Source of the DNA: Gemmatimonadales bacterium | Lineage (GTDB): Bacteria; Gemmatimonadota; Gemmatimonadetes; Gemmatimonadales; GWC2-71-9 | Length of the DNA stretch: 64,000 nucleotides | Direction: 5' to 3' | Assembly: GCA_036781225.1 (NCBI GenBank) | Contig: DAIQBJ010000001.1 | Location: forward strand, 1,389 to 65,388 | Shown here: positions 1-64,000 of the stretch, in pieces | Position numbering within the stretch: position 1 is the first letter of the stretch | Layout of the letters: each line of letters begins with the position of its first letter | Position numbers and translations under genes: made by a program | The notes under the pieces: generated by a model | Seen by the model: only the letters and a program-made list of their open reading frames with translations | Database searches by the model: none | What the model was told of the DNA's origin: nothing

Positions 1-944
1 ATCGCGTACAACAACACGAGGGCTGCGACGGCCATATAGGGCAGCGCCGCGCTGAAGCCGATCATCGCCGCGAGCGCGGCGGAAGTTAGCATTGTGCCGA
101 GGACGAACCGCCGCCGACCGAAGCGGATAGCGAGCTCGTTGCCCCACACGCTTGCCAACACACCAAGCAGACCCATCACGCTCGCGACGGTGGCCGGCGC
201 CAGTGGCGTCCACCCGCCGGACCCGTGCGCCGCGACGAAAGTGAGGAATGCGACGACCCAGCCGCGCAGAGCGGACATCTCCCACGTGTGCACGCAGTAC
301 GCGATCGAATAGGCGAGCGCCGAACGATTCCGCAGAACAGGTCGGAAGTCGAGCAGGGCCCCATGAGAAGACCCGGGCGCGCCCTTCAGACGACGGGACG
401 GTAGCCCCACCATGACCAGCACGAAGGCGAGCGCCGCGCCAACCGCTCCGGGTACGAGCGCCCACTGCCAGCCCCGCCACGCGTTGACTGCGCCCGCGAC
501 GCCGAAGGACAGCGCGCCGCTCACGCCGACCGCCGCGGCGTGCGCGGCCACGGCCCGAGACTGCGCCGGTCCCTCGGTGAGATCGCTCAACGCCTTGAGC
601 CCGGGCATATAGCTGCCCGCCCAGCCCGCGCCCATCAGAGCCCGGAACGCCAGCGCCGACCAGAACCCGCTCGCGGCCCAGGCGAAACCGGCGAAGGCGA
701 GCGACGTTACGGCGACGGAGCTGAGATAAACGCGTTTGGCATCCACGCGATCGGTCAGCGACGACAGCAGCGGCACGGTGAGCGTGTACGCGGCGTAGTA
801 GATTCCGCTGAGCCAGCCGGCCTCGGTGTTGGTCAGCGACCATGCGGAGATCAACGTCGGCAAGAGCGCCGCCACGCTGAACGCGCCGATCTGTGCGCAG
901 GCCTGTGCCGCGCACATCGCGATCACGCCACGATTCAGCCTCAT
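1..944 (-). CDS. MFS transporter, N-terminal ~314 codons (3' end lies beyond the left edge)
   Basis: Absent from the ORF track because no stop lies in the window. My reverse-complement translation from the ATG at 944-942 gives MRLNRGVIAMCAAQA..., and 241-320 gives ALAYSIAYCVHTWEMSALRGWVVAFLT. It is hydrophobic and multi-TM, and shares the H-x-W-E-[LM]...W..AFL motif with the MFS ORFs at 34265-35452 and 54704-55930. Confidence 0.7.
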   Translation of the reverse strand, partial: MRLNRGVIAMCAAQACAQIGAFSVAALLPTLISAWSLTNTEAGWLSGIYYAAYTLTVPLLSSLTDRVDAKRVYLSSVAVTSLAFAGFAWAASGFWSALAFRALMGAGWAGSYMPGLKALSDLTEGPAQSRAVAAHAAAVGVSGALSFGVAGAVNAWRGWQWALVPGAVGAALAFVLVMVGLPSRRLKGAPGSSHGALLDFRPVLRNRSALAYSIAYCVHTWEMSALRGWVVAFLTFVAAHGSGGWTPLAPATVASVMGLLGVLASVWGNELAIRFGRRRFVLGTMLTSAALAAMIGFSAALPYMAVAALVLLYA

Positions 945-959
945 CGCGTCACGGGCGGG

Positions 960-1466
960 TCACAACAGCCGTTCGACGATGACGCAGTCGCGCCACGCCC
1001 CTTCGAGCTGCCCGTGGCGCTGGTAGACGCCGACCACTCGGAATCCGCAGCGTTCGTGCAGCACCAAGCTGGCCGTATTCTCCGGAAAAATCCGCGAGAC
1101 GATCTTCCAGAACCCTCGTTCGGCATACGCCTTACATAGCGCCTCGAGCACGACGCGGCCGGCTCCCTTTCCGCGTGCGGAGCGAGCCACGTACACCGAG
1201 TGCTCGGCGACTCCCGCATAGGCGGCCCGATTTCGATATGGCCCTGCGCTCGCCCACGCGATGATCCGACCATGCTCCTCGATGAGGATCGTCGGAAAGC
1301 GATCGGCCTTCTCCGATAGTTGTGTGGCGATTTGCTGGGGCGTGCGAGGCTCGGTCTCGAACGTCGCGATCCGGTCGGCGATCCCTTCGTTGTAGATCGC
1401 CGCGATCACGGCCGCATCGGCCAGGGTCGCAAGTCGTGTCGTCATGGTCATTTTGTCGACGCTCAT
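960..1466 (-). CDS. GNAT N-acetyltransferase of the phosphinothricin-acetyltransferase (PAT/YncA) type; ArsN1-like by context
   Basis: 168-aa ORF. RIATFETEPRTPQQI...GRIIAWASAGPYRNRAAYAGVAEHSVYVARSARGKGAGRVVLEAL...ENTASLVLHERCGFRVVG is the PAT-family pattern. It lies in a marR-GNAT-GNAT-MFS string divergent from arsM. Confidence 0.75.
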   Translation of the reverse strand: MSVDKMTMTTRLATLADAAVIAAIYNEGIADRIATFETEPRTPQQIATQLSEKADRFPTILIEEHGRIIAWASAGPYRNRAAYAGVAEHSVYVARSARGKGAGRVVLEALCKAYAERGFWKIVSRIFPENTASLVLHERCGFRVVGVYQRHGQLEGAWRDCVIVERLL

Positions 1467-1508
1467 TTGCCGCCTAGGTCGGACTCCGACGCCTCGACCG
1501 TCACTGAA

Positions 1509-1958
1509 TTAGCTTTTCGTAGCATCGGCTGACCGGGTCGTCTCTGTATGGCCGAAGGGCGGGATAAGCTTGAAACCTATCCGCTCGTACAGACGGATGG
1601 CGGCGTGCTGATGAATGCCAGTTTCGAGCCGTAGTGTGCCGATGCCGTGGTCCTTTGCGTAGGCGGTCAGGTGGTCGAGGAGTAGCTCACCGAAGCCCAA
1701 GCCTCGAAACTGCGAACGCACGTACATTCGTTTGATCTCACCATATTCGGTACCGAACAATTTGATACCGCCACAGCCAGCGGCGGCGCCGTTATCGCGG
1801 ATCACGAAGAAGGCCACAGAATCGGCAATCAACTTCTGCATGCTAAAACCATGACGGCTAGCGCTCGGATAGAGCGGCTCGAGATGCGCGTCGAGCTCCG
1901 CGATCAATGCCGTCGCGTCGGGACTCGCGGGATGCTCCGGTGAGATAACCGCGGTCAT
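1509..1958 (-). CDS. GNAT family N-acetyltransferase
   Basis: 149-aa ORF with the acetyl-CoA binding core RMYVRSQFRGLGFGELLLDHLTAYAKDHG and C-terminal AAIRLYERIGF. Confidence 0.8.
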   Translation of the reverse strand: MTAVISPEHPASPDATALIAELDAHLEPLYPSASRHGFSMQKLIADSVAFFVIRDNGAAAGCGGIKLFGTEYGEIKRMYVRSQFRGLGFGELLLDHLTAYAKDHGIGTLRLETGIHQHAAIRLYERIGFKLIPPFGHTETTRSADATKS

Positions 1959-2055
1959 GGGCGATGTCTCTCTCTACTCGCTTGGAACCGAGGCCGCCCG
2001 GCGAGGCCTAGTTGTCAGTACCAACGCCGCACGCCGAAGCGTATCGGTCATACAA

Positions 2056-2538
2056 TCACGCTGAGCGCGAGGTCGGGGAGGCGCAGCTCATGCGTCGCTG
2101 CGTGGCGTCGGCAAGACGACGCATGACTTCTGTGATGCCTCCGCGGACCTCCGGCGAAAAGTCCGCCAACAGCTGTGTGCGTTCGGCAATCCGATCCGCC
2201 CGGATCCGATCGCAGAGCCGGCGTCCGGCCGGCGTGACGCCTAACAACACAGCGCGACCATCGCCGGGATGAGTGGCTCGTCGCACGTAGCCCTTCCGCT
2301 GCAATGTCGCCACGACTCGACTCGCCGTACTCTTGTCCAGGCACAATTCGGCAGCCAGGGCGTTCAGTGTGCACGGCCCGCGTCGCAGCAGGGTGTCTAG
2401 TGCGTAGCACTGGGTGAGCGAGATATCGTGACAACAGATTTGGTCGCGCTCGGCGACGAGGTAGGCCCGCACGAAGTCGACAAGCGCTTCGTGGAAAGCT
2501 TCGGCGTGTCGCTGAAGCAGCCGGTTCCGCTGCGTCAT
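2056..2538 (-). CDS. MarR family transcriptional regulator
   Basis: Winged-helix region LNALAAELCLDKSTASRVVATLQRKGYVRRATHPGDGRAVLLGVTPAGRRL. The track start at 2556 is a TTG; the ATG at 2538 (MTQRNRLL...) is more likely. Confidence 0.85.
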   Translation of the reverse strand: MTQRNRLLQRHAEAFHEALVDFVRAYLVAERDQICCHDISLTQCYALDTLLRRGPCTLNALAAELCLDKSTASRVVATLQRKGYVRRATHPGDGRAVLLGVTPAGRRLCDRIRADRIAERTQLLADFSPEVRGGITEVMRRLADATQRRMSCASPTSRSA

Positions 2539-2631
2539 TGTGGTTGTCAGTGGCAACTATATTGAACTCGGGATATGCTGTCAACCGGCGCATCCGAGAT
2601 TATCGGGCGTTGCTCGTTACAGGAGGACGCG
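2539..2631. promoter_or_regulatory. Divergent marR / arsM control region with inverted repeat
   Basis: GGTTGTCAG (2542-2550) and CTGTCAACC (2578-2586) form an 8/9 inverted repeat around a locally AT-rich core (AACTATATTGAAC). AGGAGG lies 7 nt before the arsM ATG at 2632. Confidence 0.4.
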
Positions 2632-3456
2632 ATGGCGGATAGAGACCTAAAAGACGTCGTGAAGGAAAAGTACGGCAACGCCGCGCTGAAGGTTGTCAGC
2701 GGCAGTAATGCGTCTTGCTGCGAGACCGTATCGTCACACGGGCAGAACGATCCGATCACGTCCAACCTCTATGGCTGTGGCGAGACGGCCGGGCTACCCG
2801 CGGAGGCGGTCGCTGCCTCGCTAGGCTGCGGTAACCCGACGGCGCTCGCGCAACTCAACGCCGGCGAGGTTGTGCTCGACCTCGGCTCCGGCGGCGGCAT
2901 CGACGTGCTCCTCTCGGCGAAACGTGTCGGACCGACGGGCAAGGCCTATGGGCTCGACATGACGGATGAGATGCTGGCGCTCGCGCGCGAGAATCAGAAG
3001 AAGGCAGCCGTGACCAACGTCGAGTTCCTCAAGGGGGAGATCGAACACATCCCCCTCCCCGGCAACAGCGTGGATGTCATCATCTCGAATTGCGTCATCA
3101 ATCTGTCGGCCGACAAAGATCGCGTGCTGACCGAGGCCTTCCGGGTGCTCAAGCCCGGCGGGCGGTTTGCGGTCTCGGACGTCGTCGTACGGGGTGAGGT
3201 CCCGACCGCCATCCGTCGCAGCGTGGAGCTGTGGATCGGCTGCGTAGCGGGAGCGCTCGAGGAAAACGAGTATCGCGAAAAGCTGACGAAAGCCGGCTTC
3301 GAGGCGATCGGCGTCGAGCCGACGCGGGTGTATCGGACTGAGGATGCACGCGACTTCTTCGCGGGCTCGGGGATCGACATCGACGCAATTGCGCCCCAGG
3401 TCGAAGGCAAGTTCATGAGCGCGTTCGTTCGCGCCATCAAGCCCAGATCCCGCTGA
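2632..3456 (+). CDS. arsM: Arsenite S-adenosylmethionine methyltransferase
   Basis: SAM motif [14 protein letters not shown] plus the four conserved ArsM cysteine contexts ([28 protein letters not shown]). Start chosen at the ATG with an AGGAGG SD rather than the track start at 2575. Confidence 0.9.
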
Positions 3457-3744
3457 GCGACCGAGAGTCGCCTTGATGATTTGGGGCGGCCACCCCAGCG
3501 GAATCTGGCAATCCCCTATGCCTCCCCTGTCGTAGGAGCGACCGCGTTCAATTTCTAGCTCCGTTGCGCGGTTGATCCAGTCAGCTTCAGTCGCAGCAAT
3601 CTAAACGTCACGGTCGTGTGATTTTTTCGCAACTCGCCGCGCGCATTCTCCGAGCCCACAGTCGCTCAGTCCGAGTCGCTCGCTCGAAGCGCTGGGCAGA
3701 CGAAGCGAATGGCGTGAGCCCGGGGCGCTGCGCCCCAGGCTGCA

Positions 3745-3947
3745 GGCTGCCGTTTTATCCAATCGTGTCGTTCAGCTGGCTGTTGCTGTACGAGAACTAC
3801 CAAGATCGGCAGAAGAGCGTAGCCCTCAAAGATTTCATCAGATGGGGCCTCTCGCGAGGCCAGTCGTACAGCCCTGAGCTCGGGTATGTCGCATTGCCAG
3901 CGGATGTCGCCGAACTATCACGAGCGGCCCTCGAAAGGGTCAACTGA
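3745..3947 (+). pseudogene. pstS: C-terminal remnant of phosphate-binding protein PstS
   Basis: Only the last ~67 codons of the 109-aa ORF look like PstS (FYPIVSFSWLLLYENYQDRQKSVALKDFIRWGLSRGQSYSPELGYVALPADV). There is no N-terminal two thirds and no signal peptide upstream. Confidence 0.6.
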
Positions 3948-4004
3948 TTCCCGCGGCTCGTAGATTCCAAAGGGCCACGTCAGATGTCTCGCCGGACAAT
4001 ATAG

Positions 4005-4030
4005 TTCAGCGACCCCTCGCTGAATTTCTG
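4005..4030 (+). terminator. Hairpin plus short T-tract (intrinsic-terminator-like)
   Basis: TTCAGCGA-CCCC-TCGCTGAA is a perfect 8-bp stem with a 4-nt loop (4005-4024), followed by TTTCTG. It lies between the convergent pstS remnant and arsC. Confidence 0.5.
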
Positions 4031-4045
4031 ATCAACGAGTTTCTG

Positions 4046-4573
4046 TTATGAAGCCTCGCGGTCTGCGACCTCGCTCCCGGAGCGCCCAATATCATCAAGC
4101 CGGCGCTGAAGCGCCATCTCGTCGAGATCTTCCAACCGCAGACTCACGAAGATTCTGATTCGAGCGTCCAGTTCCGAGCAGATCTTCCTGAACGCATCTC
4201 GGCGCTTGGCGTCTGGTCCTACAACAGCTGCCGGGTCCTCGACTCCCCAGTGCGCTGTGATCGGCTGCCCTGGCCAGATCGGGCACGCCTCGCCAGCGGC
4301 CTTGTCGCATACCGTAAATACGAAATCGAGAGGCGGGCTATCGGGCCGCGCAAACTCGTCCCAGCTCTTGCTCCGGAGATCGTCCGTCGAGAAGTTCATG
4401 CCTTTTAGCAGTTCAACGGCGAAGGGATGAACGATTCCGGTTGGATGACTTCCCGCGCTAAAGGCCCGGAACCGGCCCGTCCCCCATCGGCTGAGCAAGG
4501 ATTCGGCCATGATGCTTCGAGCAGAGTTGCCCGTGCATAGGAAGAGGACGTTGTAAACGCGCTTTGCGCTCAT
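4046..4573 (-). CDS. arsC: Arsenate reductase, LMW-PTPase (thioredoxin-coupled) type
   Basis: P-loop LFLCTGNSARSIMAE and distal cysteine pair TVCDKAAGEACP. Start at the ATG at 4573 (MSAKRVYNVLF) preceded by GGGGAG; the track start at 4627 is an extension. Confidence 0.9.
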   Translation of the reverse strand: MSAKRVYNVLFLCTGNSARSIMAESLLSRWGTGRFRAFSAGSHPTGIVHPFAVELLKGMNFSTDDLRSKSWDEFARPDSPPLDFVFTVCDKAAGEACPIWPGQPITAHWGVEDPAAVVGPDAKRRDAFRKICSELDARIRIFVSLRLEDLDEMALQRRLDDIGRSGSEVADREAS

Positions 4574-4694
4574 TTCGACTCCCCAGGACGGTGTAGGGCG
4601 TCCTGGGATGGAGGCTACGCAAAGCATGTTGCGCGAGCGTAACGTTTTCGCGACGACTGTGTCACGTCGTCAGCGCGGCTGAGTCAGTCGATCC

Positions 4695-5435
4695 CTAGAC
4701 GGACACGACCAATCCGTCGCTGGCGCACTCTTCAGGGACTTTGTCCGCCTGCGCGAGCATCTCCCGGCTCATGTGAGTCAGGATTACGCGCCGCGCCCCG
4801 AGCGTCGAGCGACGCGCTGCGATGTCAGGATAGTTAAGGTGCCATTTGATCGGTTTTTCGTAATAGTACGACTCAGCGATGAAGAGGTCGGCGCCGGCCG
4901 CGACTTTCGCGACATCGTCAGTCCACTCGGTATCGCCGGTGTAGGAGACGACCTTACCGCCGACTTCCACGCGAATCGCAGTGGGATTGGTTTCCGCCGT
5001 GTGGCGCGCCAGCTGTGGCGTCACTACGAGGTCCAGGATCCGGTGTGATCGGCCTGGTTCCATCTCGAGCCAGGTGAGCGGGAACTTTGGCGTCATCACA
5101 TGCGAGCCGGGGAACAGAGCTTCTCGGATGTCGCCCATGCGTCGTTGTAAATCACGAGGGCCCGCGACGACCAGCGGTCGCGTACGCTTCGCACCGAGCA
5201 TCGCGTCTATCAGAAGAAATGGTACGCCGCCGCAATGATCTCCGTGCAGATGGGTCAGTAGGATGGCGTCGATAGAATTGTGCTCGATCCCTTGCTGCGC
5301 CAGCGCGATGAGTGACGAAGTTCCGAAATCGATCGCGAACCGTGACTGCGGTCCATCCACAAGGATGCAGGTCTGGAAACGCCCGCCGCTGCCAAAGGAA
5401 TCGCCTGACCCCACAAACCGGACGTTCACCGTCAT
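4695..5435 (-). CDS. MBL-fold metallo-hydrolase
   Basis: 246 aa with the HxHxDH motif (LTHLHGDHCGG). Its start overlaps the upstream stop by 1 nt (TAATG at 5433-5437). Confidence 0.85.
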   Translation of the reverse strand: MTVNVRFVGSGDSFGSGGRFQTCILVDGPQSRFAIDFGTSSLIALAQQGIEHNSIDAILLTHLHGDHCGGVPFLLIDAMLGAKRTRPLVVAGPRDLQRRMGDIREALFPGSHVMTPKFPLTWLEMEPGRSHRILDLVVTPQLARHTAETNPTAIRVEVGGKVVSYTGDTEWTDDVAKVAAGADLFIAESYYYEKPIKWHLNYPDIAARRSTLGARRVILTHMSREMLAQADKVPEECASDGLVVSV

Positions 5436-6646
5436 TAGATGATTCCGCTCTCGCGCAGCGCCGCGCGTTCCGCAGAACTAAGCTTCAACATGCTCTCGAG
5501 CACCTCTTCCGTGTGCTGGCCCAACGTGGGCGGGGGTCGTCGGAAGCTCACCGGCGTCTCTGAGAGCTTTAGCGGACTGCCGATCAGCGGAACGGCGTTC
5601 GCTGGGTGCTCCATTGAGATCTTCATCCCCCGATGGAGGACTTGGGGATCGGCGAAAACGCGATCGATCGTGTTGACTGGCCCACACGGAAGCTCAGCCG
5701 CCTGCAGCCGATCAACCCAATGCTGTGTCGTGTGCTTTCGCGTCAGTCCCTTGAAGAGCTCGACGAGCTCTACTCGGTGCTTGAGGCGCGTCGAATTTGT
5801 TGCAAAGCGTGGATCCGCGGCCAGCTCCGGAGCGCCTGCAACTTCACAGAGCCGTCGGAACTGCCGGTCGTTGTTTGCACCGAGAATCACGTGTCCATCG
5901 CTCGTGCGAAAGACTTGATAGGGCACAGTGTTTGGGTGCCCGGTCCCCCACCGCCCCGGCACCTTCCCCGACAGCAAATAGTTGAGGCCAACGTTGTAGA
6001 GCCAACCCACCTGTACGTCGAGCAGCGCGATGTCGATGTGTTGTCCATGGCCAGTACGATCTCGGTGCCGCAAGGCACTGAGAATGCCTACTCCGGCATA
6101 GAGGCCGCTTATCACGTCGTTCACCGCGACGCCGACCTTGACCGGTGGCGCGTCGGTTTCCCCGGTGACGCTCATGATTCCGCCCTCACCCTGCGCCATG
6201 AGATCGTAGCCGGGTCGCGCCGCATATGGCCCGTCTTGGCCATACCCGGTAATCGAGCAGTAGACGAGCCTCGGGCAACTGTCGCGCAGCTGTGCATAGG
6301 CGAGGCCATACTCCAACAGAGCCCCAACCTTGAAGTTCTCGATGAGAACATCCGCGTGTTCCGCAAGCCGGCGTACCAGCGCCGCACCTTCAGGCCGCGC
6401 GAAGTTGATCGTGACCGAGCGTTTGTTGCGGTTCGCGCTCAGGTAATAGCCACTCTCAGTCGTCTCGTTTCCGCTGACATCCCGTACAAATGGCGGCCCC
6501 CACGTTCGTGTCTCGTCCCCCACGCCAGGTCGTTCGACCTTGATGATTTCCGCGCCCAGGTCGCCAAGCATCTGTGTGCATGACGGGCCCGCGAGCACGC
6601 GACTAAGATCCAGAACGGTGATGCGGTCAAGCGGTCCAGGAGTCAT
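5435..6646 (-). CDS. Family III CoA-transferase (CaiB/BaiF type)
   Basis: 403 aa with the N-terminal signature RITVLDLSRVLAGPSCTQMLGDLGAEIIKVERPGVGDETR. Confidence 0.9.
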   Translation of the reverse strand: MTPGPLDRITVLDLSRVLAGPSCTQMLGDLGAEIIKVERPGVGDETRTWGPPFVRDVSGNETTESGYYLSANRNKRSVTINFARPEGAALVRRLAEHADVLIENFKVGALLEYGLAYAQLRDSCPRLVYCSITGYGQDGPYAARPGYDLMAQGEGGIMSVTGETDAPPVKVGVAVNDVISGLYAGVGILSALRHRDRTGHGQHIDIALLDVQVGWLYNVGLNYLLSGKVPGRWGTGHPNTVPYQVFRTSDGHVILGANNDRQFRRLCEVAGAPELAADPRFATNSTRLKHRVELVELFKGLTRKHTTQHWVDRLQAAELPCGPVNTIDRVFADPQVLHRGMKISMEHPANAVPLIGSPLKLSETPVSFRRPPPTLGQHTEEVLESMLKLSSAERAALRESGII

Positions 6647-6662
6647 TGAGTCGTGTCCTCGC

Positions 6663-7139
6663 TCATGGCCTTCTGATTGTCACTGCATCGGCTGGTCGCT
6701 GATCCGCGAGCCAGCTCAAGAGCTTTTCTCGAATCTCCTCGCGGATGCGCCGGAACACGGCAAGCCGCGCTTCTTCCGTGCCAGCAGTGCGCGACGGATC
6801 TTCGAAGCTCCAGTGAAGCCTCTGCGCCGCGCGAGGAAACACCGGGCATGCCTCATTGGCGGCGTCGCACACCGTGATGACCCAGTCCCATCGATCATGG
6901 AGGAACCGCTCGAAAATCTTCGACGTGTGAGGGGTGAGATCTATACCGACCTCGGCCATCGCGCGTATAGCGAGAGGATGCACTTGCGTCGCCTCTGTGC
7001 CGGCGCTTGCTGCCTCGTACCGACCACCGGCCAGCGCACGCAGCCAGGATTCAGCCATCTGGCTGCGTGCTGAGTTGTGAGTGCAGAGAAAGAGAACCCG
7101 CTCCTTCGCTGCGTCATCCCTGCCCGCCGGACCCTTCAT
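6663..7139 (-). CDS. arsC: Arsenate reductase, LMW-PTPase type (second copy)
   Basis: VLFLCTHNSARSQMAE P-loop and ITVCDAANEACPVFP distal cysteines; 158 aa. Confidence 0.9.
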   Translation of the reverse strand: MKGPAGRDDAAKERVLFLCTHNSARSQMAESWLRALAGGRYEAASAGTEATQVHPLAIRAMAEVGIDLTPHTSKIFERFLHDRWDWVITVCDAANEACPVFPRAAQRLHWSFEDPSRTAGTEEARLAVFRRIREEIREKLLSWLADQRPADAVTIRRP

Positions 7140-7201
7140 GCCCCTCTGTCCTCAACGGTCTCGTAGGATCCCCGCGTCCTTCAACGCGAGAATCGCTGAC
7201 C

Positions 7202-7522
7202 TTACGGACGCTCGATACGCTCGTATGCGGCATCACACAACGTAATGACGTAGTCCCATCGCGTTCCCATCTCAGAAATCTGCTTCGCGCGATGGCCACG
7301 CAGGCTCACGCCGCGTTCCGCCATGACCTGCTCCGCTAAGGAATGCACTCTGGTCGGCGTCGCGCCGGCGCTCGCGACGTAAAATCGGTCACCGCCCATT
7401 TGGCGCAACAGCGCTTCTGCCATTTGGCTACGCGCCGAATTATGCGTACACACAAACAACACGTGCGATTGCGACTCTGGCACTGCCGATATTTTTGATT
7501 CGGGCCGATCTGACGAAGGCAT
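7202..7522 (-). pseudogene. arsC: Truncated arsC paralogue (lacks the distal catalytic Cys region)
   Basis: VLFVCTHNSARSQMAE is intact, but the ORF ends at ...WDYVITLCDAAYERIERP*. The intact neighbour continues there as WDWVITVCDAANEACPVFP... Confidence 0.6.
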
Positions 7523-7628
7523 TCCGAATTCTTTCTCGCCACAGAAACCACACGAAGGCCACGTACCCGACGAAGAGGATCACTATGAGAATGAACTCGG
7601 ATGCGGACATGCGCGCCTCCGCTCCTCG

Positions 7629-7941
7629 CTACGTTTGCTCCAGAACCTCGAGATCGACCCCGATGCTTCCCAGTTCGTGGATCAGCGCGAATAAGTCTTC
7701 GGGCCGGCCGACAAGCCGGTCGAGCGCGGAACACACAATGACGTCGATCTCGCCGTTGCGCGCGGTAGCCAACAGCGCTCAGAGCTGGGCGCTCTTCATC
7801 CGTGACTGACACACCGTCGTCGACAAATTCCGCGATTGCCCATCCACGAGTTTGGGCAAACTCTCGGAGTGTCGCGAGCTGCTTATCAGGCGCCTTGTCC
7901 CAAGCGGCGACTCGGGCATAGAGGCCCGCTCGTACCGGCAA
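7629..7941 (-). pseudogene. Serine recombinase (resolvase/invertase) catalytic-domain remnant, frameshifted and truncated
   Basis: The N-terminus is LYARVAAWDKAPDKQLATLREFAQTRGWAIAEFVDDGVSVTDEERPAL, with Ala at the usual YARVS nucleophile position. After about 7760 the resolvase-like sequence continues only in another frame (LLATARNGEIDVIVCSALDRLVGRPEDLFALIHELGSIGVDLEVLEQT*). No HTH domain is present. Confidence 0.65.
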
Positions 7942-7943
7942 TA

Positions 7944-9890
7944 CTATTCCTCCGCGTAGACCTTCTTGAGGTTCGCGACGACGCTGGGATCGGCCAGCGT
8001 GCTCGTTTCGCCCAGCGCTCTGCCCTCGGCGATATCCCTCAGCAGTCGTCGCATAATCTTGCCGCTACGGGTCTTGGGGAGTTCAGCCGCATAGATGATG
8101 TCGTCGGGACGCGCCAGCGCGCCGATCTTCTTAGCCACGTGAGCCTTGATCGCATCCTGCAATTCCGGCGTCATCGTATTGCCCTGCTTGAGCGTGACGA
8201 ACGCGGAAATCGCCTGGCCCTTGATCTCGTGCGTTTTGCCGATCACAGCCGCTTCGGCGACCTTCGGATGCTCGACGAGCGCCGACTCGACCTCCATCGT
8301 CGAGACGCGATGGCCTGAGATGTTCATGACGTCGTCGATGCGGCCAAGCAGCCAGAAATAACCGTCCTTGTCCCGCTTCGCGCCGTCCCCGGTGAAGTAC
8401 ATGCCCGGGACCTGGCTCCAGTATGTCTTCTCGTACCTCGCAGGGTCTCCGTAGATGCCGCGCAACATGCCGGGCCACGGCTTTTTGAGCACGAGATAAC
8501 CCGCCTCGACAGGCTCTCCGCGATCGTTGACGATGTCGGGCTCGATACCAGGGAACGGAAAGGTCGCTGAGCCTGGTTTGCAGACCGTGATGCCGGGTAG
8601 CGGCGTGATGAGAATCTGACCCGTTTCCGTCTGCCACCATGTGTCGACGACGGGGCAGCGGCCGCCGCCAATGACCTTCCAGTACCATACCCACGCCTCG
8701 GGGTTGATCGGCTCGCCAACCGTCCCGAGCAAGCGGAGCGATGAGAGGTCACAGCGCTTTGGGTATTCCTCACCCCAGCGCACAAACGTACGGATGGCCG
8801 TGGGTGCCGTATAGAGAATGGTGACGCCGTACTTCTCTATGATTCGCCAGAAACGGTCCTTGTCGGGAGTATCTGGCGTTCCCTCGTACATCACGATGGT
8901 GGTGCCGTTCGCGAGCGGCCCATACACGATGTACGAGTGGCCGGTGACCCAGCCGATGTCGGCGGTGCACCAATACACGTCTTCTTCGCGCAGGTCAAAA
9001 ATCAGCCGGTGTGTGGCGCTAACGCCGGTGAGGTAACCGCCCGTGGTGTGGATGATTCCCTTTGGCTGACCCGTCGAGCCCGACGTGTAGAGGAGGTAAA
9101 GCATGTCCTCTGCGTCCATCGGTTCGGGAGCCGTATAGGCGTCAGCGCTCTTCACGAAGTCGTGCCACCAGATATCGCGGCCATTCTGCCAATCGATCTC
9201 TTGGCCGGTGCGCCGGCAAACGATGACCGTCGCAACGAATGCGCACTCCTTGATTGCCTCGTCAGTATTCTTCTTGAGTGCCACCGTGCTTCCGCGTCGA
9301 TAGCCGCCGTCGGCGGTGATGACCACCTTTGACTTGCAGTCGTTGATGCGGTCGCGCAACGATTCCGGCGAGAAGCCCCCGAACACCACGCTGTGCACGG
9401 CGCCGATGCGCGCGCACGCCAGCATCGCGATCGGGAGTTCGGGGATCATGGGCATGTAGATTGTGACCATGTCCCCTTTTTTCACGCCACGTTGTCGCAG
9501 CGCCGACGCAAACTGATTCACCTCGCGGTACAGGTCCCGGTAGGTTAGGACGCGGGTATCTCCGGGCTCGCCTTCCCAGATGATGGCCGCCTTGTTCCGA
9601 CGTGGTCCTTCAAGGTGCCGGTCGATGCAGTTATCCGAAACATTCAGCTTGCCGCCGATAAACCACTTCGCATAAGGGAGCTTCCATTCGAGGCTCTTGC
9701 GCCATGGCTTGATCCACCGAAGCTCCTTCGCCTGTTGTTCCCAAAACTTCACGGAGTTCCGGCGGGCCTGCTGGTAGATCGCCGGCGTCTTGACGCGCGC
9801 CATCTTCGTAAACTCTTTGGGCGGCGGAAACTTCCGTCCCTCTTTCAGGAGAGCCTGAATCGGTTCGTCCTTACGGAGTGCTTTCGCCAT
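7944..9890 (-). CDS. acs: Acetyl-CoA synthetase
   Basis: 648 aa from the ATG at 9890 ([10 protein letters not shown]...), with the AMP-binding motif [11 protein letters not shown] and an Acs-like N-terminus ([15 protein letters not shown]). The track start at 10049 is an extension. Confidence 0.9.
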
Positions 9891-9942
9891 GACGCGTCCT
9901 CTCGGGTTTGTGTGTGAGGCTGGCTTCCGTCTCGGTGGAATT

Positions 9943-10578
9943 CTAAACCAGTTTTTCGAGGCCGGTGCGGGCGTTGACACGGCGCGTGATCTCGCGACGT
10001 CCGGCGGCAATCCGCTCCACGGCGTCGAGGCCCTGCGTTGCCTTCTCAATGAAATGCCGATCGTTGATGTCGCGAAGGTTGATGCGAGCGGTCAACGTCG
10101 ACGCCTCGACAACGGCATCCGCGAGCGCCGCCGCAACCGCGAGATCTCCTACCGTACTTACGCGGACGATATCGACGACCGAAGCACAGATTTCGAGGAC
10201 GCTCGCGGCGGCTCGCGCAGTCTCGATCGGCACGAGTGTCGCGCGTTGCAGAGCCCCCTGTTGGTGTGGTTCCCCTGGGTCGCTCGAGACGCGCCGCGCG
10301 TCAAGAAAGGCTTCATATGCCTCGATATCGTCGTGGATTAGCTTGCGTAATTGAACACGAAGCGCATCGGCCCGGTCGATGGCGCTCATGATGATCTTCT
10401 GGGACGGGGCGTGACGCGCCGTGACCCGGCATACCATCCCCACAAGCGCGGCCGCGGCCGCCCCCGTCAACGCTCCGGCAGCGCCGCCGCCGGGTGCAGG
10501 TCGATCACTTGCGAGGCCATCGAGAAACGATTCGACACTTTCGTTGGCACGTCCAGCGGTATCCATCCGGTCCTCCAT
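9943..10578 (-). CDS. Cyclodeaminase/cyclohydrolase family protein (FtcD C-domain / FchA-like methenyl-THF cyclohydrolase)
   Basis: 211 aa with [40 protein letters not shown], the hallmark N-terminal helix of this family. Its size matches stand-alone FchA-type proteins. Confidence 0.75.
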
Positions 10579-10611
10579 TAAGGGAACGAATCCGCCGCTC
10601 GCTTCATAGTC

Positions 10612-11955
10612 ATGGCAAACTCAGGCCCCATGAATCGGGACCGACTTGAGGTTGTCGACCCATTCATTGCCGCCGCCCTACGGGCGGAGTGCGATCGGCA
10701 GCAACACTCGCTGAATCTGATCGCATCGGAGAACATACCTTCGGTCGCAGTCCGCGAAGCGCTCGCGTCGCCACTCCTCGGCAAATATGCGGAAGGGTAT
10801 CCCGGGCGACGGTTTTATGGCGGCTGCGAAGTCATCGATCGCATCGAGCAAATGGCCATCGATCGCGCTAAGAGCTTGTTCGGCGTGGCTCACGCGAACG
10901 TTCAACCGCACTCGGGGACGAACGCCAACATGGCCGTGTTCCGGGCGATCTTGAAGCCGGGCGACATCATCCTGGGGCCCGACCTCGCACACGGAGGACA
11001 CATCACGGCGGGCGCTGCCGCCAATTATTCTGGCCAGATGTACTCCGTCGTGCACTATCACGTCCGCGCCGAGACTGAACTGATCGACCTGGACGAAGTG
11101 CGAAGGGTTGCCCGAGAGTATCGGCCGACAGCAATCATCGCCGGGGGATCGGCGTTTCCACGAGTCATCGACTTTGCCGCCTTCCACGACATCGCGGAAG
11201 AAGTCGGCGCGCGCTTGATCGCCGACATTGCCCATCCGGCTGGCCTCATCACGGCAGGACTCCATGTCTCGCCATCGGGCCTCGCCGACTTCATCACGAC
11301 ATCCACGCAGGAGACGCTTCGAGGACCGACCGGTGGCCTCGTTTTGTGTGGCAGTGACGATGCGGCGGCTGTCGACCGCGCCGTCATGCCGGGTGTGCAG
11401 TCGGGTCCTCACATGCATGCCGTGGCTGCCAAGGCAGTCGCATTTGCCGAGGCGGCGACTCCGCAATGGCGCATCTACCAACAACGGGTCCTCGAAAACG
11501 CCCGCGCCCTTGCGGCAGCTCTCCTGGCGCGCGGCCATCGTCTCGTCACAGGAGGCACCGATACACATCTGATTCTCGTCGACTTATCGGCATATGAGAT
11601 GACCGGCAAGGAAGGACAGGAGGCACTGGACTCGGCCGGCATCACAGTCAACAAGAACCCGCTTCCCTTCGACCGCCGAGATCACCGTGGGCTCCTCGAC
11701 ATCAGCGGAATACGGCTTGGTACGCCTGCGATCACTTCGCGAGGTCTCGGTACCACGGAGATGGTTGAGATCGCCGACCTCATCTCGCAAGTCATCGGAA
11801 GCCGTGGTGCGCCAAGTGTGATTGCTTCCGTGCGAAGGGGTGTCGCCGATCTCGCCGCTCGCTTCCCTCTCGGCTGGGAAGACCTCACAGCTCCTATCAG
11901 GACGCTCGCCGCCGAGGAGGCCCTCCGAGTGAGCAGCAGTCGAAACGTGGTCTAG
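10612..11955 (+). CDS. glyA: Serine hydroxymethyltransferase
   Basis: 447 aa; ...LNLIASENIPS..., YAEGYPGRRFYGGCE, and the PLP-lysine region TTSTQETLRGP (variant of TTTTHKTLRGP). This is one of only two plus-strand CDS called between 7.9 and 56.4 kb. Confidence 0.9.
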   Translation: MANSGPMNRDRLEVVDPFIAAALRAECDRQQHSLNLIASENIPSVAVREALASPLLGKYAEGYPGRRFYGGCEVIDRIEQMAIDRAKSLFGVAHANVQPHSGTNANMAVFRAILKPGDIILGPDLAHGGHITAGAAANYSGQMYSVVHYHVRAETELIDLDEVRRVAREYRPTAIIAGGSAFPRVIDFAAFHDIAEEVGARLIADIAHPAGLITAGLHVSPSGLADFITTSTQETLRGPTGGLVLCGSDDAAAVDRAVMPGVQSGPHMHAVAAKAVAFAEAATPQWRIYQQRVLENARALAAALLARGHRLVTGGTDTHLILVDLSAYEMTGKEGQEALDSAGITVNKNPLPFDRRDHRGLLDISGIRLGTPAITSRGLGTTEMVEIADLISQVIGSRGAPSVIASVRRGVADLAARFPLGWEDLTAPIRTLAAEEALRVSSSRNVV

Positions 11956-12143
11956 TTACGTCTGGCGAAATTAGCGAGAGAGACGACAACGTCCGAATCA
12001 GCGTCCGCGGTGTGAGCGCCGCACCACGCACACTCCACGATCGGCGACGCCAACGTATCGGGCCTCTCACACAGTGCGAACCCGCCAAGAGCGCGGGCGA
12101 GCGATTCACCGCAGTCGCATCCCGTGACCGATTCCCTCCGCAT
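11952..12143 (-). CDS. Possible small Cys-rich protein (63 aa)
   Basis: The ATG at 12143 lies 8 nt after the folB-like stop. The peptide MRRESVTGCDCGES...IVECAWCGAH has C-x-C and C-x2-C pairs, and third-position GC is high by eye. No recognisable family. Confidence 0.3.
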   Translation of the reverse strand: MRRESVTGCDCGESLARALGGFALCERPDTLASPIVECAWCGAHTADADSDVVVSLANFARRN

Positions 12144-12150
12144 GCGTGGT

Positions 12151-12528
12151 TTATCGGGAATCACGACTCGCCACGACCACAGCACCGACGTTCTTAGCCG
12201 ACGATAGTGCTCCGGGCTTCCAGACTTCGATCGCAGCTTTTTCGACCTCGTCGAACTCCGAGAGAATCGTGCGGCATAGATGGGTGGCAAGTGTCTCGAT
12301 CAACTGAAAGCTCGATTTTTCGCACTCGGCCATCACGCGCCTGGAGACGAGCCGATAGTCGATGCTGTCCTGAATAGCGTCCGACATCGCGACCCTGCCG
12401 AAGTCGACCTTCACCTTGAGATTGATCACGATGCGCTGCTTCGTCGCCCGTTCGCGGTCAGTCACTCCGATCGTGCACTCGACCTCGATGCCTTCGACGC
12501 AGAGCCACCCACCGAGTTCCAATGTCAT
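12151..12528 (-). CDS. folB: Dihydroneopterin aldolase family protein (FolB-like)
   Basis: 125 aa; GIEVECTIGVTDRERATKQRIVINLKVKVDF...SDAIQDSIDYRLVSRRV...IETLATHL...IEVWKPGAL parallels the FolB pattern. Its ATG overlaps the upstream stop (ATGA at 12525-12528). Confidence 0.7.
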   Translation of the reverse strand: MTLELGGWLCVEGIEVECTIGVTDRERATKQRIVINLKVKVDFGRVAMSDAIQDSIDYRLVSRRVMAECEKSSFQLIETLATHLCRTILSEFDEVEKAAIEVWKPGALSSAKNVGAVVVASRDSR

Positions 12529-13487
12529 ACCGCTTCCGAAAACAGTCGCGTGTCGAGGAGTTGACTTTCCTTCAGGCCGGCGATGGGTGCGAATGTCGCC
12601 GGCCATTGCTCAAACGCCTCCGCCGGGGCGCAGCCGACGAGTTCATACCCGCGGACAACGGCACCGAGTCGCTTTGCCTCATGCTCGAGATGTTCGCAGA
12701 CCGTTCGTGGGGACGTGAGCCGGTAGTCGAGTAGGTTCATGGACACCTGCGACAGTCCGCGGCTCGCAAGCAAAACACCCATCGCCTGCACTGCGGGAAG
12801 CCCTCCCGACGAGGCTCTAATGCGGCGTGAGATCGCGTCAGCCAGGGCGAGATCGTTACTTGTGAGCACCGCGTTGAACGCGATGAGCGGCCGCCGGGCG
12901 CCGACGACCGTCGCCCCAGCCGACGGGTGAGGCGCCGCGGGTCCCGCGTCGGGACGCCACCCCGGCGCGCACAGTCGCTCCGCAAGGCCTTCGAATCCAC
13001 CCTTTCGAACCACCGGCAGCTCGCGCCGGTTACGCCGAGCAGCCGCCTCGGCATAGAAGAACACGGGCACATCGAGCTCCGCCGCGAACGTCAAGCCAAC
13101 GCGGTGCGCCGAAGCGATCGCATCGCGCATGCTTGCCCCACGCAGGGGCACAAACGGAATCACGTCGATCGCGCCGATTCTCGGGTGAGCGCCTCTGTGC
13201 TTTGTGAGGTCGATACATTCCACGGCTGCACGGGCAAGGGCGAGGACAGAGCTTTCGACGGCGTCAGGGTCGCCAATCATCGTGAAAACGGACCGGTGAT
13301 GATCGACATCGCTGTGGACGTCGAGCAAAGTCGCTCCGCCATTGGTCACGGCATCCGCGAGACGAGCAATGACCCTGGCGTCGCGACCCTCGCTCACATT
13401 TGGCACGCACTCGAGCAACGGGCGTCCGGCTTCGTCCGCGACCGCCGTGATCTGATCGAGCGCGGATGCTCCGCTGTGCGGCGTCAC
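12525..13487 (-). CDS. Glutamate formimidoyltransferase (FtcD N-domain type)
   Basis: 320 aa with LLECVPNVSEGRD near the N-terminus, the formiminotransferase signature. Confidence 0.85.
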   Translation of the reverse strand: MTPHSGASALDQITAVADEAGRPLLECVPNVSEGRDARVIARLADAVTNGGATLLDVHSDVDHHRSVFTMIGDPDAVESSVLALARAAVECIDLTKHRGAHPRIGAIDVIPFVPLRGASMRDAIASAHRVGLTFAAELDVPVFFYAEAAARRNRRELPVVRKGGFEGLAERLCAPGWRPDAGPAAPHPSAGATVVGARRPLIAFNAVLTSNDLALADAISRRIRASSGGLPAVQAMGVLLASRGLSQVSMNLLDYRLTSPRTVCEHLEHEAKRLGAVVRGYELVGCAPAEAFEQWPATFAPIAGLKESQLLDTRLFSEAV

Positions 13488-13768
13488 GAGCCGCCTAATC
13501 CTCGCTCTCGGAAATCCGCAAACTTGGCTTCGAGCTCCTGGGCCACCGCCTTCGCGACATCGCCGGGGCTACCAGCACGCTCCTGCTCGTCGCCGTGTTC
13601 CCACTGATCGAGATATGCGTCGGTACCGGCCAGACCCAGACGCATTGCGACCGCGTCGATCAGCACCTGAAACCGGTCGCTCAGTTGAATTTTGGCGGTA
13701 CCGGTACCGTCGGAAGCCTCAACGACGGATGGAATGTCTTTCCAGTAAAGGACCTGATACTTGGCCAC
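13484..13768 (-). CDS. Small conserved hypothetical protein (94 aa)
   Basis: MAKYQVLYWKDIPSVVEA...LSDRFQVLIDAVAMRLGLAGTDAYLDQWEHG. It has a 4-nt overlap with the downstream gene. I vaguely associate this pattern with a small family found near cobalamin/CobW genes but cannot verify that. Confidence 0.55.
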   Translation of the reverse strand: MAKYQVLYWKDIPSVVEASDGTGTAKIQLSDRFQVLIDAVAMRLGLAGTDAYLDQWEHGDEQERAGSPGDVAKAVAQELEAKFADFRERGLGGS

Positions 13769-13779
13769 AAGTCGACCTC

Positions 13780-15459
13780 TCAGAAGAGTCCGACGACGTT
13801 CCCGTCGTCGTCGATATCAATGCCGAGAGCAGCGGGCTTCTTGGGCAAACCGGGCATCGTCAAGATGTCTCCGGCGTAAGCGACGACGAAACCCGCCCCC
13901 GCGCATAGCTTGACGTCACGAATCGTCACGGTGAAGCCAAGCGGGCGCCCTAGTTTTTTTGCATCGTCGGAGAGTGAGCTTTGAGTCTTGGCCATGCACA
14001 CGGGCAGCATTCCGTAGCCGAGCGTTTCGTACTTTGCCAATTTGGTGGCAGCGGCAGGAAGGATGTTCACACCGGCCGCACCATAGAGCTTCGTGGCGAT
14101 CGTCTCGATCTTTCGGCCGAGCCCCATGTTGTCGGGATAGAGTGTCCGAAACTGCGAGACTCCCTGGCGCTGCGTCGCTTCGAGGACGGCGTGAGCGAGC
14201 TCCTGACCACCGTCGCCCCCCAATTCCCACACGCGAGACATTCGGGCGGGAACGCCAAGCTTTTGACATGCGTCCAGTACGACCGCCACCTCACCGTCAG
14301 TATCGTGGCTGAAGTGGTTGAGGGCTACGACGGCCGGCACGCCGAACTGGCGAATGTTATCGACGTGTTTGCTGAGGTTGTCCATGCCCTTGAGGAGAGC
14401 CGCGACGTCGGGAACCCCAAGATCCTCCTTCTTGACCCCGCCATGCATTTTGAGCGCCCGAACGGTCGCGACAATAACGGCCGCCGCCGGCTTCAGCCCG
14501 CCGATTCGACACTTAATGTCGAAGAACTTCTCCGCACCGAGCTCTGTTGCGAAGCCAGCCTCGGTGACGACCACGTCACCGAGCTTTAGCGCCAGTCGAG
14601 TCGCCATGAGGCTATTGCAGCCATGGGCGATATTGGCGAAGGGGCCACCGTGCACGAACGCCGGTGTTCCCTCGAGCGTCTGTACGAGATTGGGCTTGAT
14701 CGCATCCTTCAGCAGCACGGTGAGAGCTCCCGCCACACCGACGTCTGCGACAGTGACGAAAGAGCCATCCGCTCGTTCAGCGACGATGATGCGACTGATC
14801 CGATTCTTCAAATCGTGAAGGTCACGAGCGAGACACAGAATCGCCATAATTTCCGAGGCGACTGTGATTTCGAATCCCGACTCGCGTGGCACTCCGTTCA
14901 CCGGGCCACCGAGTCCCAAGACGACGTTACGAAGAGCGCGATCGTTCATATCCAGGACGCGCTTCCAGCCGATTCGCCGACCGTCGAGACCGAGCTCATT
15001 ACCCTGGAAGATGTGGTTATCGAGGGTGGCGGCGAGCAGGTTGTGCGCCGAGGTGATCGCGTGAAAATCCCCGGTAAAGTGCAGGTTGATGTCCTCCATC
15101 GGCATCACCTGCGCGTAGCCGCCTCCGGCTGCCCCGCCCTTGATGCCGAAGCAGGGACCCAGCGACGGTTCACGGATCGCCACGATGGCGCGCTTTCCGA
15201 TCTTGCGAAACGCATCGGCGAGGCCGACGGTCGTCGTGGACTTGCCTTCGCCGGCAGGAGTCGGCGTCATTGCCGTCACGAGCACGAGCGCCCCGTCGTC
15301 ATTGGCCTGGAGGCGCTTGATCGCTTCCATGCGGATCTTTGCCTTGAACGGGCCATAGAACTCTAGGTCCTCGGCCTCGAGTCCCAGCGTCCCGGCGACC
15401 ACGTCGATGGGCTGCAGCTTGGCGTCATGCGCGATATCGATGTCGCTCTTGATCGTCAT
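13780..15459 (-). CDS. fhs: Formate--tetrahydrofolate ligase
   Basis: 559 aa from the ATG at 15459 ([18 protein letters not shown]...), with [17 protein letters not shown]-loop and [15 protein letters not shown] overlap with the upstream corrinoid-protein gene. Confidence 0.95.
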
Positions 15460-16133
15460 CGCGCGGCCGCTCGTTTGTCCTCGATCCACTGGCGGCAGAT
15501 CTTGACGGCTTCAGGCGCGTTCGCGCCATACGCATCCGTGCCGCATTCCTGTGCGAATTTGGCCGTGACGGGTGCCCCGCCGCAGATGATCTTGTACTTC
15601 TGACGGACGCCCATCTTCTCGAAGTGCTCGACAGTCTTACCGATGTTGGGCATCGTGACCGACAGCAGTGCAGACAGGCCGACGATGTCCGCTTGATGGG
15701 TCTCCGCTGCCTCGAGGATCTTCTCGGGTGTGTTGTTCACACCGATGTTGTGCACCTTGAACTGCGCGGCTTCGAGCAGCATGCAGACGAGATTTTTGCC
15801 GATGTCGTGAATGTCGCCTTTCACCGTACCGACAACCGCGACGCCGACCGTTTCGGTGACCGTGCCGACGATCAGGGGCCGCAAGAGGGCCATCGATCCG
15901 TTCATCGTCCGCGCGGACAGCAGCACTTCCGGGATGAAGTACTGGTTCGTGCGGAAGAGCTCGCCGACGACGTCCATGCCGGGCACCAGTCCTTCGTTGA
16001 TGACGAGGTGCGGGTTGATGCCCTGATCGATTCCCTGCTGGGTGAGCGCCGTACCGTCTTTCACCTGGCCCTTGATGACCGTGAAGGCCAGCTTTTCGAG
16101 CAGCGTTCTCTCATCCATCTTCGTGTCGCTCAC
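15456..16133 (-). CDS. Corrinoid (B12-binding) methyl-carrier protein, copy 1
   Basis: 225 aa with an N-terminal helical cap plus a Rossmann-like B12 domain carrying the DxHxxG motif ([15 protein letters not shown]) and SALLSVT. Confidence 0.9.
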
Positions 16134-17347
16134 AGTTTGATGGGGTAGGTGCCGAATTCCTTCCCCGCGTCGTACATGGCCTTGATGTTCCGGAAGGGGA
16201 TATCGGGCAGCATCCGATGCGCAGGCGACAGGATATAGCCACCGCCGGGCGCCATCTCCTTGATGCGCTGTCGCACTTCCTGGCGCACGTCCTCCGGCGT
16301 TCCTCGCGGCAACGTCGACTGGACGTTGATGCCACCGAGAAAGCCGATCTTATGGCCGAAGTCCTGCTTCAAACGCCACGGCTCGGAGATGACCTCGACA
16401 GGCTGTAGAGGATCGAAGATCTGCATGCCGTCTTCGACGAGGCCATTCATCATCGGATAGGCCGCGCCGCATGAGTGGTACATGATTTTGCACTCGGGGT
16501 TCCCGACCTCTTCGAGCATGCGGCGCACCTCGTGAAACCGCCGCTTGTAGTAGGGTCGGACCAGATCCTCGTGAATCTGGGGCGACACAAGCGTGCTCGT
16601 CTGTGTTCCCAGGTCTTCCGGCGACAAGCGAACAATGTCGAGGTACTTGCCGACGGCCTGGATGCCGACCCGGTTCATCTCTAGTTCGATGTCCAGCAGC
16701 TTGGTGAAAAGCGCGTGGACAAAATCCTGGTCGATCGCCATGTCGATGAAAATCTGCTCGAAGCCGCGGAGATATTTGCCCTGCTCGTAGATTCCGCCTC
16801 GCCCGAATTGCGACAGAATCGCGTACGGCGTTTCCTTCCGAATGCGCGGAATGAGATCCGGCAAATCGCCCAGGAAGGACGGGTCATGCGGGTCAGGCCA
16901 CGGATAATCGTCGAGGTCCTTGATGGTCGCCTCAGCAAGCGGGTAGATGCGAATCTCGAAGTGGGCGCCGCCGTATCCTGTCTCGAACTCTGCCCGGTGG
17001 TGGGGCACGCCCCACTCGTCCACGTAGAGATCGTCTTCCGGGCGATGGACGAAGCCGCGGCCGCCATTCGGCGGGTAGCTTGGAATACGGATGATGTCGA
17101 GCTCCAGCTTCTCGATCACGTCGAGGTCGACCGGGGCGTCGGTCGACCAGGTCGTCGATCCCGTGCGGATGGCGTTCGGCGTGTTCTGCCAGTCCCACGG
17201 CTTCGAGACCTTCGGCGGCAGCCCCAGTTCGCGTCGGAGAGCCACGTAGGAGTCCTGCGTGATCCAGATGTCGCGAGGAACACGGTCCGGCTCGCGTAGT
17301 GCGATCGCCGCCTTTACCCGCTCCCGTGAGGTCATCGTCTTCGGCAT
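16130..17347 (-). CDS. URO-D superfamily (MtaA/MtvB-like) corrinoid-dependent methyltransferase, copy 1
   Basis: 405 aa; N-terminal SRERVKAAIALREPDRVP, HSCG motif (KIMYHSCGAAY) and GGGYILSPAH near the C-terminus. Translationally coupled to corrinoid protein 1. Confidence 0.75.
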   Translation of the reverse strand: MPKTMTSRERVKAAIALREPDRVPRDIWITQDSYVALRRELGLPPKVSKPWDWQNTPNAIRTGSTTWSTDAPVDLDVIEKLELDIIRIPSYPPNGGRGFVHRPEDDLYVDEWGVPHHRAEFETGYGGAHFEIRIYPLAEATIKDLDDYPWPDPHDPSFLGDLPDLIPRIRKETPYAILSQFGRGGIYEQGKYLRGFEQIFIDMAIDQDFVHALFTKLLDIELEMNRVGIQAVGKYLDIVRLSPEDLGTQTSTLVSPQIHEDLVRPYYKRRFHEVRRMLEEVGNPECKIMYHSCGAAYPMMNGLVEDGMQIFDPLQPVEVISEPWRLKQDFGHKIGFLGGINVQSTLPRGTPEDVRQEVRQRIKEMAPGGGYILSPAHRMLPDIPFRNIKAMYDAGKEFGTYPIKL

Positions 17348-17363
17348 CGTGTCCCCCGTGTTG

Positions 17364-18008
17364 CTAGATGACGTCCTTCATTTGACGCGCGATACGCATC
17401 ACGTAGTTCCGCATCGTGAGTTCCGACGCTTCGGCATCGCGCCGCACCAGCGCCTCGATCAATTCCTGGTGCTCGTGGACTGTTTCGCGCAGGCCGCCCT
17501 GCTTGCGGTAGAGGAAGTACCAGAGACGTAGATGGAGGTTATAGAGCTTGCTGAGAGCGTCCTCCACATAACGGTTCTGTGCGCCGCGGGCGAGCAATGC
17601 ATGGAAAGCTCGGTCCTGCGTGACGAACGTGTCGATGTCGATTTCCGTTGCTGACCGATCGAGTGCGGCGTGGATCTTCTGCAGCTCCTCGATCTGCTCT
17701 GCCGTCATCCGCGACGCCGCCAGGCGCGCGGCAAATCCCTCGATCTCGGCACGGAATTCGTTGATCTGCTGAACCTCGGCAGCGCGGATCTCGGCAACCA
17801 GCATTCCGCGATGGTGAAGATGAGTGACGAGCCGCTCGACGATCAGCCGCTGGATAGCCTCGCGGATCGGCGTCCGACCGATCCTCAGCTCTTGCATGAG
17901 GCGACTCTCCGTCAGCACGGAGCCGGGCTGCAGCTCCAGAGTGACGATCTTGTCGACGAGGACGCGGTAGGCCTTATCGGTCAGCGACGCGTGTGCGCGG
18001 GTCTTCAC
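17364..18008 (-). CDS. GntR family (FadR/FCD-type) transcriptional regulator
   Basis: 214 aa; wHTH ESRLMQELRIGRTPIREAIQRLIVERLV followed by an all-helical FCD-like C-domain. Embedded mid-operon with a 4-nt overlap to the upstream gene. Confidence 0.85.
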   Translation of the reverse strand: MKTRAHASLTDKAYRVLVDKIVTLELQPGSVLTESRLMQELRIGRTPIREAIQRLIVERLVTHLHHRGMLVAEIRAAEVQQINEFRAEIEGFAARLAASRMTAEQIEELQKIHAALDRSATEIDIDTFVTQDRAFHALLARGAQNRYVEDALSKLYNLHLRLWYFLYRKQGGLRETVHEHQELIEALVRRDAEASELTMRNYVMRIARQMKDVI

Positions 18009-18916
18009 GACCGCCTCGTCCGTCCCAGCGTCTCGGCGATGGCGGCACGATCCGGTTCCCCGCTGCTGATGAACACCATGGTCGGTGGCCGCGTCCCCGG
18101 CGCCGGCGTGATCTCGAGCTGACCGGCGGCGAACTGCACCGTCGCGAGTTGCCCGTCGATCGTCATGAATCCTTTTGCTCTAAGGATCTCGGACGGCAGT
18201 GACGCGAAGAATCGTTCTACGGCGGCGCGATCAGCATCGAAGGCCGTCGGCACCACGAACGAAACGAACGAGGCCGCCGGCGCCGGCGAAGCAAACCCTT
18301 GGTCCAGAGCGCTCGGCTCAGGCACGCGCCTCTCTCCATCGAGAACCATATCTAGCTCCACGTTGCAGCGCTCGGCTGTCACGACCGTCGCCTTGGAATT
18401 CAGCCCGGCTACGTCTCGGCGGACCTCCTCCAGCCGCGAGCCATGGCTCAGGTCGGTCTTGTTGAGAATCACCACGTCGGCCCGCCGCACCTGTTCCGTG
18501 AAAAACTCGCCGAGCACCCTTCGCAGGCCCGCGAACTTTGCGCTATCCACCACGGTGACGACCGGGCCGAGCTCGACCGAGCCCTGCAGGCTTGGATCAC
18601 TGAGGACCTCGAGGAGCTCGCCGGGCTGTGCGACGCCGGTCGCCTCGATCACCACCCGCTTCACGCCTCGCGTGTCGCGCAGCTCCTCGAGAGCGCCGAC
18701 GAGCGAACCCTTGAGCGTGCAGCAGAGGCAGCCAGCCGTGAGTTCGATCATGTTGACGTTGGTGCCTTCGAGCAGCGCCCCATCGATGCCGACGGCGCCG
18801 AACTCGTTCACGATCACGGCCATCGGCTCGGCGCCGGCACGCTCGCCGAGAATCCGTCGCACGAGTGTCGTCTTACCTGAGCCAAGGAAGCCGCAGATCG
18901 CGTTGACCCGCATCAC
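18005..18916 (-). CDS. COG0523/CobW-type G3E GTPase metallochaperone
   Basis: 303 aa with P-loop CGFLGSGKTTL, the metal-binding GCLCC motif and NKTD. Confidence 0.85.
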   Translation of the reverse strand: MMRVNAICGFLGSGKTTLVRRILGERAGAEPMAVIVNEFGAVGIDGALLEGTNVNMIELTAGCLCCTLKGSLVGALEELRDTRGVKRVVIEATGVAQPGELLEVLSDPSLQGSVELGPVVTVVDSAKFAGLRRVLGEFFTEQVRRADVVILNKTDLSHGSRLEEVRRDVAGLNSKATVVTAERCNVELDMVLDGERRVPEPSALDQGFASPAPAASFVSFVVPTAFDADRAAVERFFASLPSEILRAKGFMTIDGQLATVQFAAGQLEITPAPGTRPPTMVFISSGEPDRAAIAETLGRTRRS

Positions 18917-20793
18917 GCGTCACCGTCGATGAGCAGCGCGACGTTCGCGTCACCGGGGAAGCAGATGGCCTCGATGAAAATATCCTGAAAGTCGGGCCGC
19001 GCCGCCAGCGAGACGTGCTCGATGCGTCGAGCGAGCTCGACGGCACGCTGCCGTTCGGTCTCCGACAGCAGCGCCATCTGCGCTCCGAGCGCCGCCGCGT
19101 TGCCGACGTATCGGATTCTCTCGACGGGCAGGTCGGGCAAGAGGTGGATGCGGACGGCGCTTTCGATGCTGATGTAGTTGCCGAAGCCGCCGGCGAGCAT
19201 GAGTTCCTTGATCTGCTCGTCCGGGATGCCCATCACCTTCTTGAGCATGAGAATCCCCGAGTAGATCGCACCCTTCGCGAGCTGCAGCTGACGGACGTCC
19301 TGCTGGGTGATGGCGATGTCCTGACCGTTGCCGGACTCGGTCGCCCACACGAGGACGAACTGCCGTTCCCCGTCACGATCGATCAGGCGATCGCGCAGCG
19401 CCGGCGTCAGCAGATCGCGTTCGTCGGTGCGGAGGAGACCCGAGGGGTCGAGGATTTTCGCATCGAGCATTTTCGCAACCGCATCGATGAGTCCCGAGCC
19501 GCAGATCCCGATGGCCGGGACGCCGCCGATCACGCCGCACGTGACGTCATCGCCGATCTCAACGCGCTCGATCGCGCCCAATGCGCCTCGCATGCCGTGC
19601 TTGATCTGGGCGCCCTCGAGCGCCGGCCCGGCGGGCGCCGAGCACGCCACGAGGCGCCGCTGCGATCCCATCACGACCTCTCCGTTGGTGCCGATGTCGA
19701 CGGCGACCCTGATTTGCGGGCCGTCGTAAATCCCGGTGGCGAGCACGACGGCCATCGTGTCGGCGCCGACGAATCCCGCCACGATCGGCAACAGGCAGAC
19801 GGCGGCGTTGGGATTGGATCGGAGCAGCAGATCGCGGGCCGCGAGCACGATCGCACTGCGAACGGACGGCGCGTACGGCGCAAGCCCGACATGGGTCGGA
19901 TCGATCCCGAGGAAGATATGATGCATGCAGGTGTTGCCGACAAACACGATCTTGTACACGTGGGTCGGCGCCACCCCGGCCTGGTCGCACGCATCCTTGA
20001 TAAAGCCATTGATGGCGGCCAGCACACGCGTCTGCAGCTTCTTCAACGCCACGGCGTTGAATTGGGCGAACGCGATGCGCGACATCAGGTCGCCCCCATA
20101 CACCGCCTGCGGGTTGAGACTACCCACCGAAGCGAGTTGCTCACCCGTGTTGAGATCGATCAAGAAGCCGACGATGCTCGTGGTGCCGATGTCGAACGCC
20201 ATTCCGTACTTCTGGGCACTGGTATCGCCCGACTCGACATCGATGATGCGGCCGTTGAACGTCGTGACCGTCAACGCTCCATCCGCGTCGCGAAGCAGTG
20301 TCGGCACCTTGCGCAGAACGTCGAGCGGGAGGTTCTCTTCGACGCCGCCGCCGAGGGCGTTCAAGATCTCCTCGACGTCCGACGTCTGATGATGCTCCTC
20401 GGCCGGCCGGCCGGCGGTGATGAAGCGCTTCTCCACGCCGCTGTCCAAGGCCAGGCGCGAGTCGCGGAAGTCATGGGCACACGACAGGATCTGATGGCCA
20501 CCTTCCTCGATCGGCGGGGTGACCATCACCGAACAATCGGTCGTCACCACGGTCTGGCAGGATAGCCGGAAGCCCTCGCGGACTTGATCGTGGCCCAGCT
20601 GGACGGTGTCCATGATGGTTGGCGGCGACACCACACCCTTGAGGACCTTGATGCGGCAGCTATGACAGCGCCCGCGACCGCCACACGTCGCCATCACGTC
20701 CACCCCGGCGTCCTGCGCCGCACGCAGGAAGGTCTGGCCTGCCGCTACCGCGATGGCGCGTCCAGCCGGCTCGAACGTGACCCTGACGGACAT
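18913..20793 (-). CDS. RACo/RamA-like corrinoid reductive activator (N-terminal [2Fe-2S] ferredoxin + ASKHA ATPase domain)
   Basis: 626 aa from the ATG at 20793 (MSVRVTFEPAG...). It has plant-type ferredoxin cysteines (ATCGGRGRCHSCRIKV...LSCQT) and ASKHA motifs (GMAFDIGTTSIVG, VAVDIGTNGEVV). The track start at 20934 is an extension. Confidence 0.8.
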   Translation of the reverse strand: MSVRVTFEPAGRAIAVAAGQTFLRAAQDAGVDVMATCGGRGRCHSCRIKVLKGVVSPPTIMDTVQLGHDQVREGFRLSCQTVVTTDCSVMVTPPIEEGGHQILSCAHDFRDSRLALDSGVEKRFITAGRPAEEHHQTSDVEEILNALGGGVEENLPLDVLRKVPTLLRDADGALTVTTFNGRIIDVESGDTSAQKYGMAFDIGTTSIVGFLIDLNTGEQLASVGSLNPQAVYGGDLMSRIAFAQFNAVALKKLQTRVLAAINGFIKDACDQAGVAPTHVYKIVFVGNTCMHHIFLGIDPTHVGLAPYAPSVRSAIVLAARDLLLRSNPNAAVCLLPIVAGFVGADTMAVVLATGIYDGPQIRVAVDIGTNGEVVMGSQRRLVACSAPAGPALEGAQIKHGMRGALGAIERVEIGDDVTCGVIGGVPAIGICGSGLIDAVAKMLDAKILDPSGLLRTDERDLLTPALRDRLIDRDGERQFVLVWATESGNGQDIAITQQDVRQLQLAKGAIYSGILMLKKVMGIPDEQIKELMLAGGFGNYISIESAVRIHLLPDLPVERIRYVGNAAALGAQMALLSETERQRAVELARRIEHVSLAARPDFQDIFIEAICFPGDANVALLIDGDA

Positions 20794-21176
20794 CAGACGA
20801 TGACTTTCCGAAATGGCCGGGGAGTCGTCGCCACCGCCACCACCCCGCCCGTCACTTGAACGTCGAAGACGTCGGCCTTGCCTTCGGGAAAATGACGGTA
20901 ATGGTATTCCGCGGTGGACTGATTGACGTGGCACGCCGTCGTAAGGGGGTTCAAACCCGTGCGCGCGGAATAGCGATAGCGACAGCGGGGGCAGGACACG
21001 GTCTCGCCGTCAAGGAGTGCGCCGTCCCAGTCACAGCCGCGATGCGGACAGGTCGGCTGCAGCGCATAGACCGCGTCACCGACGCGCGCGAGCAGCACGC
21101 GGAAGCCGTCTCGGACCGCGACCCGGGCGTGGCCGGCTGGAAGATCGTGGATGCCGACGAGTGGCACGAAGTCCAT
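20793..21176 (-). CDS. Rieske-like [2Fe-2S] domain protein with atypical ligand motif
   Basis: 127 aa from the ATG at 21176 (GGGAG SD inside the alternative start at 21188). The motif is TCPHRGCDWDGALLDGETVSCPRCRY, i.e. C-x-H-x16-C-x2-C instead of ...C-x2-H. Confidence 0.7.
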   Translation of the reverse strand: MDFVPLVGIHDLPAGHARVAVRDGFRVLLARVGDAVYALQPTCPHRGCDWDGALLDGETVSCPRCRYRYSARTGLNPLTTACHVNQSTAEYHYRHFPEGKADVFDVQVTGGVVAVATTPRPFRKVIV

Positions 21177-21178
21177 GG

Positions 21179-21889
21179 TTACTCCCATGCTTCGCGCGGC
21201 TCTTTGACGAGCCGCTTGGCGAGCTGCACGGCGAGCATGGCGTCCTTGCCCCAGCCGTCGGCGCCGATCTCATCCGCCCACTGCTGGCTGGTCGGCGCTC
21301 CTCCGACGAGAATCTTGACCTTGCTGCGCAGCCCGGCTTTTGCGAACTCCTCAATGGTGACTTTCTGATAGTAAATGGTCGTCGACAAGAGCGCGGAGAA
21401 ACCAACCAAATCGGCCTTCTCGCGTTTCGCAGCGTCGATGAATTTGTCGGGATGCGTATCGGTGCCGAGGTTGATGACACGGAAGCCGGCATTCTCGAGC
21501 ATGATCGTCACGATCGTCTGACCGATGTCGTGCATGTCGCCGAGGACCGTGCCGATGATGAAGGTACCGACCGGTTTCTCGGCGGCGGCGGCGAGCAGCG
21601 GGCGGATGAGGGCGAGCCCGGTCTTCATGGCCCGTGCGGTAATGAGCATTTCCGGGATGAAGATGATCTGCTCACTGAAGCGATCGCCCTGGAGGTTGAA
21701 ACCGGGAAACAAGCCGTCATCGAGGATCGTCTTCGGATTGATGTTCGCGTCGATCGCCTTCTGGACGATCTCGTGCGCGATCTTGTGTTTGCCCTTCTCG
21801 ATGGCCACCCACAGGTCGCTCCAATCCCAGCCGGCGGGAACGCGTGACTGCCACCCGTCGGGGATCTGAAGCGTCGGTACGTTTCCCAT
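21179..21889 (-). CDS. Corrinoid (B12-binding) methyl-carrier protein, copy 2
   Basis: 236 aa with DxHxxG (GTVLGDMHDIGQTIV), SALLSTT and GGAPTSQQWADEIGADGWG. Confidence 0.9.
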   Translation of the reverse strand: MGNVPTLQIPDGWQSRVPAGWDWSDLWVAIEKGKHKIAHEIVQKAIDANINPKTILDDGLFPGFNLQGDRFSEQIIFIPEMLITARAMKTGLALIRPLLAAAAEKPVGTFIIGTVLGDMHDIGQTIVTIMLENAGFRVINLGTDTHPDKFIDAAKREKADLVGFSALLSTTIYYQKVTIEEFAKAGLRSKVKILVGGAPTSQQWADEIGADGWGKDAMLAVQLAKRLVKEPREAWE

Positions 21890-21901
21890 GCCTCGGTTCT
21901 C

Positions 21902-23071
21902 CTAGTTGAGCGGGTACTTGCCGTAGACGCCGTAGTCCTTGACCGCCTCGAGCATGGCGAAGATGTTCTGCACCGGGACGTCGGCCAGGATGTAGTGCGC
22001 GGGCGAGAAAATGTAGCCGCCACCCGCGGCAAGATTCTTCATCACGTTGAGAACGCCTTCCCGCACCTCCTCGACCTGTCCCCGCGGGAGCAGGCGTTGC
22101 ACGTCGAGGCCGCCGATCATGGCGATCTTGTCGCCAAACTTCTTCTTCATTCCTGCCTGGTCTCGGTTCCCGCCCACCGGCTGCATGAGCCCGGTCAGGT
22201 TCACGCCGAGGTCGACCTCGTCCTGCATGATCGGCGAGTAGTCGCCGCACGAATGGAACTTGAGATAGACGTCCTTGTTGACCTTCCTGAACTGCTCGAA
22301 CATATAGGCGAAGCGTGGCTTGGCCAGCTCGCGCCATGAATCCGGATCGAACATCATCCCCTGCTGGGAGCCGATGTCATCGCCGACGCGGATCAGGTCA
22401 ACGCCGAGCGCTGCCACGTTCTTGCCGAGGGCGGTGTAGTACTCGGTGAGTCCGTCCAGGACGCCGGCAATCAGCTCGGGTTCGTCGTAGATGTACAGGA
22501 AGAAATTCTGCGTGCCGACGAGATGCGCGTAGGCCGCCTCGATCAGCGTGGACGACAGGTCGACCATGATGAAGTAATCGTCCTGCCACTTCTTGCAAAT
22601 CTCTTTGATCGGGTCGAGCAATCGCGGATTAGCAGGATCGGGCCACGTGTAGTTCTTTAGGTCTTCCATCGATGTAATTGGGTGATGTTTGGGAAAGTTC
22701 TCCGGCACCACCTTTGCGGGCCCCCAGAACTCCTGGGTCTTTTCGAACTCCTTGTGTTGCTCCTCGGTCATTCCCTGCAGGCCGCTTTTGCCATAGCCGA
22801 CCTTGAAATCGCTGTACCACGTCTCGCCGATAGCGATGGGATGATGCGAGAATTCGGCGTTGATCCCGATCTGATACATGATCGCGTCGTTACCGAGCCG
22901 AAGCTCGAGCGATGGGTCGTGCTTCATGCCGGTGCCCGTGCCGTGGATTCCGAAGATGCGCGCCACCTTCTCTTTCGATTCCTTCTTGAAGCGATACAGC
23001 GTCGGCACCCGGTCGACCTTCTCGCGCCGGATTGCTCGTGCAAATCGTTCCCGAGGCCTCAGTTCGGCCAT
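21902..23071 (-). CDS. URO-D superfamily (MtaA/MtvB-like) corrinoid-dependent methyltransferase, copy 2
   Basis: 389 aa; PRERFARAIRREKVDRVP, LKFHSCGDYS, GGGYIFSPAH. A divergent paralogue of 16130-17347. Confidence 0.75.
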   Translation of the reverse strand: MAELRPRERFARAIRREKVDRVPTLYRFKKESKEKVARIFGIHGTGTGMKHDPSLELRLGNDAIMYQIGINAEFSHHPIAIGETWYSDFKVGYGKSGLQGMTEEQHKEFEKTQEFWGPAKVVPENFPKHHPITSMEDLKNYTWPDPANPRLLDPIKEICKKWQDDYFIMVDLSSTLIEAAYAHLVGTQNFFLYIYDEPELIAGVLDGLTEYYTALGKNVAALGVDLIRVGDDIGSQQGMMFDPDSWRELAKPRFAYMFEQFRKVNKDVYLKFHSCGDYSPIMQDEVDLGVNLTGLMQPVGGNRDQAGMKKKFGDKIAMIGGLDVQRLLPRGQVEEVREGVLNVMKNLAAGGGYIFSPAHYILADVPVQNIFAMLEAVKDYGVYGKYPLN

Positions 23072-23101
23072 CGCCGTCCTCCTTGTTCCGACCGTCGCAT
23101 C

Positions 23102-24076
23102 CTAGAAACCAAGCAGACGCCGGCGCTCACGGCCGGACGCCGCGATGTGCTCGGGCGTAGATCCACAGCAGAAGCCGACGAGATGCGCTCCGGCTTCGAC
23201 GAGCTGCTCGAACCGCGCCGCGGCGAATTCGGGGTCCTCGTAGGCCATGGTGGCCATGACCTGCGAGTTCGGCTTGGCCGAGACGAAGGTCCGACCGGTG
23301 AGGTCGTGCTCGGCGAAGTAGCGGCTGAACTCCCGCGTCACCACCACTGCGTCGTCCACACCGATGGTGCAATTCGCGCCGACGATATCTACGCCGAGCG
23401 CCGTAGCACCGACGAAGGGACGTTCCGCGAGCAAATCGTCGTTGCCCTCCATGATGTTGCGCACGGTGTCGCCGAAAAATGTTCGGAACGCCGCATCACT
23501 GCCGGCCGGTCGGTTCATAAAGGCGAATGTCGTGTAGATCGGAATGCTGACGCCTTCATCGGCGAACACGGTGCGCGCCGCCTCGACGGCGACCTGGCCC
23601 TCGAGCGACTGCAGCATCGTTTCGACGCAAATAGCATCAACTCCCGCACGGACAAGGGCTCTGATTTGCGCGAGCATCGACGCCATCACTTCGTCGTACG
23701 TGGCCGACTGGCCGATGATCTTCCCGGTCGGGCCGACATTGCCTCCGACGAACACCTCGCGTTCTGTCTCGGTCGCAACCTCACGCAGGAGCTTCACGCC
23801 CGCGGCATTGAAGCGATCCGCTGCCTCCGGCTCCATGTGGAACTCGGCGAGGCGCAGTGGCGTGCTATTGAAGGTGTTCGTGAGGACCAGATCGGCACCT
23901 GCCGCGATCTTGGCCCGGTAGAGCTCACGGACGACGTCCGGCGTGGTGATGTTGTACTGGTCGCAGCACTCGCCCCCGACATGCGTCACGCCGAGACGCT
24001 GCTGAAACCACGTCCCCGTGGCGCTATCGCTCAGCAGCGGCGTCCGCGATGTCAGACGTGCTAACAGCCTGCTCAC
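23102..24076 (-). CDS. Homocysteine-type Zn-dependent S-methyltransferase domain protein (MetH Hcy-module-like, stand-alone)
   Basis: 324 aa; ...ADLVLTNTFNS..., VGANCTIG and HLVGFCCGSTPEHI (the Zn-binding Cys / Cys-Cys pattern of PF02574-type enzymes). Confidence 0.8.
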   Translation of the reverse strand: MSRLLARLTSRTPLLSDSATGTWFQQRLGVTHVGGECCDQYNITTPDVVRELYRAKIAAGADLVLTNTFNSTPLRLAEFHMEPEAADRFNAAGVKLLREVATETEREVFVGGNVGPTGKIIGQSATYDEVMASMLAQIRALVRAGVDAICVETMLQSLEGQVAVEAARTVFADEGVSIPIYTTFAFMNRPAGSDAAFRTFFGDTVRNIMEGNDDLLAERPFVGATALGVDIVGANCTIGVDDAVVVTREFSRYFAEHDLTGRTFVSAKPNSQVMATMAYEDPEFAAARFEQLVEAGAHLVGFCCGSTPEHIAASGRERRRLLGF

Positions 24077-24086
24077 CCCCCCGCCC

Positions 24087-25064
24087 TCACGGCTTCTTAC
24101 TCCGGTGGTAAGCGAGGTAGTTCAGCGAGTATTCGTCCTTACCCATGAGGGCCTCGGCGGCGAGCTTGAATTCTAGACACTCCTTCGGCGAATTCATCAG
24201 CGGATCGGCCATGAGTGTGTCGCAGCCGGCGAGAATCGACAGGATAAGGAAAGCGTTATTGAGGACACGACGGTCAGGCAGTCCAAAGGAGACATTGGAG
24301 TGTCCACCGAAGATGTGCACATCGGGAAACATCTCGCGCAGCTGCTTGACGGCGTCGAGATAGTGCATGCCGAATTCCGGTCCCGCGCCAACCGGGAAGA
24401 CGAGAGCATCGAGGAAGCGATCTTCCATCGGAATGCCGTGCTCGTCCATTTGCTTCGAGAGCTCCGTGAGGTGATCGACACGCTCCTGCGCGCTGTACGG
24501 CATGCCGGAACGGCCTGACGCGTTGCCCGCGAGATAGGCGTTGTACTCCTTGGCCATCGCGTGCAGGACGTTGCGCCCTTCTTCGAGGTTTACCGAGTTG
24601 ATGAAGGGCCGACTCTTCTTCGGGTCGTGCACCTTCAGCCCCGCCTCGATGGTGTGTGGATCCGACGAGTCGATGCTAACGATTGCGTCGGTCATGCCCT
24701 GGACCGTCTGGACGATCCAGGCCATCCATTCCTTGCGCTGCTCCGGATACGGCGACATCTCATCCACGCAGAGATCGATGATGTGGGCCCCCGCCGTCAG
24801 CTGCGAGTGGACTGCAGTCTCCAGATATTTGAGGTCCTTGTTCCGAAAGCACTGCCCGACGTACGGGATCATCGCGTTGGCGTGCTCTTTCGGGTCCTCT
24901 GGGAAGGCGTCCGTCAGATCGAGTAGCCGCTTGGTCCCGGATGTGTCGTTATAAGCGAGGCCGCGCTTCTCGCCATCCTTGAGGATGCGCGGGCTGGAGC
25001 CCTTGATCTTGCGGGTGGCGTTGAGATTTTCGCCGATGACGATCAGACCCTGATGCTCGATCAT
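24087..25064 (-). CDS. Pterin-binding methyltransferase (methyl-THF:corrinoid, MetH pterin-module / AcsE / MtrH-like)
   Basis: 325 aa with N-terminal LIVIGENLNATRKI and a TIM-barrel-length body with DLCVDE. Both neighbours are C1-THF genes. Confidence 0.75.
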   Translation of the reverse strand: MIEHQGLIVIGENLNATRKIKGSSPRILKDGEKRGLAYNDTSGTKRLLDLTDAFPEDPKEHANAMIPYVGQCFRNKDLKYLETAVHSQLTAGAHIIDLCVDEMSPYPEQRKEWMAWIVQTVQGMTDAIVSIDSSDPHTIEAGLKVHDPKKSRPFINSVNLEEGRNVLHAMAKEYNAYLAGNASGRSGMPYSAQERVDHLTELSKQMDEHGIPMEDRFLDALVFPVGAGPEFGMHYLDAVKQLREMFPDVHIFGGHSNVSFGLPDRRVLNNAFLILSILAGCDTLMADPLMNSPKECLEFKLAAEALMGKDEYSLNYLAYHRSKKP

Positions 25065-26638
25065 GCCCCGCTTCCTTTCGGTCGGATGTCACGCAGACGG
25101 ATCACGGCCGGATCGTCGCCTCGGAAGTGATTCGTCCATGAGCAGGTCCCGCGCTTTGCGGCGTCGACGCTCGGGATGAGGACGTCTTCGAGGTCTAGGA
25201 GGCGGCCCGTATCGCGTGCGATCCGGTATTTCTGATTGTGGATGCACTCGCGATCCCCGAACTCGCACACGTTCTCGGTGGTGCCGCCGCATGGCCCGTT
25301 CGCAAGCCCCTTCGGGCACGTCTCGGGGCACACATAGGCCGTGTGTGGCAGGCGGCAGAATCCGCACGTCTGGCAGCCGACCAGCGGTTCCTTGACGCGC
25401 TGCTCGACCCAGCGGAGCCCGCGCTCGACCGTCGAACCGCGCGGAATCAGCCGCGCCAAAGGCTTTAAAACAATCGTCGCGGGAGAACCCTCTGCGAAAA
25501 CGAGGCGGTCGAGCCGATCAAGGCGCCGGAACTTTTCGACCTCCGCGCTCGGCGTCTCCGGACCACGAAGGTAGCGCATTGTGAGAGCATCGTTGGCAAC
25601 GTTCCATCCGCCCGGCTCCGCCAGCTCATGAAACAGGTAGTACGGTTGAGGAGCGGTGACGGTAGGAGCGCCGTAGGGTCCGCGCAGCGCGTGCCACCAT
25701 GCGTCCCACCAGGCGCCCTCGTTCGCCAGACCCCGCTCGAGCCCATCGACTTGTTGCATGAGCCGGTCGAGTTTGTCGAACTGGTGCATTCCGGTGAGTT
25801 GGAAACCCGCGAAGCCGAGTCGCTTGTAGCCAACGATCTGCAGCGCGAGGCGGCGATAGGCAGCACCGATGCCCTTGTCGGGCTGAGCAGCCTCGGCCTC
25901 CAGTCTCGCTTGGAGATCGTCCGTGATCGTGATTCCGGCGAGCTTGTTCGCGCGAATGTAGCGTGCGCGAGCAACAGTGAGCAGCATCACTCCCGCCATG
26001 ACCGGTGCCGTGAGGCCTCGCCGACGACGGTAAGCCATCAGCTCCTTGGCCTTCAGCATGTCCCATCCGACCTGCGTGATGAATGCATCGGCGCCGGCGC
26101 GCTCCTTCTTCGCCATCTTCAAGTACTGGTTCATCGATTCTTCTTCGCGATACTTGAATGGCGAGACGGCGGCGGCGATCGTCATGGCCGGTTCGGCTGC
26201 GCGAACCTGGGCGACCATGTTGACCGAATCGTAGTAGTGAACCGGACGTCCCGAAGGCGCCGTACGAACTTTGTCGCCTGTGACGAGCAGCGTGTTGTCG
26301 AGGCCGTTATCGCGCATTCGCGTGAGCGCCTCAGCGACCCAGACGGCGTCGCGGTCCTTCCCCGAAAGGTGGACGATCGGCACTTTGCCGCAGGCCTCGG
26401 CCACGCGCGCTGCGACGCGGACGGGGTCGTGGTCGTAATCGGATTTCACACGATCGGTGAGCGCGATCGTGTCGAAGCGCCCATCCGCCTTGATGTGCTC
26501 GGCCAGCTCGGTGACAGGCGCGATGGCCGACTCAAACGCCTCGTGCGCTTCTGGCGTGACATACTCGATCGAAGCGACGAATTGTCGCCGCTCGAGTCGT
26601 CGTCGCAACACGTTGTCGTGACCGGCGTCGTCCATCAA
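25061..26638 (-). CDS. Methylenetetrahydrofolate reductase (MetF-like) fused to a C-terminal MetV-type Cys-rich domain
   Basis: 525 aa. The N-terminal ~300 aa is MTHFR-like (VASIEYVTPE..., LLVTGDK, AFITQVGWD). The C-terminal ~100 aa carries CQTCGFCRLPHTAYVCPETCPKGLANGPCGG, the MTHFR-C/MetV signature. Confidence 0.75.
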   Translation of the reverse strand: MMDDAGHDNVLRRRLERRQFVASIEYVTPEAHEAFESAIAPVTELAEHIKADGRFDTIALTDRVKSDYDHDPVRVAARVAEACGKVPIVHLSGKDRDAVWVAEALTRMRDNGLDNTLLVTGDKVRTAPSGRPVHYYDSVNMVAQVRAAEPAMTIAAAVSPFKYREEESMNQYLKMAKKERAGADAFITQVGWDMLKAKELMAYRRRRGLTAPVMAGVMLLTVARARYIRANKLAGITITDDLQARLEAEAAQPDKGIGAAYRRLALQIVGYKRLGFAGFQLTGMHQFDKLDRLMQQVDGLERGLANEGAWWDAWWHALRGPYGAPTVTAPQPYYLFHELAEPGGWNVANDALTMRYLRGPETPSAEVEKFRRLDRLDRLVFAEGSPATIVLKPLARLIPRGSTVERGLRWVEQRVKEPLVGCQTCGFCRLPHTAYVCPETCPKGLANGPCGGTTENVCEFGDRECIHNQKYRIARDTGRLLDLEDVLIPSVDAAKRGTCSWTNHFRGDDPAVIRLRDIRPKGSGA

Positions 26639-26645
26639 GGTCCCC

Positions 26646-27263
26646 TTAAGTCGTCTGCAATACCCCGAAGAGGCCGGAAACAGACTTCTTCGGTGTCATA
26701 ACGCAGTACTCGCTGAGGCTCACCGGCAACGGTGCTCCGGCGAAGACAGAGAACAGGCCGGGCTGCTCGGTCAGAGCCCAGTCCATGAAGCCTGGCGCCA
26801 GCCTCGGACTAAGCCGCCGTCCCTTAGGCCGAAGATCCGCGGTGAGACGAGCGCGAAACTTTCGCAGCGCGTCCTCGATGGCCAACCATCCCGCGGTCTC
26901 GACGAAAAGCGCCTCCAGGAGCTCGTCCGACTCCGTCATCTCGGCGACGCGCGCATCCACGGCCGGGCCGATCGTGCACACGAAGCAGATGACTTCCGTG
27001 GCGTCCGCGAGATGCGTCTGGAAGCATCTTCCGTGAAACGTCGGGCCGCCGACGAGCCGCAAGGCGTCACGGTCGACTGAATCGACGGGCTGCTTGACGA
27101 AGACGACGTCGGGGACGGCGAGAGTCTCGACGAGGCGCAGCATGTCGCGCGCGACGTCACGGATCGCCGGAGCCACTTGGCTCAGGTCGCGGTAGCGCTG
27201 AAATCGCAAGACCGGATCGAGCTTTAGCTTCGGCGCCCCCGCGGCGAAACGCTCAACCGGCAT
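26646..27263 (-). CDS. Methionine-synthase activation-domain protein (SAM-binding reactivation module, stand-alone)
   Basis: 205 aa from the ATG at 27263 (MPVERFAAG...). ICFVCTIGPAVDARVAEM...ALFVETAGWLAIEDAL...LSPRLAPGFMDWALTEQPGLFSVF...MTPKKSVSGLFGV matches the MetH C-terminal module pattern. Confidence 0.75.
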   Translation of the reverse strand: MPVERFAAGAPKLKLDPVLRFQRYRDLSQVAPAIRDVARDMLRLVETLAVPDVVFVKQPVDSVDRDALRLVGGPTFHGRCFQTHLADATEVICFVCTIGPAVDARVAEMTESDELLEALFVETAGWLAIEDALRKFRARLTADLRPKGRRLSPRLAPGFMDWALTEQPGLFSVFAGAPLPVSLSEYCVMTPKKSVSGLFGVLQTT

Positions 27264-27369
27264 GGCCGGAATATACAACAAATATATTCTGTTTTCGCAG
27301 CCACGCTGCGGTACCACCCCGTTGGGGTCAGGTCGACTAAATATCCCAAGATCTAGGGCTTTCGGCCGA
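27264..27369 (-). promoter_or_regulatory. Putative promoter/operator of the corrinoid-THF super-operon
   Basis: This is the only >100-nt gap flanking the operon. It contains an AT-rich island with the inverted repeat GAATATA (27269-27275) - N7 - TATATTC (27283-27289), 6 nt from the ATG. No SD is visible. Confidence 0.45.
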
Positions 27370-29022
27370 TCAGACGCTCGAGCTTTGCTCCCGACGCCGC
27401 AGCTCCTTCCGATCGATCTTGCCGGTCGTCGTCAGCGGAAAACTTTCGACGAACTCGATGGTTCGGGGATATTTGTAGGCGGCCAGCTGGCGTTTCACGT
27501 GCTCCTGGATACGCCCCTTGAGCGCGTCCGACGGGGTCACACCAGCCGCGAGGCGGATGAGCGCCTTGACCACCGCTCCACGGACGGCGTCGGGCGCTGC
27601 GATCACCGCGGCCTCGGCGACGTCGTCGAGCTCGAGCAGCGCTTCCTCGACTTCCGCGGGCCCGATCCGATAACCGCCGCTCTTGATGAGATCATCGTTG
27701 CGACCCATGAAGCGGAAGTAACCCTCGTTGTCCCGCGTCGCCATGTCGCCGGTCTTGATCCACGCGCCAGGAACGTCGCGGCCGCCCAGGAACATCTCGG
27801 CGGTCTTCTCCGGCTTCTCCCAGTATCCGAGAAAGCCGGTCGGGTCGCCGCGGCGCACGACGATCTGACCCTCGACGCCCGCGCCGACGGGCGCCCCGTG
27901 CTCGTCCACCAGTTCGACCTCGCGGCCAGGGTAGACCCGGCCCATGAAACCCGGGCGCACGGGCCAGAGGACAGAGCAGCTCCCGATCAAGTGATTCACT
28001 TCGGTGAGGCCGTAGAACTCATTGACTGCGGCGCCGAGCTCGTCTTCCCCCCAGCGCAGGACCTCGGCCGCCACCGACTCGCCACCGCTGGCGACAACGC
28101 GCAGCCGCGTTCCGAATCGCTCCCGTGGCGTCCGGATTTGCGCCATCATCTTGAGCGCCGTCGGCGCTAGGAAGGCGTGGCTGACGCCGATGTCAGCGAT
28201 CGTCGCGAACGTCCGCTCGGGATCGAACCGCCTGTTCGAGCCGAGGACCGGGCGGCCAAACGCCCACGCGGGAAGCAGGACGTCGAGCAGACCGCCAACC
28301 CACGCCCAGTCCGATGGCGTCCAGAACATGGTCTCGTCATCGAAATGGATATTGAAGACGAGCGCGATCGTCACGACGTAGCCGGCGAGCACGCGGTGCG
28401 CATGCAGCACGCCCTTGGGCAGGCCCGTTGTGCCGGAGGTATACATCAGAAGCGCTGGGTCTTCAGCTGCGGTGTCGGCGGTCGGGCAGATCGGGGCGCC
28501 GCGTTCCACCAGAGCTGACCACCCAAGACCAGGCCCGCCGCCGTCCACCACGATGACGTGCCGCAAGTGCGGGAGTCGATCACGGATCGAGTCGATGGTG
28601 GCTATCGCATCGGCGCCGATCACGATCGCGACCGCACGGCAGTCGGCCAGGATGTATTCGAGAGTGGCTGGCCCGTAGAGGAACGACAGCGGAACCGAGA
28701 TGGCGCCCAGCTTGAACAGCGCCAGATGCGTCACCGGCACCTCGACGCACTGAGGCAATACCAAGCCTACGCGATCGCCTTTCGACACTCCCAGCGCCCG
28801 TAGCGCATTGGCCAGACGGTTGGCTGCTTCGGCGATGTCGCGGAACGTCCACGACCGACGCCGGCCCGCCGCGTCCTCATGCAGTAGCGCGGGCCTCGCC
28901 GGCGCCTCGGCTGCCCAGCGGTCGACGGTGGCGGCGGCGATGTTGTACCGCGCAGGGATGTCCCAGCGGAAGTTACCGACGATATCGTCATAGTCGCGAT
29001 AGCCGGACAGCCGTGGAATCAC
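27370..29022 (-). CDS. AMP-forming acyl-CoA synthetase/ligase
   Basis: 550 aa with YTSGTTGLPKGV, GLTE and the C-terminal TTTGKIDRKELR. Confidence 0.85.
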   Translation of the reverse strand: MIPRLSGYRDYDDIVGNFRWDIPARYNIAAATVDRWAAEAPARPALLHEDAAGRRRSWTFRDIAEAANRLANALRALGVSKGDRVGLVLPQCVEVPVTHLALFKLGAISVPLSFLYGPATLEYILADCRAVAIVIGADAIATIDSIRDRLPHLRHVIVVDGGGPGLGWSALVERGAPICPTADTAAEDPALLMYTSGTTGLPKGVLHAHRVLAGYVVTIALVFNIHFDDETMFWTPSDWAWVGGLLDVLLPAWAFGRPVLGSNRRFDPERTFATIADIGVSHAFLAPTALKMMAQIRTPRERFGTRLRVVASGGESVAAEVLRWGEDELGAAVNEFYGLTEVNHLIGSCSVLWPVRPGFMGRVYPGREVELVDEHGAPVGAGVEGQIVVRRGDPTGFLGYWEKPEKTAEMFLGGRDVPGAWIKTGDMATRDNEGYFRFMGRNDDLIKSGGYRIGPAEVEEALLELDDVAEAAVIAAPDAVRGAVVKALIRLAAGVTPSDALKGRIQEHVKRQLAAYKYPRTIEFVESFPLTTTGKIDRKELRRREQSSSV

Positions 29023-29798
29023 GGTGCATGCACTTCCGAGCGGATGGACTCGAGAATCTCGCGCTTCAGGTGCATGAAGACCGAGCTCGTAAGAACGTCG
29101 AGCGTCCGCGGGCGCGGTAGCGATACCTCGCGCTCGAGCTTGATCCGGCCCGGGCGCGCCGTCATGACGTAAACCCGATCGGCGAGGAAGATCGCCTCGT
29201 CGACGTCATGCGTGATGAACAGGATCGTCGGCCGTGCCGCCTGCCACACATCCAACAGCCACTCCTGCATGGTCGAGCGCGTCTGCGCGTCGAGGGCGCC
29301 GAACGGTTCGTCCATCAAGAGCACGGCCGGCGAGTTGATCAGCACGCGGGCGATCGCGACCCGCTGCTTCATGCCTCCCGATAGCTCGTGGGGATAGTGG
29401 TGCTCGAAGCCACGTAGTCCGACGACGTCGATGTAGCGCTCGGCGAGGCCCTCATAGGCGGCCCGACCGAGACGGCGAATCTTGGGACCGTAGATGATGT
29501 TCTGGTAGATCGAGAGCCAAGGGAACAGCGCCTGCTCCTGGAATACGACACCGCGATCAGGTCCGGGCCCAGTCACAGGCACGCCGTCGACAAGGACGTC
29601 TCCCTCGCTGGCGGTCTCGAAGCCCGCGACGACGCGGAGCACGGTCGACTTGCCACAGCCGGAAGGCCCGAGGAGGCACACGATCTCGTTCTCACCGATG
29701 GTCAGGGACACGCGACGAAGCGCTTCGGTTCGTTTCCCGGTCAGGGGTTCTACGAAGACCTTCGAAAGCTCCTTCAGATCCACTTTGGCGCGCCCCAT
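29019..29798 (-). CDS. ABC transporter ATP-binding protein (NitT/TauT family)
   Basis: 259 aa from the ATG at 29798 (MGRAKVDLKEL...) with LLGPSGCGKSTVL, LSGGMKQRVAIARVL and LLMDEPFGALD. The 505-aa track ORF is an artefactual extension through the permease gene. Confidence 0.9.
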   Translation of the reverse strand: MGRAKVDLKELSKVFVEPLTGKRTEALRRVSLTIGENEIVCLLGPSGCGKSTVLRVVAGFETASEGDVLVDGVPVTGPGPDRGVVFQEQALFPWLSIYQNIIYGPKIRRLGRAAYEGLAERYIDVVGLRGFEHHYPHELSGGMKQRVAIARVLINSPAVLLMDEPFGALDAQTRSTMQEWLLDVWQAARPTILFITHDVDEAIFLADRVYVMTARPGRIKLEREVSLPRPRTLDVLTSSVFMHLKREILESIRSEVHAP

Positions 29799-30604
29799 CA
29801 ACGGAAAAGATTCGGCGACCAGCGCAGCGCGCGCCGGAACGTGTAGACGATGACGCGGTCGGAGGCATAGCCGATGAACCCGACGAGCAACATGCCAACC
29901 ATGATCAGGTCGATGCGAAACAACTCGCGTGCGTCCGCGATTGCCGAGCCGAGGCCCGTGCCGACGCCGGTCATCTCGCCCACGACCAGGCATACCCATG
30001 CGAAGCCCAGACCCACCCGCAAGCCGGCGAGCACGGAAGGCAGCGACGCCGGTATCAGGACTCGATAGAACAGTTGGCTCGGCCGTGTTCCGAGCATTTG
30101 CGCCGCTTCGATCAGACGTTGGTCGACGACTTTCACGCCGATTGTGGTGTTGATGACGATCGGAAAGAACGCGCCGAGGAAGATCAGGAAGAGCGTTGCC
30201 CGGTGCCCTAGACCAAACCACATGATCGACAGCGGCAGCCATGCCGTGATCGGGATGGGGCGGATGACCTGAAGCACCGGATCGACGAAGCGTTCCAGCG
30301 TGCGGCTGACGCCCAGGAGGATCCCGAGTGTGACGCCGGTGATGACGGCTAGCCCGAAGCCGTTGAGAACTCGCAGCGTGCTGATGTACGCATGCTTGAG
30401 AAAGCTTCCGCTGAAGACATACGCCCCCGGCGAGTTGGGATTGCCGAGGATGAAGTCGTAGCCTGTCGTCGCGACTTTCCACGGCGACGGCATCAGCCGC
30501 GGCGGCAGATACCCAGCGGTAACGGCGAGCTGCCACACCGCGATGAGGGCGGCGGGCACCGCCATGGCGCGCGCTGCCCGCCCGACCAGCGTCGCTACCT
30601 GCAT
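29798..30604 (-). CDS. ABC transporter permease (NitT/TauT family)
   Basis: 268 aa, six hydrophobic segments and an EAA-like loop (IEAAQMLGTRPSQLFYRVLIP). Confidence 0.85.
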   Translation of the reverse strand: MQVATLVGRAARAMAVPAALIAVWQLAVTAGYLPPRLMPSPWKVATTGYDFILGNPNSPGAYVFSGSFLKHAYISTLRVLNGFGLAVITGVTLGILLGVSRTLERFVDPVLQVIRPIPITAWLPLSIMWFGLGHRATLFLIFLGAFFPIVINTTIGVKVVDQRLIEAAQMLGTRPSQLFYRVLIPASLPSVLAGLRVGLGFAWVCLVVGEMTGVGTGLGSAIADARELFRIDLIMVGMLLVGFIGYASDRVIVYTFRRALRWSPNLFR

Positions 30605-31569
30605 CCGCCCGCCTTCGCCGTCTTGCTAAAGCGTTGGTCCATCATCGCGGTGTAATCCGGCTCACGCTCGATGATCCCGAGCTCTCGCAGTGCCTTGCCC
30701 ATGGCCTTGAAGCTCGCGACGTATTCGTCGGAAAGCTCCCACCCGATCCCCACATTGACCATCGACGCCTTGGTCACTTTGGGGTCGAATCCGAAGAGCC
30801 GGCGACCGGTGTCAATCCACTCGTCGTGGTTCTTGTCCATGTACTCGTAGGCGGCCTTCTGAGCGCACACGACGACTTGCACCAACTGGGAGTCTTTCGC
30901 GACCATCGCCTTGCTCGTCGCGAGCGCGCTGTTGAGGCTGCCGATCGGGGTATCGTAGGGGTACGACAGGATGCGCCCGTATCCATCGCTGACGGCCAGG
31001 GTCGGATGCGGCTCGGAGCCCGAGTAGGCGTCGACATCGCCGCGCTGTAGCGCGATCGGCATCTCCGACCACGTGATCTTGATGAGCTGGACGTCCTTGT
31101 TCGGATCTAACCCCGCCTGCTTGAGCTTCGCGCGCAGGAGCACGTCCTGGAGCGCGCCCGGAAAGTTGGCGATCTTCTTGCCACGGAGGTCGGCGACGGT
31201 CTTGATGGGCGAATCAGCCTTGACGACGATGGCCGCACCCTTGCGCGCAGCGTCCCCGATGAGCACTTGCGGATCGCCTTGCGCGCCGGCGATGAGCGCC
31301 GCCGTAGTGCCGTACTGGCCGAAGTCGATATTGCCGTTTACCACCGCCTTCTCCACGTCGAGGCTGGAGGTGAAATAGACCAACTCGGCCTGCACGTCCT
31401 TGGGCAGGAACCGTTCGTAGAACAGCGGAACCATCATGTGTACGAGCTTGAAGGTTCCGACCTTGATCTTCTTCACCTGTTGCCCGGTGCCAGGTGCGGC
31501 CAGCACCGAAAGAATCAGCGTGCCGCCGAGCGCGGCCACGACGACGACTCTTCGTCGGAGAGACATCAT
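30595..31569 (-). CDS. ABC transporter substrate-binding protein (NMT1/SsuA/TauA-like)
   Basis: 324 aa from the ATGATG at 31569 preceded by GGAGGA, with signal peptide MMSLRRRVVVVAALGGTLILSVLAAPG. Confidence 0.8.
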   Translation of the reverse strand: MMSLRRRVVVVAALGGTLILSVLAAPGTGQQVKKIKVGTFKLVHMMVPLFYERFLPKDVQAELVYFTSSLDVEKAVVNGNIDFGQYGTTAALIAGAQGDPQVLIGDAARKGAAIVVKADSPIKTVADLRGKKIANFPGALQDVLLRAKLKQAGLDPNKDVQLIKITWSEMPIALQRGDVDAYSGSEPHPTLAVSDGYGRILSYPYDTPIGSLNSALATSKAMVAKDSQLVQVVVCAQKAAYEYMDKNHDEWIDTGRRLFGFDPKVTKASMVNVGIGWELSDEYVASFKAMGKALRELGIIEREPDYTAMMDQRFSKTAKAGGCR

Positions 31570-31588
31570 TGTCGTTCCTCCTGGATAA

Positions 31589-32110
31589 TCATTCGTCGGG
31601 TTCGAACCAGAAGAGCTCCATCGGATGCGCGACCGCACCCTGGGCCCACACGATCTTCACCGGAAGCCCGGGCGTGAGGCGCCTCACGTCAACGAAGTTT
31701 TGGATCCGCTGCAACAGGAGCGTCGACGCGCCGTCCAGCGCGACGTAGCCGAGCACGAGCGATGGCTGAGAGGCTGCGCCGCTTTGCGTGTACGTGCACT
31801 CGGTGGCCGCCGCCAGACGCCCACGTCCGGACAGCTCGATCCACTCAGTCGTGGCAAGATCGTTGCCGCAGCTGGCACGCGGGGGAACCCACACAGACCG
31901 GCAGCGCGCGCAGCGCGACCCCAGAAGCCGGTGCGCTTCCAGCTCGAGAAAGAAGCGCGAGCATTTTCCGAGCGAGTGCTGGAAGCGAAACTCTAGCGTC
32001 AGATCGAGGATCTCGATATCACGGAAGCTCCGCCATGGATCGTCAGCCTCCGCCCTACCGCGCGGGTCGGCGATCTTTCGAACGTCGAGTTTCGCGCGCA
32101 CATTCGCCAT
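31589..32110 (-). CDS. Zn-ribbon + OB-fold protein (DUF35 type), thiolase partner
   Basis: 173 aa with RCARCRSVWVPPRASCGN (C-x2-C...C), followed by an OB-like C-terminal part. It lies immediately downstream of an SCP-x-type thiolase, the usual pairing. Confidence 0.7.
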   Translation of the reverse strand: MANVRAKLDVRKIADPRGRAEADDPWRSFRDIEILDLTLEFRFQHSLGKCSRFFLELEAHRLLGSRCARCRSVWVPPRASCGNDLATTEWIELSGRGRLAAATECTYTQSGAASQPSLVLGYVALDGASTLLLQRIQNFVDVRRLTPGLPVKIVWAQGAVAHPMELFWFEPDE

Positions 32111-32112
32111 GG

Positions 32113-33330
32113 CTAGTCGCGCCTCTCGAAGATGGACACGATGCACAGGCTTCCGGTACCACCGTGAGTGTCGGCGAGACCGCGTCTAGCGCCCAGCACC
32201 TGACGCTCCTTCGGACACTCGCCCCTAAGCTGGTTGACGATCTCGCACACCTGCGCGATCCCCATCGCACCCGGCGGCGCGCCTTGTCCAAGGAGGCCGC
32301 CGGACGTGTTCGTTGGTAGGTCGCCGCCGAGGTCGAAGACGCCGCGCTGGGCCAGAACGCCGCTCTCCCCATAGCCGCAGAAGCCGAGGTCCTCGTACGA
32401 CTGCAGCTCTACGCCGCTGTAAGGATCCGCCACTTCTGCGACATCGAGCTCTCGGCGGGGATCAGCGACACCCGCCATCACGTACGCCATCTGCGCTGCT
32501 TCTCGCTTCGCCCGAAAGTGCGCGAGCCCGGGGTACGGCTGCGACCGATCCCCGAGCCGCATCCGATCGGTCGCGCAGCCGGAACCTGTGAAGAACACGC
32601 GTGGGCGTTGCTTCCACGACTCCGCATGCTCGGCCGCCCAGCCTGGTGTGGCCAGGAGTACCGCGGCCGCCCCGTCAGCGAGGACCGAACAGTCGAGCCG
32701 TTTGTATGGCGAGACAACCGCCGGCGAGGACATGACGTCCGCGATGGTGAGATCAAGCGGCATCGCGGCCATGGCATTCGAGCGGGCGTTGCGGTGATTC
32801 TTTACGGACACGAGTGCCATGTGCTCTTCGCGTGTTCCGTAGCGGCGCATATGCTCCTGCATCATCAACGCGTAATACGCGATGAAGAAGCCGCCAGCCG
32901 CCATCTCGAAGTCGACGTCGCCGGACATCGCGTACACCCGGCGGACCGTTGATGGCGGAACCTGGCGACCGACCGCATCGGCGCCAACGACGAGGATGGA
33001 TTCACAGAGGCCGCCGCGAAGATAGGCCAGGGCCGTTCGGAGTGCGACGCCTCCACTGGCACCGCCGCCCTCAACGCGTACAGTTGGCCGCGGGCATAAA
33101 GCGAGAGTGTCCTGCACTACCTGTCCCCAGCTCAACTGCCGCGCCATGATCTCGCTCTCGTATGCCACGACGGAGTGCTGCACCGTTTCCCGTTCGACCC
33201 CGGCGTCGGTGAGCGCCGCCTGTGCAGCCTCCACGATCCACTCCGCCGGAGTGCCGTCGGGTCGCGCCGGCGCGAACTTCGACAGCCCGCCACCGAGAAC
33301 GACCACCTCCGCCGCGGCCAGCGACGTCAC
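32113..33330 (-). CDS. Thiolase-like protein (SCP-x / non-specific lipid-transfer thiolase type)
   Basis: 405 aa of thiolase-fold length, with GGGASGG, the C-terminal GGLLGQGAPPGAMG and TGSLCIVSIFE. Confidence 0.75.
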   Translation of the reverse strand: MTSLAAAEVVVLGGGLSKFAPARPDGTPAEWIVEAAQAALTDAGVERETVQHSVVAYESEIMARQLSWGQVVQDTLALCPRPTVRVEGGGASGGVALRTALAYLRGGLCESILVVGADAVGRQVPPSTVRRVYAMSGDVDFEMAAGGFFIAYYALMMQEHMRRYGTREEHMALVSVKNHRNARSNAMAAMPLDLTIADVMSSPAVVSPYKRLDCSVLADGAAAVLLATPGWAAEHAESWKQRPRVFFTGSGCATDRMRLGDRSQPYPGLAHFRAKREAAQMAYVMAGVADPRRELDVAEVADPYSGVELQSYEDLGFCGYGESGVLAQRGVFDLGGDLPTNTSGGLLGQGAPPGAMGIAQVCEIVNQLRGECPKERQVLGARRGLADTHGGTGSLCIVSIFERRD

Positions 33331-33382
33331 GCTCGCAACGCCACACCGGCGCCTAACCGGTCAGGCGCGGCGGCGTCGAGTG

Positions 33383-34189
33383 TCACCGTCCCGTCCACTT
33401 GGGCTCTCGGCGCTCGCGGAAGGCGGCATAGCCCTCTCGCACATCGTCACTGCGGTAGAGCGGCGCCTGGAGATGAGCTTCCAGCTCCTCGCCGGTTCTA
33501 ATTTCGGTCGCCCATGCCCGGTCAATCGCTTGCTTGGCAAGCCCGACGGCGAGCGGGGCTCCGGCCTTGAGGTCCGTTACCATCTCAGCTAGGGCCGCCG
33601 CTAGCTGCTCACGTGGCACCACACGGTTGACCAGCCCCATAGCGAGACACTCCTCGGCGCGAACACGGCGGCCCGTTAGGATCAAGTCCTTAGCTCGGCT
33701 GACGCCGATAAGCCTCGGCAGACGCTGGGTCGCGCCGAGATCAGGAATGATCCCGAGGCGGACTTCGGGAATCATCATGAACGCATCGGTCACGGCGATT
33801 CGCAGATCACAAGCAAGGGCAAGGTCCACGCCGCCGCCGACGCATGCGCCGTTGATGGCTGCGATGACTGGCTTCTCGAGCTGTTCCAGCCGGTCGAACA
33901 CTGACTGCATATTTCGCAGCATCGCCCGGAAGGTCTCTGGCGCGAGCTCGAGACTCGAGAACTCGCGAACCATGTCGAGATCCGCGCCCGCCGAAAACGT
34001 CGTTCCAGCGCCAGTCACGATGAGCACCCGCACAGTGCGGTCTGCGGACGCTGCCGCCACGGCCGCGCCGAGAGCGGCAAAGACTTCGTGCGACATTGCG
34101 TTGAGCTTACGCGGGCGGTTCAGCGTGATGGTGAGGACACCGTCTTTCAATTCGGTCAGCACAACTCGTTCGTCAGTCATGGTTGCCAC
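33383..34189 (-). CDS. Enoyl-CoA hydratase/isomerase (crotonase) family protein
   Basis: 268 aa; LTITLNRPRKLNAM, TGAGTTFSAGADL, AAINGACVGGGVDLALACD. Confidence 0.9.
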   Translation of the reverse strand: MATMTDERVVLTELKDGVLTITLNRPRKLNAMSHEVFAALGAAVAAASADRTVRVLIVTGAGTTFSAGADLDMVREFSSLELAPETFRAMLRNMQSVFDRLEQLEKPVIAAINGACVGGGVDLALACDLRIAVTDAFMMIPEVRLGIIPDLGATQRLPRLIGVSRAKDLILTGRRVRAEECLAMGLVNRVVPREQLAAALAEMVTDLKAGAPLAVGLAKQAIDRAWATEIRTGEELEAHLQAPLYRSDDVREGYAAFRERREPKWTGR

Positions 34190-34264
34190 CTTCCTGGAAA
34201 CGCTGAAACACGGATACGACCTCCTTGTTCGAGCCCGTGACGGAAGGAAGTCATGTTCGAGCGC

Positions 34265-35452
34265 TCAGCGACGCCCGCCGGCCATGAGTCGGCTCGCAGG
34301 GTGACACCGCAGCAAAAGCATCGCGGCCGGCCCAGCAAGGGCAACGACGCCGAGCGAAGCGAATGCAATCTGCCATGCACCGCCGGTGACGTCGAGTACC
34401 CAGCCGAAGAGTACCGGCGATAACGCACCCGCGAGCCACCCGATGGCGCCATAGAGGCCAAGCGCGGTACCGACCCCGGCCGCCGGCGTCACTTCCGTTA
34501 CGCCTGTGGAGAGCACCGGGGAATCACCAATGGCGAACATGTAGTAGAGCGCGCCGAGCGTAACGAGGAGCAGCGATGGTGCCGCGATGAGCCAGCCGAA
34601 GCAAAGCGACCCGAGAATACTGGTGAGCATGATCGTGATGGCGGCGGCCGTGCGCCCAATGCGGTCCGACAAATAGCCGCCCCCCAAGACGCCAACGACC
34701 CCGAGCGCAAGAATCGGGAACGCGGAGATCGACGCCCGCGCGGCTGCCACGTCGAGGTCGGCGCCCGCAGCAACGAAGCTCGCGGTGAGAAACGCGGTGA
34801 GCCAGCCCCAGATTCCCATCAACTCCCAGTTGTGAGCAAAGTATGCGAGGCACAGGAGGAATCCCGGCATCGTGAGCCGCTTGGGAATCACGGAGGCCGG
34901 CTCACGTCTCTCTCGATGATTTCGAAGCAGACGCATCGCACCAACAGCCCCGGCGAGAGCGACGAGGCCGAGCGCGACGAACGCCGCTCGCCACCCCAGG
35001 AATGCCGTCAGCGTGCCGGTAACCGCAAGCGAGATCGCTAAACCGCCCGCAAGCGAGGCCACGAATATCCCGACCGCACGACCTCGCTCTCGCGGCGCAC
35101 CAGCAGTCACCAGCTTGACACCAGGCATGTAGGTGCCACCGATGCCGATGCCGCCGAGCGCCTTCAGGAGCGCAGCCGATATCGGTCCAGAAGCGAAAAG
35201 TCCGAACGCGACCATCGAGACGGCGGCGCAAAACGCCGACCCTACAAAGATCACTGCCGCCGACCACCGATCGCTCAGCGCGCTCAGAGCAATGACGGCG
35301 ACGACGAACCCGGCCTGACCGGCCGCGGCGATCGCGCCGGCCTGGCTGTTCGACAATCCCCAGTCGTGGCGGAGGAGGGGCAACACCGCTGAGATATTGA
35401 GGTGGGTGGAAATCACAGCGAGCGAGCAGAGACCTAACAGAGTCGGCGTCAC
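34265..35452 (-). CDS. MFS transporter
   Basis: 395 aa, about 12 hydrophobic segments. Shares the YFAHNWELMGIWGWLTAFLT motif with the other two MFS ORFs in the window. Confidence 0.85.
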   Translation of the reverse strand: MTPTLLGLCSLAVISTHLNISAVLPLLRHDWGLSNSQAGAIAAAGQAGFVVAVIALSALSDRWSAAVIFVGSAFCAAVSMVAFGLFASGPISAALLKALGGIGIGGTYMPGVKLVTAGAPRERGRAVGIFVASLAGGLAISLAVTGTLTAFLGWRAAFVALGLVALAGAVGAMRLLRNHRERREPASVIPKRLTMPGFLLCLAYFAHNWELMGIWGWLTAFLTASFVAAGADLDVAAARASISAFPILALGVVGVLGGGYLSDRIGRTAAAITIMLTSILGSLCFGWLIAAPSLLLVTLGALYYMFAIGDSPVLSTGVTEVTPAAGVGTALGLYGAIGWLAGALSPVLFGWVLDVTGGAWQIAFASLGVVALAGPAAMLLLRCHPASRLMAGGRR

Positions 35453-36387
35453 ACGCCCTGCCCCGCTTCCTCCAGCTCGCGACCACCGACGTACTGCAGA
35501 GCGATCAGCGCGGGAAACAAAAGGAGCATGAAAATTGTCGTGGCGGCACTCGAGACCTGAAACGAATCGAGGTTGTAGGTGTCATAGAGCGCCGCCGGAT
35601 AGCTCTGGTTGATGGGCGTATTCAACAGGAAGCTTGCATTGAACTCTCCGAGGGAGATCGCGAATACCAGTAGCGAGCCGACCAAAATCGCATGCTTGAG
35701 ATTCGGAAGGATGACCCATCGCATCCGCTGCGACCACGTCGCGCCGAGGCTGGCCGCTGCCTGCTCGAGGGCGATGAAGTCAAAGCTGCGCAGAGTGTTC
35801 GTGACCGCACGGATCATGAAAGGCATGGTGTAGAGCAGGTGGCCAACCAGGATGATGTACCACGTGGGCCGTAGCGTCGTGTGAGCTTGAATTAGCGCAA
35901 TGGCCACGGCAATTCCTGGGATCGACATCGGCAAGAGCACGATCTCTTCCACGAGCGCTTGTCCGCGGAACCGGTACCGAACGAGCGCATACGACGCGGC
36001 GACGCCGATTACGGTCGTCAGCACGACGGAGACGACCGCGAGTTGAAGGGTGAAGAGGATCGTTCTGCCATACACGCGGAATACATAGCGGTACCACAGG
36101 GAGGTGAAGAAACCCGCCTGCGCCTGTGTACGCTCCACGAACACGCCGCCGCCCGTCGCCGGCGCGTGCCAGCCGGGACCGACTTCGCTGGCTGTGCCCA
36201 TCGCCTTGGACGTCGTCATGGCACCCCAGAACGAGACGGCGACGGGCGAAAGGATGGCGAGCGCGAGCAGTACGCTGATCAAATAAGCGACGCCGGTGAG
36301 GAATCGCACGCCCGCCGTGGTCAGCGCGATCGGCCGCGGCCGACCAGCGAGGGTTGCGGCGACGGTGTTAGCGCTGCTTGAAGACAT
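35449..36387 (-). CDS. ABC transporter permease (PotC/CysW-like)
   Basis: 312 aa from the ATG at 36387 (MSSSSANTV...) with EAA loop LEQAAASLGATWSQRMRWVILP. The track start at 36537 overlaps the upstream permease gene. Confidence 0.8.
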   Translation of the reverse strand: MSSSSANTVAATLAGRPRPIALTTAGVRFLTGVAYLISVLLALAILSPVAVSFWGAMTTSKAMGTASEVGPGWHAPATGGGVFVERTQAQAGFFTSLWYRYVFRVYGRTILFTLQLAVVSVVLTTVIGVAASYALVRYRFRGQALVEEIVLLPMSIPGIAVAIALIQAHTTLRPTWYIILVGHLLYTMPFMIRAVTNTLRSFDFIALEQAAASLGATWSQRMRWVILPNLKHAILVGSLLVFAISLGEFNASFLLNTPINQSYPAALYDTYNLDSFQVSSAATTIFMLLLFPALIALQYVGGRELEEAGQGV

Positions 36388-37258
36388 AGTGTTTCTCGCC
36401 CAGGCGGCGCAAGTACAGATTGGTCGTGAGTGTGACGACCAGCATGACGACGCAGAGGGCACTCGCGAACTCGAAGTTGGCGTATCCCGTGATCTCGAGA
36501 AAGATATCGACGGGCAGCAGGTTGAACTTTTTGGCAATGATCAACGCGACGCCGAAAGACCCCATGGAGACCGCGAAGGCCAGCGCCACGGTCGAGATGA
36601 TCGCTGGAAGGAGCAAGGGGACGAGGACATACCAGAGCCGCTGCCACAACGTCGCGCCGAGACTGCGGGCGGCGGCGTCGAGGTCGAAGTCGAATTTCCG
36701 GATCGCCGCTTCCAGCGTGAGCGTCGCGCGCGGGATCTCGAAGTATATGTATGCGACGACGAGGCCCGAAAGAGTGTAGGCCGTCATCGACAGATATGCT
36801 TCGCCCGTGAGCCAGTGCAGTACGGCAGGAATCGCGCCCCAACGTCCCAGCATGATCACGATCATGAATCCAACGATCACTCCCGAGAACGCCATCGGAA
36901 TCGTCAGTACGGCTCGAAACAGTCGCTTCCCCGGGAACCGCGTGCGCACCAGTACCCACGCCGGAGCGATGCACAGAATGACCGAGCCGATCGCGATGGC
37001 CAGGGACAGCACGACGCTGTGAAGCAGAGACGAGAGATAGTAGCCGTCACCAAACAGCTTCACATAGTTTTCGAGGGTGACCGTCTGCAGCCATTGCCCC
37101 GCACTCCAACCGCCAACCTGCTTGGTACGTCCCTCAAGGACGCCGCCGCCTGGCACGAGGCTGTTGGCTGCTAGATAGCAGAGCGGGTACAGCAGAAAGA
37201 CGAAGAGGAAGGCGACGAGCGGTAGTACGAGCAAACCGCCGCTCGCACGTTGCTTCAT
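36368..37258 (-). CDS. ABC transporter permease (PotB/CysT-like)
   Basis: 296 aa, six TM segments, with LDAAARSLGATLWQRLWYVLVP. Confidence 0.85.
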   Translation of the reverse strand: MKQRASGGLLVLPLVAFLFVFLLYPLCYLAANSLVPGGGVLEGRTKQVGGWSAGQWLQTVTLENYVKLFGDGYYLSSLLHSVVLSLAIAIGSVILCIAPAWVLVRTRFPGKRLFRAVLTIPMAFSGVIVGFMIVIMLGRWGAIPAVLHWLTGEAYLSMTAYTLSGLVVAYIYFEIPRATLTLEAAIRKFDFDLDAAARSLGATLWQRLWYVLVPLLLPAIISTVALAFAVSMGSFGVALIIAKKFNLLPVDIFLEITGYANFEFASALCVVMLVVTLTTNLYLRRLGEKHYVFKQR

Positions 37259-37283
37259 CGCCTTCGCTCTCCGATCGCCTGGC

Positions 37284-38369
37284 TCACCGAGCGCGACGGA
37301 CCTGCTCGATCCAGGCTTTCTTGTAAGCGTCGACCATCTTCACTTTCTGCGGCAGATCGTAAGGCTTGAGGCCGTCATACGAGCCGTAGAGAGGCTTCAT
37401 CTTGGCGGCGATCTCCGGAGTCAAGGCTCCGGGATGGATTGGCCGGAAGAATGACTCGGCGAACACGCGCTGAGCCTCTTCGGTATTGAGCCAGTCGAGC
37501 GCAAGCTTCGCTAGTCGCGGAGTCGGCGCGTTCTTCACGAGCGCAACGTTCAACGGAAATACCGTGGAGCCCTCGCACGGGATCACGACCTCCACCGGGC
37601 CGCCGTCGTGGTGCTTCATCTTGTAGCCGCTGCCGTCGGCATGGATCCAGATCGGAATCTCGCCCCGGAGCGAGGGGTTGTACGACGTCTCCTTGTTGTA
37701 CGAAATGATATTTGGGTGGAGCTTCTTCAGATACTCGATCCCTGGGGTGAAGTTGTCGTATGAGCCCCCGTGCACCCAGAGCGCCGTGAAGATGGCATCG
37801 AACGCGGTCCCCTGCACTGTTGGATCGTCATAAGCCACGAGATTCTTGTACTCGGGCTTGATCAGATCGCTCCAACACTTTGGGACGGCTGCCTTTGCGG
37901 CAGCGAGCGCCTTGGTGTTGACGACGAATGCAATCGTTCCGTAGTGGATGTTGAACCACCGACCGTCGGCGTCCTTGTGCTCTTTCGGGATGAGATCCCA
38001 GCCCTTCGGCTTGTATGGTTCGTGGAGGCCGCGCTCAGCGGCCTGCGAGCCAATCGCCGCGTTGTAGTAGACGATTGAGGCCTGCGGCTTTGGTTGCTCG
38101 GCGATGAGAGCCGCCATCGCGGTCACGCTCGATTTCATGTCGGGCGGCCATGTGACGCCGTACTTGTCGGTAAAGAATTTCTGCACGCCGCCCCAGTTCG
38201 CGTAGTTCGGCTGATGGTCGTAGCCGATCAGTGTTGTGCCTTCGGCCTTCTTCGCGTCCTCTAGCGCGGCCTTGAACTCAGCCTGTGCCTTGGCGTCGAA
38301 GTGATTGGCCCGTACGCCATGTGGCCATAGTGGAATGATTGCGACGAGTGCCGCGATCAGAAGCCTCAT
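37284..38369 (-). CDS. ABC transporter periplasmic substrate-binding protein (family 1, Pot/Fe(III)-like)
   Basis: 361 aa with signal peptide MRLLIAALVAIIPLWPHGVRA. Located between the ATPase and permease genes with a 4-nt overlap. Confidence 0.75.
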   Translation of the reverse strand: MRLLIAALVAIIPLWPHGVRANHFDAKAQAEFKAALEDAKKAEGTTLIGYDHQPNYANWGGVQKFFTDKYGVTWPPDMKSSVTAMAALIAEQPKPQASIVYYNAAIGSQAAERGLHEPYKPKGWDLIPKEHKDADGRWFNIHYGTIAFVVNTKALAAAKAAVPKCWSDLIKPEYKNLVAYDDPTVQGTAFDAIFTALWVHGGSYDNFTPGIEYLKKLHPNIISYNKETSYNPSLRGEIPIWIHADGSGYKMKHHDGGPVEVVIPCEGSTVFPLNVALVKNAPTPRLAKLALDWLNTEEAQRVFAESFFRPIHPGALTPEIAAKMKPLYGSYDGLKPYDLPQKVKMVDAYKKAWIEQVRRAR

Positions 38370-39415
38370 GGGTCCTCCTTGTTCAGGACATGGATCTTGT
38401 CCACGTCCACCCGAACAGGAACAACATCGCCGACGTTGATTCGCTGCGATGCGCCCACGTCAAGCAGGACGCGATGGCCGGTCGCGGCGGAGGCGCGGAG
38501 CCGGATCCGGCTACCCAGGTACACCACGTCTTCGACCTTGAGAGAGAAATGTGGCGACGTCCCATCACTACAGACGCACACGTCTTCGGGCCTGAACATC
38601 ACGACGCGCTCACCCGCGGGAGCGGGATGTCCGGCAGCAGCAACAGAGCCGAACGGCAGCACGAACGCCCCGCGACCGTCGCACACGCATGGAATCAGAT
38701 TGGCGTTGCCGATAAACCTGGCGACGAAAAGCGAAGCAGGGCGGCTATAGATGTCGGCTGGTGTCCCCGTCTGCACTACGCGGCCGCTGCGCATCACGGC
38801 GACCTGGTCCCCCAGCGAGAGTGCTTCCGTCTGGTCGTGCGTGACGTAGACGGTCGTGGTGCGAAACTCCGTCAAAAACCGACGTAGCTCAGCACGAAGA
38901 TCGTCGCGGATCTGTGCGTCGAGCGCCGACAGCGGCTCGTCCATGAGAAGGATCTTGGGATTGAACACCATCGCCCGGGCGAGGGCCACGCGCTGCGCCT
39001 CACCGCCGGAAATCTGGCGGATCCGCTTGTCCCGAAGCTGTTCGATCTTCATCGTCGAGAGCATCCACGAGACGCGTTCCCGGCGCTCAGCTGTTGCGAC
39101 CCCACGAACTTTGAGGCCGAAGCCGACATTCTCTCCGACGGTCATATTTGGGAAGAGCGCGTAAGACTGGAAGACGACGCCGGCATCGCGTCGTTCTGCT
39201 GGAACCGCCGTAACGTCCTTCCCGTCGATCAACACCCGTCCTTCAGTCGTCTCGCCGAGGCCGCCAATGACTTTCAGCGCGGTGGACTTGCCCGATCCCG
39301 ACGGTCCGAGCACCGCCGTCACCTTGTCTTCGGGAACGGTGAGCGAGACGTGGTCGAGCGCGCGTGTGCCGTCCGGGTAAGTCACGCCGACGTCGATCAG
39401 CTCGATCGTGGCCAT
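38366..39415 (-). CDS. ABC transporter ATP-binding protein (PotA/CysA-like with C-terminal TOBE-like part)
   Basis: 349 aa from the ATG at 39415 (MATIELIDVGVTY...) with VLGPSGSGKSTAL, ISGGEAQRVALARAM and LLMDEPLSALD. The track start at 39871 is an extension. Confidence 0.9.
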   Translation of the reverse strand: MATIELIDVGVTYPDGTRALDHVSLTVPEDKVTAVLGPSGSGKSTALKVIGGLGETTEGRVLIDGKDVTAVPAERRDAGVVFQSYALFPNMTVGENVGFGLKVRGVATAERRERVSWMLSTMKIEQLRDKRIRQISGGEAQRVALARAMVFNPKILLMDEPLSALDAQIRDDLRAELRRFLTEFRTTTVYVTHDQTEALSLGDQVAVMRSGRVVQTGTPADIYSRPASLFVARFIGNANLIPCVCDGRGAFVLPFGSVAAAGHPAPAGERVVMFRPEDVCVCSDGTSPHFSLKVEDVVYLGSRIRLRASAATGHRVLLDVGASQRINVGDVVPVRVDVDKIHVLNKEDP

Positions 39416-39434
39416 GACCTTGACGGTTTCTTCG

Positions 39435-39659
39435 CTAGAACCAGTACCAGCGTTGCGACGCCCGGGTGGCCTCACCCAGCGCCGGCGGCGGGGTGCGACG
39501 GACGGCGACGACGTACGCCATCGTGGCCACGACCGCGGAGACGAGGACGAGCCAGAAGTCCCGAGTCGCAAAGCCCACGTAGGCGGTTGCCGCAGCAACA
39601 AGTCCAGCTTCGGTGACCAAAAAACTCCACCAGGCGAACCGGCGCAGACCCCGCGGCAT
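39435..39659 (-). CDS. Possible small two-TM membrane protein (74 aa)
   Basis: Its ATG lies 1 nt after the stop of the NarI-like gene. Two hydrophobic stretches are visible (FAWWSFLVTEAGLVAAATAYVGF, FWLVLVSAVVATMAYVVAV). No family recognised. Confidence 0.4.
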   Translation of the reverse strand: MPRGLRRFAWWSFLVTEAGLVAAATAYVGFATRDFWLVLVSAVVATMAYVVAVRRTPPPALGEATRASQRWYWF

Positions 39660-39660
39660 C

Positions 39661-40458
39661 TCAGCGGCTCCCTACGCGCGGCTTCAGGAGTCCTTCCATG
39701 ACCGTGCGGACCTTGGCCTCTCGGATTGCCGGTTGCGAATAGAAGATGCGGCCGAGTGGGGCCGCGAAGACATGGATCATGCGGCTCCACCCGAGATACG
39801 CGAGAAAGCCGGACGCCAGTACGGCATGGGTCATCCAAAAGAACGAATAGGATCCGGTGTACGGAGCCCATCCGCGCAGCGCCTCGCCCATCCAGTAGCC
39901 GAGCAGGATCCAGCCGAAACCGGGCTGCGCCGGCACGTTGGCGAAATGGAGACCCTGGGCGATGAATCCCGTCAGAACAACAAGCAGCAGGAAGATCGTG
40001 CCGGGCGTGTCATTGAACTTTGCTTCATCCGTTCCTGCAGTCATCGCTCCGCGCACGAGCGCGATCAACAGTCCGACCAGAAGGACCATGCCCGACACGT
40101 TCAAGCCGAACTTGAGGAAGAGCCAGCCGGCGTTTCCGGTCATGAACGGCTCGGACGGCAGATATTTCGTGAGAAGCGCGGTCAGGATGTCGAAGACGAA
40201 GAGAACGGAAAACCCCCAGGAAATCAGCATATGGCGCGTCCACGGAAGGCGGCCGCGTAGCCGAATGCGTCGCTGAACGACGACCTCGTCGGCGTACGCC
40301 TGCGCGAGCGCGGCGGCGTCGACAGCGCCGAGCGGTATGAACCGACCACTGGCACCGAAGATCACTGCAAGCTTCGAGAAGAGGTTGCGATAGAGGCCGA
40401 TGAATAGGGCGCCGATGAAGAGCGGGATGAGGATCCAGAACAGCGCCATCAATGTCAT
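39661..40458 (-). CDS. Integral membrane subunit, NarI/DsrM-like (putative di-haem b quinol-interacting anchor)
   Basis: 265 aa with about 5-6 TM segments and His residues inside predicted helices (WTRHMLISWG, GLHFAN, WMTHAVL, RMIHVFAAP). Directly follows the Mo/FeS subunit genes. Confidence 0.5.
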   Translation of the reverse strand: MTLMALFWILIPLFIGALFIGLYRNLFSKLAVIFGASGRFIPLGAVDAAALAQAYADEVVVQRRIRLRGRLPWTRHMLISWGFSVLFVFDILTALLTKYLPSEPFMTGNAGWLFLKFGLNVSGMVLLVGLLIALVRGAMTAGTDEAKFNDTPGTIFLLLVVLTGFIAQGLHFANVPAQPGFGWILLGYWMGEALRGWAPYTGSYSFFWMTHAVLASGFLAYLGWSRMIHVFAAPLGRIFYSQPAIREAKVRTVMEGLLKPRVGSR

Positions 40459-40467
40459 CGCCGCCTC

Positions 40468-40980
40468 CTACCGGATCACGAACATCGCCGGCGCGGCCGG
40501 CCCACCGACACGCTCGCCGCCTGACTTGGCGGCGAGTCGTTCCAAGTCGGCCATCTCACCGCTGATGATCGCTTTGGTTGGACACACCTCCTCACACGCT
40601 CGCGGCAGCTCGGCCGGACGGTCCGCGCAGAACGTGCACTTCGACATCTTGCCCTCCGCGCCGAACTGAGGGACGCCGAACGGACAGGCCCAGAAGCAGA
40701 ACATGCAGCCAACGCACGTTGCCTGATCGACCAGGACGACTCCATCCGTGCGCTTGGTGATCGCGCCGACAGGACATGATTGCAGGCACGGCGCGTGGTC
40801 ACAGTGCAGGCACGGCATCGACAGGTTGCGTGTGCCGACATTCGGATAAACACCCGTCTCGATCTTCACGATTTGCCGCCACGAAACCGCGCCTGTTGCG
40901 TTCCAGGTCGCGCACGCAACTTCGCAGGCGTAACAGCCGGTGCATTTGCCGATGTCGAACAGCCAGCCTCGGCTCGCCAT
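40468..40980 (-). CDS. Four-cluster [4Fe-4S] ferredoxin subunit (DmsB/PsrB-like)
   Basis: 170 aa from the ATG at 40980 (MASRGWLFDIGKCTGC...). Four Cys groups: CTGCYACEVAC, CLHCDHAPCLQSCP, CVGCMFCFWACP, CTFCADR...ACEEVCP. No twin-arginine motif. Confidence 0.85.
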   Translation of the reverse strand: MASRGWLFDIGKCTGCYACEVACATWNATGAVSWRQIVKIETGVYPNVGTRNLSMPCLHCDHAPCLQSCPVGAITKRTDGVVLVDQATCVGCMFCFWACPFGVPQFGAEGKMSKCTFCADRPAELPRACEEVCPTKAIISGEMADLERLAAKSGGERVGGPAAPAMFVIR

Positions 40981-40985
40981 TGCGC

Positions 40986-43076
40986 CTACACCTTCCTGAC
41001 TCGGACTTTGCACTCGTTGTAGCCGATGCCGCCTGAAATCGGATTCACATTCGTCCCGAGAATCGGATTGATGTGGGTGCCGCGTCCTTTCGCAATGCCT
41101 TGCCAGTGTCCGAAGCCGTGACCATGGCGAACGCACACAACGCCAGGCCGGATGCCCGGTCGCACCTTCGCTCGAATCGTGACCGCCGCCTGCGGAGAGG
41201 CCACCTCGATGCGGTCTCCATCCTTGATTCCCAAGCGGGCGGCATCGCTCGCGTTGAGCTCGGCCCAGTTCTCGCTACGGATCTTCATGAGGATCGGATT
41301 GTTCTGCGTCGTGAGGTTGCAGTGCATCTCGAATTTGGTATTGATCAACTGGAATGGGTAGTCGGCGTCGGGAATCACACTGCGCTCTCGGTATTCCGGC
41401 AGCGCGTTGTACCCGTTCTTCGCGAACGCCTCGGACATCAGCTCGATCTTGCCGGTCGGGGTTGAAAAGCCCGACTGCCGGTACTTGTGATACTTCAGCT
41501 CGCCCGACCAGAATCCTGTTTTCTTCATCGTCTCGAGGTCAGTGGGCAAGCCACCGATGATCCGACGTCCCCACTCTTCCCACGAGTTCCACCGAAACAG
41601 GTCGCCATATCCCATCTTTTCGGCGAGCCCGCGGACGATCTCGTATACCGGCCGTGCCTCGTGGTATGGCGGCAGCGCCGGCACGCAGATAATCGCTTCC
41701 GGTGGCATGGCGAGGCTCTGACGGATCTCCGCACGCTCGTAGAACGACGCTTCGGGCAGCACGAACTCGCATTCTGCTGCCGTCTCGCTGAAGTACGTAT
41801 CGATCGCCACCGACAGCTCCAGCGCCTGGACCGCCTTGCGGTACAGCGCCGTGTTCGGCTCACTCATGACCGGATTCGTGCATTGGAAGAACAAGCCCTT
41901 CACGGGGTACGGCGTTCCTTCGAGAATCGCCTTCGGCAACAGTTGCGTTGGAAGATCAGGCGCGAGCGGGTAGCCCATGGCGACATGCAGCGGCGGGCGC
42001 GCGGGCTTGGTCTTGCGCTCGTCGGGAATCGTGAGCGGCGGCTGAAGTGGCGCCCAATCCTTGAGGATCAAATTGCCCGGCCCGTCGATCTGCCCGGTGA
42101 GCGCGTCGAGGATGTACACGAGCCGCGAGGCGTCGAGGCCGTTGGCGTAGTTTCCAAGTCCCTTGAATGTCTCGATGATCGCCGGGCGCGCGCTCGCGAA
42201 CTCGCGCGCCAGCCGCCGGATGGTATTGGCCGCGACACCGGTGATGCTCGCCGCCCATTCGGGCGTGTAGCCTCGCGCGATCACGTGCCGACAGAACTCG
42301 TCAAAGCCGTGAGTCCACTGACGGCAGAACGGCTCATCGTAGAGCCGCTCCTGCACGATGACGTGCGCCATTGCGAAGAGCAGCGCACCGTCTGTCCCCG
42401 GCGCGATCGGGATCCACTCGTTAGCCTTCTCCGCCGTGGCTGTGAAGGCCGGGTCGACCACGATGAGACGAGCGCCGTTTGAGACCGCGGCCAACAGACC
42501 CCGGCTCTCGTAGAGATTCTGATTGGCACCCAGCATGTTTATGCCGAGGAGCATCACGAACTTCGCGTTCTCGTAGTCGTGGACGGGAAAGACGTGCCCG
42601 AGCACCGTTAGCGCAGCCAGACGCCGATCCTGCTCGCACGCGGAAGTGTGCCCGTAATAGTTCGGGGTGCCGTAGCACTCGGTGAGAAAGAGCTGAGCGA
42701 AGACGCTGTTGGGATCGACGTGCCAGAGGTACGCCACGGCCTCCGGCCCGTACTTCGCCTTGATGTCAGTCAGCTTCCGTGCGATCTGCGTGAACGCTTC
42801 GTCCCAGCTGATGCGCTCGAACCGGTTTGGGCCGATGCGTCGCATCGGGTGCTTGAGGCGATTGTCGTCCTTCGCGAGCACGTGGCTCGCTTCGCCCTTC
42901 ACACAGCGTGAGCCCTTCGTGGACGCTCGTGTATTGCCGCGAACATAGACGACTTCGCCTCGGCGCGTGAAGACCTCCGTCGGACAGGTCCATGGGCATA
43001 CGTAGCAGATGCCAGGAGTCATCTCCGCGTCGCGGAGCCGTTCCAGCGTCTCCGTCGTGCCGGCCGTCTCCTTCAT
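40986..43076 (-). CDS. Molybdopterin (bis-MGD) oxidoreductase catalytic subunit, DMSO-reductase superfamily, no Tat signal
   Basis: 696 aa with an N-terminal [4Fe-4S] motif C-x2-C-x3-C-x26-C (ICYVCPWTCPTEV...GSRCVKGE) and a candidate Cys ligand in YGHTSACEQD. The N-terminus MKETAGTTETLERLRDAEM lacks RR. Confidence 0.8.
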   Translation of the reverse strand: MKETAGTTETLERLRDAEMTPGICYVCPWTCPTEVFTRRGEVVYVRGNTRASTKGSRCVKGEASHVLAKDDNRLKHPMRRIGPNRFERISWDEAFTQIARKLTDIKAKYGPEAVAYLWHVDPNSVFAQLFLTECYGTPNYYGHTSACEQDRRLAALTVLGHVFPVHDYENAKFVMLLGINMLGANQNLYESRGLLAAVSNGARLIVVDPAFTATAEKANEWIPIAPGTDGALLFAMAHVIVQERLYDEPFCRQWTHGFDEFCRHVIARGYTPEWAASITGVAANTIRRLAREFASARPAIIETFKGLGNYANGLDASRLVYILDALTGQIDGPGNLILKDWAPLQPPLTIPDERKTKPARPPLHVAMGYPLAPDLPTQLLPKAILEGTPYPVKGLFFQCTNPVMSEPNTALYRKAVQALELSVAIDTYFSETAAECEFVLPEASFYERAEIRQSLAMPPEAIICVPALPPYHEARPVYEIVRGLAEKMGYGDLFRWNSWEEWGRRIIGGLPTDLETMKKTGFWSGELKYHKYRQSGFSTPTGKIELMSEAFAKNGYNALPEYRERSVIPDADYPFQLINTKFEMHCNLTTQNNPILMKIRSENWAELNASDAARLGIKDGDRIEVASPQAAVTIRAKVRPGIRPGVVCVRHGHGFGHWQGIAKGRGTHINPILGTNVNPISGGIGYNECKVRVRKV

Positions 43077-43105
43077 AAGCGCCTCATGCCTTCGGTCGCG
43101 CAGGT

Positions 43106-43136
43106 GCCGGCAGCCATACCGCGTGCGGCCGCCGGC
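43106..43136 (-). other. Intercistronic GC-rich stem-loop
   Basis: GCCGGCAGCC (43106-43115) and GGCCGCCGGC (43127-43136) pair as a 10-bp stem (one G-U on the minus-strand RNA) with an 11-nt loop and no U-tract. It lies in the 69-nt gap between the Liv-type SBP gene and the Mo-enzyme gene. Confidence 0.3.
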
Positions 43137-43145
43137 GCGAGCGAC

Positions 43146-44333
43146 CTACTTCATCCACTTCGGCGTGAAGACCTCGAAGTCGCCATTCTTGACCTGAAGC
43201 CACGACATCTCGCGGATCATGAAGTGTTCGGGCGCGTTGCCTTTGCCGATGGTCACGCTCGGGATGAGACCGCCCTTCCAGTCCCTGATGGTTTCCAGCG
43301 CCTCAACCAACCCATCGCGCGTGACCTTGTTCGTCTCCTTCGGCATGCGGCCAAGCGCCTCGGTGACGACCTGAGCGCCCGCGTACCCCCACATGTGGAT
43401 CGCGTCCGGCTCCTCATTCGGGTAGTACTTCTTGAGAAGGGCGACGAACTGCTTCATCTGCGGATCCGGGGAATTCGGACGGCGGAAGATCGTGCTGAAG
43501 TAAGCGCCGTCGACCGCTTCCTTGCCCGCGAGCTCGATCACCTTCGGGCTCTGCCCGAAGAACACCACGACCACCGGCGCCTTCCATCCAAGCTTTTGTC
43601 GTTCGGTGAAGAAGCGCGCAGCGTGCTCCGGTGCACAGGAGCAGAGGTGCACATCGGGATTCGCTCCCTTCATCTTGATGACCTGCGCGCTCACGTCCAG
43701 CTCGTTTTTCTCATAGGGCTCCTTCGCGACGAGCTGAACGCCGTACTTCGAAAGGACCGACTCGATGCCTTCGATGTGCGTCTTTCCGGATGGGTCGTTC
43801 TGGTAGAGGAGGGATACGGTCTTCGCCCCAAGCTGCTCCTTCGCAAAACGCACGAGATCCTGGCCTTCCGTTTTGTAGCTCGGGTAGAGCGGGAAGACGT
43901 ACTTCGACGGGAAGTCCAGGTTCTTGGCGGCTCCCGTGCCTGCGCCAAGGAGCGGAACCTTGTTTTCTGCGATGTAGTCGATCACGGCACTCGTCGGCGC
44001 CGAGCCGAGCGGGTTGGCGATCGCAAAGCAGTTATCGCGCTCGATGAACTCCTTCACGACGACCGTCGTCCGTGAGGGGTTGTACTGATCGTCGACCATC
44101 TTGAAGTTGATCTTTCGACCGTTCACGCCCCCCTGTTCGTTGACATGCCGGTACCAGACGTCAGCGCCTTTCCCCATGCGGAAGTACGTGGACTCTTTGC
44201 CCGTCATCGGCTGATAGGAGCACAGCAAGATCTCCTTATCGGTTACGCCAGGCGCCTGAGCATTGGCTACGTCCGCGAGCCCCATTCCGGCCGCGGCGAC
44301 CAGCATCATTACTGCGATCATCCGTTTGTGCAT
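43146..44333 (-). CDS. Liv-type (PBP1) ABC substrate-binding protein
   Basis: 395 aa from the ATG at 44333 preceded by AGGAGGG, with signal peptide MHKRMIAVMMLVAAAGMGLADVANA. Confidence 0.85.
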   Translation of the reverse strand: MHKRMIAVMMLVAAAGMGLADVANAQAPGVTDKEILLCSYQPMTGKESTYFRMGKGADVWYRHVNEQGGVNGRKINFKMVDDQYNPSRTTVVVKEFIERDNCFAIANPLGSAPTSAVIDYIAENKVPLLGAGTGAAKNLDFPSKYVFPLYPSYKTEGQDLVRFAKEQLGAKTVSLLYQNDPSGKTHIEGIESVLSKYGVQLVAKEPYEKNELDVSAQVIKMKGANPDVHLCSCAPEHAARFFTERQKLGWKAPVVVVFFGQSPKVIELAGKEAVDGAYFSTIFRRPNSPDPQMKQFVALLKKYYPNEEPDAIHMWGYAGAQVVTEALGRMPKETNKVTRDGLVEALETIRDWKGGLIPSVTIGKGNAPEHFMIREMSWLQVKNGDFEVFTPKWMK

Positions 44334-44366
44334 GACCGACCCTCCTGGATTGGCGAACACTGCGCC

Positions 44367-45077
44367 TTACCCCGCCGCCTGACGACCGAGGTACGACCGC
44401 ACTACGTCGTTACGATCCTTCAGTTCCTCCGCTGTACCCTCGAGCACGACTCGGCCCACCCGGAGCACATAGGAATAGTGGGCAATGGACAATGCCTGAT
44501 AGGCGTTCTGCTCCACGAGCAGCACGGTGACGCCGTCCGCATTGATGGTGCGAATGATCTTGAAAATCTCGGCAACGAGCTTGGGCGCGAGCCCGAGCGA
44601 CGGCTCGTCGAGCAAAAGGATCCTCGGTCGAGCCATCAATGCCCGGGCGATCGCAAGCATCTGCTGCTCACCACCTGAGAGCGAGCCGCCCGCCTGTTTG
44701 CTACGCCGATCGAGGATTGGGAAGTAGCTGTAGACACGCGCGAGGTCATCTACGAGGCTGCCATCGCGGCAGTACGCACCCATACGGAGGTTCTCGTGGA
44801 CCGAGAGTCCCGCGAAGATACGTCGGCCTTCCGGAACCTGCACGACTCCGCGCCGGACGATTTCCTCGGGGGTGAGCCGGTCGAGGCGGTCGCCGTCAAT
44901 CGCGATGCTACCGGCAGAGGTGCGCAATAGCCCCGAGATGGCACGCAAGGTTGTACTCTTGCCGGCGCCATTGGCGCCTAAGAGCGCGACGATTTGCCCA
45001 TCGCTGACCTTTAGCGTGACTCCTTTCAGGGCCTTGATTTGTCCGTAGCCCACCTCGACTGTCTCGAGGCTAAGCAC
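44367..45077 (-). CDS. Liv-type ABC ATP-binding protein (LivF-like)
   Basis: LLGANGAGKSTTL, LSGGEQQMLAIARAL, LLLDEPSLGLAP. A likely GTG start at 45077 overlaps the LivG-like stop by 8 nt; the track start is at 45095. Confidence 0.85.
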   Translation of the reverse strand: MLSLETVEVGYGQIKALKGVTLKVSDGQIVALLGANGAGKSTTLRAISGLLRTSAGSIAIDGDRLDRLTPEEIVRRGVVQVPEGRRIFAGLSVHENLRMGAYCRDGSLVDDLARVYSYFPILDRRSKQAGGSLSGGEQQMLAIARALMARPRILLLDEPSLGLAPKLVAEIFKIIRTINADGVTVLLVEQNAYQALSIAHYSYVLRVGRVVLEGTAEELKDRNDVVRSYLGRQAAG

Positions 45078-45843
45078 GGACGGGCACCGCCTCACCCAAG
45101 TACGCCTCTACAACCGCTGGGTGATTCAAGATCTCCTGCGGTGACCCTCGGGCGATGTTTCGGCCGAAGTCCAGCACGGTAACTTCGTCGCAGACCGCAC
45201 GCACCAGCGACATATCGTGCTCAACGACGAGGACGGTTACTTTCCGCTCGCGATTGATATTGCGAATGATCACGCTCAGTTCGCGCGTTTCCTCCTCGTT
45301 GCAGCCGGCGACGGGCTCGTCCAAAAGCAACAGCGTCGGCTCAGCAGCAAGCGCGCGCGCGAGTTCGACACGCTTCTGATACCCGAATGGCAGGTGGACA
45401 ACCTGCTGGTCGAGCACGTCCGTCAAACCGAACATTTCGGCCATTCGATCCGCGCGCTCTCGCAGCGCCGCTTCGCGCTTGAGACCTGACGGCAGTGAAA
45501 GCATCGCCGCCAGCGGATTCCCGAGATGGCTATGCATACCGATCAGGATGTTGTCGAGCGTCGAACGGGATCGAAACAGATTGATGTTCTGAAACGTGCG
45601 GGCGATCCCCAGACGGATCACGTCGTGAGGGCCGAGATTGCTGAGATCGCGACCACGGTACTCGATGCTCCCGTTGGCGTACGTCTGGAAGCGGCTGATG
45701 CAATTGAAGAGTGTTGTCTTCCCGGCACCATTCGGCCCGATGAGGCCGTAGATGCTTCCAGCAGGAACGTTCATGTCGACGCCATCGAGCGCGGTCAGGC
45801 CCCCAAAGAAGACGCGCACGCCGCGGACGGTCAAAAGGTCCAC
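45070..45843 (-). CDS. Liv-type ABC ATP-binding protein (LivG-like)
   Basis: 257 aa; LIGPNGAGKTTLFN, LPFGYQKRVELARAL, LLLDEPVAG. Confidence 0.9.
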   Translation of the reverse strand: MDLLTVRGVRVFFGGLTALDGVDMNVPAGSIYGLIGPNGAGKTTLFNCISRFQTYANGSIEYRGRDLSNLGPHDVIRLGIARTFQNINLFRSRSTLDNILIGMHSHLGNPLAAMLSLPSGLKREAALRERADRMAEMFGLTDVLDQQVVHLPFGYQKRVELARALAAEPTLLLLDEPVAGCNEEETRELSVIIRNINRERKVTVLVVEHDMSLVRAVCDEVTVLDFGRNIARGSPQEILNHPAVVEAYLGEAVPVRA

Positions 45844-45845
45844 GG

Positions 45846-46835
45846 CTATCCTCGTCCCACCGAGACCTGGTTCACGACACGGGTTATTGGCTGCGCGCAG
45901 CGGCGGTGGATGCGCCGGAACAGGCGCGCGAGCACGCCGGCCATACCCTCAGGCGCGAAGAGAAGAACCGCGATCAATGCGACGCCGTTCAGGATGTAGG
46001 CGAAGTCTCGCAGCTCGCCGAGGTAGTACGGCACCATCACCACGAACCCGGCGCCGAGGGCGGAACCCAAGAGCGATCCCTGGCCCCCAACGACCACAGC
46101 CGTGAGGAAATCGACGGACAGCCAAGCATCGCCGAACGTCTCCGTGGAGACGTAGCGGTTGTGGTGCGCGAACAGCGCGCCGCCCGCACCCGTCATCGCC
46201 GCGCTGATCGAGAACGCGAGCGTTTTGTATAGCCGCAGATGGATGCCCATCGCCTCCGCGGCACGTTCGGAATCGCGCATGGCCACAAATGCCCGGCCTA
46301 CACCAGATCGAATGATGCTCCACGAGGCGAGCATGACGAGCGCCATGACGACGAGGACGACGTAGTAAAAGCCAACGTCTTTCACTTGCAACCCGAGGAC
46401 CGAATTCTTTCCGAGCTGAATGCCTTCACGGCCCTCGAAGACGGGCCAGTTGTTCAGGATGGCGCCAACAGCCAGTGCGAAGCCCAAGGTGGCGATCGCC
46501 AGAAACGCGCCACCAAGTCGCAGGCAGATCATTCCGAGCCCGAAGCCGATGACGCCCGCGAGTACGGCGCCGACCAGCAGCCCCGGAACCACCGACGTTC
46601 CGAGGTGCTTCGCCATCAATGCTGTCGCGTACGCTCCAATGGCGAAGAAGCCACCATGGCCGACGGTCACGAGCCCCGTATACCCGGTCAAGAGATTTAC
46701 GCCGACGGCTGCGATCACGTAGGCAAAGGTGAAGGCGAGCAGGCTCGCATAGAAACTCGGAATGACGGCTGGAAGCGCGAGCAGAATGCCGAAGGCCAGA
46801 ACCGTCAGCGTCAGCTGCCAGCCTCGCTCCGACAT
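45846..46835 (-). CDS. Liv-type ABC permease (LivM-like)
   Basis: 329 aa, polytopic, with LTGYTGLVTVGHGGFFAIGAY. Confidence 0.85.
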   Translation of the reverse strand: MSERGWQLTLTVLAFGILLALPAVIPSFYASLLAFTFAYVIAAVGVNLLTGYTGLVTVGHGGFFAIGAYATALMAKHLGTSVVPGLLVGAVLAGVIGFGLGMICLRLGGAFLAIATLGFALAVGAILNNWPVFEGREGIQLGKNSVLGLQVKDVGFYYVVLVVMALVMLASWSIIRSGVGRAFVAMRDSERAAEAMGIHLRLYKTLAFSISAAMTGAGGALFAHHNRYVSTETFGDAWLSVDFLTAVVVGGQGSLLGSALGAGFVVMVPYYLGELRDFAYILNGVALIAVLLFAPEGMAGVLARLFRRIHRRCAQPITRVVNQVSVGRG

Positions 46836-46838
46836 CTT

Positions 46839-47708
46839 CTAAATCTCCCGCCGCGCCCTACCGCCGAATAGACCGCGTGGCTTAAAGGCAAGCACGAGAA
46901 CGATCAACACGAAAGCGATCGTGACTTTGTACTGTGCGCCGAGGTAGCCGCCGGCAAGATTTTCCGCGACCCCGATAATGAGCGAGCCAATCACCGCGCC
47001 GGGCAGCGAATACAATCCGCCGAACACCGCACCGACGTAGCCCTTGACGAGTACGCCGTCCATCATCTGCGTGCTGACGTACACGAGTGGGGCGAGCAGA
47101 ATTCCGCTCACGGCGGCCAACATTCCGCCCACCGCCCAGGTCAGCAGCACGATCGAACGTACGGGTATCCCCATCAGCTGGGCCGCAACGGGATCTTCGG
47201 TGATCGCTCGCATCGCGATGCCGGGCTTCGTGAACCGGAAGAAGAGATAGAGGATCGCGCCAACAACCGCTGCCACCAGCATGTTGAAGAGATGGGCTTG
47301 GCTGATGAGGGTGCCGCCGATGGAAATCGGTGCGCTCGAAAACAGTGCGGGAAAGGACTTGGTGTCGCGGCCCCAGATCCAACCGGCCACGCCGTGAAGG
47401 ATGTAGAAGACGCCTAAGGTTGCGGTGAACAACGTCAGCCAGTCGGCGCCTTCGATTGGCCGCATGATGAGACGCTCGACGACGACAGCCAGCGCCGTGA
47501 CGGCGAGGACCGTCGCGAATGTGGCCACAATGAGGCTCCCACGCGAATGTTCCAGGACCACGAGCGCGACGAACGCCCCGACCATGCTGAAGTCGCCCTG
47601 CGCGAGATTGATCGTGCGGGTGTTGCGGAATATGAGAACGATTCCGATCGCTGTGAGGGCGTAGAGACTACCGGTCGCGAGGCCGCTGACGAACTGCTGC
47701 GCCAGCAT
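46839..47708 (-). CDS. Liv-type ABC permease (LivH-like)
   Basis: 289 aa, polytopic, with GIVLIFRNTRTINLAQGDFSMVGAF. Confidence 0.85.
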   Translation of the reverse strand: MLAQQFVSGLATGSLYALTAIGIVLIFRNTRTINLAQGDFSMVGAFVALVVLEHSRGSLIVATFATVLAVTALAVVVERLIMRPIEGADWLTLFTATLGVFYILHGVAGWIWGRDTKSFPALFSSAPISIGGTLISQAHLFNMLVAAVVGAILYLFFRFTKPGIAMRAITEDPVAAQLMGIPVRSIVLLTWAVGGMLAAVSGILLAPLVYVSTQMMDGVLVKGYVGAVFGGLYSLPGAVIGSLIIGVAENLAGGYLGAQYKVTIAFVLIVLVLAFKPRGLFGGRARREI

Positions 47709-47715
47709 TTCTGAG

Positions 47716-48177
47716 CTACGCCCGCCGCTTCAGCAGACGCAGTATGGGGCGCTGTCGGACGGTCGTTGCGGCAGTCAGCGCGTTACATGCTGTGCCGCGC
47801 TGCTCATTCTCGAGCTTCATCAGAGTTCGCATCCGGCCGAGATCGTCACGACCGGCCTTGTCGTCAACGAGCTGCGGAGCCGCCTTCAAGAGCGCTCGGT
47901 AGACCGGGTGCGCCTGCGCCGATGCGGAAATGCCGTAGAAAACGAATGGGCCACGCCGGGTCGCGATCAGGAGCCCGCTCCGCCGCAGCGGACCGAGATG
48001 ACGTGAGATCTGGTATTGCGGCAGTCGAAGAATTGCGACGAGCTCGCAGACGCAGAGATCTGGGGTTCGAGAGAGCAGGCTCAGGATGCGAAGTCGTGTG
48101 TCGTCAGCGAGAAGCCGCAGAAACTTCGCGCCGTTGGTCGGCAGTTTCAGCGAGGGGGCATATGCACCGTTGCGCAT
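47716..48177 (-). CDS. arsR: ArsR/SmtB family metalloregulator with the CVC As(III)-site motif
   Basis: 153 aa; LRLLADDTRLRILSLLSRTPDLCVCELVAILRLPQYQISRHLGPLRRSGLL (ELCVC-type site) plus a ~50-aa C-terminal extension. Confidence 0.85.
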   Translation of the reverse strand: MRNGAYAPSLKLPTNGAKFLRLLADDTRLRILSLLSRTPDLCVCELVAILRLPQYQISRHLGPLRRSGLLIATRRGPFVFYGISASAQAHPVYRALLKAAPQLVDDKAGRDDLGRMRTLMKLENEQRGTACNALTAATTVRQRPILRLLKRRA

Positions 48178-48194
48178 GCCAATCTGTGGCGGGC

Positions 48195-48223
48195 AGCATA
48201 TGGACGCCGCCTACGTCTGTCAA
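48195..48223 (-). promoter_or_regulatory. Sigma-70-like promoter upstream of arsR
   Basis: On the minus strand: TTGACA (48223-48218), 17 nt, TATGCT (48200-48195), about 17 nt before the arsR ATG at 48177. Confidence 0.4.
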
Positions 48224-48278
48224 CGGCGAAGTCGGGCTGAGAGATGCCCTGAGCGATGACGCGGTGCGGTAGCCCGCG

Positions 48279-49178
48279 CTACCGAAGACGGGGCAAACGC
48301 AACGCGACTGCTCGGCAGAGTCCCCAGCCGATCACGGCACCGCACAATGGACCGAGGACATAGACAGTCAGCCACCCGCCTCGTGGGCCTGGAATCGCGA
48401 TCTCACCCCATCCGAGAAAGTACGAGACGAGCCGAGGCCCAAAATCGCGGGCGGGGTTAAGTCCCGCCTGGGTCAGCGGCGCAACCACCGAGATGATGGC
48501 CGCGACCGTCAAGCCAATGAACAGAGGCGTCGTTCCGGCTGAGGGCCTCGCCGAATTGCGATCTCGCGTCAAGATGCAAATGAGAAATGCGAGCATCGCG
48601 GTGCCGACGAGCTCTGCGAGGAAAGCCGAGAAGGGACCGACCACGCGCCACGCCTCTTCTGCGGTTCCGAAAATCGACGGATTCGGGAAGTACTCGCCGA
48701 AGACCATGGCCGACAGCTCGCTGCCAGGGCCGCCTCGCAGCAACCCGCGCTTTCGCTCGAACTCGATGATCGCTTCCGAAAACATGCTGTAGAGCACGAG
48801 CGAGGCCGTCGCAGCGCCGGCGGTTTGGGCAATCGCGTAAGGGATGACTCGCAGCCACGAAAACCCTTCGTAGATCGCCGCTGCGACAGTGATGGCCGGG
48901 TTGAGATGGGCCCCGGAGAGGGAAGCTGACGCATAAATGCCAAGGCTCACCCCGACTGCCCAAACGACCGCGACTTGCCACAGTCCGGCCTGCGCGCCGG
49001 TCGCGACCGCCGCATTGACCGCGCCCACTCCGAAAAATACGAGGATGAACGTCCCGACGTATTCCGCAAGAAGCGCCGGTCCCAGCGGCATCGGCGGTGG
49101 CACGCCGCCGCGTACCTGTTCCGTTGGAAATGACTCGATCTCGGTTCGGATCGTGCTGCCGTCCTCGCGTGGCGTCAC
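48279..49178 (-). CDS. Aquaglyceroporin (GlpF/AqpS-like MIP channel)
   Basis: Two NPA boxes in GlpF-like contexts (SLSGAHLNPAITVAAA; PLTQAGLNPARDFGPRL). The GTG at 49178 overlaps the upstream stop (GTGA); the alternative ATG at 49091 gives MPLGPALLAEY... Confidence 0.85.
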   Translation of the reverse strand: MTPREDGSTIRTEIESFPTEQVRGGVPPPMPLGPALLAEYVGTFILVFFGVGAVNAAVATGAQAGLWQVAVVWAVGVSLGIYASASLSGAHLNPAITVAAAIYEGFSWLRVIPYAIAQTAGAATASLVLYSMFSEAIIEFERKRGLLRGGPGSELSAMVFGEYFPNPSIFGTAEEAWRVVGPFSAFLAELVGTAMLAFLICILTRDRNSARPSAGTTPLFIGLTVAAIISVVAPLTQAGLNPARDFGPRLVSYFLGWGEIAIPGPRGGWLTVYVLGPLCGAVIGWGLCRAVALRLPRLR

Positions 49179-50182
49179 GGTTTCATTGGTCTCCGAAGAC
49201 TGGCGGGAATATTCTTGCTTGCGTTGAAGAGTGCAACGGTCGCGTCGGCCTCGTTGAAGTCCGCGTCCGCAAGATTAGCCTGTTCGAAGTTCGTCGACTG
49301 CAACTGTGCTCGACGGAAGTCGGCCCGAACAAGCGTGGCTCCCACAAGTTGGGTGTTGTTCAGTGTTGCCGCCGCAAAACTCGTCGAGGAAAAGTCCGCG
49401 CCGTAGGCAATCGCCCACGCCAGCGATGCCTTCGAGAAGTTGGCACCTGAAGCTCGTACCCAACTGAGGTCCGACCAACCAAGATCAGCGTCCTTGAATA
49501 TCGCGTCGGTCAGTACAGCCTCCCGAAACGAGACGCTCTTGAGATTTGCCCCGGTGAAGTTCGCCTTCACGAGGGTCGCTCCCGAGAGTCTCGCCCCTGC
49601 CTGACCGTATTCGGCCAGGCGGCCGGCGCCAAGCTCGGCTGACACGAGATTCGCGCTTGTTAAGTCGGCCTGACTGAGGTCCGCCGCAATGAGAGTGGCT
49701 CCTTCGAAGTTCCCGCCCACCAACCTCGCGCGGGCGAGCTTCGCCCCGGGAAGGAAAGCCTTCTTCAAGGTAGCGCCCTCGAGTCGCGCGCTGTCGAGCA
49801 CCGCCCTGGTCAGATCAGTCCCCTCGAGGTTCGCTGTCCGGAGGTCTGCTCGAGTCAAGTCAGCGGCGGCAAGGCGAGCCCCCGAAAAGTTCGCGCCATA
49901 CGCGCGGACGTCGCGCAGATACGACTCTCGCAAATCGGCATCCCGTAGGCTCGCACGCGTGAGATTGGCGCCGACAAGCGTGGCGCCCGTGAGCGTTGCG
50001 CCGTCGAGGGTCGCGCCGGTGAGGTCAGCGCCCCGGAGGTCAGCTCCGGTGAGGTCGAGCCGCGAGAGGTTTCGTCCGGCGAGCTTGCCTTTTGCGGCCA
50101 GCACATCGTCCAGCGGCGCGGCAATCACTGTAGCGCCTGAAAGGACCAAGATCAGGCTGACGAAAGCGATGAGTGTCTTCAT
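49175..50182 (-). CDS. Secreted pentapeptide-repeat protein
   Basis: 335 aa with signal peptide MKTLIAFVSLILVLSGATVIAAP, then about 60 consecutive A(D/N)LxX pentapeptides (LTGADLRGADLTGATLDGATLTGATLVGANL...). Both ends overlap their neighbours by 4 nt. Confidence 0.85.
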   Translation of the reverse strand: MKTLIAFVSLILVLSGATVIAAPLDDVLAAKGKLAGRNLSRLDLTGADLRGADLTGATLDGATLTGATLVGANLTRASLRDADLRESYLRDVRAYGANFSGARLAAADLTRADLRTANLEGTDLTRAVLDSARLEGATLKKAFLPGAKLARARLVGGNFEGATLIAADLSQADLTSANLVSAELGAGRLAEYGQAGARLSGATLVKANFTGANLKSVSFREAVLTDAIFKDADLGWSDLSWVRASGANFSKASLAWAIAYGADFSSTSFAAATLNNTQLVGATLVRADFRRAQLQSTNFEQANLADADFNEADATVALFNASKNIPASLRRPMKP

Positions 50183-52686
50183 CGCGCGACGTTTTGGGGA
50201 AGGAACGAGACGATCTTAGCGATTTCCGGCTGCGGTCCTATCCGGCGGATCGCCGCCCAGGCGCCCTTGTAGTACGGAATCGTTGTGGTGGGGTCGACGT
50301 GGTCCGAGACGAGCTCCCCGGCGGCGCCCCGGGGTTGCCCGAACAACATGAACGTGTGACCGCGTTTGACCGAGTCCGTAATGATCGCCATCGCGCGAAC
50401 GCGGCCAACGTCGTTGGTCAGCTCGACCAGGTCGCCTGAAGACACGCCGAGCTTTGAGGCATCAGCAGGATGGATTTCAAGATGCGGCATCGGATTGTGA
50501 TCGTTATAGAACGGAACATGCTGATGGTGATAGAGCGTCTGCCATATGTGGTTCGTGCGCCCGTTGTTCACCCAAAACGGATATTGCGCACGTTGCGCAG
50601 CGACTTTTGCGGCGTACCCGGGCCAGGGTTGTGGGGCCGGGATGAAACGGGCTTTGCCCGAGGGAGTTTGAAATCGACCGCGCTCGTGCATGCGAACCGT
50701 GCCGACAGGAACGCCGTTCACGATGCGCGTTGGCGTTTGAATTCCGTTGGTCCCGAGCCGGCGAAGCAGGTCATAGGTGACGCCCGCGTAGCCCTCGATC
50801 GGATCACTTCCATCGCCCTTGAATTGATAGCGCGCGTGGATGAAAACGTCCTCCTCGGTGCGCCAATCGAAGTCAAGGAAGCGGTTAGCCATCAGGGGAT
50901 TGTTGTCATCGAGATAGAGCGCGCGGATCCGGCGCGCGAAACGGGCCATGATTTCCCAGTCCGGCAGCGCCTCACCAGGCGGGTCCATGAAACGCTGATA
51001 GAGGCGTAATCGTCGCTCTCCGTTGATCGACGTGAGGTTGGTCTCGCCCCACTGCGCGGCGGGCAACACAAGATGCGCGAGCCGCGTCGTCGCGGTCATA
51101 TATATGTCCTGCGCAATGATGAACATCCCGCCTTGCTTCAGCGCGTCGACGATTCTGGCGACGCGCTCTCCTACGGGCCGTCCCTCCGTCCTATCCAGCA
51201 CGGCCTGCACCGGCGCGCCGCGCTCCTTGAAAGCCGCTTCCATGGCCTCGGCGTTGAGCGTCGTGAGCACGGGATTGCACCCGCCGATCCAGTACGCCTT
51301 CACCTCGCCACGCCGCACCGCCTCATCGACATTCAGGGCCGGGCGACCACCCGGATACGCAGGCCGAACGTAGCCTTCCTGGTGTCCGCCCATTCGGCTG
51401 CATCCAGTGCCTGGCTTGCCTACGTTGCCGGTGAGTAGGGCGAGGTCCACGATGGCGGCGATATTTTCGTAATTCTTGAGTCCCCAGATGAGGCCCTTTT
51501 CGTAATGAAGCAAGGTGCGGCGTCGCGATCCGTCAGCCTTCGGCGCACCGACCCACTCTGCGGCCTTATAGATTTGTGCGGCCGGAATGCCAGCGATCTT
51601 CGCGGCTTCGTTTACGACGTCCGCGAGCGGACGATCAACAGCAAGGGTCGAGCGCTGATACGCTTCGAACGTCTGCCACTCAGTGTGATCGCGAATGAAA
51701 CCGACGTCGTGCCATCGACGATCGAGGATGACGCGCGAGATCGCATTGAGCAACGCGATGTCGGCGCCCGGCTCGATCTGCAAATGAAGGGCGCGATCCG
51801 GCGTGCCCGCCGCTTCTGCCGTGGCGACCGTCATCGTGCGTCGAGGATCGACAATGATTATCCGGCCCGGCGCGACGGATTCCGTGCCGAGGATCGCGCG
51901 TTTGCGCTCCAGCGTTGAGCCGTTGAGGTTCGGCACCATGTGGACAAGGAAGTAATTCGTCTGTGTCTCATATGCATTGCTGCCGACGAGAACGATCGTG
52001 TCGGCCAGCTCAGCGTCGGCGTATGCGTTCGTGAGAGCGGCGACCCCGGCATCGCCGGCGGCATGGACCTCGCTGTTGTATGCGGGGCGGTTATGAATGG
52101 AAGCCGTCTTGGTCCCGACGCCGCTGAAGAAGAACCGCCCGACCGCCCAGTTCGCCTCGAAACCACCACCACCACCACCGTGGTCGAAGAACTTCATTCC
52201 GACGGCATCCGGTCCCCAGCGATCGATAACAGCTTTGACCACGCGTGCGCCGAGATCTACGGCCGCATCCCACGTCACGGGCACATGCTGTCCAGCCCGC
52301 GAGAGCAGTGGTTTCGCCAACCGAGCCTTTGTGGGTCGCTCGGGTGAAAAGAGTGTCGGAGCCTGGCCGCCGCCGCGAACCGAAGAGAGTCCCTCATTCA
52401 CTACACAGGCTTTGTCGGGAGTGATGACGACGTTGTACTGGCGGCCGTCACGATCCGTAACGGTCGTATGCATGGCCGTGGAGATCCAGTCGCCGAGCGG
52501 CGGCAACGGCTTCGTGTAGTCGGCGCGCAGAGCATTCCGGTCCGGCTCCGGCCCACCATCGCGGCCGACGGGCCATTTGAACACCTTGTAGCCGCAGCCG
52601 ACGATGCAAAACTGACAGACGGTGTCGAATCGCTGCGCTTCCGTCGGCGGCAGCGGCACGCGATCCGCAGGCGGCGTAATGCTCAC
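50179..52686 (-). CDS. aioA: Arsenite oxidase large (molybdopterin, [3Fe-4S]) subunit
   Basis: 835 aa with the N-terminal AioA signature CQFCIVGCGYKVFKW, paired with an upstream Tat-Rieske small subunit. GTG start at 52686. Confidence 0.9.
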   Translation of the reverse strand: MSITPPADRVPLPPTEAQRFDTVCQFCIVGCGYKVFKWPVGRDGGPEPDRNALRADYTKPLPPLGDWISTAMHTTVTDRDGRQYNVVITPDKACVVNEGLSSVRGGGQAPTLFSPERPTKARLAKPLLSRAGQHVPVTWDAAVDLGARVVKAVIDRWGPDAVGMKFFDHGGGGGGFEANWAVGRFFFSGVGTKTASIHNRPAYNSEVHAAGDAGVAALTNAYADAELADTIVLVGSNAYETQTNYFLVHMVPNLNGSTLERKRAILGTESVAPGRIIIVDPRRTMTVATAEAAGTPDRALHLQIEPGADIALLNAISRVILDRRWHDVGFIRDHTEWQTFEAYQRSTLAVDRPLADVVNEAAKIAGIPAAQIYKAAEWVGAPKADGSRRRTLLHYEKGLIWGLKNYENIAAIVDLALLTGNVGKPGTGCSRMGGHQEGYVRPAYPGGRPALNVDEAVRRGEVKAYWIGGCNPVLTTLNAEAMEAAFKERGAPVQAVLDRTEGRPVGERVARIVDALKQGGMFIIAQDIYMTATTRLAHLVLPAAQWGETNLTSINGERRLRLYQRFMDPPGEALPDWEIMARFARRIRALYLDDNNPLMANRFLDFDWRTEEDVFIHARYQFKGDGSDPIEGYAGVTYDLLRRLGTNGIQTPTRIVNGVPVGTVRMHERGRFQTPSGKARFIPAPQPWPGYAAKVAAQRAQYPFWVNNGRTNHIWQTLYHHQHVPFYNDHNPMPHLEIHPADASKLGVSSGDLVELTNDVGRVRAMAIITDSVKRGHTFMLFGQPRGAAGELVSDHVDPTTTIPYYKGAWAAIRRIGPQPEIAKIVSFLPQNVAR

Positions 52687-52695
52687 CGGCAGTAA

Positions 52696-53184
52696 CTACA
52701 CGAGGTTGGTGTGGCGCCCGTAGATGAGGCCGCTCACACCGACAGCTTCGACGACCCCATTGTTCACACGAAGTTCGATTTGCGGCAGCTGTTGACTGGC
52801 CTGCCCGATGATCAACGCGCCCGCTTTCGCAGGATCGAAGGTGCTCCAGTGGCACGGACAGATAAACATCTTCCGCTCGGGTTTGAACGCCACCGGACAG
52901 CCTTTGTGCGTACACAGGGTTGAGAATGCGACGATGTCACGCGCGGGGCCGACACCGTTCGTTGCCGCTTCGGCCAGTCGGAGCAACACGGCTGGAGAGC
53001 CTGCGTCCGGATAGGCAAAGACGATAGCGGCGCCGGGACCAACGTCCTTGAGCGGTGCAACCGCGACGACGGGATAGTGCGATGGATTCGCGGCGTCTGT
53101 TCTCGGAACGAAGGACTGCGACGCTAGGACGCCGGCGACGCCCGTCGATCCCAGTTTGATGAAATGCCGACGAGTCGGCATCAC
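52696..53184 (-). CDS. aioB: Arsenite oxidase small (Rieske) subunit with Tat signal
   Basis: Tat motif TRRHFIKLG and Rieske motifs CTHKGCPV...CPCHWSTF. Start is the GTG at 53184 or the ATG at 53181, after GAGGGGGG. Confidence 0.9.
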   Translation of the reverse strand: MMPTRRHFIKLGSTGVAGVLASQSFVPRTDAANPSHYPVVAVAPLKDVGPGAAIVFAYPDAGSPAVLLRLAEAATNGVGPARDIVAFSTLCTHKGCPVAFKPERKMFICPCHWSTFDPAKAGALIIGQASQQLPQIELRVNNGVVEAVGVSGLIYGRHTNLV

Positions 53185-53296
53185 GCCCCCCTCACGTCAA
53201 AAATGGATTGTATCCAGCGGTAGCCGTTTTGAGGTGCGCCCATGATCACCCTACGACGGCTTGAGCGTCCCGTACTTAACGGCTCGTGGATGCTGA

Positions 53297-53340
53297 TGTC
53301 AAGTGATATATATTCTTCGTATATTCTTGCAGGAGGCGTT
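53297..53340. promoter_or_regulatory. AT-rich divergent control region (direct repeats, -35 hexamer, SD)
   Basis: TATATTCTT occurs twice in tandem register 11 bp apart (53309-53317, 53320-53328). On the aioB strand a perfect TTGACA (53302-53297) abuts the repeats. AGGAGG (53331-53336) precedes the plus-strand ATG at 53341. Confidence 0.45.
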
Positions 53341-53535
53341 ATGCCCATACGGATGGAGGAGTTCGAAAAGCTCGCAGCCGCAAAGCCGGCGGGAACGTCG
53401 CTCGCTGAGATCCTCGGTGTTGGCAATGTCTACTGGAGCGGCAGCCTTACGGACTACATCTATATGGTGCCCGAGGTGATGGGCAAACCGGCCGCGATCG
53501 TCCCGGCTTCGTTGAAGACTCGCTTCGGTGGCTAG
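53341..53535 (+). CDS. Small hypothetical protein (64 aa) ending in Gly-Gly
   Basis: AGGAGG-N4-ATG, with high third-position GC by eye. The peptide is MPIRMEEFEKLAAAKPAGTSLAEILGVGNVYWSG...ASLKTRFGG*. The track start at 53242 lies in the AT-rich region and is unlikely. Confidence 0.5.
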   Translation: MPIRMEEFEKLAAAKPAGTSLAEILGVGNVYWSGSLTDYIYMVPEVMGKPAAIVPASLKTRFGG

Positions 53536-53852
53536 CCGCCCATGAACTGACCGAGCAGCATGATCCGATCACCTGGCCTGACTGGTGAGTCGAGATCATG
53601 CGTCACGCCAAGAATGGCGTCATTCACGATGATTTCGACGTGTTCACCCAGCTCATTGCCATGCCAGAGAGCCGCCTGAAGGTCTGGATAGCGGGCACTG
53701 AGCCCGCGGAGCACTGACCGTATCGTCGACTTCTCAGTCCAAGGCTCGTCGAGGACACGGCGACCAGAGCCGTCGCCACCAATGAACTTCGTGATCCACG
53801 AATGAACTTCGACGGGGACGACTTGCGTTGTCCCCGTAGCGTTAGCTGCCAT
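53532..53852 (-). CDS. MoaD/ThiS-like beta-grasp (ubiquitin-like sulfur-carrier type) protein
   Basis: 106 aa from the ATG at 53852, with C-terminal ...VRPGDRIMLLGQFMGG*. The length and the xGDxhxhhxxxxGG tail are typical of the family. Confidence 0.65.
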   Translation of the reverse strand: MAANATGTTQVVPVEVHSWITKFIGGDGSGRRVLDEPWTEKSTIRSVLRGLSARYPDLQAALWHGNELGEHVEIIVNDAILGVTHDLDSPVRPGDRIMLLGQFMGG

Positions 53853-53856
53853 CGCG

Positions 53857-54336
53857 TTACGAACTAGCGCAGCACGAACCGCCGCTGGCAACTACGGTGA
53901 GCCCCTTCTTGAGCGGCAAATGCTGTGTGTCGGTGGCGCAGGACGCACCATCCTCAATATCGTGATTGAGGACATAGACCTCCCACTCCACGCCATCGGG
54001 ATCCTGGACCCAGAACTTGTCCTGGTTGGCGTGGCAGCAATTCACGCTGAACTCCTCTCGAACAGGCAAGCCGATCGCCTTGACGCGCTCCATTTCGCGG
54101 ACCACGATCGCCTGCGATTCGACCTGGATGCCCATGTGATCGACGTGGCCGCGGCCTTCGGACGGTCGCGCTTCGGAGAGCGCGAGATTCAAGGGGCCAA
54201 ACGGCGGAAGAAACTTCACGTAGCCGGGCTTCACCTTCACCGGTGCGACACCGAGAAACTTCTCGTAGAACGCCCGGCTCTTGGTGAGGTCGGACACCGT
54301 CATGTGGACATGGACCTTAGGCGCTTCGACGCTCAT
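53857..54336 (-). CDS. arsI: ArsI/CadI-type VOC-fold C-As lyase (dioxygenase)
   Basis: 159 aa; FYEKFLGVAPVKVKPGYVKFL, HMGIQVES and the vicinal-Cys substrate motif VNCCHANQDKFWVQDPDGVEWEVY, plus a Cys-rich tail GGSCCASS. Confidence 0.8.
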   Translation of the reverse strand: MSVEAPKVHVHMTVSDLTKSRAFYEKFLGVAPVKVKPGYVKFLPPFGPLNLALSEARPSEGRGHVDHMGIQVESQAIVVREMERVKAIGLPVREEFSVNCCHANQDKFWVQDPDGVEWEVYVLNHDIEDGASCATDTQHLPLKKGLTVVASGGSCCASS

Positions 54337-54346
54337 CGTGGGCCTC

Positions 54347-54682
54347 CTAGCAACAGGCTGTCAGGATACGAACGAGTTCCGAGACCATTTCGGCTCGAGG
54401 AGAGTAGTAGATGTATCGCTCCTCGCGGCGGCTTTGAACCAGTCCGGCGCGGCGCAGGATATCGAGATGGTGCGACAGCGTCGGGCCAGGAATCTCCAGT
54501 TGCGCCTGAATGTCTCCAGCGGCCACTTCCGCCTTAGCCTTCACAAGAAAGAAGAAGATCTGCAACCGCGACTGGTGCGCGAGCGCCTTGAACGCTTCAA
54601 CATGCTCGTCGCGCGCCTGGAGTCGACTCAGTGGAAGTGTCTTCACGTTTTCAAATATATTGAAATGTAGGGCGTCTGTCAA
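54347..54682 (-). CDS. arsR: ArsR/SmtB family regulator with C-terminal Cys pair
   Basis: FKALAHQSRLQIFFFL...AGDIQAQLEIPGPTLSHHLDILRRAGLV...LTACC*. The track start at 54682 is a TTG; a GTG at 54646 is an alternative. Confidence 0.8.
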   Translation of the reverse strand: MTDALHFNIFENVKTLPLSRLQARDEHVEAFKALAHQSRLQIFFFLVKAKAEVAAGDIQAQLEIPGPTLSHHLDILRRAGLVQSRREERYIYYSPRAEMVSELVRILTACC

Positions 54683-54703
54683 TTGCAGAGCCGTGCGCGC
54701 GGA

Positions 54704-55930
54704 TCATGTGACCCGCTGGCTCCTGGTTCCCTCCATTCGTACGAAGACTGCGGCCCAGATCGCGACAAGACCGCCGAGACCAAGCACGACGAACGCCCAT
54801 CCCCATGCCATCCGCGTTCCGGCCAGAGCGTTGACGTGGTCAAGGACCACACCGAAGGCTAACGGCGCGATGGCGCCCGCGCCGAATCCAAGCAGTGACC
54901 GAAAGCCTAGTGCCGCTCCCAGGGACGGCGCGCTCACGACTTGAGTCAGTGTCGATGACAGAATCGGTGAATCGCCGATGGCCGTAAACGCATAGAGCGC
55001 TCCCACCCCAAGTACCAGGAAAGCTGGAAAGCCAATCAACCAGCCGAAAAAGAATGAACATGCAGTGCTCACGGTTGCCAGCGTGATCAAAATGCGGCGT
55101 GCTCCTATCTTGTCCGAAAGCCATCCCATTGTTGAGGATGCGATGACGCCCATCATGTGAAACGCTGCTGAAGAATAGGCGCCCAGCTCCGCTGCTCGTA
55201 CCAACCCAGCGCCAGACGCTGCAAAACTCGCTGCGAGGAATGCCGGTATCCATGCCCACATCCCGAGAAGCTCCCAGCTATGTCCCGTATAGCCAATGAT
55301 CAGTCGCATTGCGGGTCGGTTCTTGAAGACGGCGCCACCAAATCGCGGCTGACCCTCCGCTGAGTGCACGATGTTCGACGTTCCTCGTAACGCAGGCCAC
55401 GCGATGATGACGCTAAGCACGGGGCCACCTGCGGTGGCAAGGAACGCCGCTGGATAACCGCCATGCCGGAGCATGACGCCACACAGAATCAGTGACATGA
55501 CATACCCAGCCGAGCTACTCGCGATCAACCAGCCAACGGCGCCGCCTCGCTTATCCGGGGGGTAGCGTTGGGACATCAACATGATCGCTGTCGTATAGAG
55601 ACCGCCCTGCGAGATCGCAATGAGCGTGTACAGCAGTAGGCCCGAGAGATAAGATCGCGCGAACATCGCAAACGCCAGCGCTGCGATCGCACTCGCGACA
55701 AGAGACCACTGAAAGACTCGGCGCGCACCGACTCGATCCGCAATGACCGAAAAAGCGACGAGCGATACAGCGTAGCCGAGCTGGAACGATGAGGAGATAG
55801 ACCCGGCGGCCGTGGCTGACATCGCCCATTCACTGCGTAAAACGGTCAGCGTGCCGGCATACGTCATAGACATAAACATCGCGAACGCCCGCGACACACA
55901 GACCGAGACAAGCCAGGAGTCGATGCTCAC
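54704..55930 (-). CDS. MFS transporter (ars-linked by position)
   Basis: 408 aa, about 12 TM segments. Shares GYTGHSWELLGMWAWIPAFLA with the other two MFS ORFs. Its stop lies 21 nt upstream of arsR. Confidence 0.85.
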   Translation of the reverse strand: MSIDSWLVSVCVSRAFAMFMSMTYAGTLTVLRSEWAMSATAAGSISSSFQLGYAVSLVAFSVIADRVGARRVFQWSLVASAIAALAFAMFARSYLSGLLLYTLIAISQGGLYTTAIMLMSQRYPPDKRGGAVGWLIASSSAGYVMSLILCGVMLRHGGYPAAFLATAGGPVLSVIIAWPALRGTSNIVHSAEGQPRFGGAVFKNRPAMRLIIGYTGHSWELLGMWAWIPAFLAASFAASGAGLVRAAELGAYSSAAFHMMGVIASSTMGWLSDKIGARRILITLATVSTACSFFFGWLIGFPAFLVLGVGALYAFTAIGDSPILSSTLTQVVSAPSLGAALGFRSLLGFGAGAIAPLAFGVVLDHVNALAGTRMAWGWAFVVLGLGGLVAIWAAVFVRMEGTRSQRVT

Positions 55931-55961
55931 CGAACGACGAACGTCTCTCTCCTCTACGCGG

Positions 55962-56396
55962 TTACGGCTTAACGATTAGCACGTGGCATGGCGCGGCTCT
56001 CGCTACCTGTCCGACAAGCGACTTCCCCAGCAAGCGATCGATCATGTCAGCGTGCCGGATTCCAAGCACGATAACGTCGGCGCGTTCTTGCCTTGCCGTT
56101 TTAGCGATTGCATCAGCTAGCGGTTTCGAGATCATGCAGGTGCGAATCCTCAGTCCGTCAGTGAGGCATGCGTCGATATATCGCTTCAGGGTGGCGTTCA
56201 TCTGCTGATACTCGTCTTCGTACACGCGGCGCAAAACACGCTCGGAATCGAATTCCGAGTACGCGGAAGGGGCCGGACAAGCGCACGCGACAGCAATTTC
56301 TGGCGAACCGGCCTGGCGTGCAAGCGCTCGGGCGACCGCCCACGCCGCTTCGCTCTCTGACGACAAATCCGTAGCAAGAAGGATTCGATCCAGCAT
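55962..56396 (-). CDS. Universal stress protein (UspA family)
   Basis: 144 aa; ILLATDLSSESEAA...ADVIVLGIRH...GKSLVGQVARAAPCHVLIV. GGAGAC precedes the ATG. Confidence 0.85.
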   Translation of the reverse strand: MLDRILLATDLSSESEAAWAVARALARQAGSPEIAVACACPAPSAYSEFDSERVLRRVYEDEYQQMNATLKRYIDACLTDGLRIRTCMISKPLADAIAKTARQERADVIVLGIRHADMIDRLLGKSLVGQVARAAPCHVLIVKP

Positions 56397-56578
56397 GTCT
56401 CCGGCTATGCCGCGAGACTATAACCTACCCGCGAAAGTCCGTCCGAAGTGCCGAGGCTTAGTCCACCAGCACGGGAATCACAGCCTCCGTCAGGCGGGGC
56501 ACCCAAGAAGATTATCGCGAGACTGAACGGCTCGCTGCCCCACGCGTTGGCACCCGAGATCAGAACCCGCGTTTGACG

Positions 56579-56641
56579 AAACAAGTTGAACTGCTGAAAG
56601 ACCATGCCGGTATGCCGGCGCCGCCACGCGACCTTGAAGAG
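56579..56641 (-). pseudogene. Short relic of a polar-amino-acid-type ABC ATPase
   Basis: Inside an otherwise featureless 115-aa ORF, the peptide RRRHTGMVFQQFNLF reproduces the highly conserved (L)RRxVGMVFQQFNLF Q-loop region. No Walker A, signature or Walker B motif is nearby. Confidence 0.35.
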
Positions 56642-56744
56642 AGCGGATTCGGAGAAGCAGCCGATGAACCGCTCATGGGTTCCCGCACTGATCCGCGACC
56701 GCCGATCATGGTAGGCTCCCGTCGACCTGCGAGAGGAGCGTTGC

Positions 56745-57851
56745 ATGTCCAACGGAAGCGCGCCGATCGGTCGGCCCGTTCACGAGATCGACACGCCGGC
56801 CCTGCTGGTGGACCTTCCCACGCTCGATCGGAACATCGCTCGCATGCGCCGAGTGATCATCACCGAGTCGAAGGTCGGCTGGCGGCCGCATACCAAAGGC
56901 ATCAAGATCCCGGCGCTCGCGCACCGGCTGCTTCAAGCCGGCGCGTTTGGCGTCACGTGCGCCAAGCTCGGCGAGGCCGAGGTGATGGCGGCCGCGGGAA
57001 TCCGCGACATCCTGATCGCCAATGAGGTGGTGGGAGCAACCAAGCTCGCCCGGTTCGCCCACTTGCAGCGTCACGCCGACGTTATCGTGGCCGTCGACGG
57101 CGAGGAGCAGGTCGAGGCCCTGGCGGCGGCGGCGAGCGCCGCAGGCACGCGGCCGCGCGTGGTCGTCGAGGTCAACATCGCGATGAACCGCGCCGGCGTC
57201 GAGCCGGGCGAGTCGGCCGTGCTCCTCGCCAAGCGCGTCGCCGCCTCGCCGGCGCTGCGGTTCGCCGGCGTGATGGGCTGGGAAGGCGGCCGGTTGGCGA
57301 GCATGGAGCCGGCGGCGAAGCGGGACGCGATCGTCGAGGCCGTGGGCGCGCTGACGAACACCGCCGACCGCTGTCGCGCGGCCGGCCTGCCCGTCGACAT
57401 CGTGAGCTGCGGGGGCACGGGCACCTACTGGATCACCGCGACGCTGCCCGGAGTGACGGAGATCCAGGCCGGCGGCGGCATCTGGGGCGACGTGCATTAT
57501 CGCCACGACTTCGGCGTGGAGCACGAATACGCGCTCACCGTGCTCACCACCGTGATCAGCCGCCCCACCCCGACGCGCATCGTGTGCAACGCCGGCTTCA
57601 AGAGCATGTCGCAACATCCCGCGCCGCCCGCGCCCCTCGGGATCGGCGACGTCCGGAGCGTCGTGCTGTCGGCCGAGCACGCCACCATCGAGTTGGCGGG
57701 TCCACGGAGCGTGCCCCGCGTGGGCGACACGGTGGAGTTCGTGGTGGGCTACTCGGACGCCACGGTCTTCCTTCACGACGAGCTGCACGGCGTGCGGGAC
57801 GGCCGCCTGGAGATCGTCTGGCCCATCACAGGCCGGGGAAAGACGCGATGA
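56745..57851 (+). CDS. PLP enzyme of the DSD1 / D-threonine aldolase / alanine-racemase-N fold family
   Basis: 368 aa; IDTPALLVDLPTLDRNIARM, the PLP-lysine context RPHTKGIK, and a C-terminal beta domain. Confidence 0.75.
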   Translation: MSNGSAPIGRPVHEIDTPALLVDLPTLDRNIARMRRVIITESKVGWRPHTKGIKIPALAHRLLQAGAFGVTCAKLGEAEVMAAAGIRDILIANEVVGATKLARFAHLQRHADVIVAVDGEEQVEALAAAASAAGTRPRVVVEVNIAMNRAGVEPGESAVLLAKRVAASPALRFAGVMGWEGGRLASMEPAAKRDAIVEAVGALTNTADRCRAAGLPVDIVSCGGTGTYWITATLPGVTEIQAGGGIWGDVHYRHDFGVEHEYALTVLTTVISRPTPTRIVCNAGFKSMSQHPAPPAPLGIGDVRSVVLSAEHATIELAGPRSVPRVGDTVEFVVGYSDATVFLHDELHGVRDGRLEIVWPITGRGKTR

Positions 57852-59968
57852 CCACGGTGGGCGGCGCCAGATTCCGTGTCGGTGTCGACATCGGCGGCAC
57901 CTTCACCGACATCGTCTTCCTCGACGCCGATGGCGGAATCCACACCAAGAAGGTCTCCTCCAGCGTTGACGACTACGCGCGCGCCATCGTGGAGGGCCTG
58001 CGCGAGGTGTTTCGAGAGACGGGACTGGGCGGCCCCGACGTCGCCGAAATCCTGCACGGCACGACTGTGGGCTCGAATGCCATCCTCGAGTTGAAGGGCG
58101 CCCGGACCGGGCTGCTCACCACCAAGGGCTTTCGCGACGTACTCGAGATCCGCCGCCTGCGCATGCCGCGCCTGTACGACCTCGCCTGGGAAAAACCGGC
58201 GCCGCTCGTCGAGCGCTACCTGCGCCGCGAGGTGGACGAGCGCGTCAGCGGACGAGGCGAAGTCGTGCGCGCGGTGGACCCGGCCGACGTCGCGCGCCAG
58301 CTCGATCGGTTGCTCGCCGAGGGAATCGAGGCCCTCGCCGTCTGCCTGCTCAACGCCTACGCCAACCCCATCCACGAGCGCGTGATCCAAGACATCGTCC
58401 GCCGGCGGGCGCCCGATCTGCCCTGTTGCATCAGCTCCGACGTTCTGCCGGAGATCAAGGAGTACGAGCGCACCTCGACCACCGTCATCAACGCGTACGT
58501 CATGCCGATCGTGCAGCGCTATCTGGCTACGCTGCGCGACGGCCTCGCCGAGGTCGAAGCGCGCGCGCCGCTCATGATCATGCAATCCAACGGCGGCTTG
58601 ATGAGCGCCGAGGCCGCCGCGCGCATGCCGATGCACATCATCGAGTCGGGCCCGGCGGCCGGCGTCGTCGGCTCTCGGGCTCTCGCCCGTCGAATGGGCC
58701 TCTCGAGGGTCCTCACGTTCGACATGGGAGGCACGACCGCCAAGGCCTCCATCATCGAAAACGGCGAGGTCAGCCGCAGCGGTGAGATCGAGGTCGGCGG
58801 CGGCATCCTCGTCGGCGCCCGCCTGCTCACCGGCGCGGGCTATCTCTTGCGCGTGCCGGCGATCGATCTCGCGGAGGTCGGGGCAGGCGGCGGCTCGATC
58901 GTGTGGATCGATCCGGCGGGCTCGCTGCGTGTCGGGCCGCGGAGCGCGGGCGCCTCGCCAGGGCCCGTCGGCTACGACCTCGGAGGCAACGAGCCGACTC
59001 TCACGGACGCCAACATCCTGCTCGGCTACCTGAACCCCGCGTACCTCTGCGGTGGCGCGGTCAAACTCAACGCCGAGCGCTCGCAGGCCGTCTTCGCGGA
59101 GCTCATCGCGGCACCGCTCGGACGCCCGGTGGCCGAGGCGGCGTACGGCTCGTACCTCATCGCGGCCTCCAACATGATCCGCGCCATCCGCGCCGTCTCC
59201 AGCGAGCGTGGACGCGATCCGCGCGAGTACGTGCTGTTCGCCTTCGGTGGCAACGGACCGCTCTTCGCGGCGGCGATGGCACGCGCGCTCGAGGTGCGCC
59301 AGGTCGTGGTGCCGCTGGCGCCGGGGCTGTTCTCGTCGTTCGGGCTCCTCTATTCCGACGTACAGCACCACTACGTGCGGACGTACCGCCGCCGCACGCG
59401 TGAGGTCGACCTGGACGCGCTCGATCATCTGTGGCGGGACATGGAGGCCGAGGCTCGGAATCAGCTCGCCGCCGAGGGCTTCACGGGCGCGGCCGCGCGC
59501 ATCCGGCGATGGGCGGACCTGCGCTATCACGGCCAGTCGTTCGAGCTCACCATCCCCGTGGACGCCGCGCGCATCGACGCGCGCGTGCTCGCCGCGCTGG
59601 AGGAGAGCTTCGGACGCGAGCATGAGCGCACGTACGGACATCGCGCGGGGCCGGCCGAGCCGGTAGAGCTGGTGAGCCTGCGCGTCGTTGCGGACGGCAT
59701 TCCGGAGCGAAGCCGCGTGCCGGACCGCGTCCGCATCGATCGGACCGGCGATCCGTTGACGGCACGGCGCGCGTACTTCGGCCCCGAGGTGGGGTGGCTC
59801 GACACGCCCGTGCTGCGACGGCCTGACCTCGCCACGCCCCGACGAGGCCCCTGCATCGTCGAGGAATACGACGCGACGTGCCTGGTGCCGCCCGAGGCCG
59901 AGGCTGCCCTCGACGACCTCGGCAACATCGTGCTCACGCTCGGCGACGCACGCGGGAGTCAGCGATGA
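57848..59968 (+). CDS. Hydantoinase/oxoprolinase family, A (ATP-binding) subunit
   Basis: 706 aa from the ATG at 57848 (ATGA overlap) with FRVGVDIGGTFTDIVF and FDMGGTTAKA. The track start at 57584 is an extension. Confidence 0.85.
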   Translation: MTTVGGARFRVGVDIGGTFTDIVFLDADGGIHTKKVSSSVDDYARAIVEGLREVFRETGLGGPDVAEILHGTTVGSNAILELKGARTGLLTTKGFRDVLEIRRLRMPRLYDLAWEKPAPLVERYLRREVDERVSGRGEVVRAVDPADVARQLDRLLAEGIEALAVCLLNAYANPIHERVIQDIVRRRAPDLPCCISSDVLPEIKEYERTSTTVINAYVMPIVQRYLATLRDGLAEVEARAPLMIMQSNGGLMSAEAAARMPMHIIESGPAAGVVGSRALARRMGLSRVLTFDMGGTTAKASIIENGEVSRSGEIEVGGGILVGARLLTGAGYLLRVPAIDLAEVGAGGGSIVWIDPAGSLRVGPRSAGASPGPVGYDLGGNEPTLTDANILLGYLNPAYLCGGAVKLNAERSQAVFAELIAAPLGRPVAEAAYGSYLIAASNMIRAIRAVSSERGRDPREYVLFAFGGNGPLFAAAMARALEVRQVVVPLAPGLFSSFGLLYSDVQHHYVRTYRRRTREVDLDALDHLWRDMEAEARNQLAAEGFTGAAARIRRWADLRYHGQSFELTIPVDAARIDARVLAALEESFGREHERTYGHRAGPAEPVELVSLRVVADGIPERSRVPDRVRIDRTGDPLTARRAYFGPEVGWLDTPVLRRPDLATPRRGPCIVEEYDATCLVPPEAEAALDDLGNIVLTLGDARGSQR

Positions 59969-61728
59969 CCGCGGCGCGCGATCCGATCGCGCTCGAGCTG
60001 TTCAAGAACACGCTGGTGTCGATCGCCGACGAGATGGCGCTGACCATCTTCCGCACGGCCTACTCCGGCGTTCTCAAAGACGCGATGGACTATTCGACGG
60101 CATTCTGCGACGGTCAGGGTCGCGTGGTGGCAATGGGCCTCACCGTCCCCGCGCATCTCGGCTCGTTCCCCGAGGCGCTCGCCGCAGTCCTCGCGCGTTA
60201 CGGCGATCGCATGAGGCCGGGCGACATCTTCTGCTTGAACGATCCGTTCGAAGGCGGCATGCACCTGCCCGACATCTTCGTGCTGAAGCCGATCTACCAC
60301 GAGGGCCAGCGCGTGGCCTTCGCGGCGACCGTCTGCCACCACACGGACGTGGGGGGGCGCGTCGCCGGCTCCAACGCCTCCGACTCCACGGAGATCTACC
60401 AGGAAGGCCTGCGGATACCGCCGCTGCGCATCTACGAGGCCGGCCGGCCTGACGAGACCTTCCATCGCCTCGTGGAAAAGAACGTCCGCGTCCCGACTCG
60501 CGTCTTCGGCGACCTGCGCGCGCAGCTAGCCGCCTGCCACATCGCCGAGGAGGCGTTCCTGGAGCTCGTGCGCCAACACGGAGCGGAGACAGTGCGCGTC
60601 TACATGCAAGAGCTGATCGAGTACAGCGAGCGCCTGACCCGGGCTGCCATCCGTGAGCTCCCTGAGGGCACCTTCGGCTTCGAGGACTGGATCGATGACG
60701 ACGGCGTCGACTTCGGGCGGCCGATCCCGCTCAAGGTGCGGCTCTTCCGCGAGGGCGACACGCTCGTCGCCGACTGGACGGGCTCGTCACCCCAGGTCAA
60801 GGGCGCCATCAACAACACGCTGTCGTTCACCAAGGCCGCCACCTATACCGCCGTGAAGTCGGTGCTGCCGCCGGACATCATCAACAACGAGGGCTTCTTC
60901 CGCGCCATTCGCGTGATCGCGCCGCCCGGCACCATCGCCAACGCAGTGCTGCCCGCCGCCGTCGCGGCGCGCGGCCTCACGGGCAGCCGCATGACCGATT
61001 GCTGCTTCGGCGCGCTGGCGATGATGCTGCCGGATCGCGTCTACGCGGGCTCCGACGGCGGCAACACCGGAATCTCGCTCGGAGGCTATCACGCCGACCA
61101 CACGCCGTTCATCTTCGTCGACTTCCTCTGCTCGGCCTGGGGCGGCCGGCCCTGGACCGATGGCGTTGACGGCAACGCGGCGATGTTCGCCAACATGTCG
61201 GCCTATCCGGTGGAGGTCTGCGAGCTGGAGCACCCGCTCGAGATCCTCGCCTTCGAGTTCATCCAGGACGCGGGCGGCCCCGGCCGCTTCCGCGGTGGCA
61301 TGAGTCTGCGTCGCGATCACCGGTTCCTGGAGTCGGAGGGCGTGCTCCAGGTCCGCTCCGACCGGCGCGCGTTCCGTCCGTTCGGGCTCTACGGCGGCCG
61401 TCCGGGCCGGCCGTCCCAGAATTTCCTCAACCCGGAAACGGAAAACCGCCTGCTGGAGGCGAAGCTCACGATGACGATCAAGCGCGGCGACGTCTTCCGC
61501 CACGAGATGCCGGGGGCCGGCGGCTGGGGCGATCCGCTTGAGCGCGAGCCCTCGCGTGTGCTGCGCGACGTGCGCAACGAGTTCGTGAGCCTTGCCTCCG
61601 CACGCGAAGACTACGGCGTCATCATCGATACGGCGGCCTGGCGAATCGACGAGGAGGCCACCCGGCAGCGGCGCGCAGAGCTGCGCGCGGCGCGAGGCGC
61701 GGCGCCGCTGCCCACGGTGGCGCGCTGA
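59965..61728 (+). CDS. Hydantoinase/oxoprolinase family, B subunit
   Basis: 587 aa from the ATG at 59965 (ATGA overlap) with DPIALELFKNTLVSIADEMALTIFRTAYS and NDPFEGGMHLPD. Confidence 0.85.
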   Translation: MTAARDPIALELFKNTLVSIADEMALTIFRTAYSGVLKDAMDYSTAFCDGQGRVVAMGLTVPAHLGSFPEALAAVLARYGDRMRPGDIFCLNDPFEGGMHLPDIFVLKPIYHEGQRVAFAATVCHHTDVGGRVAGSNASDSTEIYQEGLRIPPLRIYEAGRPDETFHRLVEKNVRVPTRVFGDLRAQLAACHIAEEAFLELVRQHGAETVRVYMQELIEYSERLTRAAIRELPEGTFGFEDWIDDDGVDFGRPIPLKVRLFREGDTLVADWTGSSPQVKGAINNTLSFTKAATYTAVKSVLPPDIINNEGFFRAIRVIAPPGTIANAVLPAAVAARGLTGSRMTDCCFGALAMMLPDRVYAGSDGGNTGISLGGYHADHTPFIFVDFLCSAWGGRPWTDGVDGNAAMFANMSAYPVEVCELEHPLEILAFEFIQDAGGPGRFRGGMSLRRDHRFLESEGVLQVRSDRRAFRPFGLYGGRPGRPSQNFLNPETENRLLEAKLTMTIKRGDVFRHEMPGAGGWGDPLEREPSRVLRDVRNEFVSLASAREDYGVIIDTAAWRIDEEATRQRRAELRAARGAAPLPTVAR

Positions 61729-61774
61729 CAGCGTGATCCCGGCGCCATCCGCCAAGAGACGGGAGGACACGCGC

Positions 61775-63019
61775 ATGCGGCGACATACCACCCCGATCGG
61801 CCTCGCACTGCTCGCGCTCGCCCTGCTCGGCGCCGCCCTGGCGTGGCGCGAGAGCGGTGCCCAGGAAGTCGGCGAGATCCGGATGGGCGGCTTCGCGCCC
61901 ATTACCGGAATCAGCGCGGATATCGGTGCGCAGATGAAGAACGGCGCCGAGGTCGCGATCGAACGCGCGAATCAGCAGGGCGTCCGCATCGGCGGCAAAC
62001 CCTACCGGATCCGGCTGACGTGGTACGACGACGAGGGCAAGGGCGACACCGGCCTCAACGTCGTGACCCGAGCGCTCACCGTGGACAAGATCCACATCGG
62101 CATCGGTTTCATCAGCAGCGACGTCTTCATCCGCGTGATGGACGAGTTCCAGAAGCACGCCACGCCGATCGTCGACTGCTGCGCCGCCTCCATGAAGATC
62201 GGTGACAAGATCGCCCAGCAGAAGATGCAGTATGTTTTCCAGCTCAGCCCGACCGCGCGCGACATGGCCGTGTCCATGGCGGCAGCGGTGGCGGCCTCGG
62301 TAAAGCCCCAGAAGGTCGCGCTCCTCAACGAGAACACCGACGGCGGGCGCGACTTTTCCCGGGTCAGCCGCGAATGGCTCGGCGCGAACGCGCGCGGCGT
62401 CGAGATCGTGACCGACGACTTCGTCGAGCGCGGGATCACCGACCTCACTCCGCAGCTCACCAAGATCAAGCGCGCCGGTGCGCAGGTGGTCATCGGCGAG
62501 ATCTATGGCTCGAGCGCGCCGGTGCTCTACAACCAGTGGGCGGAGCTGCGAGTGCCGGCGCTCATCGCCCACATGGGCGCCACCGTGAGCGCGCAGGACT
62601 TCATCGACAAGCACCGCGCGCTGATGGAGGGCAGCCTCATCAACAACCGCTGGTGGCCCGCCCGCTACACCGAGCTATCGGAGCCGACGCTGGCCGCCTA
62701 CAAGAAGAAGACCGGCGTGGACGCCACGAACTTCGCGGTACAGGCGCACGACGCCGCGGTGGTCGCCATCGAGGGGCTCGTGCGCGCGGGCAGCCTCGAC
62801 GCGGACAAGGTCGCCGCGCAGATCGAGAGCGGCACGTTCACGCTGGCCTGGGGGACGCGGAAATTCCAGCCGCTCGCCGACGGCCACCGCATGCCGATCG
62901 AGACCGTCATCGTGCAGGTGCAGAACGGGAAAAAAGTGCCGATCTATCCGCCGACGCTGGCCACGCGTGAGGGCACGAAGTATGTCGCGGTCCCGCCATA
63001 CGCCTGGGAGAAGAAGTAA
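61775..63019 (+). CDS. Liv-type (PBP1) ABC substrate-binding protein
   Basis: 414 aa from the ATG at 61775 with signal peptide MRRHTTPIGLALLALALLGAALA. The track start at 61592 is an extension. Confidence 0.8.
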   Translation: MRRHTTPIGLALLALALLGAALAWRESGAQEVGEIRMGGFAPITGISADIGAQMKNGAEVAIERANQQGVRIGGKPYRIRLTWYDDEGKGDTGLNVVTRALTVDKIHIGIGFISSDVFIRVMDEFQKHATPIVDCCAASMKIGDKIAQQKMQYVFQLSPTARDMAVSMAAAVAASVKPQKVALLNENTDGGRDFSRVSREWLGANARGVEIVTDDFVERGITDLTPQLTKIKRAGAQVVIGEIYGSSAPVLYNQWAELRVPALIAHMGATVSAQDFIDKHRALMEGSLINNRWWPARYTELSEPTLAAYKKKTGVDATNFAVQAHDAAVVAIEGLVRAGSLDADKVAAQIESGTFTLAWGTRKFQPLADGHRMPIETVIVQVQNGKKVPIYPPTLATREGTKYVAVPPYAWEKK

Positions 63020-63025
63020 CGCTCC

Positions 63026-63763
63026 ATGACGGGCGCGCGGCCCATCCTCCGGGTGGCCGGGCTCGGTAAGGCGTTCGGCGGCCTGCGCGCCGTCCACGAG
63101 TGCTCCTTCGAGGTGGCGCCGGGCACGGCCGTCGGGCTCATCGGCCCGAACGGCTCAGGCAAGACCACCATCTTCAACCTCATCATGAGCCTCCTGCGCC
63201 CGGACGCGGGCGCGGTGTTCTACAACGACCAGCGGATCGACGGCCTGCCCCCGTGGCAGATCGCCCGGCGCGGCATCGGCCGGACGTTTCAATCCGTAAG
63301 GCTCTTCCGCGACCTCACCGTCCACGACAACCTTGCCATCGCCGCCATGGGCCGCGGACGCGGCGACTGGGAGCCCGACGGCCGCCGCTGGCTCGAGCGC
63401 ATGGAGCTGGCGCACCTGTCCGAGCACGCGGCGGGCACGTTGTCGGTGGGCCAGCAGCGGCTCCTCGAGCTGGCCATGAACCTGCTCGTCGAGCCAGCGT
63501 TCCTCATGCTCGACGAGCCGCTGGCCGGCGTGAACCCGGTGATCCGTCGTCGCATCGGCGAGATCGTCCAGAACCTCCGCGCCGAGGGCCGCACGTTCCT
63601 GATCATTGAGCACAACATGCCGTTCGTTATGCAGCTCTGCGACAAGATCGTGGTGCTCGATCACGGCGAGAAGATCGCCGAAGGCCCGCCGGCGACCATC
63701 CGCGCCGACGCGCGCGTGGTGGACGCGCTGCTCGGCGCGCGCCGCGCGGGGGCCGTTCCGTGA
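63026..63763 (+). CDS. Liv-type ABC ATP-binding protein (LivG-like)
   Basis: 245 aa; LIGPNGSGKTTIFN, LSVGQQRLLELAMNL, LMLDEPLAG. Confidence 0.9.
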   Translation: MTGARPILRVAGLGKAFGGLRAVHECSFEVAPGTAVGLIGPNGSGKTTIFNLIMSLLRPDAGAVFYNDQRIDGLPPWQIARRGIGRTFQSVRLFRDLTVHDNLAIAAMGRGRGDWEPDGRRWLERMELAHLSEHAAGTLSVGQQRLLELAMNLLVEPAFLMLDEPLAGVNPVIRRRIGEIVQNLRAEGRTFLIIEHNMPFVMQLCDKIVVLDHGEKIAEGPPATIRADARVVDALLGARRAGAVP

Positions 63764-64000
63764 GCCTGGCCATCGAGGCGCTGCACGCCGGCTACGGGGA
63801 TCTCGAGATCCTCCAGGGCGCGTCCATCCGCGTCGCGCCCGGCCAGATCGTGGGGCTCATCGGTCCCAATGGCGCTGGCAAATCGACATTGCTGAAGACT
63901 GTCTTTGGCTACCTTCGGGCGCGCGCCGGGCGCGTGGAGTTCGACGGGCACAACCTGGTCGGCCGCCGACCCGATCAGATCCTCGGCCTGGGGATGAGTT
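63760..64000 (+). CDS. Liv-type ABC ATP-binding protein (LivF-like), 5' part only
   Basis: GTG at 63760 (GTGA overlap). My translation is VSLAIEALHAGYGDLEILQGASIRVAPGQIVGLIGPNGAGKSTLLK... and runs off the right edge. Confidence 0.8.
   Translation, partial: MSLAIEALHAGYGDLEILQGASIRVAPGQIVGLIGPNGAGKSTLLKTVFGYLRARAGRVEFDGHNLVGRRPDQILGLGMS

Follow-up and report, generated by a model that had tools for sequence, protein, structure and literature searches.

A pentapeptide-repeat protein (PRP), predicted to be exported, is co-inherited with the two subunits of an arsenite oxidase (AioBA) and with a GlpF-like channel (MIP) in soil, marine, and freshwater bacteria. As judged from sequence, aioB-aioA-PRP-MIP is a four-gene module that defines a distinct arsenite-oxidase clade, and the PRP looks like an undescribed partner of the enzyme. 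Arsenite oxidase is among the best studied metalloid enzymes, and its accepted gene set comprises aioBA together with aioXSR, a cytochrome c gene, and moeA. The AioA clade described here is large, occurs widely in the environment, and is essentially uncultured; these usual partners are absent from it, and a secreted PRP and a GlpF-like channel are always present.

The locus

The window, i.e., the whole stretch of 64,000 nucleotides that was analyzed, contains the following features, given with the evidence for each:

54347-54682, minus strand: second ArsR, upstream of aioB (NF033788)
53857-54336, minus strand: ArsI/CadI-type C-As lyase, upstream of aioB (NF041414, 129 bits against a cut-off of 116)
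52696-53184, minus strand: aioB, Rieske small subunit (TIGR02694, 160 bits against a cut-off of 95.65, and translation)
50179-52686, minus strand: aioA, molybdopterin large subunit, PRP-associated AioA clade (TIGR02693, 997 bits against a cut-off of 359)
49175-50182, minus strand: PRP gene, 335 aa (ORF, Pfam, register analysis, and public gene calls)
50120-50182, minus strand: predicted PRP export signal, aa 1-21, with MK, a 19-residue hydrophobic core, and VIA/A (sequence features)
49220-50089, minus strand: PRP repeat region, 58 pentapeptides, aa 32-321 (register analysis, AlphaFold2 model, and Foldseek)
49850-49939, minus strand: PRP surface patch 1, aa 82-111 (ortholog conservation)
49595-49636, minus strand: PRP irregular units, aa 183-196, with G185, and P194 in orthologs (conservation, register, and pLDDT)
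49400-49474, minus strand: PRP aromatic patch 2, aa 237-261 (ortholog conservation)
49178-49219, minus strand: PRP C-terminal tail, aa 322-335 (alignment and model)
48279-49178, minus strand: GlpF-like MIP channel gene (Pfam and TIGR profiles, PDB relatives)
47716-48177, minus strand: ArsR/SmtB regulator, downstream of the channel gene (profile matches)

The sequence-only reading had described an ORF whose ATG overlaps the aioA stop and whose own stop overlaps the GTG of the channel gene, and this can be read directly in the sequence: the aioA TGA and the PRP ATG share four nucleotides (gcgcgATGAag), as do the PRP TGA and the MIP GTG (ccGTGAcg). The identical 335-aa product, with identical overlaps, was called independently in public annotations of ENA and Logan contigs. 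Overlaps of this kind with both neighbors, present in more than half of the loci, are characteristic of translational coupling. The identity given to the two neighbors was confirmed by profile, for aioA with the TIGR02693 score listed above and for the channel with 175 bits to TIGR00861.

ArsR regulators are found in the window in place of aioXSR. The upstream arsenic context (ArsR plus ArsI/CadI, 53857-54682) is kept in Rokubacteria-type loci, and the downstream ArsR/SmtB gene, which has a promoter-like site of its own (48223-48195), is confined to them. The promoter and terminator scan gave consensus-level hints only, in counts no higher than the shuffled expectation, and an Rfam search around the operon retrieved no significant match to riboswitches or to RNA elements of another kind.

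A distinct clade of arsenite oxidases

Both AioA and AioB of the window exceed the arsenite-oxidase equivalog cut-offs. AioB has a twin-arginine signal (MMPTRRHFIKLG, with TRRHFIK in the translation) and the cluster motifs CTHKGC and CPCH, and AioA has the 3Fe-4S cysteine motif CQFCIVGC. When AioA was aligned to the solved structures 8rtm_A and 1g8k_A, to which it is ca. 48% identical, the segments IHNRPAYNSE.H and RMGGHQ were found to be conserved, including the equivalents of the substrate-site residues H195, E203, R419, and H423 (Alcaligenes faecalis numbering). The PRP-associated AioAs are monophyletic and fall on the AioA side of the IdrA outgroup. Their identity to characterized AioAs is 41 to 48% over the clade; in the comparison in which characterized AioAs were 47% identical among themselves, it was 41 to 46%. 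The plasmid AioAs of cultured strains are all at most 46% identical to the clade. An iodate reductase identity for the window AioBA was rejected on synteny and on the identity of AioA to the large subunit of an idr locus (L158), 35% versus 41 to 48% to AioAs. Across 76 loci, there was no conserved cluster of aioX/S/R, c-type cytochrome, or moeA ORFs, and ORFs with CxxCH were rare and unconserved. By profile, the locus codes for AioBA, yet it is no ordinary aio cluster: it belongs to a distinct and nearly all-uncultured clade without aioXSR or cytochrome c and with the PRP and MIP genes throughout.

Synteny and distribution of the module

A survey of the neighborhoods of aioA homologs, proposed together with the original observation, found the PRP association to be conserved across several phyla and classes. 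The order aioB-aioA-PRP-MIP is present in ca. 140 independent loci of Rokubacteria/Methylomirabilota and of Alpha-, Beta-, and Gammaproteobacteria, nearly all of them MAGs or metagenome contigs. The Rokubacteria are from soil, and the Proteobacteria from marine and freshwater samples. Among genome loci with an AioA of at least 62% identity and downstream sequence present, the PRP and then the MIP gene follow in 65 out of 65. An additional scan of metagenome contigs, independent of aioA, with the family motif ADLRE[AS]Y[LF]R recovered 80 loci; aioA is directly upstream in 74 of them, and MIP is directly downstream in 66 of the 67 that have room for it. Only two of the loci flanked on both sides lack aioA and MIP, and both code for generic PRPs (34 to 35%). 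The MIP gene adjoins that of the PRP in at least 125 loci. The PRP is absent from the canonical aio loci L070 and L157, from the idr locus L158, and from the sister Anaerolineae locus L058.

The stop of aioA and the start of the PRP gene overlap by 4 nt in 83 of 137 loci (61%) and lie within 20 nt in 47 more, and the same 4-nt overlap joins the PRP stop to the MIP start in 69 of 128 (54%). Tight PRP-MIP coupling is not universal, since a gammaproteobacterial subgroup has spacers of 84 to 336 nt. One apparent PRP-MIP fusion (L010) was discarded as a homopolymer indel artifact, in which a surplus C within a CCC run abolishes the stop; once corrected, the frame ends in LPASLKESR plus stop, with a TAATG overlap.

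The distances of PRP and AioA correlate in a mirror-tree comparison (r = 0.81; partial r = 0.66 given MIP), and the PRP-MIP partial correlation is weak (0.22); these values are weak evidence, as correlation is expected for any co-inherited genes, and they favor AioA partly because it is the longest and least noisy of the proteins. Searches of the protein collection for orthologs, with the PRP, a 55-sequence alignment, and a 66-aa family-specific sub-alignment as queries and also exhaustively over the representatives, were swamped by long generic or length-matched short PRPs. The exact PRPs of the window and of seven orthologs are absent from this collection, where AioA and MIP are present, and all the PRP ortholog evidence thus comes from DNA loci.

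Export, fold, and conserved surfaces of the PRP

The PRP N terminus consists of MK, TLIAFVSLILVLSGATVIA, and A-P, i.e., a basic n-region, a 19-residue h-region, and a V-I-A/A site. Signal-like N termini are found in 59 of 65 orthologs, with AxA/Q sites, four lipobox variants, and eight Tat-like RR variants, so that the kind of signal is conserved and its sequence is not. On these features, the protein is predicted to be exported, in agreement with the Sec-type signal peptide noticed at the outset.

The Pfam family Pentapeptide (PF00805) matches the protein in eight stretches (E = 1.3e-58), and PF13599 and PF13576 match too. Register analysis identified 58 consecutive pentapeptides in a single unbroken frame (aa 32 to 321), and over the whole protein the canonical i-2 (A/S/T/G/V/C) and i (L/F/I/V/M) residues occupy 54 of 66 five-residue units; the initial description of about 60 uninterrupted repeats was therefore accurate. 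With at least eight contiguous A(D/N)LXX pentapeptides, the protein belongs to the PF00805 superfamily. The AlphaFold2 model, built on an alignment of generic PRPs (an earlier single-sequence model was poor in the C-terminal third), has a mean pLDDT of 88 and one strand per pentapeptide from ca. aa 37 to 323. The structure prediction that had been suggested as a check thus returned a beta-helix, predicted to be continuous over ca. 14.5 coils, which would be about 70 Å long if each coil rises by 4.8 Å. All significant Foldseek matches of this model in the PDB are PRPs, the best ones being Qnr/MfpA/AlbG/McbG, HetL, and Np275/276. The lowest confidence along the helix (pLDDT 71 to 77, aa 181 to 200) spans the conserved irregular units, probably a bulge or loop. 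The export-signal segment was modeled as an N-terminal helix with low confidence, and the tail, with the family consensus N-A-A-x-N-V-P-x-x-L (NASKNIPASLRRPMKP in the window), has a short modeled helix at 327 to 330.

Orthologs align without gaps across ca. 290 aa at 29 to 62% identity, with a fixed number of repeats, and their dN/dS values of 0.09 to 0.19 indicate purifying selection. Overall charge is a different matter: the mature proteins have a pI from 4.4 to 10.3 and a net charge from -15 to +8. A general anion-binding surface, one of the functions first put forward, is disfavored because this charge is not conserved. There is no Cys in the mature window protein and none or one in most orthologs, and thiol-based binding of As(III) was rejected for this reason. 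No redox-cofactor motifs were found in the PRP. Two surface patches are conserved. In patch 1, D83, R85, E86, Y88, R90, D108, T110, and R111 occupy outward repeat positions on two adjacent faces and are either invariant or reach 90% conservation or more, in sets of 55 and of 85 non-redundant orthologs; its family motif is the one used in the metagenome scan and is alone sufficient to retrieve true orthologs from metagenomes. Patch 2 (the invariant W241 plus F249, W256, and Y260) faces the opposite side, ca. 7 coils away. Taken together, the two patches have a high content of Arg, Asp, Tyr, and Trp, as interface hot spots typically do, although the conserved Trp, Tyr, and Arg could instead serve folding, capping, or self-association.

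The window MIP (PF00230, E = 5e-44) has E. coli GlpF as its best solved relative (164 bits in the PDB) and contains two NPA motifs (NPA and NPARDFGP). Of the GlpF ar/R filter (W48-G191-F200-R206), the window MIP retains W48 and R206 and has Ala at the position of F200. Its periplasmic loop C, a clade-specific insertion of 11 aa included, ranks with the best conserved parts of the channel.

A possible link between channel and oxidase

With no cofactor-type residues and no conserved net charge, the PRP most likely acts via periplasmic protein-protein contacts. We infer an exported accessory protein or adaptor whose binding partner would be AioBA, the channel, or both, a reading supported by the synteny, the gene overlaps, the absence elsewhere, export, sequence constraint, the patches, loop C, the co-variation, and the precedent of PedD (see below). 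More specifically, and with somewhat less than an even chance in our estimation, this rigid beta-helical accessory would hold AioBA in place at the periplasmic opening of the channel or close to it, so that As(OH)3 would be oxidized at once. The charged patch (D83/R85/E86/Y88/R90/D108/T110/R111) and the aromatic patch (W241/W256/Y260) would then be two separate interfaces, and As(OH)3 would be met by the enzyme whether leaving or approaching the passive channel. Such prompt oxidation would keep periplasmic As(III) low and make a bidirectional channel effectively one-way. A stricter version, with the PRP as an obligate third component that docks Tat-exported AioBA onto a dedicated aquaglyceroporin in a channel-oxidase assembly that rectifies the As(OH)3 pore, seems unlikely.

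The contacts of the PRP could also be restricted to one of its neighbors. It might serve AioBA alone, stabilizing or anchoring it after Tat export or organizing its contact with the electron acceptor, the channel being merely co-selected. The strongest co-variation of the PRP is indeed with AioA, whose stop its start codon overlaps in most loci, and in a module without cytochrome c or aioXSR some other factor may organize electron transfer or localization, a role similar to that suspected, by analogy, for PedD with PQQ alcohol dehydrogenases. However, MIP is linked as strictly as AioA, with a conserved clade-specific insertion in its periplasmic loop, the function of PedD is itself uncharacterized, and the PRP lacks redox-cofactor motifs, all of which leaves this option on the unlikely side. 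Conversely, the PRP might dock on the GlpF-like tetramer from the periplasmic side and gate or restrict As(OH)3 entry, leaving enough for sensing by cytoplasmic ArsR, with the oxidase as no direct partner. The stop/start overlap with MIP, the conserved loop C and its insertion, and the cytoplasmic ArsR-type sensors that replace AioXSR in the window would all fit, and there are precedents for extracytoplasmic PRP modules that go with transporters (the luminal domain of SV2, and RfrA in the case of Mn uptake). Gating appears quite unlikely nonetheless, given the weak partial correlation with MIP, the larger PRP-MIP spacers of some lineages, and the restriction of ArsR to Rokubacteria-type loci.

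Other explanations change the ligand or the substrate. In 33 proteobacterial loci, a distant MTHFR-like gene is located directly upstream of aioB, and near the proteobacterial cassettes there are genes for BHMT, an MtgC-like corrinoid protein, an MtaA/CmuA-family methyltransferase, a methyl-THF:corrinoid methyltransferase, and RACo. Since many of these cassettes are found among methyl-transfer and not ars genes, the substrate could differ from inorganic arsenite: the clade might oxidize another neutral metalloid, hydroxylated or methylated and able to pass aquaglyceroporins (Sb(OH)3, methylarsenite, or products of onium-compound demethylation), the PRP keeping the same adaptor role. The ArsI C-As lyase upstream in the window points the same way, and no cultured and assayed member of the clade is among the recovered loci. 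Against this, AioA conserves all four substrate-site residues, scores far above the TIGR02693 cut-off, and belongs to a clade as close to characterized AioAs as these are to each other; besides, the window context is ArsR/ArsI/ArsR, and the methyl-transfer genes vary in position and orientation, which makes another substrate decidedly unlikely. Patch 1, rich in Arg, Tyr, and Thr, might itself bind a metal ion, or else an oxyanion or metalloid (arsenate, antimonate, or phosphate), which would make the PRP a sink, shuttle, or sensor in the periplasm; a lumenal PRP was crystallized with Ca2+ ions bound along one of its faces, according to a paper that cites the structure. This is very improbable when the acidic D83 and E86 interleaved with the arginines, the unconserved overall charge, and the lack of Cys to coordinate As(III) are considered, and a 290-aa rod would be extravagant for one small site. 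Finally, a cytoplasmic, gyrase-protecting DNA mimic of the Qnr/MfpA type, in the operon by chance, is close to refuted. The fold family is the same, as the Foldseek matches to Qnr, AlbG, and MfpA illustrate, but the NCBIfam matches are weak (74.6 bits to Qnr NF033086 with a cut-off of 240; 60.5 bits to MfpA with a cut-off of 360), there is an export signal, the surface is not consistently acidic, and the linkage to aioA and MIP is strict. In addition, the Qnr and MfpA structures have ca. 8 to 10 coils, compared to the predicted 14.5.

Whatever the precise contacts, surveys that use aioA as a marker gene lump two differently organized systems. The PRP superfamily has more than 100,000 representative sequences, and we know of almost no functions assigned to it beyond gyrase protection; the genomic context of the PRP-linked AioA clade is sharply defined, and a function can be tested in it. 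It also raises the testable idea of a passive channel physically coupled to a periplasmic oxidase. If the channel-oxidase assembly were true, it would be the first case in which a periplasmic pentapeptide-repeat protein is assigned a molecular role. It would also be a new way of organizing arsenic detoxification or energy capture, one that occurs widely among uncultured bacteria of soil, fresh water, and the sea.

Comparison with known systems

In canonical aio loci (the Pseudosulfitobacter plasmid L157 and Pseudomonas L070), as in the window, the gene for a Rieske AioB with a Tat signal precedes that for a Mo-bisPGD/3Fe-4S AioA, and the product is a periplasmic enzyme. Unlike these aioXSR-aioBA-cytC-moeA loci, the clade of the window has an obligatory downstream PRP and GlpF-like channel. 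The idrABP1P2 island of an Azonexus plasmid (L158) also codes for a periplasmic AioBA-like pair of Rieske and molybdopterin subunits. However, idr loci carry two cytochrome c peroxidases, idrP1 and idrP2 (Reyes-Umana 2021), both present in L158, and no cytochrome c peroxidase was found beside aioA in any locus of the PRP clade.

No paper in the literature searched links a PRP to arsenite oxidase, and to that extent the module does lie outside known arsenite-oxidase models, as the sequence-only reading maintained. A periplasmic PRP beside a periplasmic oxidoreductase is not without precedent, though, since the secreted or lumenal PedD, YjbI, and Rfr32/TL15 are already known. PedD (PP_2673/PA1981) is a predicted extracytoplasmic PRP of the ped/exa cluster for PQQ alcohol dehydrogenases. 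Its gene is co-regulated with the adjoining periplasmic dehydrogenase, which feeds a c-type cytochrome, and its truncation impairs growth on the substrates of this neighboring enzyme. The likeness to the window PRP is one of context type only: the enzyme of PedD is a PQQ alcohol dehydrogenase, of which there is none in the window, and there is no channel gene. YjbI of Caulobacter crescentus, a secreted outer-membrane PRP, is defined by two conserved pairs of Cys on the flanks of its helix and by a charged tail at the C terminus, which passes through the outer membrane (PMC12864828). It shares with the window PRP a signal peptide and a quadrilateral beta-helix in the cell envelope, but the latter and its orthologs are essentially without Cys and have a different tail.

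Cytoplasmic DNA mimics, to which the sequence-only reading assigned most characterized bacterial PRPs, are represented by the Qnr/MfpA/AlbG/McbG type. These share the pentapeptide-repeat fold with the window PRP and are cytoplasmic, acidic, and gyrase-binding, whereas the latter has an export signal, a charge that varies among orthologs, and a much greater length. Rfr32 (Cyanothece), At2g44920/TL15 (Arabidopsis), and the SV2 luminal domain, the last one a PRP attached to a transporter, are non-cytoplasmic PRPs at energy-transducing or transport membranes; they differ in having ca. 5 coils, disulfide-stabilized caps, and no link to a molybdoenzyme or MIP. As for the channel, a close parallel in arrangement is AqpS-ArsC of Sinorhizobium meliloti, in which an aquaglyceroporin within an arsenic operon provides a downhill route for As(III) and is paired with a cytoplasmic reductase. 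The window channel is paired instead with a periplasmic oxidase and a PRP.

Conservation of the cassette

A module of four genes, coding for arsenite oxidase (Rieske AioB and molybdopterin AioA), a putatively exported pentapeptide-repeat protein (PRP) and a GlpF-like channel (MIP), is inherited together across phyla. When one genome per GTDB species was scanned with aioA, 76 loci were recovered; apart from L070, of a Pseudomonas isolate, all are from MAGs, and the closest come from Methylomirabilia/Rokuibacteriota. In all 65 loci where AioA identity is 62% or more and downstream sequence is available, a PRP ortholog comes directly after aioA, with MIP following wherever the contig extends. By record title, PRP-bearing loci belong to Rokubacteria, Alphaproteobacteria (many; Hyphomicrobiales, Rhodospirillales, Magnetovibrio, Paracoccaceae, and Methyloligellaceae), Burkholderiales and other Betaproteobacteria, and Gammaproteobacteria, labels taken from the MAG records, in which binning errors are possible. 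Both PRP and MIP are absent from an Anaerolineae locus (L058; AioA identity, 54%), a sister branch in the neighbor-joining tree, from the canonical Pseudomonas locus L070 (45 to 46%), and from a canonical aioXSR-aioBA plasmid locus. Of the 82 AioA homologs found on plasmids from cultured bacteria, none exceeds 46% identity.

As an independent test, metagenome contigs were scanned for ADLRE[AS]Y[LF]R, a motif specific to the PRP. This gave 80 loci, with aioA right before the PRP in 74 and MIP right after it in 66 of the 67 that had room for it. Three loci lack an adjoining aioA only because the PRP is at the contig start, two (L155 and L156) have neither aioA nor MIP and carry generic PRPs (34 to 35%), and the last exception (L153) is a 1.4-kb fragment. 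The association that the sequence-only reading had noticed in the window is thus conserved in both surveys. The aioA stop and the in-frame PRP start overlap by 4 nt in 83/137 loci and are no more than 20 nt apart in 47 more; PRP stop and MIP start overlap by 4 nt in 69/128. An apparent 646-aa PRP-MIP fusion in one long-read MAG (L010:11440-11470) was rejected, as it comes from a homopolymer with one C too many; once this is removed, the PRP ends in LPASLKESR and a stop, with a TAATG stop/start overlap.

The window gene and its neighborhood

The genes around the PRP, all on the minus strand, are, from upstream to downstream, USP, MFS, ArsR, ArsI/CadI C-As lyase, a MoaD/ThiS-like ORF, aioB, aioA, PRP, GlpF-like MIP, a second ArsR, and a branched-chain amino acid ABC transporter. 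The main features are as follows.

54654-54682, minus strand: near-consensus sigma-70-like promoter, TTGACA-17-TATATT, before one arsR
53532-53891, minus strand: MoaD/ThiS-like ORF, 119 aa, overlapping the end of the ArsI gene
53242-53535, plus strand: small ORF between the MoaD-like gene and aioB, divergent from aioB
aioB, minus strand: TIGR02694, 160 bits
aioA, minus strand: TIGR02693, 997 bits
49175-50182, minus strand: PRP, 335 aa
48279-49178, minus strand: MIP, with periplasmic loop C at residues ca. 150 to 200
48195-48223, minus strand: near-consensus sigma-70-like promoter, TTGACA-17-TATGCT, before the other arsR
39661-43076, minus strand: second molybdoenzyme set, ca. 5 kb downstream of the cassette

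In the DNA, an ATGA overlap joins the PRP start to the aioA stop, and a GTGA overlap joins its stop to the first start of the MIP ORF. The protein matches Pfam PF00805 (Pentapeptide; E = 1.3e-58), and register analysis found 58 successive five-residue units with zero frame breaks between residues 32 and 321 (ca. 14.5 coils). Its N terminus reads as a basic n-region followed by a hydrophobic core of 19 residues and a V-I-A/A site. The identical product of 335 aa, with the same overlaps, appears among public gene calls for independent contigs from ENA and Logan. Since all these agree, the initial description of the ORF (335 aa, both 4-nt overlaps, about 60 unbroken repeats, and a signal-like N terminus) is correct. 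Public annotation lists no Pfam entry for the called gene, and homology searches did not retrieve the family from large protein databases, where its neighbors AioA and MIP are present and named; missing protein-level matches should not be taken as rarity.

The MoaD/ThiS-like ORF is conserved at 66 to 94% in the loci with window-like ars neighbors (Rokubacteria type), and it has no public gene call, callers placing small opposite-strand ORFs there instead. The small divergent ORF, with a conserved core of ca. 64 aa, no Pfam family, and a 64-aa gene in public assemblies, is kept in all Rokubacteria-type loci (62 to 80% at the protein level); its position before aioB implies that the four-gene cassette has its own promoter. 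The promoter-like site at 54654-54682 overlaps the listed start codon (TTG) of the arsR ORF; the true start is probably further downstream, public calls giving 99 aa. The second molybdoenzyme set comprises a PhsA/Psr-like catalytic subunit (696 aa, no obvious Tat signal), a DmsB-like 4Fe-4S subunit, and a NarI-like membrane subunit, and a related DmsB-like ORF was found within 3 to 5 kb of the cassette in seven marine loci.

Enzyme, neighbors, and channel

The window AioA aligns with solved A. faecalis-type enzymes at ca. 48% identity and keeps the equivalents of the substrate-site residues H195, E203, R419, and H423. Inspection of the neighborhood found no CxxCH proteins near aioA, cytochrome c peroxidases included. 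In the reference idr locus, from an Azonexus plasmid, the gene order is ccp-ccp-Rieske-large subunit, and this large subunit is only 35% identical to the window AioA. With the criterion for IdrA, the iodate reductase large subunit, taken from Reyes-Umana et al. (2021), an IdrA identity was rejected on the missing peroxidase and this low identity; together with the substrate-site residues, they place the window enzyme, by sequence, on the AioA side.

In 33 proteobacterial loci (L041:6381-7322, plus strand, and 32 others), aioB is directly preceded, on its own strand, by a distant MTHFR-like gene. Near the cassette in Proteobacteria, in variable arrangement, there are also a betaine-homocysteine methyltransferase (BHMT), an MtgC-like corrinoid protein, an MtaA/CmuA-family methyltransferase, a methyl-THF:corrinoid methyltransferase, RACo, and CobW (examples of methyl-transfer genes: L047:2632-3804, L028:1966-2676, L031:2612-4543, L021:3208-4227, and L050:7598-8641). 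This association is absent from the window, which has ArsR/ArsI/ArsR instead. The association hints at a link of the oxidase clade to methyl-group metabolism, possibly of methylated or onium arsenicals, and its natural substrate may not always be inorganic arsenite.

The closest solved relative of the window MIP is E. coli GlpF, of which the filter residues W48 and R206 are kept and F200 aligns with Ala. Relative to GlpF, loop C has an 11-aa insertion, IFGTAEEAWRV, 80 to 90% conserved across the clade; the call rests on comparison with the solved GlpF. In 48 nonredundant orthologs, few parts of the MIP are as conserved as loop C with its insertion.

Constraint, export, and surface of the PRP

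Against the window PRP, 55 orthologs are 29 to 62% identical and essentially gap-free over ca. 290 aa, so repeat number is fixed, indicating a length constraint; this is unusual among repeat proteins. Compared with four relatives, dN/dS is 0.09 to 0.19 (AioA, 0.03 to 0.07; MIP, 0.04 to 0.12), and the PRP evolves ca. 2.5 times faster than AioA or MIP.

Signal-like N termini are found in 59/65 orthologs, the others being start codon ambiguities, with typical cleavage sites read as AxA/Q; lipoboxes are seen in four betaproteobacterial-type orthologs and Tat-like RR motifs in eight. That a single orthologous protein carries three kinds of export signal is a strong argument that it lies outside the cytoplasm. 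The lipobox N termini (e.g., LLLTAC and LILIAC, with no Asp at +2) occur in some Burkholderiales-type loci (L021, L033, L059, and L062), where the PRP may be a membrane-tethered, possibly outer membrane, lipoprotein rather than a soluble periplasmic protein.

Mature PRPs have essentially zero cysteine, which disfavors thiol binding of As(III), and neither pI (4.4 to 10.3) nor net charge (-15 to +8) is conserved among orthologs, which disfavors DNA mimicry and, in its general form, the anion-binding surface once considered for this protein. Scoring of outward-facing residues over 85 nonredundant orthologs found a charged patch (D83, R85, E86, Y88, R90, D108, T110, and R111) on two adjacent faces of coils 3 and 4 and an aromatic patch (W241, F249, W256, and Y260) on opposite faces ca. 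seven coils beyond. The structure prediction suggested from the sequence-only reading was made for the PRP alone: the AlphaFold2 model, built on a generic-PRP alignment, is predicted as a single continuous beta-helix (mean pLDDT, 88) with a lower-confidence bulge at residues 181 to 200. Foldseek against the PDB retrieved PRPs only (HetL, designed solenoids, Np275/276, Qnr, AlbG, and MfpA).

Possible function and comparison with known systems

The family combines export signals, a constrained length, and two conserved surface patches, and we infer that it works through protein-protein contact with AioBA and/or the channel. The reading that we favor, though tentatively, is that the PRP is in some general sense an adaptor; a full channel-oxidase assembly involving it seems unlikely. 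Such an adaptor would place the oxidase at the channel mouth, and the passive As(OH)3 pore would thereby become effectively one-way. The PRP might instead be an accessory factor of the oxidase only, a reading supported by the fact that it co-varies more strongly with AioA (r = 0.81; partial, 0.66), a statistic that carries little weight. It might also gate the channel or bind a small ligand.

Secreted PRPs already have precedents. The gene for PedD (PP_2673/PA1981), an uncharacterized PRP predicted to be extracytoplasmic, neighbors those for the periplasmic PQQ alcohol dehydrogenase PedE/ExaA and cytochrome c550 and is regulated along with them; Caulobacter has YjbI, an outer membrane PRP that is secreted and has Cys pairs; Rfr32 and At2g44920 are lumenal; and SV2 has a luminal PRP domain on a transporter. 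No description of an aioBA-PRP-MIP cassette was found in the literature on pentapeptide repeats with arsenic, aioA, aquaporin, or glpF, in agreement with the initial view that the PRP lies outside known arsenite oxidase models. Unlike the window PRP, none of these PRPs is linked to an arsenite oxidase or a MIP. The cassette is best viewed as an arsenite oxidase module with two undescribed obligatory partners, the MIP and a PRP from a fold family in which hardly any functions have been assigned.
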